Positions 1 through 64,000 of a stretch of 64,000 nt of DNA are shown here, piece after piece (position 1 is the stretch's first letter; each line of letters begins with the position of its first letter). The notes under the pieces are model-generated. The model made no database searches and had not been told where the DNA came from. It was given only the letters and a program-made list of their open reading frames with translations. Origin of the DNA: Felis catus (lineage: Eukaryota); assembly GCF_018350175.1 (NCBI RefSeq), contig NC_058368.1, positions 25,236,001-25,300,000 of the forward strand. Direction: 5' to 3'. The position numbers and the translations under genes were made by a program.

Positions 1-192
1 GTGCAGGAAGTCCTACCTGATGAATTTCATGGAAAAGTCACGGCTCCTCAGAACTAGCCTATTGGCCGCCCCAATCTGCAAAATGAAATCAAGCTCTAAG
101 AGACTGGGATATCCTGTTGCTTGTTCTTACGGGTCATGTTTCTTATCTCTACCTGTGGACTAAAACCTCATCGAAAGCAATAGTTTACTTTG

Positions 193-195
<3 letters not shown>

Positions 196-236
<41 letters not shown>
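196..236 (+). repeat. (CA)n microsatellite
   Basis: About 20 AC units. Confidence 0.98.
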
Positions 237-238
<2 letters not shown>

Positions 239-2127
239 AAATTAGTGATTGGAAATATCCCACATCTGAGATGGGCACCGTGAGCAGTGGTTTCAAACGT
301 CACATAAAGTCTGTTACCATCAAAATAGGACCCTTGCACAGCATAGCGCAAAGCTGAGAGACAGAAAAGGTAACGAGTCAAGGGATACCACGTGAAGAAC
401 AGAGAGCCCCCAGCACCTTACTTTCCTGCTCTGGCTGTTTCTCTCCACTGCATCCCAACAAAGGATCCTGTTCACAATCTACAGCCTACTCTAACCAATA
501 CTCTTTCCAAATTAAAGGCATGGTTCCCGCTAGGATAAAAGTCACAGGGAACTCCAGGCTGAGTGTCTGGAAGCAGGCAGAATGTCAAGGTCAACAGGGA
601 GTCAGTTACACTGATTCCAGTGATTTCGGCGTGAGGGATGGAAGAAATGAGGGTTGCTGCAGCTTCCACCTGGATCCAACTTCTGGTGGAAAGGGAAGGG
701 ACTATGGACCAAACATCACAAAACTATGCTTCGATTAAAAGGTCAGCTACAAATAGCATCGAAAGTAGAGTCTCCCAATAGATTGCTAGGCTTTCAGATT
801 ATTTGTTCTGAAGATCTGCTTCCAAGAACTAGTGAGTTCTCTGTTGTGCTCACCTGGAGAATGGCCAGCCAAGAAAAACCTCACTGAAAAGAGATCCAAG
901 AGATCTGTTGTAGATAAGCATTGATTCTATATTCCTTCCCACATCAGGTTATCACATGGGTTATCTACATGGGTTAGAGTTTGTCTTTTCCAATACTGTA
1001 TGAAAATATTTTACCTTGAGTACTATACAATACACACTCCCCTCTCTTTTTTTTTTTAACCTTTTTTTAAGGCATTGAGATAAGAAAGAGAAATTGAGAA
1101 TCATTTTACTTATCCTGAATTGATGTATACATATACTTTTCTAGGCTTTCTTATGGTGTTAAAGACAGCAAGAAGCAAACGTAGAATGAACGTTACTTTA
1201 TCTCTACCCTGTCTCCCATGAAACGTGTCATTAAATTGCATTTGATACTGTTTCCTTGATCCTTTGGAGTTGTTTTTTGTTGGTGGTGGTGGGTTTTTGT
1301 TTTGTTTTGTTTTTTTTTTTTTTCTCCCCACAGGCTACTGTGCAACACGCGGGGACAGAAACGAAATGCTACAAGGGAAAGTAATTATCAGAAATTCACC
1401 AGCTGCCATATTTGACTTATGTTTCACTATCTCCCCCCCCCCCCCTTTTCATTTTTGCCTCGATTTTAAAGTCATAATTGGATGTAAGGAAGACAGCGCT
1501 ACTAGAGGTGAATAAAAGCCCTGGCAACAAAGTTGCCCCCAATGCTATTTCAATGTATGGGGCAGCCCTGAGGGGACCAAAGCCTCCCTCACTGGACTCC
1601 AAAGAAAGAGACAGGCTTTCACTCCCCTTCCCTTCCACCCAGGGCCCCTTCTCTTAGCTCTTCCCTCCTTCTGCCTGACAACAGCGTTCCTGAAATTTAC
1701 TTCTGGGCCTATCAGATCGGTTGTCAAGGGAGCCTTCATGGTTTGATTCTTTCATTTCAGGCCACTGTTAGTTACTCGCAAGATCAGGACTGAGCAAGAG
1801 TACTAATCCTATTGCCTGTCAATTCATGTTAACTTCTATCTTCTTCCCTACCTCCTTATTCCCAGAACCTGTTTCCTGCTCCCACATGGGCTTACAGACA
1901 CCGCCTTGATTGATCTAAGTGATCAAACTGACCCCGTGGCCAGCATGAATATTCACAAGCCAGGCCCCAATTCATCTCAGGCCACGTCCCCTCTTGGGAC
2001 ATTCCCGCATCCCACAGTGTCCCAGATGTTTGCCCCTTCCCTCCAAATACCCTCAAAGCCATGCAGTAAGTTTTCTTAGTGCTAGGGTGAGACTCCACCA
2101 AAAGGAAGGAGAAGCTCAGCCACCTGG

Positions 2128-2260
2128 CCTTTGCTCTCACCCCACAGACAAGGCTTCCATGCATCTTAGCTCTGAGCTGCCGCAGAAAGCGTCCCGATAA
2201 TCCACATTCCCCAGGGAGGACCCTGAAATGGTGACCCTGCTCTGGCATTGTGGGGAGATT
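2128..2260 (+). repeat. Left arm of a ~134-bp inverted repeat
   Basis: Reverse complement of 3506-3639, with about 13 differences by hand alignment. Confidence 0.95.
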
Positions 2261-2411
2261 CGACAGGCCCAACCCTGGCCCCACTCTGGGATCTGGAGTT
2301 TTAATTCCCAAACTTCAGCGTCCTCAGGAAATAATCTGGAGAACTTAATTTCTGGGCCCCAGAACCAGAGATTCTGATTAGAAAGGTCCAGAGTGAAGCC
2401 GAGGATTCGGA

Positions 2412-2622
2412 TTTTTTTTTTTAAGTTCATTTATTTTGATAGAGAGAGTGTGTAGGGGAGGGGTAGAGAGGGAGGGACAGAGGGAGGGAGAGAGAATCCC
2501 AAGCAGGGTCTCCATGTCAGTATGGAGCCCGATGTGGAGCCCGAACCCATGAACTGGGAGACAATTACCCAAACTGGAATCAAGAGTTGGACGCTTAACT
2601 GACTGAGCCACCCAGGTGCCCC
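2412..2622 (-). mobile_element. Can-SINE inserted in a MER5-like fossil
   Basis: tRNA-like head ending ...cacccaggtgcccc, (GA)n tract and poly-T; degenerate TSD aggattc. Confidence 0.92.
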
Positions 2623-2795
2623 AGGATTCTGTTTTTTAACACTCTCTTCCATGGGATTCTGTGAAGGGAATGGCTGATCATTCAATTCTCAAGTCCAGAG
2701 CAGAGCTCACTGGTGAGAAAGAGAGCCACAGAAAACAAAGGAGCAGATGAAGTGACCTGAAGAAGCTGGTCCTTCTGTAAGAAGGAGGAAGGCAG

Positions 2796-3018
2796 CGGGC
2801 ACCTGGGTGGCTCAGTCAGTCAAGCGTCCGCCTTCAGCTCAGGGCATGATCTCCCTGTTCATGGGTTCAAGCCCCGCATCCGGCTCTGTGCTGACAGCTC
2901 AGAGCCGGGGAGCCTGCCTTGGATTCTGTGTCTCCCTCTCCTCTCTCTGGCCCTTCCCCACTTGTGCTCTTTCTCTCAAAAACAAACACTCAAAAAAAAT
3001 TTTTATTGGGGAAACAAA
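2796..3018 (+). mobile_element. Can-SINE
   Basis: Head gggcacctgggtggctcag, (CT)n tract and A tail; TSD aaggaggaaggcag. Confidence 0.92.
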
Positions 3019-3505
3019 AAGGAGGAAGGCAGGAAAACAGGTGCTGGGGAAGTGGCCACAGTTCCATTTGGATGCAGAAGCAAGGAAACACAAAGTGGAG
3101 ATCAAAAAGGATATGAGAAGAGAATTAGGTGGGAGTTCCCTGTAAGCAAGGAGTAGAGGGAACTACTCTTCTATCACTCTGGGATGGAAACAGGGGGCTG
3201 CGGGGACAGAGGAGGGAGAGAAGCAGCTGTGCCACAGACACCAGAGCTCCCCAGCCATCACCCACGGCCAGGGCCGCTGCTGGAAGCCAGCGCAGAACGA
3301 TCCCTAGCGCTGAGGGTCACCCAGCGACAACCCCCGCAGCCTGGCGCCCGGTGAAAGGACTGTGCACATCTTCCCATGAACACAGAAGGGGCTCATCTGT
3401 GAATCCCTGCCAGGTTGGAATGGTAACTCATTTTTAAATCTCTGCCCCCAGCGCTGACAGGGAGTTACCTAGCAAATCCCCAGGGAGGCGTTTATTTATC
3501 CTGCA

Positions 3506-3639
3506 AATCTCCCCAACGTGCCAGAGAAGGGTCACCATTTCAGGGTCCTCCCGGGGGGAATGTGGATTATCGGGACGCTTTCTGCCGCAGCTCAGAGCTA
3601 AGCCCCATGTAAGCCTTGCCTGTGGGGTGAGAGAAAAGG
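3506..3639 (-). repeat. Right arm of the ~134-bp inverted repeat
   Basis: Reverse complement of 2128-2260. Confidence 0.95.
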
Positions 3640-3875
3640 AAATCACTGAACTGGTTTCTTATTAGCCTAGAGCAAGACAAGATATACTCTGCACGCCCTC
3701 TCCAAGGGAGTTGATGGGAAAAGCCTCTATTAAGGATCAGAGTTGGGGGTGTGGATTACCACCCGTCTGGGGGGTGAGTGTATCTCCCACTCCCTCTGCC
3801 CCCTCCAGGGCCCCAGTTCAGCTTTCATTAATACACAGCAGAGGGACACATTGTGATTTTTTCACACTGGACCCG

Positions 3876-3952
3876 ACAGACAATTCTGGGGATGACAGAG
3901 GTTAAAAATGAAACAGAGAATTCTGGGGATGACAGAGGTTAAAAATGAAACA
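3876..3952 (+). repeat. Tandem duplication, 37-bp unit x2
   Basis: acaga(c/g)aattctggggatgacagaggttaaaaatgaa occurs twice. Confidence 0.95.
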
Positions 3953-4264
3953 ATCAAACAGGAAATCAAGCACCCCCAAAATATCGAAATGCTTCCAGAT
4001 CATTCGAAAGGCAAGGCCACCTGCCGCCCCGTGGTCCTGCTTTCTGCAAACAGTGACAGGAGGACCAGGCTGCCGGGCAAAACCCAAAGGCTGGTTCTTT
4101 CCCTAACCAGCCAGCTCTGCGTATTCACCAACCCAGGAAAGTCGCTCTGTAGATAAGGAGACTCAGAAAAACTCTGATCACTGGGGCTGGTTTAGAGAAG
4201 GGGCCACAACCCTGAGGAAGAGGCTGGGTTGCAGAATGGGCTCCAGTGGGGAGACAGCAGAGAG

Positions 4265-4466
4265 TAGGGCTGTTTAATAAAATACAGACCACCCAGTTTC
4301 ATTTGAATTCCAGATAAACAACAGCGACAAAACAATTTAGTATCTCTTTTAGAATCCTCGCAATATATGATGTACATACTTATACTAAAAACGTCCTTGT
4401 TGTTTATCTGAAAATCAAATATAACTGGGTGGCCTGGATTTTTATTTGCTAAGTCCGGCCAGCCTA
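4265..4466 (+). mobile_element. MER53-like palindromic hAT MITE
   Basis: Ends TAGGG...GCCTA, with internal inverted arms cagataaacaaca / tgttgtttatctg matching the recalled consensus. Confidence 0.8.
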
Positions 4467-5185
4467 GGAGGGAAAGAGCCCTCCTGAATCAACGGCATGC
4501 ATTTTATTCTGGGGGGAGGATGGTATCTACAGCAAGCACTCGGGAGGGAGGGTTCCCTTTGGTAACTTTGCCCTTGATCTGGGGAGTCACGTCTGTGACC
4601 AATTCTCTCTGGCCACAGGGCTGGGTTTGGACAGTTTATTATTCACAGCAATAGCAACCTTTTGGTCCAGGTTCCCTGACCAAATTCCAAAAAGACGGTG
4701 CAGGTGTTGCCTGCACACAGAGTGGTGGGTACATCATAGGAGAGAAACCCTGAGATTAGGAGACCATCCTCCCCTCTGGAGAGAGAGATTATTTGCATTA
4801 CCCTGGAATGGAAGCAAATCTCTCTTAGAAGGGAATACCTCTTTCTTTACTATCCAGGAATGTAAACAAATTTGCTCTAGAAGGAGTTCCTCTCTCCAAG
4901 CTTTACTGAAATTCCTGGAAAGATGGTTCTGGAGCAAATTGGTTGTTCACACCTAGACTTGTAAAAACACGAGAGATTCATAGACTGTTGACCAATAGCA
5001 GCGCGCAGCTTTATATAATGAAGAGTCAATGAAATGATTAAGGTTTAAACTGGTGTGGTTTGAGGAAGAGTTTGATGGCAGCTAAAATGATTAAAGAATG
5101 CTTCGTGGAAAAAGAACTTGAAGTTGTCCCTGAAGAACTTATAGCTAATATCCAAGACCACCAGCCCATTTTATCTACCAGAAAA

Positions 5186-5408
5186 AAGGGTTGGCAAACT
5201 CTTTCTAGAAAGGGCCAGATAACAGATATTTCAGGTTTTGCACACCATATACCCTCTACTGCAACTATTCAATTCTGCCATCGTAATGTGAAAGCAGCCA
5301 CAGACAATACCTAAACAACTGAGTGTGGCTGTGTTCTAATAAAACTTTATTTACAAAAACAGGCAGCAGAATGACTTTGTCCCAGGGGCTGTGGTCTGTT
5401 GATTTCTA
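5186..5408 (-). mobile_element. MER58A-like hAT-Charlie element
   Basis: gggttggcaaac...aagggccagata...ggctgtgttctaataaaactttatttacaaaaacagg. Confidence 0.8.
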
Positions 5409-6044
5409 CACGAGAACACACGACAATTACCATTCAGACAGATGCAGTGGGATGATCAATTGCTGGAAATGCTAGAAGGGATTCATTCAAAGGGAAAAGA
5501 GTTGGATGAAGTGCTGAATGAGGAAAAGAATAGTAGAGGAAATAAGCACATAAAGTAACTCGTAGGGTTCTTCATCACTCAGCAATTCCCTGTTTGGGGA
5601 TTTGGTAGAATAACTAGAAACTATACAGGCATTTTGAGCTTTCTTCCAAATGCAAGGATGAAGTTAGAGAGCTGTTAGAATCTGTATATATATATATATT
5701 CATCTCTAAGATTCTAGAAGACCTAGAAGATTCTAGAAAGCCACAGGCAGCCTTGCTCATATGATATGATAGCTGCTGGGTTCCCTGAAATAAGTGACAA
5801 AGGGGACTTTGAATATGATGGTCAGTAATCTGTCCCTAACACTGGGATTCGGCTTCATTCTAACAATGAGGGGGACTGCACGGATGGATACTTCTGCAAG
5901 GAACTTCCCCGAAGCAGAAATCAGTCAAAATACAAAGGTTCTGTCTTGGGAAATCCAGTTCATCATAAAAGAAAAGAGTATGAAATACTATAGTATGTAG
6001 TACTGCTCAAATATCCTCTTTCCCAGTTTTTAAAGATGTACCAG

Positions 6045-6585
6045 GATTTTTTGTTAATTGGGTGTGGTAAAGTAACAGCATGGGAACAACTTCCTTTGAA
6101 AGAAAAAATTATTACTCACAACTCCCAAGAGAAGGGGGCACACCAGGCCATGCAGGGCCGCACAAGGTGGCACCAGGGTTGACCAGGAGGCAGAAGGATT
6201 AGGGAAAGCGTGGGCAAAAGCTTTTAATGTGGTTTTAAGGGAAATGAATGGGTGTGGCCGAGTAAACATTGGAGCAGGTATAGAACTGGATAGTTTGAAT
6301 CATTTCGGCGGACTCTATGCTCCCAAGGTGATCTTGAATTTATCTGGTACCTGGCACTGGGGCGATTTAGGGCAGGGGGACAGTGCTAGACTGGGAGTGC
6401 CAGATAAAAGAAATAGCATAGGGGTGTGGATTCAGGATTGGCAGGTTTGCATGTCGAAGGCATGTTCCTAGGCAAGTTGTTTGCTATCTCTAGGAATCAG
6501 CTAACGTGGGGAGGAACAGTCCCTCACCAGGTGGTCAAGGCCTCAAGGCATCATAAATTGCAAAAAACCAGAACATGATTAATAT
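6045..6585 (-). mobile_element. ERVL-type solo LTR (MER73/74/76-like)
   Basis: Reverse-complement similarity to the LTR at 27530-28077 (…gctatctctaggaatcagcta…, …ggattggcaggtttgcat…). Confidence 0.55.
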
Positions 6586-6769
6586 GTCCAGCCTAAAAGA
6601 GTTTTAATCTCTTGGAGAAGGTCATGTGGGCTGAAAGATAGAGAATTCTCCCTTCACGCTGGGGAGGCAGCTAATGCCCAAGTTGTGGAGTGAGATCCAA
6701 ACTAAGGCAGCGGGAGCTGCGGAGTTCAGGGACAGGCAACAGGCTTTCAAGAAGACAGCAATTCATAAC

Positions 6770-6850
6770 GCAAAGTTGTTCAGCCTATGTGAATGGTGCC
6801 CTCTGGAGTTGTGCAGTGCACAATCTGAACAGCTGTACACAGTAGCCTTG
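6770..6850 (-). mobile_element. MER91-like fragment with a CTCF-like core
   Basis: gtgaatggtgccctctggagttgtgcagtgcacaa. Confidence 0.5.
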
Positions 6851-7158
6851 AGTGTGAACCACCCAGGGCACACAGGGAAGGGAGGGTACATCAGCCAAGT
6901 TGTAGACTATAAAATCTACTTGAGCTAGTTTAAACAGAAGTGTATTAGGAAATTCACAGGAGATCCAAAGAGTCATACAGTCAGAAACAGAGCCAGCCAG
7001 AGAAAACTCTCGGCTATGTACAGCATTCTTCTGGCAGAAATACCACTGTTGTTGCCTTCTGCTGCTTGACACCTTGATGCTAGAGACCAAACACTAGGCT
7101 CGGAAACTCTATCACAGCTGCCCCAGAAGAAGGAAGGGGAAGGGTAGCAAAGCATGCC

Positions 7159-7700
7159 TGTGGGAGTTCAGGAGAAGCACCCCCCCCCCCAAAATATGCC
7201 ACTTTGATATACTGACATTTTGAGCTGTAGGTGCTCAAAAAAGAGCAAACGCAGGGAGAGGCTTTCTCTGAACTCCCTTGATCTGTCTAAAGATACGTCC
7301 TCCAACAGGAACTCGGTTGTCATAAATGCCCCCCCCCCAGAATGTCATCAATGGGGGCAGACTGACTTTGACCATGGAGAGGAGACTTCAAGGCAACATC
7401 ACACTCAGACAAACTTCGTCACAAACTATACCTCCCTCCTGTTTTTCTAATGGCTCCTTCACCTTTCTGAAAAATCAGTTACTCTCCCCTGAGAGGCCTA
7501 AATCCCTCCTTCCCCCCCCCCCATCAAGATGGTGTTTAATCCTGAATTCTCAAGTCCCTTCTTCAGCTTACTCATTTCTCCCGAGTGTCCCAGGTACACA
7601 GGAGGTGTACCTACTAATAAACTTTTTCTCTTGTTCATCTCTATGGGTCTCAGATAAGAACTCCTAAGGGCAGAGGGAAAATGATTTCTCTTCCCCTACA
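7159..7700 (+). mobile_element. MER34-like ERV1 solo LTR
   Basis: TG...CA termini; ccccaaaatatgccacttt near the start, AATAAA, and cccctaca at the end. Confidence 0.7.
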
Positions 7701-10437
7701 AAAGCCAGATGTCCCACCCTCCACGCTTGCCTAAAGATCAAGTCCCTAAATTATATGAAGAGCCCTAAATGCCAGGGAAACCGCAAAGTACAGGTGTTAC
7801 TTAGCGTTCCAGTCTTAGATTTGGTCAAGAGGGCAAACTGAAAGGCGACTGCCATCTGCCCTAAGCAAGCCCAGTTAAGCTTGCGTGGAGTTGTGGTAAA
7901 GCACAACAGAGCTCCAGGAACAAAACTGGTGATGAGAAGCGGCTACCCCTGGAAATGCCACCTGAGCTCTAGATTGTTCCCAATGCCGGTGGGGTCTGGG
8001 GAACAGAGGGTGAATAATCTGAAGTAAAAAGCACCAAAATCCTTTAAGTAGGCTGCATTTTGCCAATAGACCTATTCCTGAAACAATGAACGAAATCACA
8101 TTCTAAGTGCCGCATATAATATTTATTGCTGAAAGACTCCCATTGTGAATCCTTTTGCAAAGTGAATGACTGTGCTTCTGTATTTCTTTCGCGTGAAGCT
8201 AGATTTAATATATTGAGCTTTCTTAAATCAAGGTATACCATCCCCTTGGAGCCTTTAAAAGAACGGAACATCACAAATCTCATGAAAGGAGGCCATAAAA
8301 AGTCACGGTTTTGACATAACAGGCATGACATAATGGCAGCTGGAAACTGGCAACTGTCAATGCCATCGTAAGCTCCCTGTCTCCCAAATTAACAGCTGGA
8401 ACTCATCAGCTTGGACACGGAGGGAGAGCTGGGCACGACCTTAATACCTGGCCGTGTCCACCTAGTAGCTAAAGTGCTCCGAGTACCAACTCGAATGTAG
8501 ATCTCGGGCCCCACATCCGCATGTGTGCTGTAAATACCGGCGTGTTGGATAGGAGGCATAGGTGCTTAATGCTCTCGTAAAAAGCAGCGTGCAGATGGTA
8601 ATGAATGCCTCACACCGTCCCCAATGTGCAAAGCAGAATTTCTACAGTGGCAGCGGCTCTGATTTCTGAGTTCTTTTTAAAAATTTTTGCCCATGAAGCT
8701 GGAGGCCAAAAGCTGCACATTGTGAAGGATTTTGCTGCCGGCTCACTCAGACCTCAGCTCATAATGGAGACTGGTGCTCGTTAATAGATTGGTGCACTCC
8801 TTCCCCGGTGCCTTGTCAAATAATAGCGCAAAGCAGTAAGAGAGGAGTCCACACTCACACGCAACTCACCAGTCCAACGGTGGGGAGGGGGCTTGTTTAT
8901 TATCCTGTCTGGAGCAGAATGAAATTATTTATGGACCATTTAGATGCAAATGTATCATTCATTTAGCAAACACGCTGCATATGCAGACAATTTAGCCAAA
9001 CAATAGATCTATAAGGACATGCCCACTAATCTTGGAACATCAACGGTGCCTTTTCAAAGGGGATTTGGATTTTCTCTGAATTGATCAAACTTGACAAGTA
9101 ATTTCTACCTAATGTTCAGGCTAGCCTCTTCTCTCTTCACCATCTGTAGGTGAGAAATCCTATTTTCTGCTATTGACTAGGTAACGCAAAAGGCTGCGGA
9201 CGCAGGTTAAAGAAGAGGAGGAGATTTTTGTGCCCACGACTATGTCGCCACAGAAAATAAAACCATTCTGAAGGACCTATTTTGTTTGGTTGCTTTGAAA
9301 TTACAAAACGTTTCCATTCGACACACGGCCCATCCCCCAACCCATTTATGCTTCCTGAGCTGTTGCAGGAGAGGAAGCTGGGAAGAAATCTAAGCCATCT
9401 TGGTACAAAGAGAGTGTTCCCCACCACTACCCCCCCCCCACCGCCCTCCCCTCCCCCGCCCCCAACCCACACACACACACACACACCTGCTCGCCAAGAA
9501 GAACGTCTCAGTCCCTGCCTGGGAATTGTAAAAGAGTAACTCTCGGAATCAATGAAAACCATGTTAGGGGAAAAGACACCAAATTTGAGACTCACCCCCT
9601 CTTGGAGTTTCCTATCAAAATGTCAGCTTGATTCAGTTGTACGAGACAATTGGGTGAATGGAGGAAAGGTGATGTAATAAGCCCTGCAGGTCAGGGATGT
9701 AAAATGGAATTAGATGAATTTCTCCGCAGTGGGCCCAAGGGAGGGACTGAGGGGCTACCCTGCCCGTGACTGAGCTCAGAATGGGAGCCTGTAAGTGTTT
9801 GAATCTCAGGGCTCACCCCCACATGGGTCTCCATGCTGGTACCCTGTGATGGACCTTTTTTTTAACAAAACAAAAAAAACAACATTTTTCTTTGCCCATA
9901 TCCAAATGGAGAGACGATATTTGCAATCTGCCCACTGCCTCCTCTAGGAGCCTTAGCCCGAGAGAGGCCTCCTCTGCCACCAGATCCTTTGGCCTGGTTG
10001 TTAGAAAACAAGAATTAAATTGCCACCGAATCCTTTAATGAGCTTGCCTCCATTTTACTGGAAGGCCAACCAACTCCTAGATTTGACTGAAATCTTAAAG
10101 TGGCCACGATGCGTACCAGGAACACTGGGCTACGTGCCTTGTAAATTTCTTTAAAAAAACAAAACCAAACAAAACCTGGATAGCGCTTTTATTAATCCAA
10201 CCAGTTTTGTTGCTATAATTCTTAAGTTCTAGGTAGAACTCAAGCCAAATGCATCGTACCTCACTCTCCTCTATCCCTGGCTCTCTCTCCCCATCCGTTT
10301 CTCTGTGCGTGTGCCCGTGCGTGCACACACACACACAGCCTGCGTGCACACGCATCTCCCACCCCCTCTCCTTCCAACAGTCCAGACTCTTCAAGTCTGC
10401 TGCTTCTACTTCATTCACTTCCAGTGTCTTCCTTTCT

Positions 10438-10596
10438 TTTTTCTTAAGTTTCTTAAGGGAGACACAGAATCGGAAGCAGGCTCCAGGCTCTGAGCCATCA
10501 GCCCAGAGCCTGACGCGGGGCTCGAACCCACGGACCGCGAGATCGTGACCTGAGCTGAAGTCGGACGCTTAACCGACTGAGCCACCCAGGCGCCCC
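10438..10596 (-). mobile_element. Can-SINE lacking its 3' CT-repeat segment
   Basis: Head intact; 16-bp TSD cagtgtcttcctttct at 10422-10437 and 10597-10612. Confidence 0.92.
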
Positions 10597-10759
10597 CAGT
10601 GTCTTCCTTTCTGTGTTTCAGCTTCATCCCTCACAACTACCGCCTCAGCTTTCTCAAGTCACAAGCTACCGCCTTATTGCCAGATACAGCAGCCGCTTTC
10701 CAGACTTCGTCGTCCCCCAAATTCTCCGCCACGTTTGATGCCGTGGACTTCCAGGAAAT

Positions 10760-12000
10760 TCCTAAACACTACACGGAGAGCTCCGCTAGGCGCCTGAAAC
10801 TCAGTTTACCCAGGTCGACATGGACCTGAAGCCTCTGCCTGCCAGGGGCACCCCTAACAAACCTTGCCTCCTCCTTCAGTTCCCTGCCTTGGGAAAGGCC
10901 ACACTCTCCTCTCAGTTACCTGGACTAGAAGCCCCAGGGGCATCTTAAACCCTTCCCTTTTCCTCAGCTGGCTTTTCCAGTCCACCCCGGCATCCCCTTG
11001 ATCCTTCCCCTATACCACTGGTTCCCCACGTCTCATCCCACCTTGCAGAAAATTACATCACAAATGGCGGTATCGCTCAAGGGACTCAGACCGCCACGCA
11101 AGATGCTCCACACACTATGTCCCATTCCATTTTCAGGCGGCGCCTTCACAGAGGTCTTAGTACGGGTGAAAATATCTGACCAGTTCGTATTGAAAGGCAC
11201 GCTCTTTGACTGTAAAGAACTTTCTTGCTGTTTCTCCTTTATATTGTACTTAGTGTCTGATAATTTCTGAAGTTATGAGAGTAGGTTGGTTATATTATTT
11301 ATGAACTTCATTTCAGACGGGGTTGAAAAATACCGCTCCCTTAGAGCTTGTGCTTAAGGTTTCCTTTCCAGGCCCATCACTTCTTTCCAAGTTCTTACCT
11401 GGATACTAAAATTATCGTCCCTTCCCTACTCCACTCCCTGTGTGTCCGACTGCTCGTCTCTCCAATCTGTCCTTTGCACCGCCAGGAAGATGATCTTTAT
11501 ACAGCACACATCAGGCCGTGTCCCTCTCCTCCTTCAGGGTCTTTAATGGCTCCCCACCGTTGTGAGAGGCAATTCTCACGCTTGAGTGTGGCACGTAAAA
11601 CCATCGCAAGTGGGTTCCTGCTATCTTTCAAACCTCTCTTCCACGTGTCCATCACACATCCTACGCATCAGTACATGGGATGAGTTTACTCCTCTAGCCC
11701 TTTGCTCTATGCTGTTCCCTACCCTTGAACTCCCTTTCTCTCCTATGAAGCCTGCAAGCTTCAGTCAGCCCTCAGTGACTCCTCCCTGCCCCCAGATCCC
11801 CTACTCCTTGAATGCTTTATTCAAACGCCATTCAAGGGCCCAGTTCATCCCTCCTTGTACCATCGTTTCGCTGTTTATGTACCTCTCCCCTAATGTGTGT
11901 GTGCTCTGAGCCAGGACTGTTCCATTTACCTCTGGATCCCCCTCAGTGCCGAGCACTTTGACACAGTGCCTGCTCAAGAAATGCTTGCTGATTTGAGTTG
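10760..12000. mobile_element. Degraded L2 fragments
   Basis: L2-like pyrimidine-rich stretches and a 3'-end motif (cagtgcctg...ctcaagaaatgcttgctga). Confidence 0.45.
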
Positions 12001-14214
12001 AAACAGCAAATCCTGCTAAGCTCAAAATAGTTCTGGGAAAAGACCAGTTGGGTGAGCCCAAGGGAAGGGAAGTCTTGATAGCCTTATTAATGGAGCTAAA
12101 TTCAGGGCTTAGAGTTCCCCCAGGAGAGGCTGCAGACATTTCCATTCTGTTATTTTAACAGAAATTAAAAGCGCACATCAGTAAAACAAGGAAGAATAAA
12201 CGTATCACCTTCCTAAGAGGCCATGTTGTAATGCCAAGTCGATTTCCAGAGCTCTGCTCCATAGCCACCCCACCCCCACCCCCATTTCTGCCCTCGTGGT
12301 CCCTCCCAGGGGTCCTGTCAGAGTCGGGGTGACTCTACTGCCAATGTTCATCGGGCTAAGAGTGGGATCCACAGAACTCAGTCAGCAGGGGGGTTAGGGA
12401 CCTGGGTGTCCCTGGGGACAATGCTCGCCACAGTCAGCTGTCACCAGGAACGACGCAGGCGCCTCGGCAGTGCCCCGCGCACACACCGCCATTCCCCCCT
12501 TTGTGGGCCCCCACGGCCCCCCAACCCCGGTCTGAATCCTGGCCTGGGCGCTCCCCCAGCCTACTGTCGCTTCTGTCTGTCAGCTCTGTCCTGCTCAGGT
12601 CCCGCCTTCTCATCAGCCTCATTCGCCCACCTTCCTGCACTCTGTTCTCCAGGACGTGTGTGGCACCCTCGCTCTTCAGGGTCCTTGTGCTACTGCCTCT
12701 GCCCAGAATGCTCTCCCTCCCGCTCACCACCCACCTCTATCTGGGTAACTCTCCTTCCCGGGCCTCGGGGTGGGGGCGTTCTTTCTTGACACCCCCGCTT
12801 TAACGCAAGGCCCGCCCTGCTTTAAATCCCTCTGCTGCATGATACTCATCACGCTCGCAGTACCTTGTTTTGTGTCTCCTCCCAGATCCGCGTCTGTTCA
12901 TAGCGTCCCCGGGGCCCAACACAGGGTCTGGCACTGGAGAGAAAAGTCAATCACTATTTGTTGAATCCAAACGAGCTGCCTGCCTGGGTGGGTCTGTATA
13001 TTTCATGTGAATGTCTACTACTGCCGGACACTGTTCCCCAAGTGCTGGAAGAGAGCCCTGAACAAGGAGGCAGAATCTCTGTTGTCAAGGGCCTCACGTT
13101 ATTACAGTGGAAGGAGACACATTTTAAGAAGACATAAACGCGTATCAGAGGGACGTGATCGCTTCCAACGATGATGCTTTTGAAACAGATAAAATCCTCC
13201 CGCTCTTCGTTAATCTGTGTCGGTTGTCAAAGTTACATAAGACCCAATTCCCTTGAAGCCCATGGTCCCCCAACAAGGGGGGTCACGAAGTTAGGGTGAC
13301 TGTAGCTGGGAGGAAGTAAGACCGATGGCTTTTGGCTCGACAGTCAGGGTGTCTGCCCCTCCCCCATGCCGGACTCCTCTCCTGTCAGCTCTGCATCTGT
13401 ATCATAGCTCCAGCCAGCTGCTCTTGGATTCCAGTTATTCACAAATGTCTCCGTCTCCATGTCTTAACAGCAAGGCAAGGACCACCACTTCCTCAACCCC
13501 TGCACGAGGCCCAACGTATAGCAGGAGCTCAATAAGTGTCCTTTTGCTACTTTTGACAAAGCTGAATGTGAAGGCTAGCTTGCCAAAAGGCAAGTCCCGA
13601 GAAATACAGAGAGCGAAGAGCCACGCAACTTTTGCAAACCCGGAAAAGCTAATTCCCCGTGAGTCACCGCCTGGCCTTTCTGACGCTGGGTCCCGGTCAG
13701 CAGATTGGAGGATTGGCGGGTGTGACACCGGTGCAATTGTGTTGTCACTCAACTATCCTAGCTCTTTGGTTCACGGTGCTCCCTGTCCGTGCTTACCCCC
13801 AGACGCACCACCCATGCTGACAATAACTCCCTCCAGGGCCTATCAGGGGCGTGCTCCCTACTCACGCAGGTTTGGGAACGCCGCAGTCACCACAGAATCT
13901 GGTAACGGTGGCTCTACACACGCTATCACCATGCCTCTATAAGTCACAGTCAAGCCTGACGGACTGGGGACATCCAGAACGTGAGGCAAAGCAGGAGCAT
14001 CTGGAAAGCCTAGAGTAGGAGAGGGACTTTGCAAGCATGCGCGGAATCAGGTTGTCCTATTTCTCCGCCCCATGGCGGGAGGGGGTTGCCAGAGAGAAAG
14101 GAGAGGGAGGAACAGTGCCCACTATTAACACTCCGAGCCGGCAGGGGCACGACAGTCTAGATGGAAGAGGGGGAGACCTGAGGAAGGAGAGGCGGAGTTG
14201 AGAATTAGACCAGA

Positions 14215-14375
14215 TCAGCGCTCTCAAACCTTAGGGTACCTGGGAATCACCTGCGGAGTCTTGGAAAAATTCAGGCTCGACTCCACAGGGCTGGGTGGGG
14301 TCTCAGATTCTGTGCTCCTGGCAAGGCCTCAGGGACAGCCATGCTGCTGGACGCCAGGCCACACACCGTGTAATA
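14215..14375. mobile_element. MER5A-like fossil
   Basis: ctctcaaac...gaatcacctg...ggtggggtctcagattctg. Confidence 0.5.
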
Positions 14376-16105
14376 AAGGAGGAGATGATCTCCAAGACCC
14401 CCTTCGACACGGGCTCAGCCTATGATCCTCTGTAGGGCTGGGCCTCGGTGAGCTCCTTGCCTCGTGCAGGCTGGGAAGAAGAGTCAATACTCCGTATGAC
14501 CCTAAGCCCAGAAAGCCCGGGAGCTTCTAGTGCCATAGAAGCAGCAGAGAACAGCTTCTGGGCCTCCGCCACGCTAACGCTGAAGCATCACTGACTGCGC
14601 ACTGAGCACCGGGCTTTCCACTTTACCCGTACAAAGCACGGGGTAGCAACGCATTACCTACAAAACGGCCACCCCTGTTAGTCCCACATCACAGCTGCAG
14701 AAACTGAGGCTCACGTAGGGAGGCTTAAGGATTTTGCCCAGTCGCCCAGTTTGAAAACGGCCAAACTAGACTTTGAAAGCAGTAGGGCTGGACGCTGAGC
14801 CACAGCTCGTAAGCACGTTGCCTTGGCCGGGTGACGGGAGCTTACGTGAGGATTCCATCTCCTCCCGGCTGCGTTCTCTCGGGCAAACAGTAAGGACATG
14901 ATAACAGAGTCTATTATTATGACCATTAAATTGTTAAGACCGTGAGGCAGGAAACGCTTGGGATGTAGAAAGTGGGAGGACGAAGGGAGGATTACAGGGC
15001 GGCTGCTGAACCTCCTGGCCAGAATTAAACCTCTGCTCGTGGAAAGCCCTGGACGGGGAAGCACTGCCCTGCCCCCGCCCCGTTCTCTGGCCCTGAATCT
15101 GTTATTCCTCCTCCTCAAGCCTCAGCCGCCCCCGGGGAAACAACACGTGGGGCAAAGGGTGACCTCAACCTCAGAGCCATCATTTCGATCGCCTGCATCA
15201 ACAAGGGATGGGACATGGGCCACCCGGGCCAGGCTCCTCAGGGCAGGCCGCAGTGGGTTAGAGAAGCTGGCACAGGGCCAGGGGTAGGGTGAGGACAGCG
15301 AGGCATTTGTCGCGACCGGCGCAACAAACACCGAGGTCAGGGTCCTGAGGGTAGGGGAATGCAAGAAAAAAGAGAGAAGAGAAAGTTTGGGAACAGGAGG
15401 GTCCCCCGGGCTGATGGCCCAAGTGACGGCTTTATTGTTGCTGTACACAATCTTTTATAACCAGACTCTTATGGGTTAGGTCATTCTAAGAATAAACAGG
15501 TTTCACATAATTGCTGCCAACCAAAACATTTAGTTCTGTGTTTCTTGTGCATTTTCTAGACGGGTCACAAGACCTTGCTGATAAGATTGCTAGCAAAGCA
15601 CAATTCCCATGTTTGTTTCTATCTGACTAGGGGTAGAAAAAGGGAGGCAGCATTACTGCCAACACCTGCAGACCACAGGCTTCAGGAATTAACTTTCTCG
15701 GCCTTGACAAGGCTTTCGTATGCCCTTGAAAGTGGGGGAATGGGAGGGGGAACCACCGGGTTGGCTTGAGTCAACGGGGAACATTGCTCGACCCGGTGTC
15801 AGCCTGGCACCGGGGCCCGGCCCCCCCACAGGCATTCTCTTCAGGTGTAAGATTGAAGGGGCCCCAAAGTCAAGGATGAAAATAAATGTTTTCTGGCAAT
15901 ATTTTTTAAAAGATGGGTGCCAACAAATCCAGAATTGTAAATAAAGACCAGATCTGACCCTGTACTCGGCACAACCCTGAGGGTGAGCTTCTCACCTGAT
16001 CCAGCCTTGGTGAGCTGGCCATGGATAAGAGACTTCGTCCCCCGTATTTGGTATAGGGACAAAGTGAGGAGATGTGCTTCCCACCCTTCGGGAACTTACA
16101 CGTTT

Positions 16106-16106
<1 letters not shown>

Positions 16107-16144
<38 letters not shown>
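16107..16144 (+). repeat. Poly-C homopolymer, 38 nt
   Basis: Read directly. Confidence 0.95.
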
Positions 16145-16145
<1 letters not shown>

Positions 16146-16169
16146 TCAAACAAGGAAGCAGTCGTTAAC

Positions 16170-16680
16170 AATACACTTGCTTGCTGGGCCAAAAGAAGTT
16201 GGAACGATATTTACGGCGAATAAAATGTCAGTATTGGTCAAACCCTTCAAGCCGGCGTATACGCTTTAATTTGGCAATCTCACTTCTAGGAACATATCTT
16301 AAGGCAATAATAACAGATGTGCACAGACACATTCATCACGGCACAGTTTACGTGAGAGAAATTTTAGACACCACTTAAATGGCCAAAAATATAGGAGTTG
16401 TTTTTGAACACAAGATACCTCTTTAAATAAACTACTATTCTGTCATTTAAAATGACACTGTTAGAAAAATTGTCACTGGCATGAGAAACTGCTCACGACA
16501 CACTGTCAAGTGACAAAAGTAACGGAGTGTGTAACCATGAAAATCATCGCTAAGAAGCTAAAAATCATCGCTAAGAAGCTAAAAATGATTACCTTTCGGG
16601 GCGGTGGGATTAGATGTTACTTTACGTTATATTCTTTATTATCAACGGTTTCTAAAACGAGCTGCTCTTAGAATTAGATT
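16170..16680 (+). mobile_element. Ancient L1 (L1ME-like) 3' fragment
   Basis: gcaatctcacttctaggaacatatcttaagg and neighbouring motifs. Confidence 0.5.
16540..16586 (+). repeat. Tandem duplication, 21-bp unit x2
   Basis: aaaatcatcgctaagaagcta occurs twice. Confidence 0.95.
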
Positions 16681-16691
16681 TTTGGTATGTA

Positions 16692-16908
16692 TTTTTTTTA
16701 ATTTTTTTTTTAATATTTATTTATTTCTGAGACAGAGAGAGCATGAGTGGGGGAGGGGCAGAAAGCGAGGGAGACACAGAATCCGAAGCAGGCTCCGGCC
16801 TCTGAGCGGTCAGCACAGAGCCCGATGCGGGGCTCGAACTCACAAACCGTGAGATCATGACCTGAGCCGAAGTCGGTCACTCAACCGACTGAGCCACCCA
16901 GGCGCCCC
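16692..16908 (-). mobile_element. Can-SINE
   Basis: Typical head, GA tract and poly-T. Confidence 0.92.
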
Positions 16909-19136
16909 TGCATAGTATATATTTTTAAGGAGGAAGGGCCTATTTACAGACAAGTAGAGCCTTAAGAGGAAGGACATGTATGCAGAATGCTGTCCTCAGG
17001 GGTGTGCTGGCCTGAGAGAAGGGAGGAGGGCATTCCAGGAAAGGCCATGGGCACTGGTGAAGGGGGGGAGGGGGTAGAACAGGAGAAATGCCCATCTAAG
17101 TATGGCGTCCCCAACCGCACTCATGGCCAACGGACAGGGGAGCACCCAGGAGTCGAGCCCGAAACAGCTGACCACACAGCTGCCAATTCCAAAAAGCCCT
17201 GATAATTCTTGCACACAAAGGATCCAGTGACCTGCTCCATCAGAGGTGGAAGGAGCCACGGGCATCCTTCAGAGGCCGTGATGAAAGTTCCAGCAGTTCC
17301 TCTGATTAAAACTGCAAATCCGCAGCCCTCCACCTAATCCCTCGGTGAAAAGCAAAGATTAGCCCAAGTCGCAGCCCTGATAACTTCTTCTATTCCCTTT
17401 AAGTTGCACATAAAATTTCAGGCATCTCCCTGGAGACCCCAGGCTGGGCTACTGCCATTGCTCTCCCACTAATTGGAAAACTATAATAAGAAAGTAAACA
17501 TTGCCGATTCCGTAATAACCTGAATAATAGATCAGCCTGCCTTGTGCTCCCTGATTACTCCATCCGTTCACTAAATATACTTGTATGGCTTGAAAGGATG
17601 AATGATGGGGGCTATTGTAAGCCCTTGATGTCACTGCATTTTTCATTATATTAAAACAATAACATCTGTACTGGGAGAGATCATTTGGTCCAGAAAACCT
17701 TTGGGCTCCTGCAGGCTGGGATGGAGGCTTTGCAAATTTGAGTGACTCCCTTTGGGGACATAAAGGCATGCCGCTTTCCTCGCCCACAACCGAATCATTA
17801 AACCACAGCAGGAGGCGGCATGGACACGGGCGCCTCGGTGAGGCGATGGCTTTTTCCTCTCTTTTTGTTCCGAGCCATTTCATATCTGGCGTCTGCGGCG
17901 TGATCGGAGAGGCTATGGCTGTGTGAGGCAGAGGAGGTGGGGGCGGGGGGGTTGGAGTACCTCGAAGCAGGAGGGGAAGATGCCCCCCAACCCGGGCACG
18001 GAGTCCGGAGAGCTGTGTCGTGGCCGCAGCCTGCCTGCCGTAGACCCATCTGTTGCAGGCACGCCACTGAAAAACTGCATTCCCAGCCCTGGGGGGCCCT
18101 TATCGCTCAAATGACAACGCAGGGGCCCAAGGACCCCTAGTGCAGAATCCACTTATTTCCTAACTGACATCTTCCTAGAACTGCTACTTTGACTGCTGAG
18201 TTCTATCGAGGTGGTTCTACAGAGGTGCGGGAGTGAGACAGGGCTGGGCCGAACACTGTGTAAGGATGTTGACTCTAGTTCGGTCATTCTACATTGCTTT
18301 TCTTGCGTTAAGCGCACAGAGGTATTAACGCATTCCAGGGCTATTAAAATGGTGGGCAATATTAATGGAAATATGATAGAGTGATATGCTTTTAAAAGTG
18401 TCCGATTTAATACACCCGGGAAAGGCATTAATGAAATTTTAATGAGAAGTCAGACTGCAGTAATTTTAAAAGTAATGATTATCTTTATTCCGAAAAGCGT
18501 TTCTGAAGAGCCGTCTCCGCAGTGATGCACGCAGTCACAGAGGTATATTATTACTAAAAGAACCGGGCCACAAATAGGCCACAACGGTTATTTTTGCATA
18601 AGAGCGGCAGAGGGGTTAACTGGGAAGCTAAGGCTTTGCACAAAGGCATCCGTTTTTTTAACGCGTTCTTAGTTTGAGGCAAAATTACAGGGGCACTTAC
18701 CCGTGTAACACAAGAGGAGGCCTCTGACAAATGGAAAGCCAATTTCCATGGCGTGGGACACCGCAGATGACACCGTGTCCCTTGACCTGGACTAAGCCCC
18801 GGACAGTGAACCACAGTGGAACCACAGGGAATGATCAGGCCCAGGAATAAAGCACGAGACGCCTGGCAAGGCGTGCATTTGCCTACAGGCAAGAAAGAAG
18901 AAACGCTGAAGGTTGAAGCAGAGTGGCAGGAGGACAGGAGGAGGACGCTGCTGGACGGGTGCATGGTGGCCCTTGGCACGGCCCCTCCTTTGGCCTAATC
19001 CCCAGGCCACCCCATTTTGTAAAACCCTGCCTGGTGGGGCCGCACAAAATTTTTAGAAAGACGTTTTCCCAAATGCAGGAGAGTTTGCCTTTATACCACA
19101 ATGCTACCTGAGCTTATTAGAGCAGTGGTTCCCAAG

Positions 19137-19372
19137 TTTTATTTTTCTTAAAGCTTATATGTCTTATTTATTTTGAGAGAGAGAGAGATGGGGAGAGTGA
19201 AAGACAGAGAGAATCCCAAGCAGGCTCCGCGCTGTCAGCACGGTCTCAGACACAGGGCTCGATCCCTACGAGATCCGTGAGATCTCAGAAGATCCGTGAG
19301 AAACCAAACCGTGAGATCAGGACCTGAGCTGAAATCAAGAGCCACTCAACCGACTGCGCCGCCCAGGTGCCC
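19137..19372 (-). mobile_element. Can-SINE with an internal templated-looking duplication, inside a MER5-like element
   Basis: SINE motifs present; ccgtgaga occurs three times internally. Confidence 0.85.
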
Positions 19373-19539
19373 TAGAAGTTCACGAGTTTTAACGGGCGTA
19401 TGAATCACCTGTGGATCTTGTTAAAACACAAATTCTGATCAGATTTGTCCGGGGTGTGGCCCGAGATTCTTGCAACACTAACAAGTTCATAGGTGATATG
19501 GTTGTTCCTGGTCCTATGCACCTTACTTTGAGAAACACG

Positions 19540-19750
19540 ATAAGGTGACCATGAGCTAGGTGCTGTTATAGGTGCTTTACGCACAGTGTTTGCTTGTTAC
19601 AACAAACCGCTTAGGTAGGTACCATCCCTTGTCTCCCCTTTTGTAGACAGAGAAACAGAGAGGGTATGTAACTAGCCTAAGGTCACACAGCCAATAAGGA
19701 ATAGAGCCAGGATTTGACCCTTGGCAGTTAAGTGCCAGAGTCTGGATCTC
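19540..19750 (-). mobile_element. MIR
   Basis: ttgtagacagagaaacagag...cctaaggtcacacagc...agagccaggatttgaccc. Confidence 0.7.
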
Positions 19751-20339
19751 TTTGACAGCTGACTTCTAAAAATCAGGTTCAATTCTTAGAACTATAACTC
19801 TTTGTACACCCCTAGCCACTATGAAGCCATACCTACAGGTTCAGATTTCTGCTTGCATACACTTCTTAACACATTATTTATTGAACGACACTTCTGGAGC
19901 AACTATTTTGACCCAGACCCTGTGCTAAGCTCTAAGCTCGTGGAGACCAGGCCCTGCTTAACAGAGCTGGGGCAAACGGGTGAGACCCTGGGACAAGCGA
20001 GCTGAAAGCTCTAACACAGAGTGCCCACCCTGGGACCACGGGATGCATTGGCCCTACTCACACTTCCAATACGGACACAGCCAGGAGATTGTTTTCTTTT
20101 TCCTAAGGTGGGAGGGAAGGGAAGAAAAGGGAAGCTAGGATTTTTTTCAAATGCCTACTACCTGATAAGCCTTGCACATCTATTACCTCATTTAACCCTT
20201 ACATCAACCTGAAACACAGGTGATATTTTCCCCACTCGAAAGCTGCATCAGACCCCGTCCAATGTCACAGAACTGGCCACATAGGAGCCAACATTCGAAC
20301 TCACCTATAACTGATTTCCAAAACTGGTATCTTCCTCAT

Positions 20340-20850
20340 ATGCTGCTGTTCCGATTAGGTATGGCTACAGAACGACCCCAAAATTTAGTGGCACAAAACA
20401 GCACCTATCTGATTGTGCTTGAGGGGTCTATAGGCCAGAAATTGGGAGAGGGCACAGCTGCTCCACGATGCCTGCAGAACCCCATCTTGAAGAAGCTTCT
20501 TTACTCACGGGTCTGGTGTGTGGGTCAGGAAGGCGTAAGGATGAGATTGCTCAGCTGGGATTGTCAATTGGAGTCTCTCCCTGTGGCCTCTCCAGCGCGA
20601 CAGCCTCAGCATGGTCAGACTCTTTACATGGTGGATTGGGGCTCCAAGAGCGAGTGTTTCCACAAAAAAAGGTGGAGGCGGCATGACATTTGATGACCTA
20701 ACTTTGGAAGTCACGTAGCATCACTTCACCTTTCCCTGTTGGTATGTCGTAATCACAGAACCCACCCGGACTGAAGGACGTTGACCCCAACCTCCCAACG
20801 CAAGACGTGTCAAAGAACCTGTGACCACATTTTAAAATCGCCACTCTCAC
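20340..20850 (-). mobile_element. MaLR (MLT1-type) LTR
   Basis: ccccaaaatttagtggc...tggaagtcacgtagcatcacttc. Confidence 0.6.
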
Positions 20851-21769
20851 CCAGACGAACCACCCTCATGTGCGGTCCTGGCCTTGGGGACCCACACGGA
20901 AGCCTTTTGATAACTCAACCCATGAGGACCTCAACCAATACAACACAGGTTTACTCGGGTGAGTTGCTGAGTGGAAGATAGCAGTAGGGTGAGTAGGGTG
21001 AGTAGGGTGAGCTCACCTCCACCCCACCTGTGGGAGTGTCCCCAGGACCATATTGGTAAGGAATCATGGAACTGACAAGACCCATTAACACCAGTGCTGC
21101 TGTTGAATGCTAACAGAGGGTATTGCTAAGGAGCAGAAATGGCTTTTGACCTATCCACACCTTTCTTGGATCCGCCTCCTCCCCACAGGCGGCAGCAGCT
21201 CCTAGATCAAATGCAACGGGATGAAGCTTCCGCTTCAGGCTCACAGAAGCCAGTGTCCTCATAAAAGCCTTGGTTCCCAAGGGGCACTTACGGTGGGGAC
21301 CTCTGACTACCCCCCGGGGAGATGCTCTCAACCTCTGTTTAGCCTGGGGACTTCTTCCACCCTCCTCAGAACCTTACGTCACGAACCCCATAGCTTTGGA
21401 AGCCTGACAAAGAGCCAGAGGAAGCCATTCACCATTCAATATGGCCGACAGTGAGAGCACTGATAATAACTGATGGAGAGTTGATTAGACAGGGAGCCAT
21501 TTAATCAATCCGAGCAGGTGCTGCAGACCACTCAGAGTTCAATCAGAAACAAGTGACATGTGAGAAATGCCTCCTCTGCTAGTTCTCAAAAATGTGGTGC
21601 TCTTCTCTCTGTTCAATGTGGATTTACGTTGATTTTGCCTTCACCACTGTAAGTTTTTCATATTGAGGTCTTCCAACAAAATGGAGTCCGTCCTTCCTTC
21701 CTTCCTTCCTCTTTCCCCCCTTCCCTCCCTTTAGTCCTCCCTTCCCTCCTTCCCTTCCTGCTTAACAAT

Positions 21770-22680
21770 TTACTAGATAGTCTAGGCACTAGGGAAACAT
21801 TAGGGAACAAAACAGACAAAAGCCCCGCCCAGGTTTCACGCTGGTTGGGAAAATATATGACCAACAAGCACAATAATCAAGTAATGTGTACACTGTGTGG
21901 AAATGTGGCAAATGCAATGGGAAAATTAGGGCCGGGTTAGAAGATTACGTGTGCTGACGGGATGGTGAAGTTTTAAACTGAGTGGTGAGGGACAGAATCA
22001 CTGTGAAGATGGCATCTGAGCGAAGATGTGAATGAAACGGGGGAGTTCTCCACGGGGCACATTAAGAGAGAACAGCCACCTCCTGGTGAGGGGCGGGGGT
22101 GCCTGGCAGGATTGCCAAACAGCAGTGCCACTGAAGCAGACTGAGCAAGATGTGATTACAAACGAGGCCACGGAGATACGGAAGGGCCCGTACTATGGAT
22201 TTGGATTTTATTCTAGGAGAAATGGGAGAAGGAATTGTAGGGTCTGTAGCAGCAGAATCACACTATCTAACTTAACTTTCCAGAGGATTTAAATGTATAC
22301 CCTGGCAGCTATATTGAGAGTAAACCAGGGGGAGATGAGGATGGGACCAAGGGGACCATTACAGAACCGACGGGGACAGATGACGGGGGCTGAGACCAGG
22401 GAGGTAACAGCGCAGGTGCTGCGATGCGGTCAGATCCTCAACGTATCTTGAAGACAGAGCAGCATTTACTGCAGATGGGATATGGGACGTAAGAGGAAGA
22501 GCGGCATGAAAGGTGACTCCAAAGGTTTGGACCTGAGCATCTGGAAGCATGGGGCTGCCATTGCCCAAGACGGTGAAGATTGGGAGTGGAGCAGAACAGA
22601 GAGAGGGCGAGGGGTTCGGTTTCGGGTGTATGATGTTAGAGATGTCCGCTAGACAGCCAGGAGGGGATGTCAAGTAGAGA
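21770..22680 (-). mobile_element. L2 fragment
   Basis: ggatttggattttattct...aaggtgactccaaaggtttggacctgagcatctgg...gatgtcaagtag. Confidence 0.7.
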
Positions 22681-23046
22681 GCTGGAGGGTGTTAGCATTA
22701 ACTTCCGGAGTAGCTGCCTGAGAAGCAGCCATTGCTGGAGTGACGCCTGGATGGTCACAGGTGACTGCCAACAGGAGCCGATTTTCCTAAAGATATGCAG
22801 GCATTGGTCAAAATAAGATGGCAAGTCCAAGGTCAATCAATCAGTGTGCATTTGCTGGGCACCCGCCATGTGGTAGCTCTGTTCCAAGCACATGAGGGAT
22901 GCAGCAGGAGACTCAGATGCAGATGTTCCCTTCAGGGTATCTTTAACCCCCCAGCTGAAGTGACACCCGAGCTGCGCCCAAATCAATGAATTTATAGATA
23001 TCTATAGAGCACAGATGATGCGCCGGGCACAGAAGGGAACACAAAG

Positions 23047-23133
23047 GGGAACACACAGCACAGCCAAGAGAGCCATCTATAGTCAAAAGGGAACACACAA
23101 CACAGCCAAGAGAGCCATCTATAGTCAAAAGGG
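23047..23133 (+). repeat. Tandem duplication, 42-bp unit x2
   Basis: gggaacacaca(g/a)cacagccaagagagccatctatagtcaaaa occurs twice. Confidence 0.95.
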
Positions 23134-25849
23134 CAAGACAGAAGCTGTGAAAACTTAAGGGGCCATCTGTGAAATGTCACAAGAATATCAATAATGTAAA
23201 ATAAAACTAGGAAAATCCCCAGCAGACAGTCTCTTACTGAGCCCATTTCCTGGGGATGTGAGTAGAAAATGGGGAGAAGCGGATAAGTGCTTGGGTTTCA
23301 GGAAGTTCCCTGCCGACAGTTAGGCTCTGGAACATTCCTCCTCCAGTTTTCATAATCCTTAAAAGGTGTGAGGCTTCTCCTCACTGATAATGGAGTTTAG
23401 GAATCATTTCATGTGTGGACGTTCCATCGATGGTTTTCAAATGTCAGTGTTTTGGGAACTTGTAAAAATTAAGAGTCCTGGGCCACATCCCTAGGGATTT
23501 GGGTTCAGTGGGTTATTTTCGGTCAGGGGGTCCTGGGCTCTAGTGACCCATCACTGCAGCCACGACGGGAATGGGCAGGAAAACTGGCAAGCCACTCAGG
23601 ATTAGATTTGGGAAGAGGACAGGCAACAGAGGGCAGGGGGCCTTTGTTTTAGTAAAAATCTGTGATTCTTGGCGATTTACTGGTTTGCTCAGAACTCATG
23701 AGTTTCTATCCCGACCACCTATTGTTGTCAGATCTCTCACTCTAATGAAACAAGAAACAAGAAATACGGTTTAAATCTATTTTCCAGAAAACACAATGGA
23801 GTATATTCACCCAGCACTGACGCATTCTTCTCTTCAGTGATGAAGGAATAAAAAGAACCACTTCAGTTGGGCTCTCTCCCTTCTGGCTTTTGATGTACTT
23901 GGTTGGTGTAATTTTAACAATCAGGCTACTTACAGTCAATAACGTGACAATATCAGCTCCCACCCCACCCCACGCCAGCTATTTTGACATCTCTCTCCTT
24001 GAAAGGTCTTTTTACCATGTAAAAAATCTCTACTTACTGATCGCCTCAATGTGAAACACACATTGAAATATTTAACTATGGTTCTTTGAAGGGGAGCAGG
24101 TGGCAAGTTCACGTAAACATGTGTCTTCTGGGCTTCACGTACTGGACCCGAGAAGAGCCTGGTGGGTTCATTGCCACAATAATCCTCCTATGGTTCCTAA
24201 CATGTCAGCATCAGAGACAAGGTCACGGCAGCCTAGTGCTTTCCTATTTCATGCCTGTCTAAAGAGACAAACTTCGTAAGCAGTTGTTGACTCTGAGTTT
24301 TGATAGTTTACAATGGATGAGGAAACAGATCTGCCCAAGATCATAGGCTAATAAGCGGTGCCGCTAAAATCTGAACCTAGGTCTGTAGGACTTCAAAATC
24401 CATTCCCTTTCCTGTTTCCTGGTGGGAAACACACCAAGATCAACCATGTTTGCAGTTCAGCCTTTTCCCCGTAATCAGTCACACTGAGAAATAGTGACAG
24501 GTCTCATACCTCCTCTGCTCTAGGTCAATCCAGAGTCACATTTGATGGCGGGTCCCCACGTGGTAAAAAGCTGCATCTTGCACATACCAAAAACAACACA
24601 GACAGAATGAAATGATTCTATTGCATGAGAGGTAGGGATGGAGTCCCACAGAGCCCCCACCCCCCGCTGCGAACACAAAATCAGTGGACGGTACATAAAA
24701 TGTTTACAAATCTATTCTTATTCTTTACTCTTTGTAATCACAGTTTCATTCAACCTTTTAAATCACGATGACTGAAAGCTGCCCTGAAACCTTGTCTCAT
24801 CCCAGTAGTGATGACAACAGCATCACTGTTATAATCCTGGGAACTGGCAGGTGGATGGGGGGAGAACAAAAGAGGGAAGCAGAGAAAACTGGAGGGAGCA
24901 GTCGCTGAAATTAGGAAAACCACCAGCTAAATTGAGTGCTTTCTAATCTAATGCATTTAAGTCAGACTCAGGCACTGATCCCTGTTTGCTGTGCTACCAA
25001 GATTTCCACAGATTCTGATTAGTACCTTGGGAGCTTTCCAAAATCCTCTTGCTCATAGTTGTTCCGGCTGCACCATGTGGAGGTCATGAATGCTGTTTGC
25101 CAACTACGGGTTGTTCGCCCCTCTTTGGGCACATGTAAGGATTGTACTTCCAGGTCTCCTGTGGTTGGGTGAGGCCATGAGACCAGGTTGGGCCCAGGAA
25201 TTATGTGTTTCTTCCAGGCGGGACCTTTAATTGCAGGTCTTACGCACCTTCCAGGGCATTCTTTCCTATGGCATAGCCACTGCCAACTTTGAGATGGTGG
25301 CTCCTCTCTCATCCTGGGTCTTTCAACGATTTTGATGAGTCGAGACCACTTGGCAACCTGGGATAGGCGTGTAACGTGACCTACGGGCATGCATCATGCG
25401 TGAAAAACGTCTGTTCTAAAATGTTACATTATTTAATATATTATGGTTTTTACAAAGCACACTCTAGCCTATCGTAACTGATTCAGCAACCAAGCTTTTG
25501 AACCAGGAACAAGCAAGGAAACGGAGCTTTGAAATTGTAGGAAGATAAATTCCAGATTCCAGGTTGCTAAAAATTACGATTGCTAAGATTTTTGGCGCTC
25601 CATTAGACCTCTATTCCTAGAGCCGTGATAGGAAGATCCAAAAGCCCTGTGGAAGCCTATTTGAGGTTAATGACCCTCTCATGATTCTAGAAGGTATGCC
25701 TTGTAGCACCAGATATGTGCCACAACTCCCAGTAGAAATCCTCAATCGACATCAATATGGTCCAAAAAGTGAGTTAACGAGCTAAGGCAAGGAGAGTGCT
25801 GACCTCGCCACTGTGCTCCCCACCTTAACATGGTGCTGGGGCTGTGAGC

Positions 25850-26080
25850 ATGAACTTGGGCTAGACCACATGGGTTCCAGTCCCAGCTCCATCATTTACT
25901 AGCTGCATGACCTAGAGGCAAACTGCTTAATCTCTGTTGTTCTCATCTGGGAAGAGGAGATAATATACTATCTATCTCACAGGGTTGTTGTAAGGAATTA
26001 ACAAATCAGTGTGAGTAACATGGACCAATGCCTGACGCATCTTAAGTATCAGCTACTAACATTATCCATTCCTCGTTAGT
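25850..26080 (+). mobile_element. MIR
   Basis: gggttccagtcccagctccatcatttactagctg...ctcacagggttgttgtaagga. Confidence 0.7.
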
Positions 26081-26996
26081 ATTATCATTAATCCATTTTT
26101 CCAGCTATCAATCAGTATCTTTTTTTATTAGCCGGGTAAATCTGAGTAAGCACATAAAAGCTTCTTCCTGACCGTAGAAAATATTTTTAAATGAAAGTAC
26201 AGATTTTAAGTCTATTTTTTCCAGCCCCCAAGAACAGGCTAGGATTTTTGCTGTAATCAGGCCGATGACAATGCCTTGGCGGGACCTCACTGTAAAGCAC
26301 AGTGTCACCACCAGCTGCACACATGCATCTGTCTGGGTGCTCGATGATTCACAAAGCCAGCATTAGCTACTGGCTGTTGGCTATAAATGGCTATCATCCT
26401 TGGCCCTAGACATCACCATTTTAAGATGCTCTCCGTGCCGCCCAGCATTCAAGGTCCCCAATTCTACGGGACATATTGAGACTTCCAGACCTTCTGAAAT
26501 AGAGACCCCTTTTAACTCCTGATTGGACTCAGTGCCCCATTCTAGCAAATGGCCGTGGGTTTAAGCATAACACGGAAGCTCAAGGCACACCAAAGGATGC
26601 GTCGACATTTTTCAGGCAACACTCAGTCCCACTTGACTTTCCAAGAATCTGGCACCAAAGCATCTAACACGCTTTGGAGGAACTCCCAGAGCTCAGTGTG
26701 CTCGCAAACACCACACACTTCAAGAACATCAATCTTCCCTTGCTAGCCCTCCAATTGCTCTCCGAGGTGCTAGGGACCCATCATATGGCGCTTGAAATGT
26801 GCAGCACCGGCAGCCTGATCCATGCCGGAAAGTTCTGGCAGACAATCATCCCTGCATCCTCCATCCCACTCAACTCCGCCAGCTGTAATCTCTCACCCAA
26901 CTGTGAGTCTGTTCTCTGGGTTAGAATGAAAAAGGAAGAAAATGAATGAACCCTCATTTCCTCTCCGGAAAATTCAGGGCAGTTCTGTTTACCCAT

Positions 26997-27195
26997 ATTT
27001 TTTCAACGTTTATTTATTTTTGAGAGAGAAAGTGCGAGCTGGGGAGGGGCAGAGAGAGAGGGGTACAGAGGATCCAAAGCGGAATCCATGCTGACAGCAG
27101 CAAGCCTGATGTGGGGCTCGAATTCACGAACCACAAGACCATGGCCTGAGCCGAAGTCAGACAGACGCTCAACCAACTGAGCCACCCCGGGGCCC
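26997..27195 (-). mobile_element. Can-SINE
   Basis: Typical motifs. Confidence 0.9.
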
Positions 27196-27529
27196 CTTAC
27201 CTACATATTTTTGAGCCATATTGATGGAGGTACAATTTCTATCAAGTAACTTTTATCCCTTTTGGGTATACACAGCTCTGCTGTTTTTAATCCAAAAATT
27301 CAGAAACTTCTTCTCCAAGGGCCCTCCTGGGATGCCAGGGAGTCCGCTTAGGACCACAAATACACCTCAGGTCTCTAACGTCTGCCCTTACGTTTTTGCC
27401 CTTCAAACCCCCAGACAAGGGCTAAAACCCACCTTTGAACACGCACAAGTAAAGGGCATGTAAGCTGCAGTTCTCTGTTAGGCCCTAAGGGACTGAAACG
27501 GCACCTTTGAACTCAATAGGGCCATTTGT

Positions 27530-28077
27530 GTGGGTATTAATAATGCCTTTTTATTTTCTGTGTTTGTGTTGCTTTGGTATCTGCGGGCTTGCTGACCTTG
27601 AAGAGACTGTCCCTCCCCCAGCTAGCCAATTCTCAGAGGTTGGAAACGTTTGCTTGCCAGCGTGCCTTGTATATGCAGACCAGCCAATCCAAAACCCATA
27701 CTGTCACCACGTCCTCTATCAGACTCTCACATACCGAATCATGTCCCCGTCCCAATCACCCCAGACAACTAAGAACTCACTGAAATCAGCCCAGAACTCA
27801 CTGAAATCAGTCAAACTAGCCAATCCTAAGCCTGTTTGCCCCGTCTTGCTTTGCATTTCCTGCAGAAACCACACTAAAGACGCTCGCCTACCTTTCCCCT
27901 TCACTCCCTCTGGCTCCCGACTGTCACTGGTCCCGTCCCGCTCGTGACCCTACACGGCCTAGCTGGCCACCCCGCCTCTCGGGAACTGTGAGTAATAAGC
28001 TATCTTTTCCATGGCAGTCGCCTCCTGATCTGCTGGCCTCACCATACCCAAATAACAAAGGGTACATTTTAAAACAA
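27530..28077 (+). mobile_element. ERVL-type solo LTR (MER74-like)
   Basis: ccctcccccagctagccaattc...atatgcagaccagccaatcc...gggaactgtgagtaataa. Confidence 0.65.
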
Positions 28078-28681
28078 TATAAGTCCACACGTCATGGGTC
28101 TTATTTTCACGGATTTATTTTCACATGGATTATTTTACAAGAATTCTTACCAAGAGGCAGGTCAAGGACTACTCGGTGCTCTTTGTTAGCAGCCACACGG
28201 GTCAGTTCTGACGCTCAGTCACAGGGCCACCCGTTACCAATACAAACAGTGTAGGAAACGGTTTTGTGAAAGTTAATATAAAACTCATTCGTTCAGATAT
28301 TTACTGAACATCTGCTATAAACCGGGCAGTACCCGAGATTCAAGAAAAAAATAAGTTGTGGCCCGGACCTCCAAGAGCTTCCAGTATAAAAATTAATCAC
28401 CAATATCCTGTTGTGTTCTATAGAGCGTAACGGACAGTCAGTGATCCTGCTCCTGGCCTCCTAGCTGTGGTGTTCTGGGAGGTGGGGGATGGGGGGGGGC
28501 TCAGGGACTCCAGCAACAAGGCAGCTAGAAAGGAAGCTAAAGATATTGGCAAATGTAAAGGATGAACAAAAAATTCTCCTGCTCCGTGAATGTCTTCTTT
28601 CGCTTCCTGAATCACCTCAGTCTCTGGCCTTCCCAGTTATCTTAATTTGTTAGTATTTTACCTCATGCTTCCAAGAACTGT

Positions 28682-28685
28682 TTTT

Positions 28686-28749
<64 letters not shown>

Positions 28750-28985
28750 TCCTTCCTTCCTTCCTTCCTTCCTTCCTTCTTTCTTTCTTTCTTTCTTTCT
28801 TTCTTTCATGTTTGTTTATTTTTGAGAGGCAGAGACAGAGAGCAAGCAAGACACAGAATCCGAAGCACGTTCCAGGCTCTGAGCTGTCAGCACAGAGCCC
28901 GACGCGGGGCTCGAACTCACGGACCGCGAGATCACGACCTGAGCCAAAGTTGGACACGCAACTGACTGGGTCACCCAGGTGCCCC
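28682..28985 (-). mobile_element. Can-SINE whose tail has expanded into a (TTTC)n/(TTCC)n microsatellite
   Basis: SINE head at 28985; tetranucleotide repeat at 28682-28806. Confidence 0.9.
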
Positions 28986-29371
28986 AAGAGTTTCTGTTTC
29001 TAAAAATTAATATGGCACAACTTCTGAGTCATATACTGCAATATTGAGCATATCTGCCTCCAATTCTTTGGCCAAGCAAGGAATGGAGTCAAGTCAAAAT
29101 AGAAAGCTGGCCCCAAAGACTTTCATACCAGAGGAGGCACCAGCCGGTGGGCTGTCCTCGTCAAGGGCAGTAAGGAGGGCTTTATGGACATAACTGTCTT
29201 TTATCAAATAGTCCCACCTTTCCATGTTAAGGCACAAGGAAGGATTGTCCTTGCTGGTTCCCTGTGGTTGGATACAGCCACTTGACCACTTTTATCCAAG
29301 GAGTTGTAAGCAGAAGAGATATGCATTAGTCCCTTCTAGATCGAGCATGTAATTGTTGCTAGGGAACTGCA

Positions 29372-29702
29372 GAGCTGGGCCACCCAATATGGCGGCCAAC
29401 CCCAACATGTGGTCACTGAGCACTTGAAACGCGGCTGGTCCACACTGAGGGTGCTTTAAGCGTAAAATACTCACACTGGATTAGAAAAGCTGGTATCCAA
29501 AAAAAAAAAAAAAAGTATATATAAAAATGCATTAATATGTCTTGTATTAATTACATGCTGAAATTATAATGTTGGGTTAAATAAAATTCATCATTAAAAC
29601 TAACTTCACCTTAATCACCTTCATTTCGCCTTTTTAACGTGGCTACTTGTAAGTCTGAACTTACATATGTGGCTTGTATTATATTTCTATCGGATGTTGC
29701 TG
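29372..29702. mobile_element. MER33/MER3-like hAT-Charlie element
   Basis: acatgtggtcactgagcacttgaaa...ttacatatgtggcttgtattatatttctatcgga. Confidence 0.75.
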
Positions 29703-30544
29703 CCCTAGAGATTTTTTTTCCCCCTGCTATAGCAGTTGAGAATGTGCCAGATGAGGCTACGTCGGGTAGCCACGGGTAAGAATGACAATGATGTGGAGAG
29801 AGCCCTCCAGCTATCCTCACAGGCCATGGCGGCGTAATCAAGAAAAGACCTCTTACTAGTCTACGCAACTGAGATTGGGTTTCTTCGTTATCACAGCATG
29901 ATTCTAACTGATACCAACCCGGAGCTGGTCTGGGTGAAGGTGGAAACAAGACATATAGTAGGAAGGGAGCATAGAGGAATAAACGCTCCTTGTATCATGA
30001 CCTTGCCTATAATCGTTCTTGCGCACGTGCACACGTGTGCTTATTTCTGTGGAAGAGAAGAAGCCAGGATGTGTTCTTTTTGCCCCAATGACACTTCAGA
30101 CCACAGGTCCCATAAGGAACATGGCTTGCAGAAATAGTTGATGCCGGAATTTCTAGCCTGGCTATGTAGTTCCCAGGTTTTCAGCTCACTCCTGCCCATG
30201 GAACCACTTGGGATATTTTACTTCTAGGGCTGACAGTCACCATAATGCCTCATTCGGTCTGCATCCTTAATTAATCCAAGACTCATAGTGACAGTGCAGA
30301 AAAAAAAATAAATAACCCTGGGATGAAGAGCTGAATGGAATTCTGCAAAAGGGCACAATACAAGGGCGGACGTAGCCATTTGGTTGGTCTTCGACGAACA
30401 CTGAGGAAGGGGGATGGTAAGTCCCCTTGTAAAGGAAGTGTGAGTGGCATCTCTGAAGATGAATTTGCCCAGAATCAGAAATCCAGACTCCTCCACCATT
30501 CACCTATGTGCTAGCTCCCCCATTCCCTTCATCCACTACGGGTA

Positions 30545-30830
30545 TTTTGGCCATAACAGAACATTTAATTAACAGTAGTTTAAAACAGGGATTTATCTTT
30601 CTCATAGAACAAGAACATTCACTAGAAGAATGTGCTAGAATGTACTAGTCCAAGAACTGGACTAGTAGTTAGTCCAGTGCTAGCGTAGCAATTTAACAAT
30701 GTCATTAAGAACCCAGGCTCCACTCTCCTTTCGCTTCACCTTCCTAAACAGATAAAGTGTTGGTGCCTCATGGTTATAAGATGGCTGCTTAGCTCCAAGA
30801 TCATGCCCACCTTGGAGACAGTAAGAAGAA
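30545..30830 (-). mobile_element. Old MaLR (MLT1-type) fragment
   Basis: aatgtcattaagaacccaggctc...ctcatggttataagatggctgc. Confidence 0.5.
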
Positions 30831-33800
30831 AAGGGGAGGAGCTAGCCTTGGTCCCATCCTTGTGGTACAAAAGGTGGGGCAGATGCCCAGGCTTCACATT
30901 TGGGGGGAAGGGGGCACATTTTAGAGAGATAGGGATGGGCGAGATGTACTTTCTTCTCCTGAATCTGGGCCTTGACTCGGGGCTTCATGGGCTGGGAAGA
31001 AGGGGCACCTTTCTGAAACTTTCCTGCTCAGGGGTTCTAAGTATGTACAGAGCGCTAGATATGCCAGTGACCTTGGGCCTAGTAGCCTTGGTTGAAGGGC
31101 CTCTGCTTCACACCCTTCAGAGACGCCCATAGCCACGCAAAACGGTCATTTTTATAAGAAAAGTGACCAACAGTTTAGAAAACAGTACATTAGAGATTAC
31201 AACGTGTAACCCATGATGGGTCATCCCTGGACTGTCCCCAACCTCCTGCTAATCCCACCCCTTGCCTCCTCCCACACCATCACCACCACCAAGCAGCGGC
31301 CCCCAAAAGACAACAGGCTCTTACCTCACGGCAGCTGATCGGCAATCCATCTTCACCAATATCTTGGTAAATAACAACCAAACACGCCGCTGGGAGCCCC
31401 CCTGATATTAACAGGCTACTGTCGAAGCATCAGCAGCTCTTCCTAGGGCTCCGGGGCCATGGGTAGTTATCGGCCTGAGCCACCGGAAGACGGCAGCCCT
31501 CTGAAGGCAGCCTGCCTCCCTCCCCGCAACCCCACTGCCAGTTCTGGTTCCGGTTCCGGTTCCCTCCCGAGGGTGGGTGGGATTTTCCACCACTCGGGAC
31601 TCGAAGAGGCCAGCTGCGCCCATTCAGCAACGATAGCTCTCACAAGTGGCATTTCTGGCTGGGTAAATTGCCCCGCAGCAAAAAGAGCTGGTGCTAATTT
31701 AGTGTTCTCGTCTCATCAGCTGAAATGTTTTTATTTTGGGAGGGAATTGGTGAGCCATAATTATTATTGATCTCTGTGACAGCAATCGGAGAAAGCTTTC
31801 CTGTGCCCTCAAAAGAGCAGGACCAGAAATAGATTCAGTGTCTTTCTTGGCCAATCAGAGTCTCTTCTTGCTCTAAATTGATTTTTATAGCTGGCTTGCA
31901 ATTTAAAGAAAACAAATTAAAGTTCTACATAGTGAATTTTTGTATGTCCTAATCCCTCTCCCCCCCCCCCCCCCCCCCCCCCCCCGTCAGTATTTATGGA
32001 GCATTCGCTGGGACTCTAGCCATATAGTCTTAGAGTATGTCTTACCTGACTTTCAACAGATGGATGTTAATGGGATATTTATTTACAGAGGAAAATTAAA
32101 TTGGAGCTGCATCTTAATGCACAATTTACATAATCAGCTTTGTTCTGAACTGATGAGCTGTTTTCAATAGCACTTGGGACCTTTCAGTCACAGCTGCCTC
32201 AAAGCTGCAGCCACTGAGAATAGAGATTAAACAATCTCCTAAAGCTAGAAGTCTTGATGAGGATCTATTATCCCATCCTGGAGACCTCATAATTTCTCTA
32301 GACACCATCATGGGATCAAAGGTCCATGTTAGCTTCTTGCCATTGTTTGGGATCAAAAGAAAGATGTTCAATTTGCATTTGGAAACCATTACAGTCATGG
32401 GTAATCTCCACACTAACCCTCGCTTCTAAAAAGTTTACAGCATTTCTATTTTTGTAACGCCTGGCACTCTCAACAACGTACATAATTACCAACTTGCCAC
32501 ACAATGTGCTTGGGGAGCCTGAAGGAAATCTTTCTAATAATGAATTTCATTGTAATACCTGTGCACATAAAGCTGGTCTCCATGGAGAGCAGATCAGAGG
32601 CAAGACAGGTTCAGAGCCTGGAGGGGTGCAGGGAGTAAGTGTTCGGGCAGAGAGCCAGGTTGGCAAAACTGGATCCTTAATAAAGAACTGTTACCTCCTT
32701 ATGCCTGCCCCAGCCCGGAGGGCTGTGCATTGACCATATAAGTCCTTCTTTCTGACCAATCTGATCTTGACCAACTCTCTGTGAAAAGCATTGATTCTGA
32801 GAGAAGTCATAACAATGAACACGTCCTGAAACCTCAAACTCTCCAAGTTTGCTGTGTTTTAATTCTCTCGACAGCCTGAAGAGAGAGCGACTATTATTCC
32901 CCTCCCCTTCGACAGATGAGAAAACTGGGTCGTACAGAAGTTATTAGCCCCCAGATCCCCCGGTGAATTAAATGCAATAACTAGAATGTGAACTTGGTCT
33001 CTCTGACTCCAGAACACAACTTACCCACTATGTTCTACGTAGTCTCATGGATCAAACTGCATGGACAATTCTCTTAGTAGACCTGAGGTTCCCACTAATC
33101 AGTAAGAAGAGGCTTAAATGAGACTTCCATTCCTCAGGGCTGTGTTTGCTAACCTGGGTTCTTACGTTGGGAAAACACACAAAATCCTGAAAGGGAAGGT
33201 TGGTTTAAATTATTTATTTGTTCTTTCATTCCTCTATCCGTTACAAAACAGGCTTGTAAGCTGTAGTTGAAATAGAGAGGTCAAAGCCATACCCCCTGGG
33301 GAGCAAGCAGTGTAAGCTTGTGTTGGATTTTGTGATGTCAACTGTTTGTCTAACGAAAGTCCAATTCTGACAGAAAGGTTTGTATACATGAAACCCGTTC
33401 CTAAAATTCACTGAGACCATTAGAGATAACCGAATGTGGTTAGGAGTCTCTAGACTCTTCCATTCCTTAGGCATAGGACCCTCAACTCATGGACCTATGT
33501 TTCATGACGGGATAAATGGCTATTGACATCTTGTTCATGCTTTAAAGCCCAATTCAATTCCCCTGCAGGCTTCATACTTGCTGTGGGATGATTCAGGACC
33601 CAACAGAGGAGAGCAGGAAGGTGGTCAGTTTCCCTGGCCAGATGGTCAGTCCAGGCAGGTGAGGCTAGTATAAATATGATGAAAAACTAGAAATGGTCAA
33701 ACTCTGCCTTTGCCTTCCTGTGGGGGTGGTCTTTCGTGGGTTCAGTCTGCTTGGGCACAAGGTCGTCAACTGAACACAACCCAGTCCTTTGCCCAATAAT

Positions 33801-34055
33801 GCCCCGTGTACCAGACCATCTTCGGCTCTTAGTGCTTTACTAATATTGGCCTCATCTGTCCCCTTCCCCCAGGATCCTGCTCTCTGCCCTGTACTAATGG
33901 ACACTAAATGTGCAAGTGACCTTTCTCAGAGACACTTTATTTTACTTTTCAGTAGGGGCCTGCTAGAGGTCTAGGGCTCAAATCTCAGCTGTGTTTCTAA
34001 ACGGTGACAATTTCAGGCCCCAGACGGCAAGTTGGAAGAGTCAGGACTCCTGCAG

Positions 34056-34375
34056 TGTGGTCAGTGACAGCTCCCCAAAAGTTACGTCCAGGCATAACCC
34101 CCAGAAATTGTGGAGGTGACCTTATTTGGATAAAAGGGTCTTTGTGGATCTAATTAAGTTAGGATCTCAGAATGAGATCATCCTGGATGACCCAAATGGC
34201 CCCCAAATCCAATGTTAAGTGTCCTTACAAGAAACAGAAGACACAAATGCAGAGGAGAAGCCATGTAAAGATGGAGGCAGAGAATGGAGCGGTATAGCCA
34301 GAAGCCAAGAAAGGCCTAGAGCCACCGGAAGCTGAAAGAAGCCAGGGAGGATTCTTGCCTTGAGCCTTCAGAGTC
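34056..34375 (+). mobile_element. MaLR (MLT1C/D-like) LTR, 3'-truncated
   Basis: gtgaccttatttgg...agggtctttg...gatggaggcagagaatggag...gccaccggaagctg. Confidence 0.75.
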
Positions 34376-34902
34376 TAGTCATGACCATGGACAGCTGACT
34401 GTCTGTCAGGTGGCAGCCAGGCACTCTCTGTGGCTTGCTTCCCCACCAGCTCCACGTGTCTACCTTGGGAAGAACAGGGAGAGCAAATGCCTACACTCGT
34501 GAGACCCCAAATTGGGATGGCGGCTCATGAGGAAAACTCAGAGCAATAGCACCTCTAGCACCTGGACGTGCTTAAGAGAGAACATCACAGTTTCCTAAAA
34601 TATTACAGGAGGGTTTAACATAACAAAGGCATGCGATGGAATAAAGAAATCACGGAATTAAAACGAGAAAAGGAATGACAGACAAATACGTGACTGCAAG
34701 AACTAAACTTAGTCCGCAGAATGATTTCTATAGGTAGATGGTGGAGGTCTTGTCACTCAAAACGGTTAAAGCTAAATCAGGTCTGCGGGATACAAACAGA
34801 GAAGTAAAATGCATCACCGGGACCATATTCAAATAACTCAGAAAGAACAAGAAAACTGCTCTGTGAGGAAAAACAGTTCTCTCATCTGAAAATCTGCACT
34901 TG

Positions 34903-35123
34903 GGGGAGAAGCCAAGATGGCAGAACAGCATGGACGTTTTTTGTGCGTCTCGCGTCCGTGAAATACAGCCAGATCAACACGAAACCATCCTACACACCCA
35001 GAAAACTGATTGGAGGATTAACACAACAATCTGCACAACCTGAACCACAGAATCCGGCAGGTACGTGGCGCAGAGAGAAGCGAACCCGGGGAGCGAGAAG
35101 GCGCAGGAAGGGAGGTGCTTTTG
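34903..35123 (+). mobile_element. Felid L1 5'-UTR-only insertion with a 16-bp target-site duplication (TSD)
   Basis: Starts GGGGAGAAGCCAAGATGGC, like a cat L1 5' end. Flanked by tgaaaatctgc(a/c)cttg at 34887-34902 and 35124-35139. No poly(A). Confidence 0.8.
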
Positions 35124-36159
35124 TGAAAATCTGCCCTTGAACTTTGCGCAAATCAAATTTACCTGGCAATTGCTGGTCCACTTCTTTGTACAAACCCAGA
35201 TTTTTTAATGTATTCAACTCTCCTAGGAGTACCTCGTCAAGGTTAGGAAAACATCCTCTACCTGCGGGACAACCAAGTTACCGTAACGATGATTTCTGTG
35301 GACTCCAAGATCTGACTTCTAGAGACCAAAGGCAGGTGCAAACTGTGAGTGGGCCCCATGTTTAGCCCACAGCTCCATCTCCCTCTGTCCCCCTCACTCA
35401 CATAACAGGGCGGTTTGTTCTGAGGGCAACAATGTCGTTGTTTGGATGATCCATAATGTGGGTTCATAACCAATCTTCTATGGCCACAGTGTGCCATCTG
35501 GAGGAGGCAGGATGAGACACCTTCCACCCTCCTAGAACTTGGGCCCAGTCGCCCTTGCAGATAAGGCCTAGCAGGGAATATGCTTCATCTCCCTCACAAA
35601 TTAGATTTTACCCAGGCTTCACACAAGCTGCTCTAGGGAATGAGCGATACCCATCAGCAAATAAGGGTCGTCTTCTAGCGTGCTTGTTCAATCACATGGT
35701 AGTGTGCTAAGAGACACATACAAAAACCACAATGACATGTGGGGAATTTCTACTGTAAATTCTCTACCTCTATAGTATGTGGAAAGTTATCAGGATCACA
35801 CCATTTAATTTTGTCTTTATCTCCAAGGTAAATAAGTTATTTCCATTTGAAGTGTAAAACCTTCCTGTCTTCCCCCAAGAGTCGCCACCCCCACCCACCG
35901 CCGTGGCCTTCCAGCCCTTCCACGATCTAGACCCTGCCTGTCTTGAACCCATGGCCTCTCACCTTCTGCCTCACCCACTCTGGCCTCCAACATCAGTCTG
36001 CTCCTACCTCAGGGCCTTTGAACATGCTACCCCCCTGCCTGGAAAAGTCTTTCCCCCAACCCCTGACATGGCAGTTCTTTCTCTTCATTCATCTCAGCTA
36101 TCTCAAAGAGGCCCTCAAAAGTTATTGTTCCCTTCCATCCTCACAAGAAAAAGTCTTTA

Positions 36160-36780
36160 AAAACTGGAAATCAGCGACTCTTCTTAGATCAGTTAAGAAT
36201 TGGGGTCACCCCCAAAACTGGAGAGACAGAAAGGAAGATACAGAGAACAACAACTTACCGGGGCAGAAACTTCCATGAGAACCAGTCCGGTGCTAGGATA
36301 GGAAAATTGGAACTGTAATTGAGGAATTACTAGATGCCCATGTGGACAACTCTGAGAGGGATCCGGTCATGGAGGACCCTCACATTTTGGGGGATTTTAC
36401 CTGGAGGAGTTCTGCCAGATTCTCACACTAACGATAAGAGAAAATTCTCCTCACGCTTTCTACAGTGGGAGGGGAAACAGTAGCCATTTTGAAAGACATC
36501 AGAGCACCCTGTTCTTCTTTTTAACAAGGCCTCGAGAAAAATCATCTCACCAGAGCCTAACCTGCTGGAGGTCTCATCAGAGCCCACCCCACCTTGGGGA
36601 AGGGAAATAGCCGAATCCAGCCCCCTGTAGCCATCCGATCCCACCTAAGTGAATGAAATCTGAGGAGCCCCTGTGATGGTCAAAGCCACAGGCTTACCAG
36701 AAGACTGAGACTACAGAATGTTCTCCCTCCCCCACCCCTTCCCATCGCATTGTTGAGGGTCCTTTATAACAACAGGGGAA
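36160..36780 (+). mobile_element. Probable ancient L1 5'-region fragment
   Basis: Resembles recalled old L1 5' sequence and interrupts L2-like sequence. Family not established. Confidence 0.35.
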
Positions 36781-36782
36781 TA

Positions 36783-36970
36783 GGGGTGCCTGGGTGGCTC
36801 AGGTGGTTAAGCGCCCAACCTTTCGTCTCAGTTCAGGTCATGATCTCACAGTTCATGGGATTGAGCCCCGCATCAGGCTCTGTGCTGATGGCTCAGATTC
36901 TGTCTCTCCCTCTTTCTCCGCCCCTCCCCCATGCTCTAAACAAATACATACATACATACATAAATTTTAA
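36783..36970 (+). mobile_element. Can-SINE
   Basis: Head ggggtgcctgggtggctcag and A-rich tail. Confidence 0.9.
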
Positions 36971-38610
36971 ATAACAGGGGACTAGAGCTAGGGAACTGAA
37001 CATTTCAGAAATCTCACAGAGGCCTCTCCTGACAATCCTGCCTGAAACTACCACACACATCTTCTAGTCCAGCATCTGATTTCCTATTTCTTCATAGCAT
37101 TTAGATCATCTTGTTGATAGGATTACTTGTTTACCGTTTGTCTCCCCTACTAGAATGTAAACTCCATGTCTGCCCTGAACCTCAGCGACAACCCCCAGTG
37201 TCTGTAACAGAATCTGGAACACAGTTTTAGGTGTTTAGAAAACATTTGGTAAATTATGGAATAGCCCTTTGGCTTATGCCTCATTAGCACGCCTTTCTCA
37301 CCCATGACACATGTTTTAATGAGTTCCTCTTCTGTTTTGGATCTTTTTAAGATTTTTTTTTCATTTTTCTTGAAATTATATATACACATATGAAAATTAT
37401 GTGCATATGCTATCTATGGAGGCATCGACAATGTGCTATTTTATATATATTAAGGCACTGTAGCTAGCTATACTCTAGCCCCTTATGATGAATGATAACT
37501 TCATACAGCTATGCATACACATATCATCAAAACTGTCCCATATTGAAAGATGTCAGTCACGGTTACTGGGCAGTCTTTATCAGGTATAGTCATGGAGAAG
37601 GCAGAACTTTGGTAACATGGGGTAAGATTTAGGGTTCGAATGAGATTTGGGGTCATGTTTTCCCTCCTGTCATTTTTTCATAGTGCCACCTCCACTTGCT
37701 CAGTTTAAGACAGATCTGGGTGTTCTGTTTTGTTTTTCAGTGTATTGTAGCGTTTCAGTTCTTGGATCCTGAAATTTGTTAATGGGGAAGAAAATCTCGC
37801 TACTTTGAACGTTAGCAAACCCCTAGAGCCCCGGAAATCAGACAAATGAGTTAGGCTGTGATGATCACGTCTTCCCTTGCTAACACCGTCAGGCTCTGTT
37901 GTACGTAGCAGATGGGATACGGACAAGCTCTCTGATTCACCTTCCCACAGAACGCAACACGCGTCAAATCAAAGCTAACTCTTTCCTACCGAGAGGGCCC
38001 GTTATCAAAATCACTGCTGCGACTTCTCTGTCTTCTTTCTTATGCAAATATTCGGAAGCATCACTCCTCCCTCCCTGACCACTGTTCCACCAAGGATGAT
38101 CAGTGAAGCAGACAGACCATTGCGACCTAACCATGCTGTCCTAATGGTTGCCAAAGGAGAGCATCTCTATCTTGGCAACCTCTAAACACAGAGTCTCAGG
38201 TGAACATCTCTGCCCCTGTTGGGCGCCCACAAATCTGAGCTCTAAAGGGAGCACGTCCCTCCCCCCCCAAACTCAAGTGTGCGTGTGTGTGTTTGCAAGA
38301 TCAAGATGGGAGATTTTTACCAACTTCCGCTCACTACAAACGATAGCATCGCTCTCCAATTTTGATTTGGTACCAGTCTCTTTACGTCTATCTCATCTTG
38401 GAAATGATTATTTTCCTCCAGGTAATAGCCTACAAACTCTAACAACTAAAATAACACTCAATCCTCGGGGCTGCAAAGGTGGTGATACAAACCACAGGCC
38501 ATGTCAGTGTCGGAAGGTTTCGTTTCTAATGCAGCGATTCTCACTTTTCTGTCTCCCTGCTTGGAATGCCGTGTTTCTTCTCATCTGCTGCTGTTAAAAA
38601 CAGTATGACT

Positions 38611-38840
38611 GGGGCGCCTGGGTGGCGCAGTCGGTTGAGCGTCCGACTTCAGCCAGGTCACGATCTCGCGGTCCGTGAGTTCGAGCCCCGCGTCGGGCTC
38701 TGGGCTGATGGCTCGAAGCCTGGAGCCTGTTTCCGATTCTGTGTCTCCCTCTCTCTCTGCCCCTCCCCCGTTCATGCTCTGTCTCTCTCTGTCCCAAAAA
38801 TAAAAACGTTGAGAAAAAAAAAAATTAAAAAAAAAAAAAA
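38611..38840 (+). mobile_element. Young felid Can-SINE (SINEC_Fc type)
   Basis: CpGs retained; TSD agtatgact. Confidence 0.95.
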
Positions 38841-39039
38841 TAGTATGACTGCTGAGAGAGAAGTGTTCCACTATATGTTTCCAATGATGTTGACTTCAGT
38901 CTCCTGGTATTTTTGGACCTCATGATCCAGTGCCGGTGGACAGTTTAAATGAGACCCCATTAGCAAAGGGCATGAAAACATTGGGTTTAGAGCTAAACTG
39001 CCAGCCGAGGGGTATCGCGGCTGTCTTCCACACGATCCC

Positions 39040-40200
39040 TTGTGTTTCTTATCTACTGAGCACCTACTGTGTGCCAGGCCCTGTACCGGGCAGTAGGAAT
39101 TTCTCGATGATTAACCTTGTTCTCAAGGAACCGTAAGATTGGAAGGAGGGACAGACACAAATTCAAACTATGTCTTGGTAATATGGTGAGTTGATCTGGT
39201 AGGAGAATAGCCCATGGGTTAGGAACAGGGAAGACACAAAAGAGGGACCCTTGGCCTAGGCTTAAAGGTTCACTTCCTGAAGCAAATGATTCTTGAATTG
39301 AGTCTTGGACGATGAATAAGAATTACAAGATACAAAAGGGGTCAAAACACGTTCCAGATGCAGAGACCTGCGTGAGCAAAGAATGACCTCTAGAAGGCTG
39401 AAGACAGCTCCATACTGCTCCCTCACAGGGCCGGGAGTCACAGGAGGGGGAGCCAGTGAGAGGAGAGAGGTCTGAGCAGCTTGGATTTCATTCCCTAAGC
39501 CTCTTCCCACGGTGGCACGCATAGTAAATCATACCTGAGTGGAATATGGGAGGAAATAAATGAGGCTGTTCCCAACTGGGCCACCCTTTGAGCTAAAGGG
39601 ATCACTGTTTCTGCACACCCATAATCCAGTCCAGTATTTGTGGTGTGGAAGGTCCACAGAAAGAAATAAGGAGCCATTCAAAGCTTTGAAGGAGAGTGAT
39701 AACAGAGTCCAAGTAGTGTTTTAAATGGCGCACTCTGGGGGCACCTGGGTGGCTCCGTCGGTTAAGCATCCGACTTCGGCTCAGGTCATGATCTCGCGGT
39801 TTGTGAGTTCGAGCCCCGCGTCGGGCTCTGTGCTGACAGCTCAGGGCCTGGAGCCTGCTTCGGATTCTGTGTCTCTCCGTCTCTCAGCCCCTCCCCTGCT
39901 CATGCTCTGTGTCTGTCTCTCAATAATACAAATAAACGTTAAAAAAAAAAATTTTTAATGGCTCACTATGACTGCAGGGTGGAAAACGGACTTATCTAGG
40001 ATTAGACCACAATAGATTAGGCAAGAGCCGATAAGGGAAGTGGGTCGATGGTTGTACAGATAAAGAGAAAGAGACAAGTTCAGGAAATTCTGAGGAGGTA
40101 AAACTGGCCAAATTTGGTGATTTATTACATGTAGGAAGAGAGAGAGAGCTTGGACTCAGCATGGCTCTCTGGTTTCTAGCCTAGGTGTTGAATGAATGTA
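39040..40200 (-). mobile_element. L2 fragments interrupted by a SINE
   Basis: tactgagcacctactgtgtgccaggc (L2 3' end) and further purine-rich L2 motifs. Confidence 0.6.
39737..39957 (+). mobile_element. Can-SINE
   Basis: Typical motifs; TSD aatggc(g/t)cact. Confidence 0.92.
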
Positions 40201-40929
40201 TAAATACATAAATCTGTTTTGTCCAAAAGATTAAGATCTTTCCCCATTAATCTCACCACACATATAGAGCTAGCGTCTTTGTGTTTTTAAGATTTTTCTA
40301 CTGCAGACACACCCTCACTAAGGGTTCTTGGCATATCCTCTCTTCTTTTCCCCAGCTCTGACTAGCCCAGCCAACACCCTTAAAGAGATACAATTTAAAG
40401 ATGTTAAGAATAAGTCTGGTTTTCTGTGACAGCCTGACATTAAGTTCTCCGTAGCTTGGGGCCAGTTGCCATCTGCAAGATCTAAGCACACTGTGGGGGT
40501 CCTTCCTCAGCTTGAGCAAGTCTCTTGCTTCTATTCTTACCCAGATCTCAGGTGTCAAGGTAACAACGTGGGTCTCTATTCTTTCCAATGACCTTGAGGT
40601 TAATGAAGCTAACCCGTGAGCAATCTTGGGGCATCCAGCATCACAGCTCTTGGGAGCACCTTTCTGAATAGTTCTAAATCAATGTGGCTTTAGACCCACC
40701 AAATGGTAGCATTAACATTTCCTGGAAGATGCAAAAAAGGTTCAGGAAACCACATCCGTCCACCTTCTCTGCGTGCATCAGGTGCGTTTCGGGTCCTTGG
40801 CAGGCCGGGCTTCGAATAACACTAGCCAATTCTGGATGCCCCAAGAACTGCACAGAATTCTCCTCCTGTGAAACGAACTTAGGTTTCTTAGATAACATAT
40901 GGATCTAGTTTGAATCACACAGACAATGG

Positions 40930-41225
40930 GGGAAGTTTTATTATGAACTGGGTATTAGGTGATATTTAAGAATCGGGTTAGTTTGGCTATAGATATGACA
41001 ATCATAGGGTGGTTAGATCTCCTTAAAAATGAATCAAAATGTCTATCAGTGATACATCCTGAAGTACTGATGTGACGTCGGGGATTTGCTTTTAAAGATT
41101 AGCAAAAGAAAGAAAGTGGGGGAGAATAACCGAAGACTGGCCGCGATTGATCTAGGGAAGCTGCATAATGAAGGTGTGGGGCTCATTCTATGGGTACGTG
41201 AGTGACAAATCTCCATCATAAAGCT
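40930..41225 (+). mobile_element. Old L1 (L1MC/ME-like) 3' end
   Basis: gggtattaggtgatatttaagaa...gatacatcctgaagta...ggggatttgcttt. Confidence 0.5.
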
Positions 41226-41525
41226 CCGTTCGACTGCGCCGTACCTTGACCACCTGTTAGATCGGAGTTCTCGGCAATCATTTTAAACCAATCTTCATTT
41301 GTTTTAGCAATAAAGTGGGGCTGGGAAAAAGGCAGGTTTTGTCCAAATCATTGACCCTGTTGCGGTCATATAATAATCATAGCTGCCATTAGTTAGTGGT
41401 TATTACATTCCAGATGCGGAGTAAATCATTTTTCATGCATTAATGTATTCAATCCTCACCAAAAAATCTGCATCTAAGAGCATAACGAGAAGCTCAGGTG
41501 CTGACTTTAGTCTTCCAGTACCACA

Positions 41526-41596
41526 AATAATAATAATAATAATAATATATATATATAATATATATAATAATAATAATTATTATTATTATTATTATT
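41526..41596. repeat. AT-only (AAT)n/(TA)n/(ATT)n quasi-palindromic microsatellite
   Basis: Read directly. Confidence 0.9.
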
Positions 41597-41834
41597 CTAG
41601 CTACACAAACTACAAAACTCTCACAAATCGCTGAAGCAGTTTTCTGTGAATTGTTCTAATTTCTACCCATTTTCTTAAAGATACACATAAAAGTGATTAT
41701 TCTGATAAAAGTGGATACAAATTCTTGAGTGTTGACAACAGACTAGTCTCAGTGCTAAGCACTTTCTGTATATTTTCTCACCTAATCCCCACGACAACCT
41801 ATAAAGTAGTAGGATAGATTCAGTGGATCGATGG

Positions 41835-42260
41835 TCCTACTCAGTGGCTTCCCTATGTCCATGAAGAGGTGAAGTGCCCTTCACACTCCCTGAATCTGGA
41901 CTGGCCTCACAATTTGCTTTCGCCCACGGGGTGTGGTCAGTAGAAGTAAGGACGGACCAGTGCCGGCCTAGATTCCAAAAGACCTTGCACGCTGTTCTTT
42001 CTCTCTCTCGGACCCTTGCCTCTGCCATGAGACGAAGCTTGGGACAACTCGCTGGAGGACGAGACGCCATGTCAAGGAGAGCTAGCCGTCGGGCACCCGC
42101 CGGAAGCAGAGTCACCTGACAACCTGCCAGCTGACCACAGGTGGGGCGGGCCCAGCCATGACCAGAACTGCCCCGCCGAATCCAGCCCAACTAAACAAGT
42201 GGTTCAGAGGCCACTAAGTTTTGGAATGGGTTTATGATGCAACAACAGCTAACTGAGATA
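41835..42260 (+). mobile_element. MaLR (MLT1H/I-like) LTR inside a MIR
   Basis: ccctgaatctggactggcc...gccactaagttttgg...cagctaactgagata. Confidence 0.65.
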
Positions 42261-45200
42261 AGCAGGTGCCATTTGCTTTCACCAGAAGAGGCAACCATGG
42301 CACAGAGAGGTTAAGTGGCTTGCCCAAAGTCTCAGAGTAAGCGGTGGAGCTTAGCTATGTACCCAGAAGGCTGGCTCTGAATTCTACACCGCGGGTGCAG
42401 AGCGGTTCAGAGTAGGTGATCTTCACCAAAGACAAGGCAAGGTGGGAAGTTACCCGGCTCTTCACCCAACAGCCTGATCGTGACCACGGAAGATCCATTA
42501 CCAACCGCGTGGCAGCCCAGGTGTCCCCACCCTTCCTCACTGGTCCGAGTACATCTTCCCTAGAGCTCTGCCGGCCCTTCCCAGGAGGAGGGATCTCTCC
42601 TCTCTGGATGTAATCTCCAAGAGACAAGGAGGCCATTTGGTTAAATTATGTTGAATTCTGAATGAGCCCACTGGGGACCCTGAGAAACAGTGATGTGTAA
42701 TTGAATTGAAAAGGCCAGAAGAATATAAAGTAGCATCCACACTCAAGTCAGAGACCCAGGGTAAAGTTTTATTTGATCCTCAGGACCACGGAAAGCTAGA
42801 GATGAATTTTAAATAAGGAAATAGTGGGATAGCATACACACATTTAAGAAAATCAGTCTGGCTGCAACTCGGAAAAAGGGCTGAAAGTAACCTTGAAGGT
42901 CTGGAAATCAATGCAGAGTCACCCAGAAGATGATGGTGGCCAGGACTAAGGTCACACTCATGGGAACAGGAAAAGGTAGAAAGATCCAAGGGCTGTTTAG
43001 GAGACAGGAACAGTAGGACCTGGTGATGGATTGAATGAGTGAAGGAAATGAGGGAAAAGGTCAGGACAACCCAATCATAGGGCCACAAAAAGTAACTGAC
43101 AACCAAGCAATGCTACTCTGTTCCACACAGTGTTCCCAAATGACGACTGACCAGTTTCTGAAAAAGATTTGGACTTAGTCTTGCCAAGGCATGAGGATTT
43201 CTGATAGCTCTGAGTCACCCGATCCGCAAAGAACAAAAGCAGGCTTCTAGAGAGAAAATGTCAAAAAATTAAACAGCCACTTGTCTTGACAGCATTAAAA
43301 ATAATCTGTCACCTGTTCCTAACTTTGTTCTTGGTTACAAAGGCCATTGTGTGCGTGAACAAAGAAGGCACAGAATTTGGAAAGCACTATTTGCCCAGAG
43401 AAACCGATCAGAGCTCAGGCTGCAGAAGACTCGCATGTGAATGAGGAAGGGGGCGGGCTGCTCCAAACACAAACATTCTGTGCCCTACCAACAGCTCGGG
43501 GGCTCGAAATCCCATTCACCGAAAAAAAAGAACGTGGTTTCCAGCAGCTCCTGTTGGTATACCCAGAATATTCCGAAAATGACTTGGCCTTTCAGTAAGA
43601 GCCATTTTCCATCTGATGAATCAAAAGTTCAACTCCAAGGACAATGAGCTGATGGTTATTGAGGGCGTAGGGTCTCCACCTTCCTCCATCAGACACCTTG
43701 TCCTCGTGCCAGCCACTTCCCAGGCTGCCCAGCGTCACACAGGACCACGGCAAGCATTCGCCACGTGCAGACCGAGGTCGCCCCGTTTCGCGAAAAGCCC
43801 TTAGCAAAGGGAAGAGTTCAAGAACAGAATCTGAGCGTACCAAAGCCAACAAGATTTTCTTCCGAGTTGTTTTGATTCTGGTCCCTCTTGTTGGCACTCT
43901 CTGGTAAGCTCACAACCACTGTCCTCGCCTAGGTGATTTTCCGACTGGAATCCCTTCCCTGAATTAATTCTGGGCAACTACAGTTTCCATGAACTAGCCA
44001 GTTGTTTTAGGCTGTGGATGTTCTTCTCTATTCGACCTGATGTCTCACTATGGGGCACTACACAGGGCTATGGGCAGGCTTCAGCCACTTCAGCAGGTGG
44101 GTTCAGTTGACCCCAGCAACCAAGAGTGCCAGTTAGCTAGGCCAAGGGCCAAATGGGAGAGGGAGGATGCTCGGCTCTCCAAAGGCAAACCTCAGAGGTT
44201 TGCAGCCAAAATCCTCCCTGCAAAGAGAAAACAGCCTCATACATTAGTGAGGGACTTGAGGCCAACAGAGAGCTGAAAAAGCAGCAGAGATGTTTCAAGG
44301 AAGTGCTCCTTGAAGAATGAAATTCACACTGTTCTGTAAGAAATTAGCTCCCACGGAATGTGAGCTTATCTGTGACAGATTGCACTATGCAATGAAACAC
44401 TGTTTTGAAGTAAATCTTCCCCACTCCATAAAAAATGACATTTTATGGTTTGTCTTGCTAATTTTTCACCCATTTAGATTCTGCTTGACAGAGAAAGTTG
44501 ACACTGCTAAGTAGTATTAAGTTCCTCTGAGCGCCCTCAGCTTGCAAGGAAGCCCCCAGCTGCTGTTGTGTAGATGAATCCAAGCTAATATTTGTAACAC
44601 AAACGTGGGGAGAGTCTGCCTTTTGTCTTCCAGTTGTCCAGAATCGCAGAAATCAATTTGGTTTCATCAAATAAATGAAGGGAAAAAAAAAACCAAAAAC
44701 CCTACACCCTGGGGTTATGACATTGCCCTAAACAAAGTATGGCATATCACGATGGCTTGCGTGATGCGTTTACCAAATGGAGAAAAAAAAACGCAAAGGG
44801 CCAGAGGCCCATTAGCAACAACTTCCTGTTAGATTTTGGCGGCAACCTGGGAATGAATCACTGAGCCTCTGCGTGCCCATCAGGCCCCTCTGCCCCTGGG
44901 TACAGAATAGATAGATGTGTCGTCACTGGATGGTAAGAGAAAATACTCCTATCATTGTTCTCCCTCATCTGGAATCTCTGATGCTATTTTGGTTAAGACT
45001 CGACAACTTCCCAAATCTGAACTATAAGCACGGAAGCCATTTTTAAACGTAATTTCTGGAGCCCAGGTTCACTCGACAATGTGATTTAACAGGAGTCTGA
45101 GATCTGCAGTCATTAGGTCTGTACGGAAGTCCCAGTTTGGCCCTTCGGAGCCGGCTAGCCTCTGGAAAATCCTTGGCACTCCGGTTTCTATAGCTGTAGA

Positions 45201-46074
45201 AGAAACCATAATGGCTGCCTCATAGGTACTGAGAATCACAGGGATGAAAAGTGATTGGCAACTGCCTTTCCCTCACCTTCTGGACCTTACTCAAGGCTCA
45301 GAAATCTAGCTAGCATGAACGATGGACTAGGTGTGGGAATATTCCAGTCTCAAACTCTTATCTGTCCTAACAGTTTCCCATGAGCAAAATGGGTAAATTC
45401 CTTCTTTCCCTCACACATGCCTCCTCACAGAGACCTATTACTAGCGAACGGAGATGATACTGAGAATCAGTCAGCTCACCTCAAGGACCCCTGTGATTCC
45501 TCAACTTTGTTGCAGACTGGAATCACTCCCACTGTCCAGTCATACCCAATACCACACAGCAGAGTTTGGGAACCTTGGCCCCATCCCCTCTATGGTCACC
45601 CGAGGGTTCCTTTCAACCTCTTGGCTCTACACTTATGTCCAACTTTGAAATGGGAAGTCAAAGCCCAGGACACTAAATTTTGAGCCTCTGTAGCTCCCTC
45701 CCATAAGCCTAGTAGCCACCTGCCCCACCACTTATATCCAACTAAGAGGTGTGAACTATGAGTAAGTAGCCGGCACCCAGGGATAGGGAGGTAAGCCTAG
45801 AGGTGGGGAAGGCACAGAGCACCCCTTCCCAAACCGGGAGAACAGCAGGGTAACATAAAAAGCGATTTCAAGATCAAGTAAAATTGAGCTATTCTGGGTT
45901 CACCAAGGTTAAGCAGATTTCTTCATTGCAGGACTTCTCAGATCCTTTAAGTTGGAGTGTGATTATGAATCTGCTGGAGAGGATCGTGGCAGCATTTCTC
46001 CCCATGGAAGCCCTCATTGTCTCAGAGCGTGTCAAGGACTAGTGTCTCAGAGAATATACTTTGAGAAACTTAGA

Positions 46075-46271
46075 GCAATGTTGGGGGTAGGGGGTGCGTG
46101 GCAGTACCTGGAGACAGACTTGGTTGTCACAACTAGGGATTGGGTAACTGTCACTGGCATCTGGAGGACAAAGGCCAGGGATGCTGATAACCCCCCCCCC
46201 ACAACATGCAGGAGAGCCCCCCACGACTTACCAGCCCCCAGTGTCAATAGCAGTGCAGTTGAACAGCCCTC
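46075..46271 (+). mobile_element. MER20
   Basis: ctggagaca...ttggttgtcacaact...actggcatct...aggccagggatgctg...tgtcaatag. Confidence 0.8.
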
Positions 46272-46472
46272 GCCTTGAGTGCCCTCTTCTCCCACAGGCC
46301 ATCCTGCATTGCCAGAACTTCAGAAATTGAAGGTGACGAGAGAAAAAGACAGACGGGAGAAAGAGGACAGGAGTAGGAGAAAAAAAGAAGGAAAAGGGGG
46401 AGGGGGAGTGAAAAACAGACAATAAGGAAAGACGAGACTGGGGGGGGGGGGGGGGGGAGACAAAAGAAGACA

Positions 46473-47094
46473 GATTCATGACTGCCAGAACGTGGAGGCA
46501 ACCAAGATGTCCAAGGTGAATGAATGAACGGTGGTCCCTCCAGACAACGCGATATTCCTCAGCCCAGAAAGGAAATGAGCTACCAAGGCCTGAAAAGGCA
46601 TAGAGGAAACTTACATGCACTTTGCTAAACAAAAGAAGACACCCTGAAAAGGCTACATGTTGTGGGTTTCCAATCTATGACATCTGGAAAGGGTAAAACT
46701 GTGGAGACAGTAAAAAGATCAGTGGTTGCCTGCGGTGCGGAGGGAGGGGTGAATGCGCAGAGCAGAGAGGATTGGGGGGGGGGGGGGGTGGGCAGTGAAA
46801 ATACTCTGGTACTATAATGATGGATACATGTCATTACCCATTTGTCCAAACGTACAGAATATACAACCCTGAGCGAGAACCACAATCTAAACCAGGAACT
46901 GCGGGCAATAACGATGTGCTAATGCGCGTTCATGAGCTGGAAGGATGCACCTCCCTGGAGGAGGATGTTGATAAGCAGGGGAGGGGGCTGGGCGTGCACG
47001 GGGTGGGGTGGGCAGGGGTATACAGGAACTCTCTGTACCTTCCGTTCACTTCTGCTGTGAACCCAAAACCGCCGGAAAAAGAAAGAAAAAGAAG
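46473..47094 (+). mobile_element. L1MC-like 3' end, tail-to-tail with the CBY2 3' end
   Basis: gcaaccaagatgtcc...ggaaatgagcta...gtaaaactgtggagacagtaaaaagatcagtggttgcc...ggatacatgtcatta...tttgtccaaa, then an A-rich tail. Confidence 0.8.
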
Positions 47095-47143
47095 CCAGAG
47101 CGGCACGCCGATGTTAACCGGCCGGCCTCCCCATGCTTTTATT
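47075..47143 (-). terminator. CBY2: CBY2 polyadenylation signal with U-rich downstream element
   Basis: AATAAA on the minus strand at 47143-47138, about 150 nt after the stop. A U-rich tract (ttctttttctttctttttc) follows at about 47094-47075. Confidence 0.75.
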
Positions 47144-48800
47144 GCTTCTCTGAGTTGAGGAAGAGGATAGCGCTGCTCTTCCGCGAGGGCCACCTGGTGG
47201 GGGGAGGCGGGGATGACGAACGGAAGGCAGGAGCCGTTGTCTGGCCGGGTGTCACGTGCCCAAGGCTCCTGGGGCGGGGGCGGGGGGGGGGCCTCAGACC
47301 CTGCCGGGCTTCTTGGGGTCCTTGCTCTTGGCCGGCATGAAGGCGTAGAGCTCCTCGATGAGCATCTCCATCCGGGCGGTGACCTCGGTCACCGTGTCGA
47401 TGACCAGCTTCTGCTGCAGCTTCAGCGTCTTGTTCTCCCACAGGGCCTTGTTCTCCTCCTGGAAGACGCGGTGCTCCTCGCGCAGCGCGTGCAGGGCCCG
47501 GTTCTCCTCCCGCAGCAGCCGGTTCTCCTCGCGGAGGACCTGCAGGTTCTGGTTCTCCTCCCGCAGGGCCTGCAGCGCCTGGTGCGTCTCCCTCAGCAGC
47601 TCCAGGGACTGGCTCCCGTCAGCCAGGCCGGGGCCGGCCTTGCTCTCCTCGTCCCCGGAAGACCCGGACAGGTTGCTGACCATCTGGCGCAGGACGCGGA
47701 GGGTCTTGGAGTCGTCCTGGGGGGGCGAGGGCCCCTTAGACTCCTCGAAAGCGGAGGAGAGGCCTGTGCCCTGGTCCGGCAGCAGCCCGGGGCCGTGGAG
47801 CTCCTCGTGGGCCGAGGGGACCGCCGTGCTTTCCTCCCCGGGGCCCGCCTTCTCCTCCGCCGGGCCCCAGTAGGCCTTCCTCTGCTCCAGCCGCTGGCGC
47901 AGGGCCCTGTTCTCCTCCCTGAGGAGCTGCAGGCTGCTGTCCTCCTGGAGGCGGTGCATCTGCAGGGCCGCGTCCTTCGCCACCTCCAGGGCCGCGCTGG
48001 CCTTGTGCGGCAGCGGCGAGGCGGCCCTGCTCTCCTCCCGGCCCAGCGTGGCCTTGCGCTCCTCCCAGAAGACCTGCAGGATCCTGTTCTCCTTGCGGAG
48101 GGTCCTGTTCTCCTCGCGCAGCGCCCTGTTCTCCTCGCGCAGCGCCTTGTTCTCCTCCTGCAGCAGGTGCTCCTTGGCCAGCCGCTTGTGGTGCAGCTTG
48201 TGGTGGAAAGAGGACGACGGAGAGAAGTACAGTTCTCTGTACAGGCGGCAGTTTTCGTTCACCCAGCGCCCGTCCTGGAAGACGAACATCTCGTCGCTGA
48301 GCTGCACTCGCGGAGGGTTGTAATCCAGCTCGAGGTCCGCCTGCGAGGTGGGGCGCTCCATGGGGTCCAAGGGCACGGAGGAGAAGCGATTCAGCGGGTA
48401 GGAGTGCTGGCTGGTCGCTCTGCGGCTCAGCCTGGGCAGGGCGGCCTGCCTGGCGCAGCGCGGGCTGGGGTACAGGTTGTGGAGCCTCAGGAAAGGCTCG
48501 GCTGTGCCCCTCTGCGGGAGAGAGCGGGGAAGCCGAGAGTTAGTGAAGGAGCCGACGAGCCCGAGGCTGCTGGCCAGGTAAGAGGCCGGCTTACCCCCAC
48601 GAGACACTCCGTCCGATCGTCCGGCCGGGCCCCGGCGGACACGTTTGCATTTGGCTTCGCGGAGGCCTCGCAAGGAAATACAGCCGACCCCCTACTCGCA
48701 GCCGTTCTGGTCTGGAAAGTGACCGCGAACGCTGAATTCGCGAGTGCCAGACCATCGCCCCGGGTAGAAACGCAGGGTTCGGTTCCTGCCCGCCTCTAGT
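47100..48800. promoter_or_regulatory. CpG island over CBY2 exon 3 and its flanks
   Basis: Very GC-rich with dense CpG compared with the rest of the window. Confidence 0.8.
47294..48511 (-). CDS. CBY2: CBY2 coding exon 3, 405 aa plus stop: Chibby-like region and coiled-coil (L)REEN(R/K)xL repeats
   Basis: Part of the 459-aa ORF, from RGTAEPF through [25 protein letters not shown] to [31 protein letters not shown]. The acceptor tcactaac...ctctctcccgcag has a consensus branch point. The first 54 ORF codons are intronic. Confidence 0.95.
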
Positions 48801-49557
48801 CACAGTTTCGTCAACCAGCCGAGACATAACCTTGTATTTATGTGTATTACTGTTGAAAGACATCTTCTTTAGTATATGCACTATTGACTCGTTAACATTG
48901 AACTTTCAGCCAACAGCGCTGTCACTCATGCCCGAGCAAAGCTGATCTAACCCATGTTCTCTCTGTCAGGCACATCACACCTTCTTTCATTAAGGGGCAC
49001 TAGACAGCCCTTGGGCAATGTGCTACGGGTCCATTTGAACTGTGCAATCATCCTCCACCCCCCAAAAGAGCACGAAAATGTCAAGAATGTGGCCCTAAAT
49101 AAACTGTGAAAAGGACACTATTTTACAGTGTGAGAGCTGAAACAAGAAGGCTCCTTGGGGGGCGCCTGGGTGGCTCAGTCGGTTGAGCCTCTGACTTCGG
49201 CTCAGGTCATGATCTCACCGTCTGTGAGTTCGAGCCCCCCATTGGGCTCTGTGCCCACAGCTCAGAGCCTGGAGCCTGTTTGGGATTCTGTGTCTCCCTC
49301 TCTCCCTGACCCTACCGCATTCGTGCTCTGTCTCTGTCTCAAAAAAATAAATAAACGTTAAAAAAAAACTTAAAAAAAAAAAAAAGAAGAAGGTTCCTTA
49401 GCTAGAATGTGTGTATCAGGTGACTTTAATTTTTTGTCATTCTGTACATGTCTGTAAATGACCACCAAAGCGCCACAGGTATTGATTTGCTGGTTACAAA
49501 CTTTAGCGAGTGGGCACGTACACAAATAGAGAATCCATGAATAATGACCGTCACGCG
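48681..49557 (+). mobile_element. MER82-like Tigger-family DNA transposon, interrupted by a SINE
   Basis: Begins TA|CAG and ends at TA; internal motifs gtgagagctgaaacaagaaggc and aaaaggacact match the recalled consensus. Confidence 0.75.
49157..49386 (+). mobile_element. Can-SINE nested in MER82
   Basis: TSD aagaagg(c/t)tcctt. Confidence 0.92.
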
Positions 49558-50675
49558 TATGTTGTGTAGGTGGAAGGGCATTCACTTGAAGTCCACCCGA
49601 TATTTGGGTCCCCAGCCCCACGATTTGATCAGTGACAAGAATATGGCAAGTTCAGTTTCAGTTTCCACATTTTCAAGTTGGGGTAACTACATCTACTGCC
49701 TTTCCTCAGAGAGGTATTTTTAGGATTAAGAGAGAGAACGTGTGAAACCATTAACCGTGGGCTCTGGCACACTTCTGTCCCCTTAGTGGAGGAACACACG
49801 CTCTTCTCAGTCGCGCCCAGCTGCAGGTATGTCCCCACAATTGGCGTGGGCAAAGGGGCACCATGAATCACCCCGACAGACACCCAAATCGTTACGTCCA
49901 AAACAGTGGTGCGGTCCACCAGCCGAGCCTTCTCCCTTGTCCCACCGAGGCTCGCCCTCCACTCTTAGCCACCCTGAGTCTATCCTTCCAGCCCTTTAAC
50001 ATCCGCTGACACAGTGTTAGGCTCAAAGCAGAGCCCAGATGGTAATTTTGGAAGAGAGGGGCACCATCACAGACCCATCACTGAGCAGTGAGAGTTCGAT
50101 ACGTGGTAACGAAGACAGCAAGGGACACCAAGGAATTCCCAAGGAGCGATTCATGCTGGCGGCCCATACACCTCAAGACCATCATATCACAAAGGGGATC
50201 AGAGCCACAGAGCTTAAGTCCGATAATTGCACTTCCCAGTGCAGCATAATCGTCTGAGTGTGTCTTAAATGCAGATTTCTGAGCTCCCTACTTGTAAGAC
50301 TGATGCACTCAGTATGGTATATGGTCCAGGAAGCTCCATGTCTAACCAGCTCCCTCGAGGGATGCCAGCTGCGGGCACTCGGGACAGCTCGGAGCCAGGT
50401 AGGACGTGTCATTTGCCCAGGTGGGGGTTACACCAGGGTTAAAGGCCACCGTGCTAAGATTGGGGATCACAAGCATTCTCATCCTGGTTCTGTCACTTGA
50501 TGGGCGGTGTGAAATTGGAGATCACTTGCACCCTCTCTGAGATCCAGATTTTTTACTAGTAAAAAGGACTCAGACCCCCTGACCCCCTAGGCACCTTCCA
50601 ACATAGAAAGTCAGTTAAATGTGCCTCTAAAGTGGAAATAAAAGCACATGCCCTGTTTGGGTCACCACCCCGCTG

Positions 50676-50735
50676 TGAGATAACAATTGCAGACGTGTTT
50701 TTGAATGAGATAACAATTGCAGACGTGTTTTTGAA
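50676..50735 (+). repeat. Perfect tandem duplication, 30-bp unit x2
   Basis: tgagataacaattgcagacgtgtttttgaa occurs twice. Confidence 0.97.
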
Positions 50736-51841
50736 ACTGCTGAGCACCACAGAAATGTAAGGTGTTATCGACAAGAGTAGGTTTTGCTAATGGCAGAATT
50801 CTGAGGTGTATTCAAAAAGTGGTGAACAGGTGGGATGTGTCCTGGAGAAGAGGTAACAATTGCAGCAATGAATTAAAAAAAAAAAAAAAATCACGATAGC
50901 TACTTCTAAAGACACCCAAAGCATCTCACCTTAAGTACATTGCAACGCTCTCCAAATATCAAGTCCTCATTTCTCAGGCTCTTTTCACAATTTTACAGAT
51001 AGAGAAGATAGAAAACAAGTCAGGTTATCTGCATTATGTCTTCGGGCGTAGAGAGAAATATAATTGGCACGGTGTATAATGTTGGCTGGAATTCTTCAAG
51101 ACCCAAAGAGCTAGATAAATAGAAGGCACAGTTCTATGCCATTAACTTTGCAATAAGCACATGTCATTAACTTTGTAAGGATGTGCTTAATCTTCTAGAT
51201 AGTGAGGGTGCAGGGACATTCTGCAATCAGAACCTTATTTACTTTAAATAAATCCAGCCTCCGTGGTTTTCGTGTTTCCCAACTGGGAAAGCACAGTCGC
51301 TCTTGTGGCCGAAGCTGAGACCAGAATGAACGTCACTGTGGGCAGTACGGCCCGTTTCCTTGTCAGTTTAAGGTCCCTTGACCCTAGATTTCTGGGACGA
51401 TTGGCCACAGTCACTAAGGAATGGATCTTGAGAGGTCCTCTCCAGCCAATGGGGGCCTCTATCACAGCAGGATTCTGTTCTAGAACACATTATTACGGGA
51501 ATTGTGGTCATAATCAACAGTGTATATCCCAGTCTTGAGAAGAAAACAAACACTGAGCTCCAGTTTTGTGTTAGGCCCTGAGCTGAGCATTCTACCCACC
51601 GAATTAACTTCACCCTCGCAACACTGACTTAATAAAGTGTTGTCGTAATTGCCAATTTACAGATGGAGGAGTAAACTCAAGACTCTAAGTTAAATGAACG
51701 GTGCCGGTTTACCCACGAGGTCACAAATCCAGTCCTGGCTGCCCGAACGTGTATGTGTGAAACACACACATAGGAAATCGCCAAGGATTTATCAAAGCAC
51801 TTGCAGTAGTCACGGGGGTGAAGATCGTTTTTTTGTTAACT

Positions 51842-51880
51842 TCTTTTTTTAATTTTTTTACCGTTTTTTATTTATTTTTT

Positions 51881-51912
<32 letters not shown>

Positions 51913-52082
51913 ATGAGCGGGGGAGGGGCAGAGAGAGAGGGAGGGAGTCACAGAATCCAAAGCAGTCTCCAGGCTCTGAGCTGTCAGCCCAGAGCCTGAC
52001 GCGGGGCTCAAACCCACAGACCGTGTGATCATGACCTGAGCCGAAGTCGGTCGCTCAACCGATGGAGCCAGCCAGGCGCCCC
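51842..52082 (-). mobile_element. Can-SINE
   Basis: TSD tgttaacttctt. Confidence 0.92.
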
Positions 52083-52349
52083 TGTTAACTTCTTATTATG
52101 GAAAATTTCGAACATATACAAAAAGAGAAGAGCCCGATAAATGTCCACATACCCCTCCCCCAGCCTCACAAGGCCAGACCACTCTTGTTTCATCTGTACA
52201 TCCACCCAACTTCACAACCACCCCCACCCCGCCACTGGGTTATTTTAAAGCAAAGTGTAGACATCCTGTTATTTTACCTATAAATACGTGAATGTGCGTC
52301 TTTTTAACAAAGCATCAATACCATTATTATCCCTTTAAAATTTAATACT

Positions 52350-52575
52350 GGGGGCGCCTGGGTGGCCCAGTTGGTTAAGCATCTGACTCTTGATTTCAGC
52401 TTCATGATCTCTCGGTTCAATGAGGTCGAGCCCCACGTTGGGCTCTGCACTGACAGTGAGGAGGCTTCTTGGGATTCTCTCTCTCTCTCTTTCTCTCTCT
52501 GTCCCTCCTCTGCTTGTGCTGTCTCTCGGTCTCTCTCAAAAATAAATAGAGGTTTCAAATACAATACAATACAAT
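52350..52575 (+). mobile_element. Can-SINE
   Basis: Head ggggcgcctgggtgg, (CT)n tract and (AATAC)n tail. Confidence 0.9.
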
Positions 52576-55500
52576 ACATTTAACACTAATCACTTAATAC
52601 CAGCAAATACTGAGTCAGGGTTCAGATTCCCCCAGTTGTCTTTATTTTCTGATCGGTTTCAATCAGAGATACGCGTCTTCATCCAACCGAACGTCCGAAA
52701 AGGAATCACTAGCCCTTTATCCTGTTTATCACTGTTCCGAGTATCCATGATGGCTGTTAAATCATCATATTCAGCTGCCTTTATTCTGCCTGGGCTCCCC
52801 CAGGAACTTCTGACTGCTCCCTCAGCAGAAATGCACTAAATAAAAAACCTTAATGTGTAGGTGGTGGATCCCTAGCTGTGCACAGTCTGGATATTTGGGC
52901 CCTTATCCCTGTGCATGCCGTCAGGTCCCTCTTACCCTCTGACCTTGGTTTTCACATCTGTGCAACGGGGATCAGTGACATCACCTCTTGGTCTAACTTT
53001 CCCTGGCCCAGTGATGGATCCGTGTTTGTTAATGGGCACCGCCATAGCCCCAGCTGTCCTTTTTACCAACCAACCTTAACATCTTGTCCCCTCCTTTAAA
53101 TGGCCAGCGCTTCCCACGCAGACCCTGTGCCTTCTCTGTTACACGCCCGCAGCACCCAATCCAGAAAATGTTGACAGACTAATAGGTCGCCATGACTTCC
53201 TTCCCCGGGAAACCAAATCCTCCTCTCATGACTGAGTCCTGTATCTTCCCTCCTATTCCCAGACAGAATCAAGGAGGAGGTCAAGGCCAGTGTTGCCTCA
53301 TGGCCTACTATCTTAGATACAACACAAAAACGTTTAACAACGTTTAATAGTCATGTATTTACTTTAATGGCGATTGGAAGAACATACCTATTTTATCAAA
53401 CTCACAATCCTATGGATAGTACTAAGATGAGGCTAAAGCAAGTCAGCACCTTCCCCTGCAAGTGAGAAGATTTGAGGAAAAATACCAAATATGCAGGCAT
53501 TTCAGAGACGCCAAGAACCCTGATTAAACTTTGAGAAAACGTTAAGACCAAACAAATTCTTTCTTCCCCAATTCCAGTCAGACCTAGCTGGATTTAGTCC
53601 GTAAAGAAAGGCTCCCTCTTGGCCTTGTGAAAACAAGGTCACCTCGCCCTAAATATATGTCTACTCTGAATGTTCTTGTAACAATTCTTCATCCACATTT
53701 ATGTTGATTAATCAGCTAACATTAATCGGGAATCTAGTCTCAGACCCCACCCGCCTCCAAGGAACTTCCAGTCAGTTTGAAAATGCAGTGAATAGTACCA
53801 ACCATCGCTGGGTGCAAATGAGGGCAGTCAAAGAGGAGCATACGTTAATGCAGGCTGTAAGATGTGGGGATCAAGGGACCGGGTGTCACAAAACCCAAAA
53901 AGAGTCCCGGCTCGACGCCGTCTGGGTGCGTGACCTGTACAAAATCGTTTCACTTCTGTGCCGACATTTCCATATCCAGAAAGTGTGGATGCTAACACGA
54001 TTCAGAGCCACGCTGGGTTTCTACAATGACCAGCTGTAGAGGGTGCCATTCACCACTGTTGTTGCCATGCACAACCTGTACCCCCATCCACGGCAACCTC
54101 GCTGACATCTGACCTGTTTCAGGGAGTTTGTTTGTAGAGTTCAGCAATGAAGGGACAACGTGTGACATTTTCTTTGTTTATAGAGAGCGACCGAGATGAT
54201 GACTGCAAATTGAAAAAGACAAGTTGCTTAGATTTCCTTAGCAGAGGATTTCTAGAACAAGGAAAAGGAAATAGCACTTACTGAATGAGTATTATGTGAG
54301 GATAGGCTAGTTGAGTTCCATATTCATGTGTAATATCTTACAGAGAAGAGCTATCATGTTTTATATAAAATCACAGAGCCAGCAAGGGGCAAGAGGCAGG
54401 GTTTAAAACAGGATATCTGACTCCAAACCACATACTTATTCTTGCTGTTCACAGGGCCCAGATGTTTTACTTCGCATGTGTTGGTATCATTACTGTGCTG
54501 AGCTTCTCTTCTGCCCTGTCCCATTTCCCGCCCCAGAGAGATAAATTACAGTTCTCTGAGGGCAGTGGCCTATCCCCCTCCCCTTTTTTTTTTGACATGC
54601 CTAGACATGGAAACTAGAACAGCACGCTTCCCTTACAGCGGAGGTATAATGAGTCCTTGCGGGTGAACTAATCCACCGAAATGCACTGAAAAGCAAGAAG
54701 GCGATCAGATTGAACCCCATGAACCTGTCGTCACTTTCGGCCTGCCAAAGTGGTGATTTCATTTGTCTTTGTATAGTTAGCGTCTTTGGTGAAGCCCTAT
54801 GTTCATTTCGATTCATATTTGTAAACTGCACAGCTGTGACCGTGCGATGGCCAATCTCTAGCAGTGGGGTTTTCCCCTGTGAATTCCGCAAAACCCCAGG
54901 TCAATCCGTGTAGCCCTTAAAGGGGGCTGGCCCCTGCACGTGAGCATGCTGGTTTTCCTATCACCATCTTGAACATATAATCCAATGAGGGTAGCGGCCC
55001 CGAATTCCCAGTGGCTTTGGGCTCAAAAGTCCCATCTTTGAGTGCTCTTGAGAGAGTCACTTAGCTTCTCTGAATGTCACCTCTAAAATGAACCTAAACG
55101 TAACTGCTCTGCCTGCTTCCTGGTGTGAAAGGCCAAGAAGTGGGAGACAAGCAGTCATAAGGACCAAACACGTGGCCCGTTATGCTGGTGAGGCTTGAAT
55201 GTTCCTGGCCTAAAGCACTATAGCAAATGCTGAATGTATTTCTTTACCAAAGTTTGGGCTTTCCTAGGAGCGAGCGTCTGAGCTAAGCAAACACAGGAGG
55301 AACAAAACCCCAGGATGACTCAGCCCATGTTTGAAGCCAGCCCCTTCTCAGTAGGTCTCCACAGCCAGGGGTATCACTAGTTGGGTATCATGGACGACAC
55401 TGATCTGCGCTTGATGTCCTTGAGGTCCGCCGAGAGGTCTGGGCCTTTCAGAACTCTGAAAGGCTCTTCTAAGTCTGGGAGGTAGAGCCTATGGCAGCAT

Positions 55501-55887
55501 GATTCTAGTCCCCAGAGCAGCCATGACCAACATTTCCCATGAAGGAGAGATTGTCCCTTCCCTAATCTATGGGAAATGTCCTCCGGTATGGATACAGACC
55601 CAGAAGGGGAAAGAGGAGAAGTGTGGCTTCTCCTTGAAAGGATGGACGCGGGAAGGGGAATACAGTTGGCCGTGGGGCTCATCAGACCTTTCCATCACCT
55701 TGTGAGGAAGACAACCGAGAGACTCTGCCCTCAGGAGCACCATGCTCCCAGCTGAGACCTAAGACGCCTTAGTGCCAGGGGTCCAGAAAGGGTCCTGGGC
55801 ACAGACATCTCTCTCACAGAGCCTGAATCCCACCTGCGAATGGAAATCCCTCCGTAGCATCAGACCTGGCCCTCTCCCCGGCATCTC

Positions 55888-56080
55888 CTTTTTATTTAAT
55901 TTTTTTCAGTGTTTATTTTTGAGAGAGAGAGAGTGGGGGAGGGGCAGAGCACGAGGGAGACACAGAATCCGAAGCAGGCTCCAGCACAGAGCCCAATGCA
56001 AGGCTCGAACCCACAAACCATGAGATCATGACCTGAGCCGAAGCTGGACACTTAAACTGCTGAGCTGCCCAGGCAACCCC
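55888..56080 (-). mobile_element. Can-SINE
   Basis: TSD gcatctccttt. Confidence 0.9.
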
Positions 56081-57475
56081 AGCATCTCCTTTGTCAATGC
56101 AAGTGGTCTTGCAAGGAAAATGCTCGAAATCACCAACCACTGAGTGCCTTTGTCAGATCACTGGCCTCCAGCAAAAGGAGAACATGGAGGAAGAATGGCC
56201 AATAGGAAGGTGGGGGGGGGGGGGAGGGCAGGGAACAAAGGGGGAGATCCATGGAGTTTCTAAGGACCAGGACTCTCTGAGTGGGACTTTCCAGGGTGCA
56301 GTGTCTGAGGTTGGTGGCCTTCCATCTAAAGCGTTTGGGGAGGACTGGACAGTAACTAGGCAGGTGTAGCTGACGTACTCTAGAGTGCTCTCTGCTCCTG
56401 GAAAACTACGGCTACCACAGACCAGAAGAGGCGTTCAAATGCCCCAGCAGACTCAAAACCTATTGACCAGGTTTTTTTAAACACCTACTTTCCCAGCATT
56501 ATTGAGGGTTACAGCAAAGAACATGGGCCACCTGAGGTATTTTTCAGGTACGTGAAGCTGAGATCCCCAGGAGGCCGAAAGGAAGGGCTGGGTAGGCTGC
56601 TAATTTTCAGATGAAGGGACAAGGGCCGAGTGTCATCCTACTGTGAAATTAACTCAGCTGCCTAGTACCCCGATATGGCCGACGTTGGTTTTGATAAATG
56701 CTAACAGGTAAGAGGATGATTCCCAGGCCCATGTGATCGATTTTGAGAGAATTATACAGTTGACAGCAATAAGGAAAAGATGCCATCATAGGTGATCAAA
56801 TAAATGTCAGCAAATTGTTTAACATGCAATCTCCTGAGATCTTCCTCCTAAAAGTTACTCAAATGGGGAGAGACGTGGGTATTGTGGGCAGATTCCATAG
56901 CTCCCTGTTCTTGAAGAACAAGCCCTAACAAAGGAGAATGGGAATAAGAGGCTTGCACGGGGCACTGGAGGGTGCTGTTGGAGCTCGATCTGGTCTGGTG
57001 TAGACCCTTCGTTAATGATCCAGCCATAAACAATGCCTTCACGAGACACACTGCTAGCACTCATTGGGGAAATAAGGAAGCCCGCGAGAATGGAATCGTT
57101 ATGTGCAAAGGGAACCAGGTCAGATGGCTCGGGCAGGAAATAGCATTGATGGCTGGCAAGTTAATGCGCTGTTGGGAAATAGATCAGAAAACACAAATAT
57201 TTAATGTGAGAAGAAAAACTGGAAATCAATAAGACCTGAAAAGACCTGAGGGTGAGAACAAATAGTGAACCACCGGCACTTGCCGGGTAATTGAGAAGCC
57301 CAAATGCCCAACGCGATTGGGAGGCCCGAGGCACTTTCTGGAGACACAGAGCTGCTGTCGAAATTCCCTTCTAAACAAGACGGACCAGATCCCAGAATAA
57401 AGCAGCGTGTGGCTGACACCCTCAGGGAGCTAAGGACAAGCAGTTGGGATGCAGAGAGAGGAGGTGCTATTTCCT

Positions 57476-57695
57476 TACTTTTTTTTTTTTTCAACGTTTA
57501 TTTATTTTTGGGGACAGAGAGAGACAGAGCATGAACGGGGGAGGGGCAGAGAGAGAGGGAGACACAGAATCGGAAACAGGCTCCAGGCTCTGAGCCATCA
57601 GCCCAGAGCCTGACGCGGGGCTCGAACTCACGGACCGCGAGATCGTGACCTGGCTGAAGTCGGACGCTTAACCGACTGCGCCACCCAGGCGCCCC
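57476..57695 (-). mobile_element. Young felid Can-SINE
   Basis: Perfect 18-bp TSD gaggaggtgctatttcct at 57458-57475 and 57696-57713. Confidence 0.95.
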
Positions 57696-58427
57696 GAGGA
57701 GGTGCTATTTCCTAAGAGCGAGAGAAGAAACAGGGAGCTGAGAAGCGGCCAGGCCCAGCCTGGTGGCACATGCCTGGCGTGTGACCGAGTGAGAGTGGGC
57801 ACTGGCCTGGGCTCAAAGCCCCTAACTCTAGCTCTGCCGTTACTAAAGGGGCGGCTGCGGTTCCCGGCTCCCACGCCTGTACAATCTATACCTCACACTC
57901 GCACGGCCTAGTGCCTGCCACACGATCGAATCAGCGCTCGATATGGTCGATATGGCCCCAGAACAAGCTTGAGCCTCCTTAAGCCACACCCCCCCCCCCC
58001 CCCCCCGGTTTTATTCCCCTTCTCTGCTCCTTCACGCTGGCCTGTTTCTGGGAGCTAAGCAGGAAGAGTTACGTCAGGTGTAGATTCAAGACGTTTTCCA
58101 ACCTCTCCGTCACATGATCCCGATTTCAGACCCTATTCCTGCCCCCACCCCCAGGTTGGCACCCTTTTCCCGTCCCTTAGTGATGCAGAGAGTGATTTAC
58201 GTGGGCTGTGAACAAACCAAAGGAGCAAACGCACCCTCGGGGGGAGTAGTGGTCAGCAGAACTACGTGGCATTTCAGTGGATAGAATCAGACCTAAAACA
58301 AGTTCCTAAGAGCCGTAGGAACCCTACGGGGAAACCATGCCGTCTGATGACCAGGACGAAGTTTTGTATTCTAAGCTTCATGAGCTGAAACTGATGAAGT
58401 GGCTGCCCATTACAAAGTTATAAGGAC

Positions 58428-58638
58428 AGACTCCTGGGTGGCTCAGTCGGTTAAGCGACTCAGGTCATGATCTCACAGCTCGTGAGTTCGAGCCCCGCAT
58501 CAGGCTCTATGCTGACAGCTCAGAGCCTGGACTCTGCTTTGGATTCTGTGTCTCCCTCTCTCTCTGCCTCTCCCCCGCTCATTATCTCTCTCTCTCTCTC
58601 TCTCAAAAATAAACATTTTAAAAGTTAAAAAAAAAAAA
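58428..58638 (+). mobile_element. Can-SINE
   Basis: TSD aaagttataagga. Confidence 0.9.
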
Positions 58639-58789
58639 GTTATAAGGATAACTTGAAAACAAATAGCTGGGATGTTTTTGTGTCCTGTTTCTCCCTCCTG
58701 CTGAACATACTTGCCTAGATTGTTACCTGTTGAAAGAATGCTGAAGGTTTTCTTTCTAATCCTATTCTTCTGAAAATCCTTGAGATGGC

Positions 58790-59012
58790 TTTTTTTTTAA
58801 TTTTTTTTAACGTTTTTATTTACCTTTGAGACAGAGAGAGACAGAGCGTGAGCAGGGGAGGGGCAGAGAGAGAGGGAGACACAGAATCTGAAGCAGGCTC
58901 CAGGCTCTGACCTGTCAGCACAGAGCCCGACGCGGGGCTCGAACTCACAGACTGTGAGATCACGGCCTGAGCTGAAGTCGGACGCTTAACCAACTGAGCC
59001 ACCCAGGCGCCC
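58790..59012 (-). mobile_element. Can-SINE
   Basis: TSD gaga(t/c)ggcttt. Confidence 0.92.
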
Positions 59013-59034
59013 CGAGACGGCTTTAGAAGACGTA

Positions 59035-59290
59035 TGTATAATTTTACTATATATAATTATATAGTTTATATTATATATGTAATTTTACATTAAATATGTT
59101 ATATGTATATATACATATTAGCTATGTATTTATATCTATACATATCTATATAGATATCTATATATAGTATATATATCTAGATAGATATATCTGTAGCTAT
59201 CTATATCTATCTATCTATTTATCCATATCTATCTATTTAGATAGATAGATCTATATATATATCTGGATAGAGATAGATAGATAGATATGA
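59035..59290. repeat. Degenerate (TA)n/(ATAG)n/(CTAT)n low-complexity tract in CBY2 intron 2
   Basis: Read directly. Confidence 0.9.
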
Positions 59291-60104
59291 TGCCCACTGA
59301 TGATCGATCCTGTCCCTACACATCCCCGTATGTAGCTTTCAGGTAGTTACCTCTGCACCGGATTCCTCCACCCTACATTTCAGCCCCCCTGGTTGCACCG
59401 CCATCATCTTCCAACAGGCCCTCAGGTGACTCTGAAGAAGTAAGGCCGCCCCCTTTGTGACATAGCAGCAGTGGAAACAATCCAGTCAGGAGAACCCCAC
59501 CGAGGAAATGGCTGCTTAGCAGGAGGAGACCTCAGACTCTCCGGCCTGCCAACGCTTCACCCATTCATTGGCCTCCGGCCTGAGTCCCCCTTCCACTCTA
59601 CCTTTGGTGTGCGGCAGGCCCCGAATCTCTTGACATCTCCAAAGCACCATGTACCTTTTGGCCCGCGTCCTAGCTTTTCTGCTTAACGGATTCGGTCGTG
59701 TGAATTTGGTTCCAGGTCCCAGTGCTCGTTCTCGTTCTCCCCCACCCCACCCGACCCCTCAGAATTCCAGGGTGGATGTACAACAGCAAGCCCCAAAAGA
59801 TCTAAGTCTGAGAAGAAGGGCTTATTCCAGAGCGTCATGGAAACTTTAAGTGTTGTGATGACTGGAAGGTCTTACCAGGTCGCCAAACCCGCCTTCCTCA
59901 TTTGAGGGATGACAAGCCCAAGGCCCAGAGTGGCTAAGCAACCGCCCCCGCCCTCCCCGCCGCCACTGCCCGGCACACGGCTGGTTGGCAGCTTGAATCT
60001 GAGGCCTTGACTATGTTGCTTATGCTACCTATCTTGCCAAAGTTTGGAAAGCGGTGAGTTGTTCTGGCTACAACTAAGTTACACCCTTCTGTGAATATCC
60101 CTAC

Positions 60105-60185
60105 CTGAGGGAGAACCACGTTGATGGGAATTTCTAGGCTTTCAGACCTGGTATCTCTTTTTCTTGTAAAATTTGGCCTTGAGTG
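60105..60185 (-). CDS. CBY2: CBY2 coding exon 2, 81 nt, phase 0-0
   Basis: Translates to [27 protein letters not shown]. It is preceded by a pyrimidine tract and acceptor (ttttctcttttccacag) and followed by the donor CAG|GTAGGG. Confidence 0.93.
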
Positions 60186-60371
60186 CTGTGGAAAAGAGAA
60201 AATAAGACAATTTCTGCTTCCTAGCCCGTCCTCTGAGCCTCAGTTGCTCACCTGAAAAACAAGAGACTTTCTACTCACTTAGCCCCTCTCGTCACTTATG
60301 TACATTATGAAAATCTGAGTCTGAAAGCATATGAAGATGGCATCTGATGAGATGTGATTTTAAGAAATTAA

Positions 60372-60594
60372 GGGGCGCCTGGGTGGCGCAGTCGGTTGAG
60401 CGTCCGACTTCAGCCAGGTCACGATCTCGCGGTCCGTGAGTTCGAGCCCCGCGGCGGGCTCTGGGCTGACGGCTCGGAGCCTGGAGCCTGTGTCCGATTC
60501 TGTGTCTCCCTCTCTCTCTGCCCCTCCCCCGTTCATGCTCTGTCTCTCTCTGTCCCAAAAATAAAGAAATGCTTTAAAAAAAAAAAAAAAAGAA
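60372..60594 (+). mobile_element. Young felid Can-SINE in CBY2 intron 1, antisense to the gene
   Basis: CpG-rich copy; TSD aagaaatt(a/g)ag. Confidence 0.95.
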
Positions 60595-60708
60595 AAGAAA
60601 TTGAGACACATTGGGGTCAAGGGCCGCCAAAAAGTCTTAGGAGCAGAGATGCCCAAACCTATTACCTTTGCTAAGATTATTACTTCCACCTCAAGTAAAA
60701 AGCCATAG

Positions 60709-60783
60709 CAGTGTTAGGTGCCGGGTATAGGTCCTGTGCAGGAGTTGGTCACCAAAACACTCAGAACATTCCAGAGGTGACAT
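60709..60783 (-). CDS. CBY2: CBY2 (SPERT) coding exon 1, 25 codons; the splice donor is non-canonical (CT) in this sequence
   Basis: The reverse complement translates to [25 protein letters not shown], matching the recalled N-terminus of mammalian CBY2/SPERT. ATG is at 60783-60781. The next bases are CTATGG, not GT. Confidence 0.88.
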
Positions 60784-61084
60784 CACAAAACAATATGGTG
60801 TTTTTAAGGGCTCATGGTCTCTCTGAGTATCACAGGTGGGAATGAGGCATCTAACAGTCAGAAGGAGCTCACCCTGGTTGTGTCCAGCTTACTGATCAAG
60901 GTGAATGTGACACACAATAATCCAAACGCCAGCCCCCTGTTTGGTCATCCTATTTACCTCCCCACTGCCCAGATGGGCCGAGAGCCCTATCCTCTCTCTA
61001 AAGGTAGCATCTCTACTTGGAGTTGTATCACTCAAGAAGGAAGACACCAAAACTGAACTCATTCCAGACCAAAGGAAGATATGT

Positions 61085-61885
61085 AGCCTGAGATATTTTC
61101 TGCCACCAACCAATTCTCCAATTCTTTGAGGCCAACTGGCTGTCCTATATTCAATTCAATTCTGACACGTTCTACCTGGAGTTGGTGTCGGGTCACCTAA
61201 GTTGAAAGGCTCAGTCCCACAAGACAGCCCCCACTTCAGACACCAGTTGTAACTCCCAGGCCACCAGTGTTTCTGACTGACCAGCTATGAATTGGGGGTT
61301 CCCACAACCCCCCCCCCGCCTCAGCTTTAGTAATCTGCCAGGATAGCTAACAGAACTCAGGAAAACACTTTATTTACCATTAGTTTTATTATAAAAGATA
61401 CAGCTCAGGAATAGCCAAATGGAAGATGCTTAGGGCAAGGTATGGGGGGAGAAGGACACGGAGCTTCCATACCCTTGCAGAGGACATCACCCTCCCAGCT
61501 CCTCCGTGTGTTCACCAACGCAGAAGCTCTCCTAACCCTATCGTTTAAGGGTTTGTATAGAGGATTCATTACCTGGCAGTGGTTGATTAAGTCGTTGGCC
61601 TTTGGTGATTGAAAATTTCCATCCCAACCCCTCCCTTTCCCGGGGGTAGAGGGATGCTGAGAGTTACAACCCTCCAATCACATGATTGCACATGGTCGAT
61701 TCCTCTGGCAGTGTCCATCCTGAAGCCATCTAAGGGCCACCAAGAGTCCCTTCATTACCATAAACTCAGATGTGTCTTAGACAGGCACCTTATGAATAAT
61801 AAAAGGCACTTCTACCACTCGGGAAATTCCCAGGGTTTTAGGACCTCTGTGCCAGGAACTGGGAACAAAACCCAAGACCACAGTG
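61085..61885 (-). mobile_element. MER21-like LTR about 300 bp upstream of the CBY2 ATG, in the same orientation as the gene
   Basis: Minus strand reads gttcctggcacaga...cctaaaaccctgggaattt...cttcaggatgg...aatcaccaaaggccaacgacttaatcaacc...ggagagcttc. Confidence 0.75.
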
Positions 61886-61988
61886 TTGACGTCCAGGCTT
61901 CATGAAAGGGGTAGCCCGGCCCCCTGGCCGCATTCTGTCAAGTCATTTGCCTCTACAGACTATTACTGGGAGCCTTCTTGTGTTTCTT

Positions 61989-62226
61989 TTTTTTTTTTTT
62001 TATTTTTAAAAAAATTTTTTTTTCAACGTTTATTTATTTTTGGGACAGAGAGAGACAGAGCATGAACGGAGGAGGGGCAGAGAGAGAGGGAGACACAGAA
62101 TCGGAAACAGGCTCCAGACTCTGAGCCATCAGCCCAGAGCCCGACGCGGGGCTCGAACTCACGGACCACGAGATCGTGACCTGGCTGAAGTCGGACGCTT
62201 AACCGACTGCGCCACCCAGGCGCCCC
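61989..62226 (-). mobile_element. Young felid Can-SINE upstream of CBY2
   Basis: Perfect 16-bp TSD ccttcttgtgtttctt. Confidence 0.95.
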
Positions 62227-63263
62227 CCTTCTTGTGTTTCTTAGCCTCTTATTAGGCAGAGAGCTCCAATGGCACTACTATGCCAGGTTTGGGGGAAAGA
62301 ACAGTGGACCAGGGTCAGCAGATCCAGGGACACCGTAACTACCCACTGGAATCTTCCACACCCAGATTACAAGCAAGCCTTGCTTTAAGAAAATCCAATG
62401 TACAAAAATTCAAAGATATATGTATGGAAAAAACACGAAGGTAATTAATCACATTATCAAAGAATTGACTGCTCACCTCCCATAGGTTCAGAGGAGCGCC
62501 TTCCTCCCACAGGAGGCACTTCTAAGGCCAAGGAACACGAGCTCTGCCCCGTAAGGTTCTTCACGGACAAAGAAACCAGCTAATAAGCCTGAGGTGTTTA
62601 ATTACTATTATATATGTGCATATAAGAAATTATTCACATTCGTTAGTATTTTTATTTTCAAGGGAGGAACTTCTCTAAGTGATTCTTTTTTAATGTAATT
62701 TTCTAATTGTGGTCATAAACGCCCCACCCCATTTAAGTTCCTCTTGGCTTTGTACAGTGATTCCCCCAGATTATACCCATGATCTCAGGGGAAACTGAGG
62801 GTATGGTTCATTCCTAGAAGGGAAGTCTTGCTGTCGGATGATCACGAAAACTCCCAGGGTCCAGATAATGGTGGAAATCCTCCCTTTTCCCATTTCAGTG
62901 CCAAGTGGCCCAGTGGAGTCCTCCTCTGATGGGTGCCCAGGGGCCCTTCTCTTTGTGGGCTCCCTCCTTCCTCACCTCTGCCTTGGTCCTTGGCCTTTTT
63001 CTGCTCAGCAGCTGGGCTCCGGGTGAAGGGGCAGCTACGGTATCTGTGGCTGACAGTGATGGCTCTCACAGCATAACAGTGAGTATGACCTGACCACAGA
63101 CACTCCCTCCTGTCCTTCGAGGGGGGTTGCTGAGGGGAGGGACGAAAACAAAAGGGCACAGGGACTGTCCTACTACATTAGCATAACAAGAACTTCTTTT
63201 ATTGAACCCAGAGAAAGAGCACCGATCAGAATAAATGAGGATGCAATTAGCAAGGTCACAGAC

Positions 63264-63275
63264 GCTGACGTCAGC
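63264..63275. promoter_or_regulatory. Perfect CRE palindrome (GCTGACGTCAGC) about 2.5 kb upstream of the CBY2 ATG
   Basis: TGACGTCA at 63266-63273. Function is inferred only. Confidence 0.35.
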
Positions 63276-63320
63276 AGGCCATGCGCAAATCTGAAGGCCA
63301 AGAAGGAGTTCCCGGGCCGT

Positions 63321-63690
63321 ATGTCTTGGCTCAGTCCAGCACAACAAAATGTCCCACACACTGGGTGGTTTACACAACAAGTACTTGTTTCTCACAGTTC
63401 TGGAGGCTGGGAAGACCAAGATCAAGGAGTTAGCAGATTGGGTTCCCGATGAGACCTGCTTCCTGTCTCGCAGACGGCCACCTTCTCACTGTGTCCTCAT
63501 ATGGCAGAGAGAGCGACAGAGTGTGTTCCGTGCCTCTCCTCATCTATTACAAGGACGCTAATCCCATCCGCAAGACTTCACAAAACCTAATTACCTCCCG
63601 AAAGCTAACCCTCCGAATACCATCCCACTGGGGATTAGGGCTCCAACATAGGGATTTTAGAGGGACTAAAACATCTAGTCTACACAGCAT
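63321..63690 (-). mobile_element. MaLR (MLT1A-like) LTR
   Basis: tttctcacagttctggaggctgggaagaccaagatcaagg...aataccatcccactggggattaggg. Confidence 0.8.
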
Positions 63691-64000
63691 GTGACTTGGA
63701 CAAGTCACTGCCCCCCCCCCCCACAGAAGCTCAGTTTCCTTGTCTCCAAGATGAGGAAATTATAAGTAATTTGAGATACCACACATAAAGGAGCTGACAC
63801 TTAGCAAGTTCTCAATAAATAATCACTGCCTTGGAGCCCTCCTACGAAATCGCCTCTCTCCCCCTTTGACTTAAAATCTCAAGCAGCTGACGCCCAACTG
63901 GGGCTACCGTTACCATTCTTGATAGGACAGCTTTTGTGAAGGCTTTGTATTTGCCTGATTGATGAGTTGGCTTTTGTTTTTAAGGGAGGAGCATTTCAAA

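What the first reader, a model, noticed from the sequence alone, without database searches (positions are those of the whole stretch)
60660..60783. CBY2 exon-1 splice donor reads CT, not GT, so the canonical isoform looks broken
Seen: after the 25 conserved codons (…CTA ACA CTG) the minus strand continues CTATGG, where a phase-0 GT donor is needed to join exon 2. Position 60708 is C on the minus strand. Read-through gives LWLFT then TGA at 60693-60691, a 30-aa peptide. GT sites inside exon 1 are not phase 0. Downstream GTs (60689, 60683, and the good AAAG|GTAATA at 60665) all lie past the stop. Exons 2 and 3 are intact with canonical sites. Inference: this is a lineage- or individual-specific +1G>C loss of the long isoform of a spermatid protein, a switch to another first exon or an internal ATG (48361, 355 aa), or an assembly error.
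Basis: partly seen in the sequence, partly recalled or inferred. Interest (0 to 1): 0.7.

Follow-up and report, generated by a model that had tools for sequence, protein, structure and literature searches.

The report
Broken splice donor in cat CBY2
In this cat genome one letter change breaks the splice signal after the first exon of the sperm-cell gene CBY2, but the gene has a second, intact first exon, so this is an ordinary loss of some protein forms rather than loss of the gene.

Summary
In detail: base 60708 (minus strand) is C, and exon 1 reads through to a stop after 30 codons. The change is derived. All 11 unspliced read-through proteins from other mammals have Val-Trp there (a GT donor); the window has Leu-Trp. 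The window's exons match domestic-cat CBY2 proteins exactly. An assembly error is unlikely, because one public run holds all 187 sampled words of the region. No plausible nearby donor keeps exon 1 in frame with exon 2, so the exon-1 forms (457 and 430 aa) are probably lost on this allele. It gives an intact 424-aa protein, RefSeq cat isoform X1. The gene is strongly expressed in adult cat testis, and mouse knockouts are fertile. Whether C is fixed or segregating is open: RefSeq still lists the 457-aa cat model. Verdict: a real but ordinary splice-donor variant in a dispensable gene with several first exons; I found it in no paper searched. Low interest.

The parts
60709..60783 (-). CBY2 coding exon 1 (exon A), 25 codons; codon 21 is Arg where most mammals have Trp
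   Evidence: (100% to XP_003980448.3 residues 1-25)
60707..60708 (-). Altered splice donor of intron 1: CT in place of GT; 60708 is the +1 base
   Evidence: orthologous read-through proteins give Val (GTN) in 11 of 11
60691..60783 (-). Read-through ORF of 30 codons ending at TGA 60693-60691; would act as an upstream ORF
   Evidence: the exact peptide is not in the protein collection
60660..60668 (-). Best nearby candidate cryptic donor AAG|GTAATA (+1 at 60665), 25 nt past the stop; use not shown
   Evidence: 6 of 9 matches to the textbook donor consensus, recalled
60105..60185 (-). Exon 2, 27 codons, canonical AG and GT; a cassette exon in many mammals
59351..59431 (-). Exon B: alternative first exon, coding part 59407-59351 (19 codons), intact donor GAG|GTAACT; also has an acceptor at 59431 that is used as an internal exon in meerkat and gibbon models
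   Evidence: N-terminus identical to XP_006927362.2; RefSeq transcripts start at about 59410-59457
54114..54251 (-). Exon C (acceptor candidates 54251 and 54202, donor CAG|GTCAGA); its ATG at 54168 is out of frame in the window by one extra base compared with leopard cat and jaguarundi models
47294..48511 (-). Exon 3, 405 codons plus stop; Chibby domain and coiled-coil repeats; intact
48359..48361 (-). Internal ATG giving a 355-aa form that keeps most of the Chibby domain

Best explanation
A real germ-line +1G>C change at the intron-1 donor of the domestic-cat CBY2 (SPERT) gene. SHOWN: the base is C, the ancestral base was G, and no plausible nearby donor restores the frame to exon 2. INFERRED from standard U2 splicing: U1 snRNP no longer uses this site. 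Messages from the exon-1 promoter then keep intron 1 or use a cryptic donor such as 60665. They make a 30-codon upstream peptide, are prone to nonsense-mediated decay if exon 2 is included, and can at best restart at ATG 48361 (355 aa). The exon-1 forms (457 aa; 430 aa without exon 2) are lost on this allele. SHOWN: exon B and exon 3 give an intact 424-aa frame with the whole Chibby domain. INFERRED: that form carries on the gene's role and selection against the change is weak. Given that it is real, I put a segregating allele at about 55% and fixation in the domestic cat or Felis at about 45%.
For:: sequence, phases and donor/acceptor enumeration; the 9 in-frame combinations all need a weak donor (2-5 of 9 consensus matches) plus a shifted exon-3 acceptor, and none reaches exon 2 or exon B. 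Val-Trp in 11 of 11 orthologous read-through proteins; run X1 holds 187 of 187 sampled words; if words are sampled at random the chance that none spans 60708 is 0.029; X4, from another study and not marked as a possible source, misses only 1-2 words, and three or more words span the site with chance 0.66; exon B gives RefSeq cat X1; exon-B starts occur in 22 of 120 listed mammalian homologues; human isoform 2 positions Pro83 and Arg46 fit a 16-residue exon-B start (my mapping); about 294-fold higher in adult than early juvenile cat testis. Cby2-null male mice fertile; a common human truncating SNP; 140-158 donor SNVs among cats.
Against: No read was examined at 60708 and no spliced RNA was seen; one search listed no run that is recognisably testis RNA. 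RefSeq keeps a 457-aa exon 1-2-3 cat model across annotation releases, so either those reference genomes read GT or the model crosses a non-consensus site; I could not tell which. The 14 DNA-like runs are the best-ranked holders and so are biased towards this haplotype, and 7 rows may be the source. All 11 read-through proteins have Trp21, so none is from a small cat, and the state in other felids is not shown. Exons 1 and 2 are unchanged at protein level against lynx and leopard cat, so no decay is visible yet.
Confidence: 0.78

Rival explanations
1. Assembly or consensus error: the animal has GT and the gene is normal.
For: RefSeq lists the 457-aa cat isoform; all 8 other felid species in the cluster listings have a model using the exon-1 donor; reads were not examined.
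Against: X1 holds all 187 sampled words, which under this reading needs no sampled word to span the site (0.029); 14 runs from 7 studies hold 98% or more. The site is not in a homopolymer or repeat.
Confidence: 0.07
2. The CT donor is still used (leaky CT-AG splicing, or the equivalent GC..CA or TA..GC placement), so the 457-aa form is made from this allele.
For: Positions -3 to +6 otherwise match the consensus at 5 of 9; minor non-canonical sites do have RNA support in some animals (PMC7072748, passages); the RefSeq model persists.
Against: None of the three equivalent placements is GT-AG, GC-AG or AT-AC (sequence). PMC7072748 reports the 5' site as less flexible than the 3' site and has 0 mentions of CT-AG. 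Loss of splicing with +1G changes is textbook knowledge (recalled). No exon 1-exon 3 form (430 aa) appears among the listed cat models, while lion, snow leopard and lynx have one (only 15 of 46 members are listed per call).
Confidence: 0.06
3. The whole gene is decaying in the cat lineage and the donor change is one of several signs of lost constraint.
For: Nine amino-acid changes on the cat branch against none in leopard cat (relative-rate p 0.003), three of them at conserved sites (Met309 in 116 of 120 homologues, Asp171 in 106, Leu168 in 104); 22 coding SNPs among cats; knockouts fertile in mice.
Against: No stop or frameshift in exon B or exon 3; strong adult testis expression; all 9 changes are A/T to G/C, which GC-biased gene conversion explains without loss of function; lynx shows the same bias (4 of 4).
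Confidence: 0.08

Closest known systems
Mammalian CBY2/SPERT (Chibby family, Pfam PF14645); cat RefSeq XP_003980448.3 (457 aa) and XP_006927362.2 (424 aa)
   Same: Exons 1, 2, B and 3 of the window are identical in protein to these records; the Chibby domain is found in the 457-, 424- and 355-aa forms.
   Different: The window cannot splice exon 1 through a canonical donor, so the 457-aa record is not encoded by canonical splicing here.
SNPs at conserved splice dinucleotides (sdSNPs; Shimada et al. 2010, PMC2882926; abstract and outline seen) and cat splice-donor SNVs (PMC8009874 Table 4; passages)
   Same: A single-base change at a donor dinucleotide of an exon that has alternatives; 212 validated human cases and 140-158 cat donor SNVs are reported.
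   Different: That paper finds such SNPs enriched at non-conserved exons, whereas this exon is conserved across placental mammals and a wombat model; polymorphism is not shown here.
Human CBY2 isoform 2 (Q8NA61-2, NM_001286342; PMC8929693, passages)
   Same: A shorter-N-terminus isoform expressed on its own in a human tissue; residue numbers fit a start in exon B (my mapping with the gibbon exon-B peptide).
   Different: In humans it coexists with isoform 1; on this cat allele the exon-B form would be the longest form left.

Membership tests
CBY2/SPERT orthologue (Chibby family) | Chibby domain PF14645 above the curated cut-off | tested here: met
   43-47 bits against a cut-off of 24.8 in all 3 of 3 forms
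CBY2/SPERT orthologue (Chibby family) | Best matches are annotated CBY2 proteins with the same exon blocks | tested here: met
   100% to Felis catus CBY2 over exon 3 and over exons 1, 2 and B
CBY2/SPERT orthologue (Chibby family) | Conserved neighbours (ZC3H13, SIAH3) | not tested
   order seen only in a cat gene list; neighbours were not mapped in the window
Splice-donor loss variant (sdSNP class) | Change at +1 or +2 of a donor that is GT in orthologues | tested here: met
   Leu-Trp against Val-Trp in 11 of 11
Splice-donor loss variant (sdSNP class) | Allele present in the DNA of real individuals | tested here: inconclusive
   word shares favour it; no base-level read view
Splice-donor loss variant (sdSNP class) | Both alleles segregate in the species | not tested
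   no cat genotypes at the base were obtained; supplement searches for the position found nothing
Splice-donor loss variant (sdSNP class) | The junction is lost in RNA | not tested
   no testis junction data obtained
Unitary pseudogene / gene loss | Inactivating change in every coding isoform | tested here: not met
   exon B to exon 3 is open for 424 aa with canonical sites
Unitary pseudogene / gene loss | Loss of expression | tested here: not met
   supplement rows of PMC8611880: baseMean about 1460, 294-fold up in adult testis; gene-level, other cats
Natural non-canonical intron (GC-AG or U12-type) | GC donor in frame with an AG acceptor, or a U12 5' motif, conserved in orthologues | tested here: not met
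   GC at 60709 is phase 2 and out of frame with exon 2; no U12 motif (consensus recalled); orthologues have GT

The most novel reading that the evidence does not exclude
The C is fixed in the domestic cat or all Felis and completes a stepwise retirement of the ancestral first exon. Small cats first changed a near-invariant Trp21 to Arg (7 of 7 Felinae rows; Trp in 92 of 100 rows overall). The cat line then lost the donor and moved wholly to the exon-B protein, while a burst of GC-biased amino-acid changes hit exons B and 3. RefSeq's 457-aa cat isoform would then be a phantom, and cat hybrids with leopard cat or other felids would give a natural test of what the conserved 52-residue N-terminus does in spermatids.
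Probability: 0.3. Interest if true: 0.38.

Novelty: new member of a known kind. Interest (0 to 1): 0.2.

Why it matters
Modest. It would correct or qualify the cat annotation (a 457-aa isoform that this haplotype cannot splice canonically). It adds a natural isoform-specific knockout of a conserved N-terminus in a spermatid protein; cats are studied for sperm defects and hybrid sterility. It is unlikely to explain a phenotype, since whole-gene knockouts are fertile in mice (PMC9226692) and an intact isoform remains.

Tried and rejected
No whole genome is held for this window. An exact look-up of the 30-aa read-through peptide found nothing. A 45-aa search among proteins of 24-79 aa found 1 of 1 candidates, a spliced whale model. 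An exon-1 DNA pattern found 0 matches in metagenome contigs; this is uninformative. Related-locus searches did not run because the queries were too short. Small-share RNA runs X18-X20 and the unindexed single-cell runs X22-X24 were not used as evidence. I first took XP_023107417 for an exon 1-exon 3 form; rejected, its transcript starts in exon B. The second RefSeq transcript that starts in exon 1 (XM_019826714, about 14 nt before the ATG) cannot tell G from C, because exon C would break its frame either way. The low rank of the 457-aa model (X3) is not evidence of a broken donor: it also ranks after shorter forms in Panthera, where exon 1 is spliced. Unchanged exon 1-2 protein cannot date the change: too few sites. 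In-frame rescue through GC at 60709 or exonic GTs needs a shifted, weak exon-3 acceptor and was judged unlikely. Earlier scan notes: 6 look-ups, none on this gene.

Full report
Observation. On the minus strand 60783-60709 encodes 25 codons and is followed by CTATGG, so the +1 base of intron 1 (60708) is C. Read-through ends at TGA 60693-60691 after 30 codons. The five GTs inside the exon are phase 1 or 2, and the GTs at 60689, 60683 and 60665 lie beyond the stop. Exon 2 (60185-60105) and exon 3 (48511-47294, 405 codons) are intact with canonical sites.

What gene and which animal. A search with exon 3 gave 163 proteins, of which 120 were listed, nearly all named CBY2/SPERT. Exons 1, 2 and 3 are identical to Felis catus XP_003980448.3 (457 aa), while eight other felids differ from the window at 7-13 residues of exon 3. 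The Chibby domain PF14645 passes its cut-off in the 457-, 424- and 355-aa forms. The coding span in the window is 13,490 nt against 13,495 in the Felis_catus_9.0 coordinates of a supplement row, so the window is not letter for letter that assembly.

The change is derived. A 45-aa query around exon 1 returned 89 proteins of 80 aa or more. Seven are unnamed open frames from unspliced contigs that run through the exon into the intron; their clusters added four more sequences. All 11 of 11, in 7 of 7 clusters, read Val-Trp at codons 26-27, where the window reads Leu-Trp, and the following residues stay alignable. Val means GTN, so the orthologous intron starts with GT and the window differs by one base. 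All 11 carry Trp21, whereas small cats carry Arg21, so none shows the state in a close relative. Gene models that use the exon-1 donor exist for lynx, leopard cat, puma, jaguarundi and four Panthera species, but a model is not a view of the base.

Real or an error. For 59330-61100, 187 words were sampled. X1 holds a share of 1.00 (187 of 187), four runs hold 0.99 (1-2 missing) and nine hold 0.98 (3-4 missing); these 14 come from seven studies, and 7 of the 24 rows may be the source of the DNA. If words are sampled at random, the chance that none spans 60708 is 0.029, that at most two do is 0.336, and that at most four do is 0.766. So C is probably in the reads of X1, and with about two chances in three also in X4, which is from another study and not marked as a source. 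These are the best-ranked holders, so they say nothing on allele frequency.

Fixed or segregating. For segregating: RefSeq has carried the exon 1-2-3 model through successive cat annotations ('Similar, change in UTR only', version .3), which is simplest if those references read GT. The locus is variable (22 coding SNPs), and 140-158 donor SNVs were called among cats sequenced on both platforms (PMC8009874 Table 4). For fixed: an exon 1-exon 3 form is common in mammals (37 of 120 listed proteins by a rough pattern count) and is listed for lion, snow leopard and lynx, but not among the listed models of cat, leopard cat or jaguarundi (only 15 of 46 cluster members are shown per call). The cat entry with a UniProtKB-type id is the 424-aa form. 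I cannot decide; about 55 to 45.

Consequence. Enumerating every GT or GC from 60783 to 60560 against five acceptors gave nine in-frame pairs. All need a weak donor (2-5 of 9 matches to the recalled consensus, against 7 for the three real donors) together with a shifted exon-3 acceptor; none reaches exon 2 or exon B. The best nearby GT is 60665 (6 of 9), 25 nt past the stop. By standard rules (recalled), a message spliced there and including exon 2 has a stop far upstream of its last junction and is a decay target. One that skips to exon 3 escapes decay but makes only the 30-mer, an overlapping 8-codon frame, and possibly the 355-aa form by re-initiation. These steps are inferred, not shown.

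Exon B at 59407-59351 encodes 19 residues, has the donor GAG|GTAACT and joins exon 3 in frame for 424 aa. This is RefSeq cat isoform X1, XP_006927362.2, and three of five transcripts in the Felis_catus_9.0 annotation start there. Exon-B starts appear in 22 of 120 listed homologues, across carnivores, bats, whales, rodents and primates. Human isoform 2, expressed alone in vascular smooth muscle, has Pro83 and Arg46 (PMC8929693, passages). These numbers fit a 16-residue exon-B start (gibbon peptide; exon-3 residues 67 and 30), and Pro83 does not fit an exon-1 start; this mapping is mine. A further exon C near 54168 is frame-shifted in the window relative to leopard cat and jaguarundi models. The 355-aa form is in NCBI on a contig of the same length as the cat records.

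Does it matter to the animal. SPERT is about 294-fold higher in adult than in early juvenile cat testis, baseMean about 1460 (PMC8611880 supplement rows); this is gene-level. Male mice with a 10.2-kb Cby2 deletion had litters of 8.7 against 8.2 for wild type (PMC9226692, passages). A truncating SNP is common in people. So weak selection on one first exon is expected.

Side result. Against a nine-species felid consensus the cat has 7 changes in exon 3, plus 2 in exon B against the other felid models, and the leopard cat has none (relative-rate p 0.003). All nine are A/T to G/C by their single-base paths, where 0.275 each is expected from a plain count of possible changes; lynx shows 4 of 4. This points to GC-biased gene conversion and warns against reading the excess as lost function. 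It is inferred from proteins, without DNA of other felids. The donor change itself (G to C) is not of that class.

Literature. I found no mention of this variant in searches for CBY2/SPERT/nurit/chibby, SPERT with cat, testis and splice, CBY2 with Felis catus (two papers read as passages, gene lists only), SPERT with domestic cat and the accessions. Supplement searches by symbol or position found nothing on it (14 of 16 files of PMC7581003 searched, one of them cut, one further file too large; PMC8662614 supplement unreadable). The library lacks most subscription papers. The class is well known: PMC2882926 (abstract and outline) and PMC7072748 (passages). The TOGA2 preprint (passages) added nothing specific.

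Verdict. Observation confirmed; interpretation partly supported. Most likely a real +1G>C donor change that removes the exon-1 isoforms on this allele while an intact, conserved exon-B isoform remains (0.78). Rivals: whole-gene decay 0.08, assembly error 0.07, tolerated CT donor 0.06. New member of a known kind; interest 0.2. If fixed in Felis it would be a tidy lineage-specific first-exon switch (probability 0.3, interest 0.38).

Noticed in passing
window 48511-47294 and 59407-59351 (minus): Nine cat-branch amino-acid changes, all A/T to G/C by single-base path; leopard cat has none, lynx 4 of 4 the same way; exon 3 has GC3 of 0.96. Looks like GC-biased gene conversion.
   Followed up: partly
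window 60723-60721 (minus): Codon 21 of exon 1 is Arg (CGG) in all 7 Felinae rows, where 92 of 100 rows have Trp; Panthera keeps Trp.
   Followed up: partly
window about 48241-48230 (minus): Inside the Chibby domain felids read YREL where most mammals read QSP (3 felid rows of 120; hyaena, meerkat, panda, otter and dog keep the short form).
   Followed up: partly
window 54168-54114 (minus): Exon C: one extra base against leopard cat and jaguarundi models removes their 18-residue N-terminus (423-aa form) in the window.
   Followed up: partly
window about 60590-60370 (minus): A carnivore SINE-like insertion (identification recalled) lies in the short intron 1, about 120 nt past the altered donor.
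   Followed up: no
window 60268-60252 (minus): A short stretch ending at a strong donor CAG|GTGAGC (+1 at 60251) resembles the six-residue insertion KSLVFQ between exons 1 and 2 of the Iberian lynx model VFV37985.1.
   Followed up: no
window 50676-50735: A perfect two-copy 30-bp tandem duplication in the long intron.
   Followed up: no
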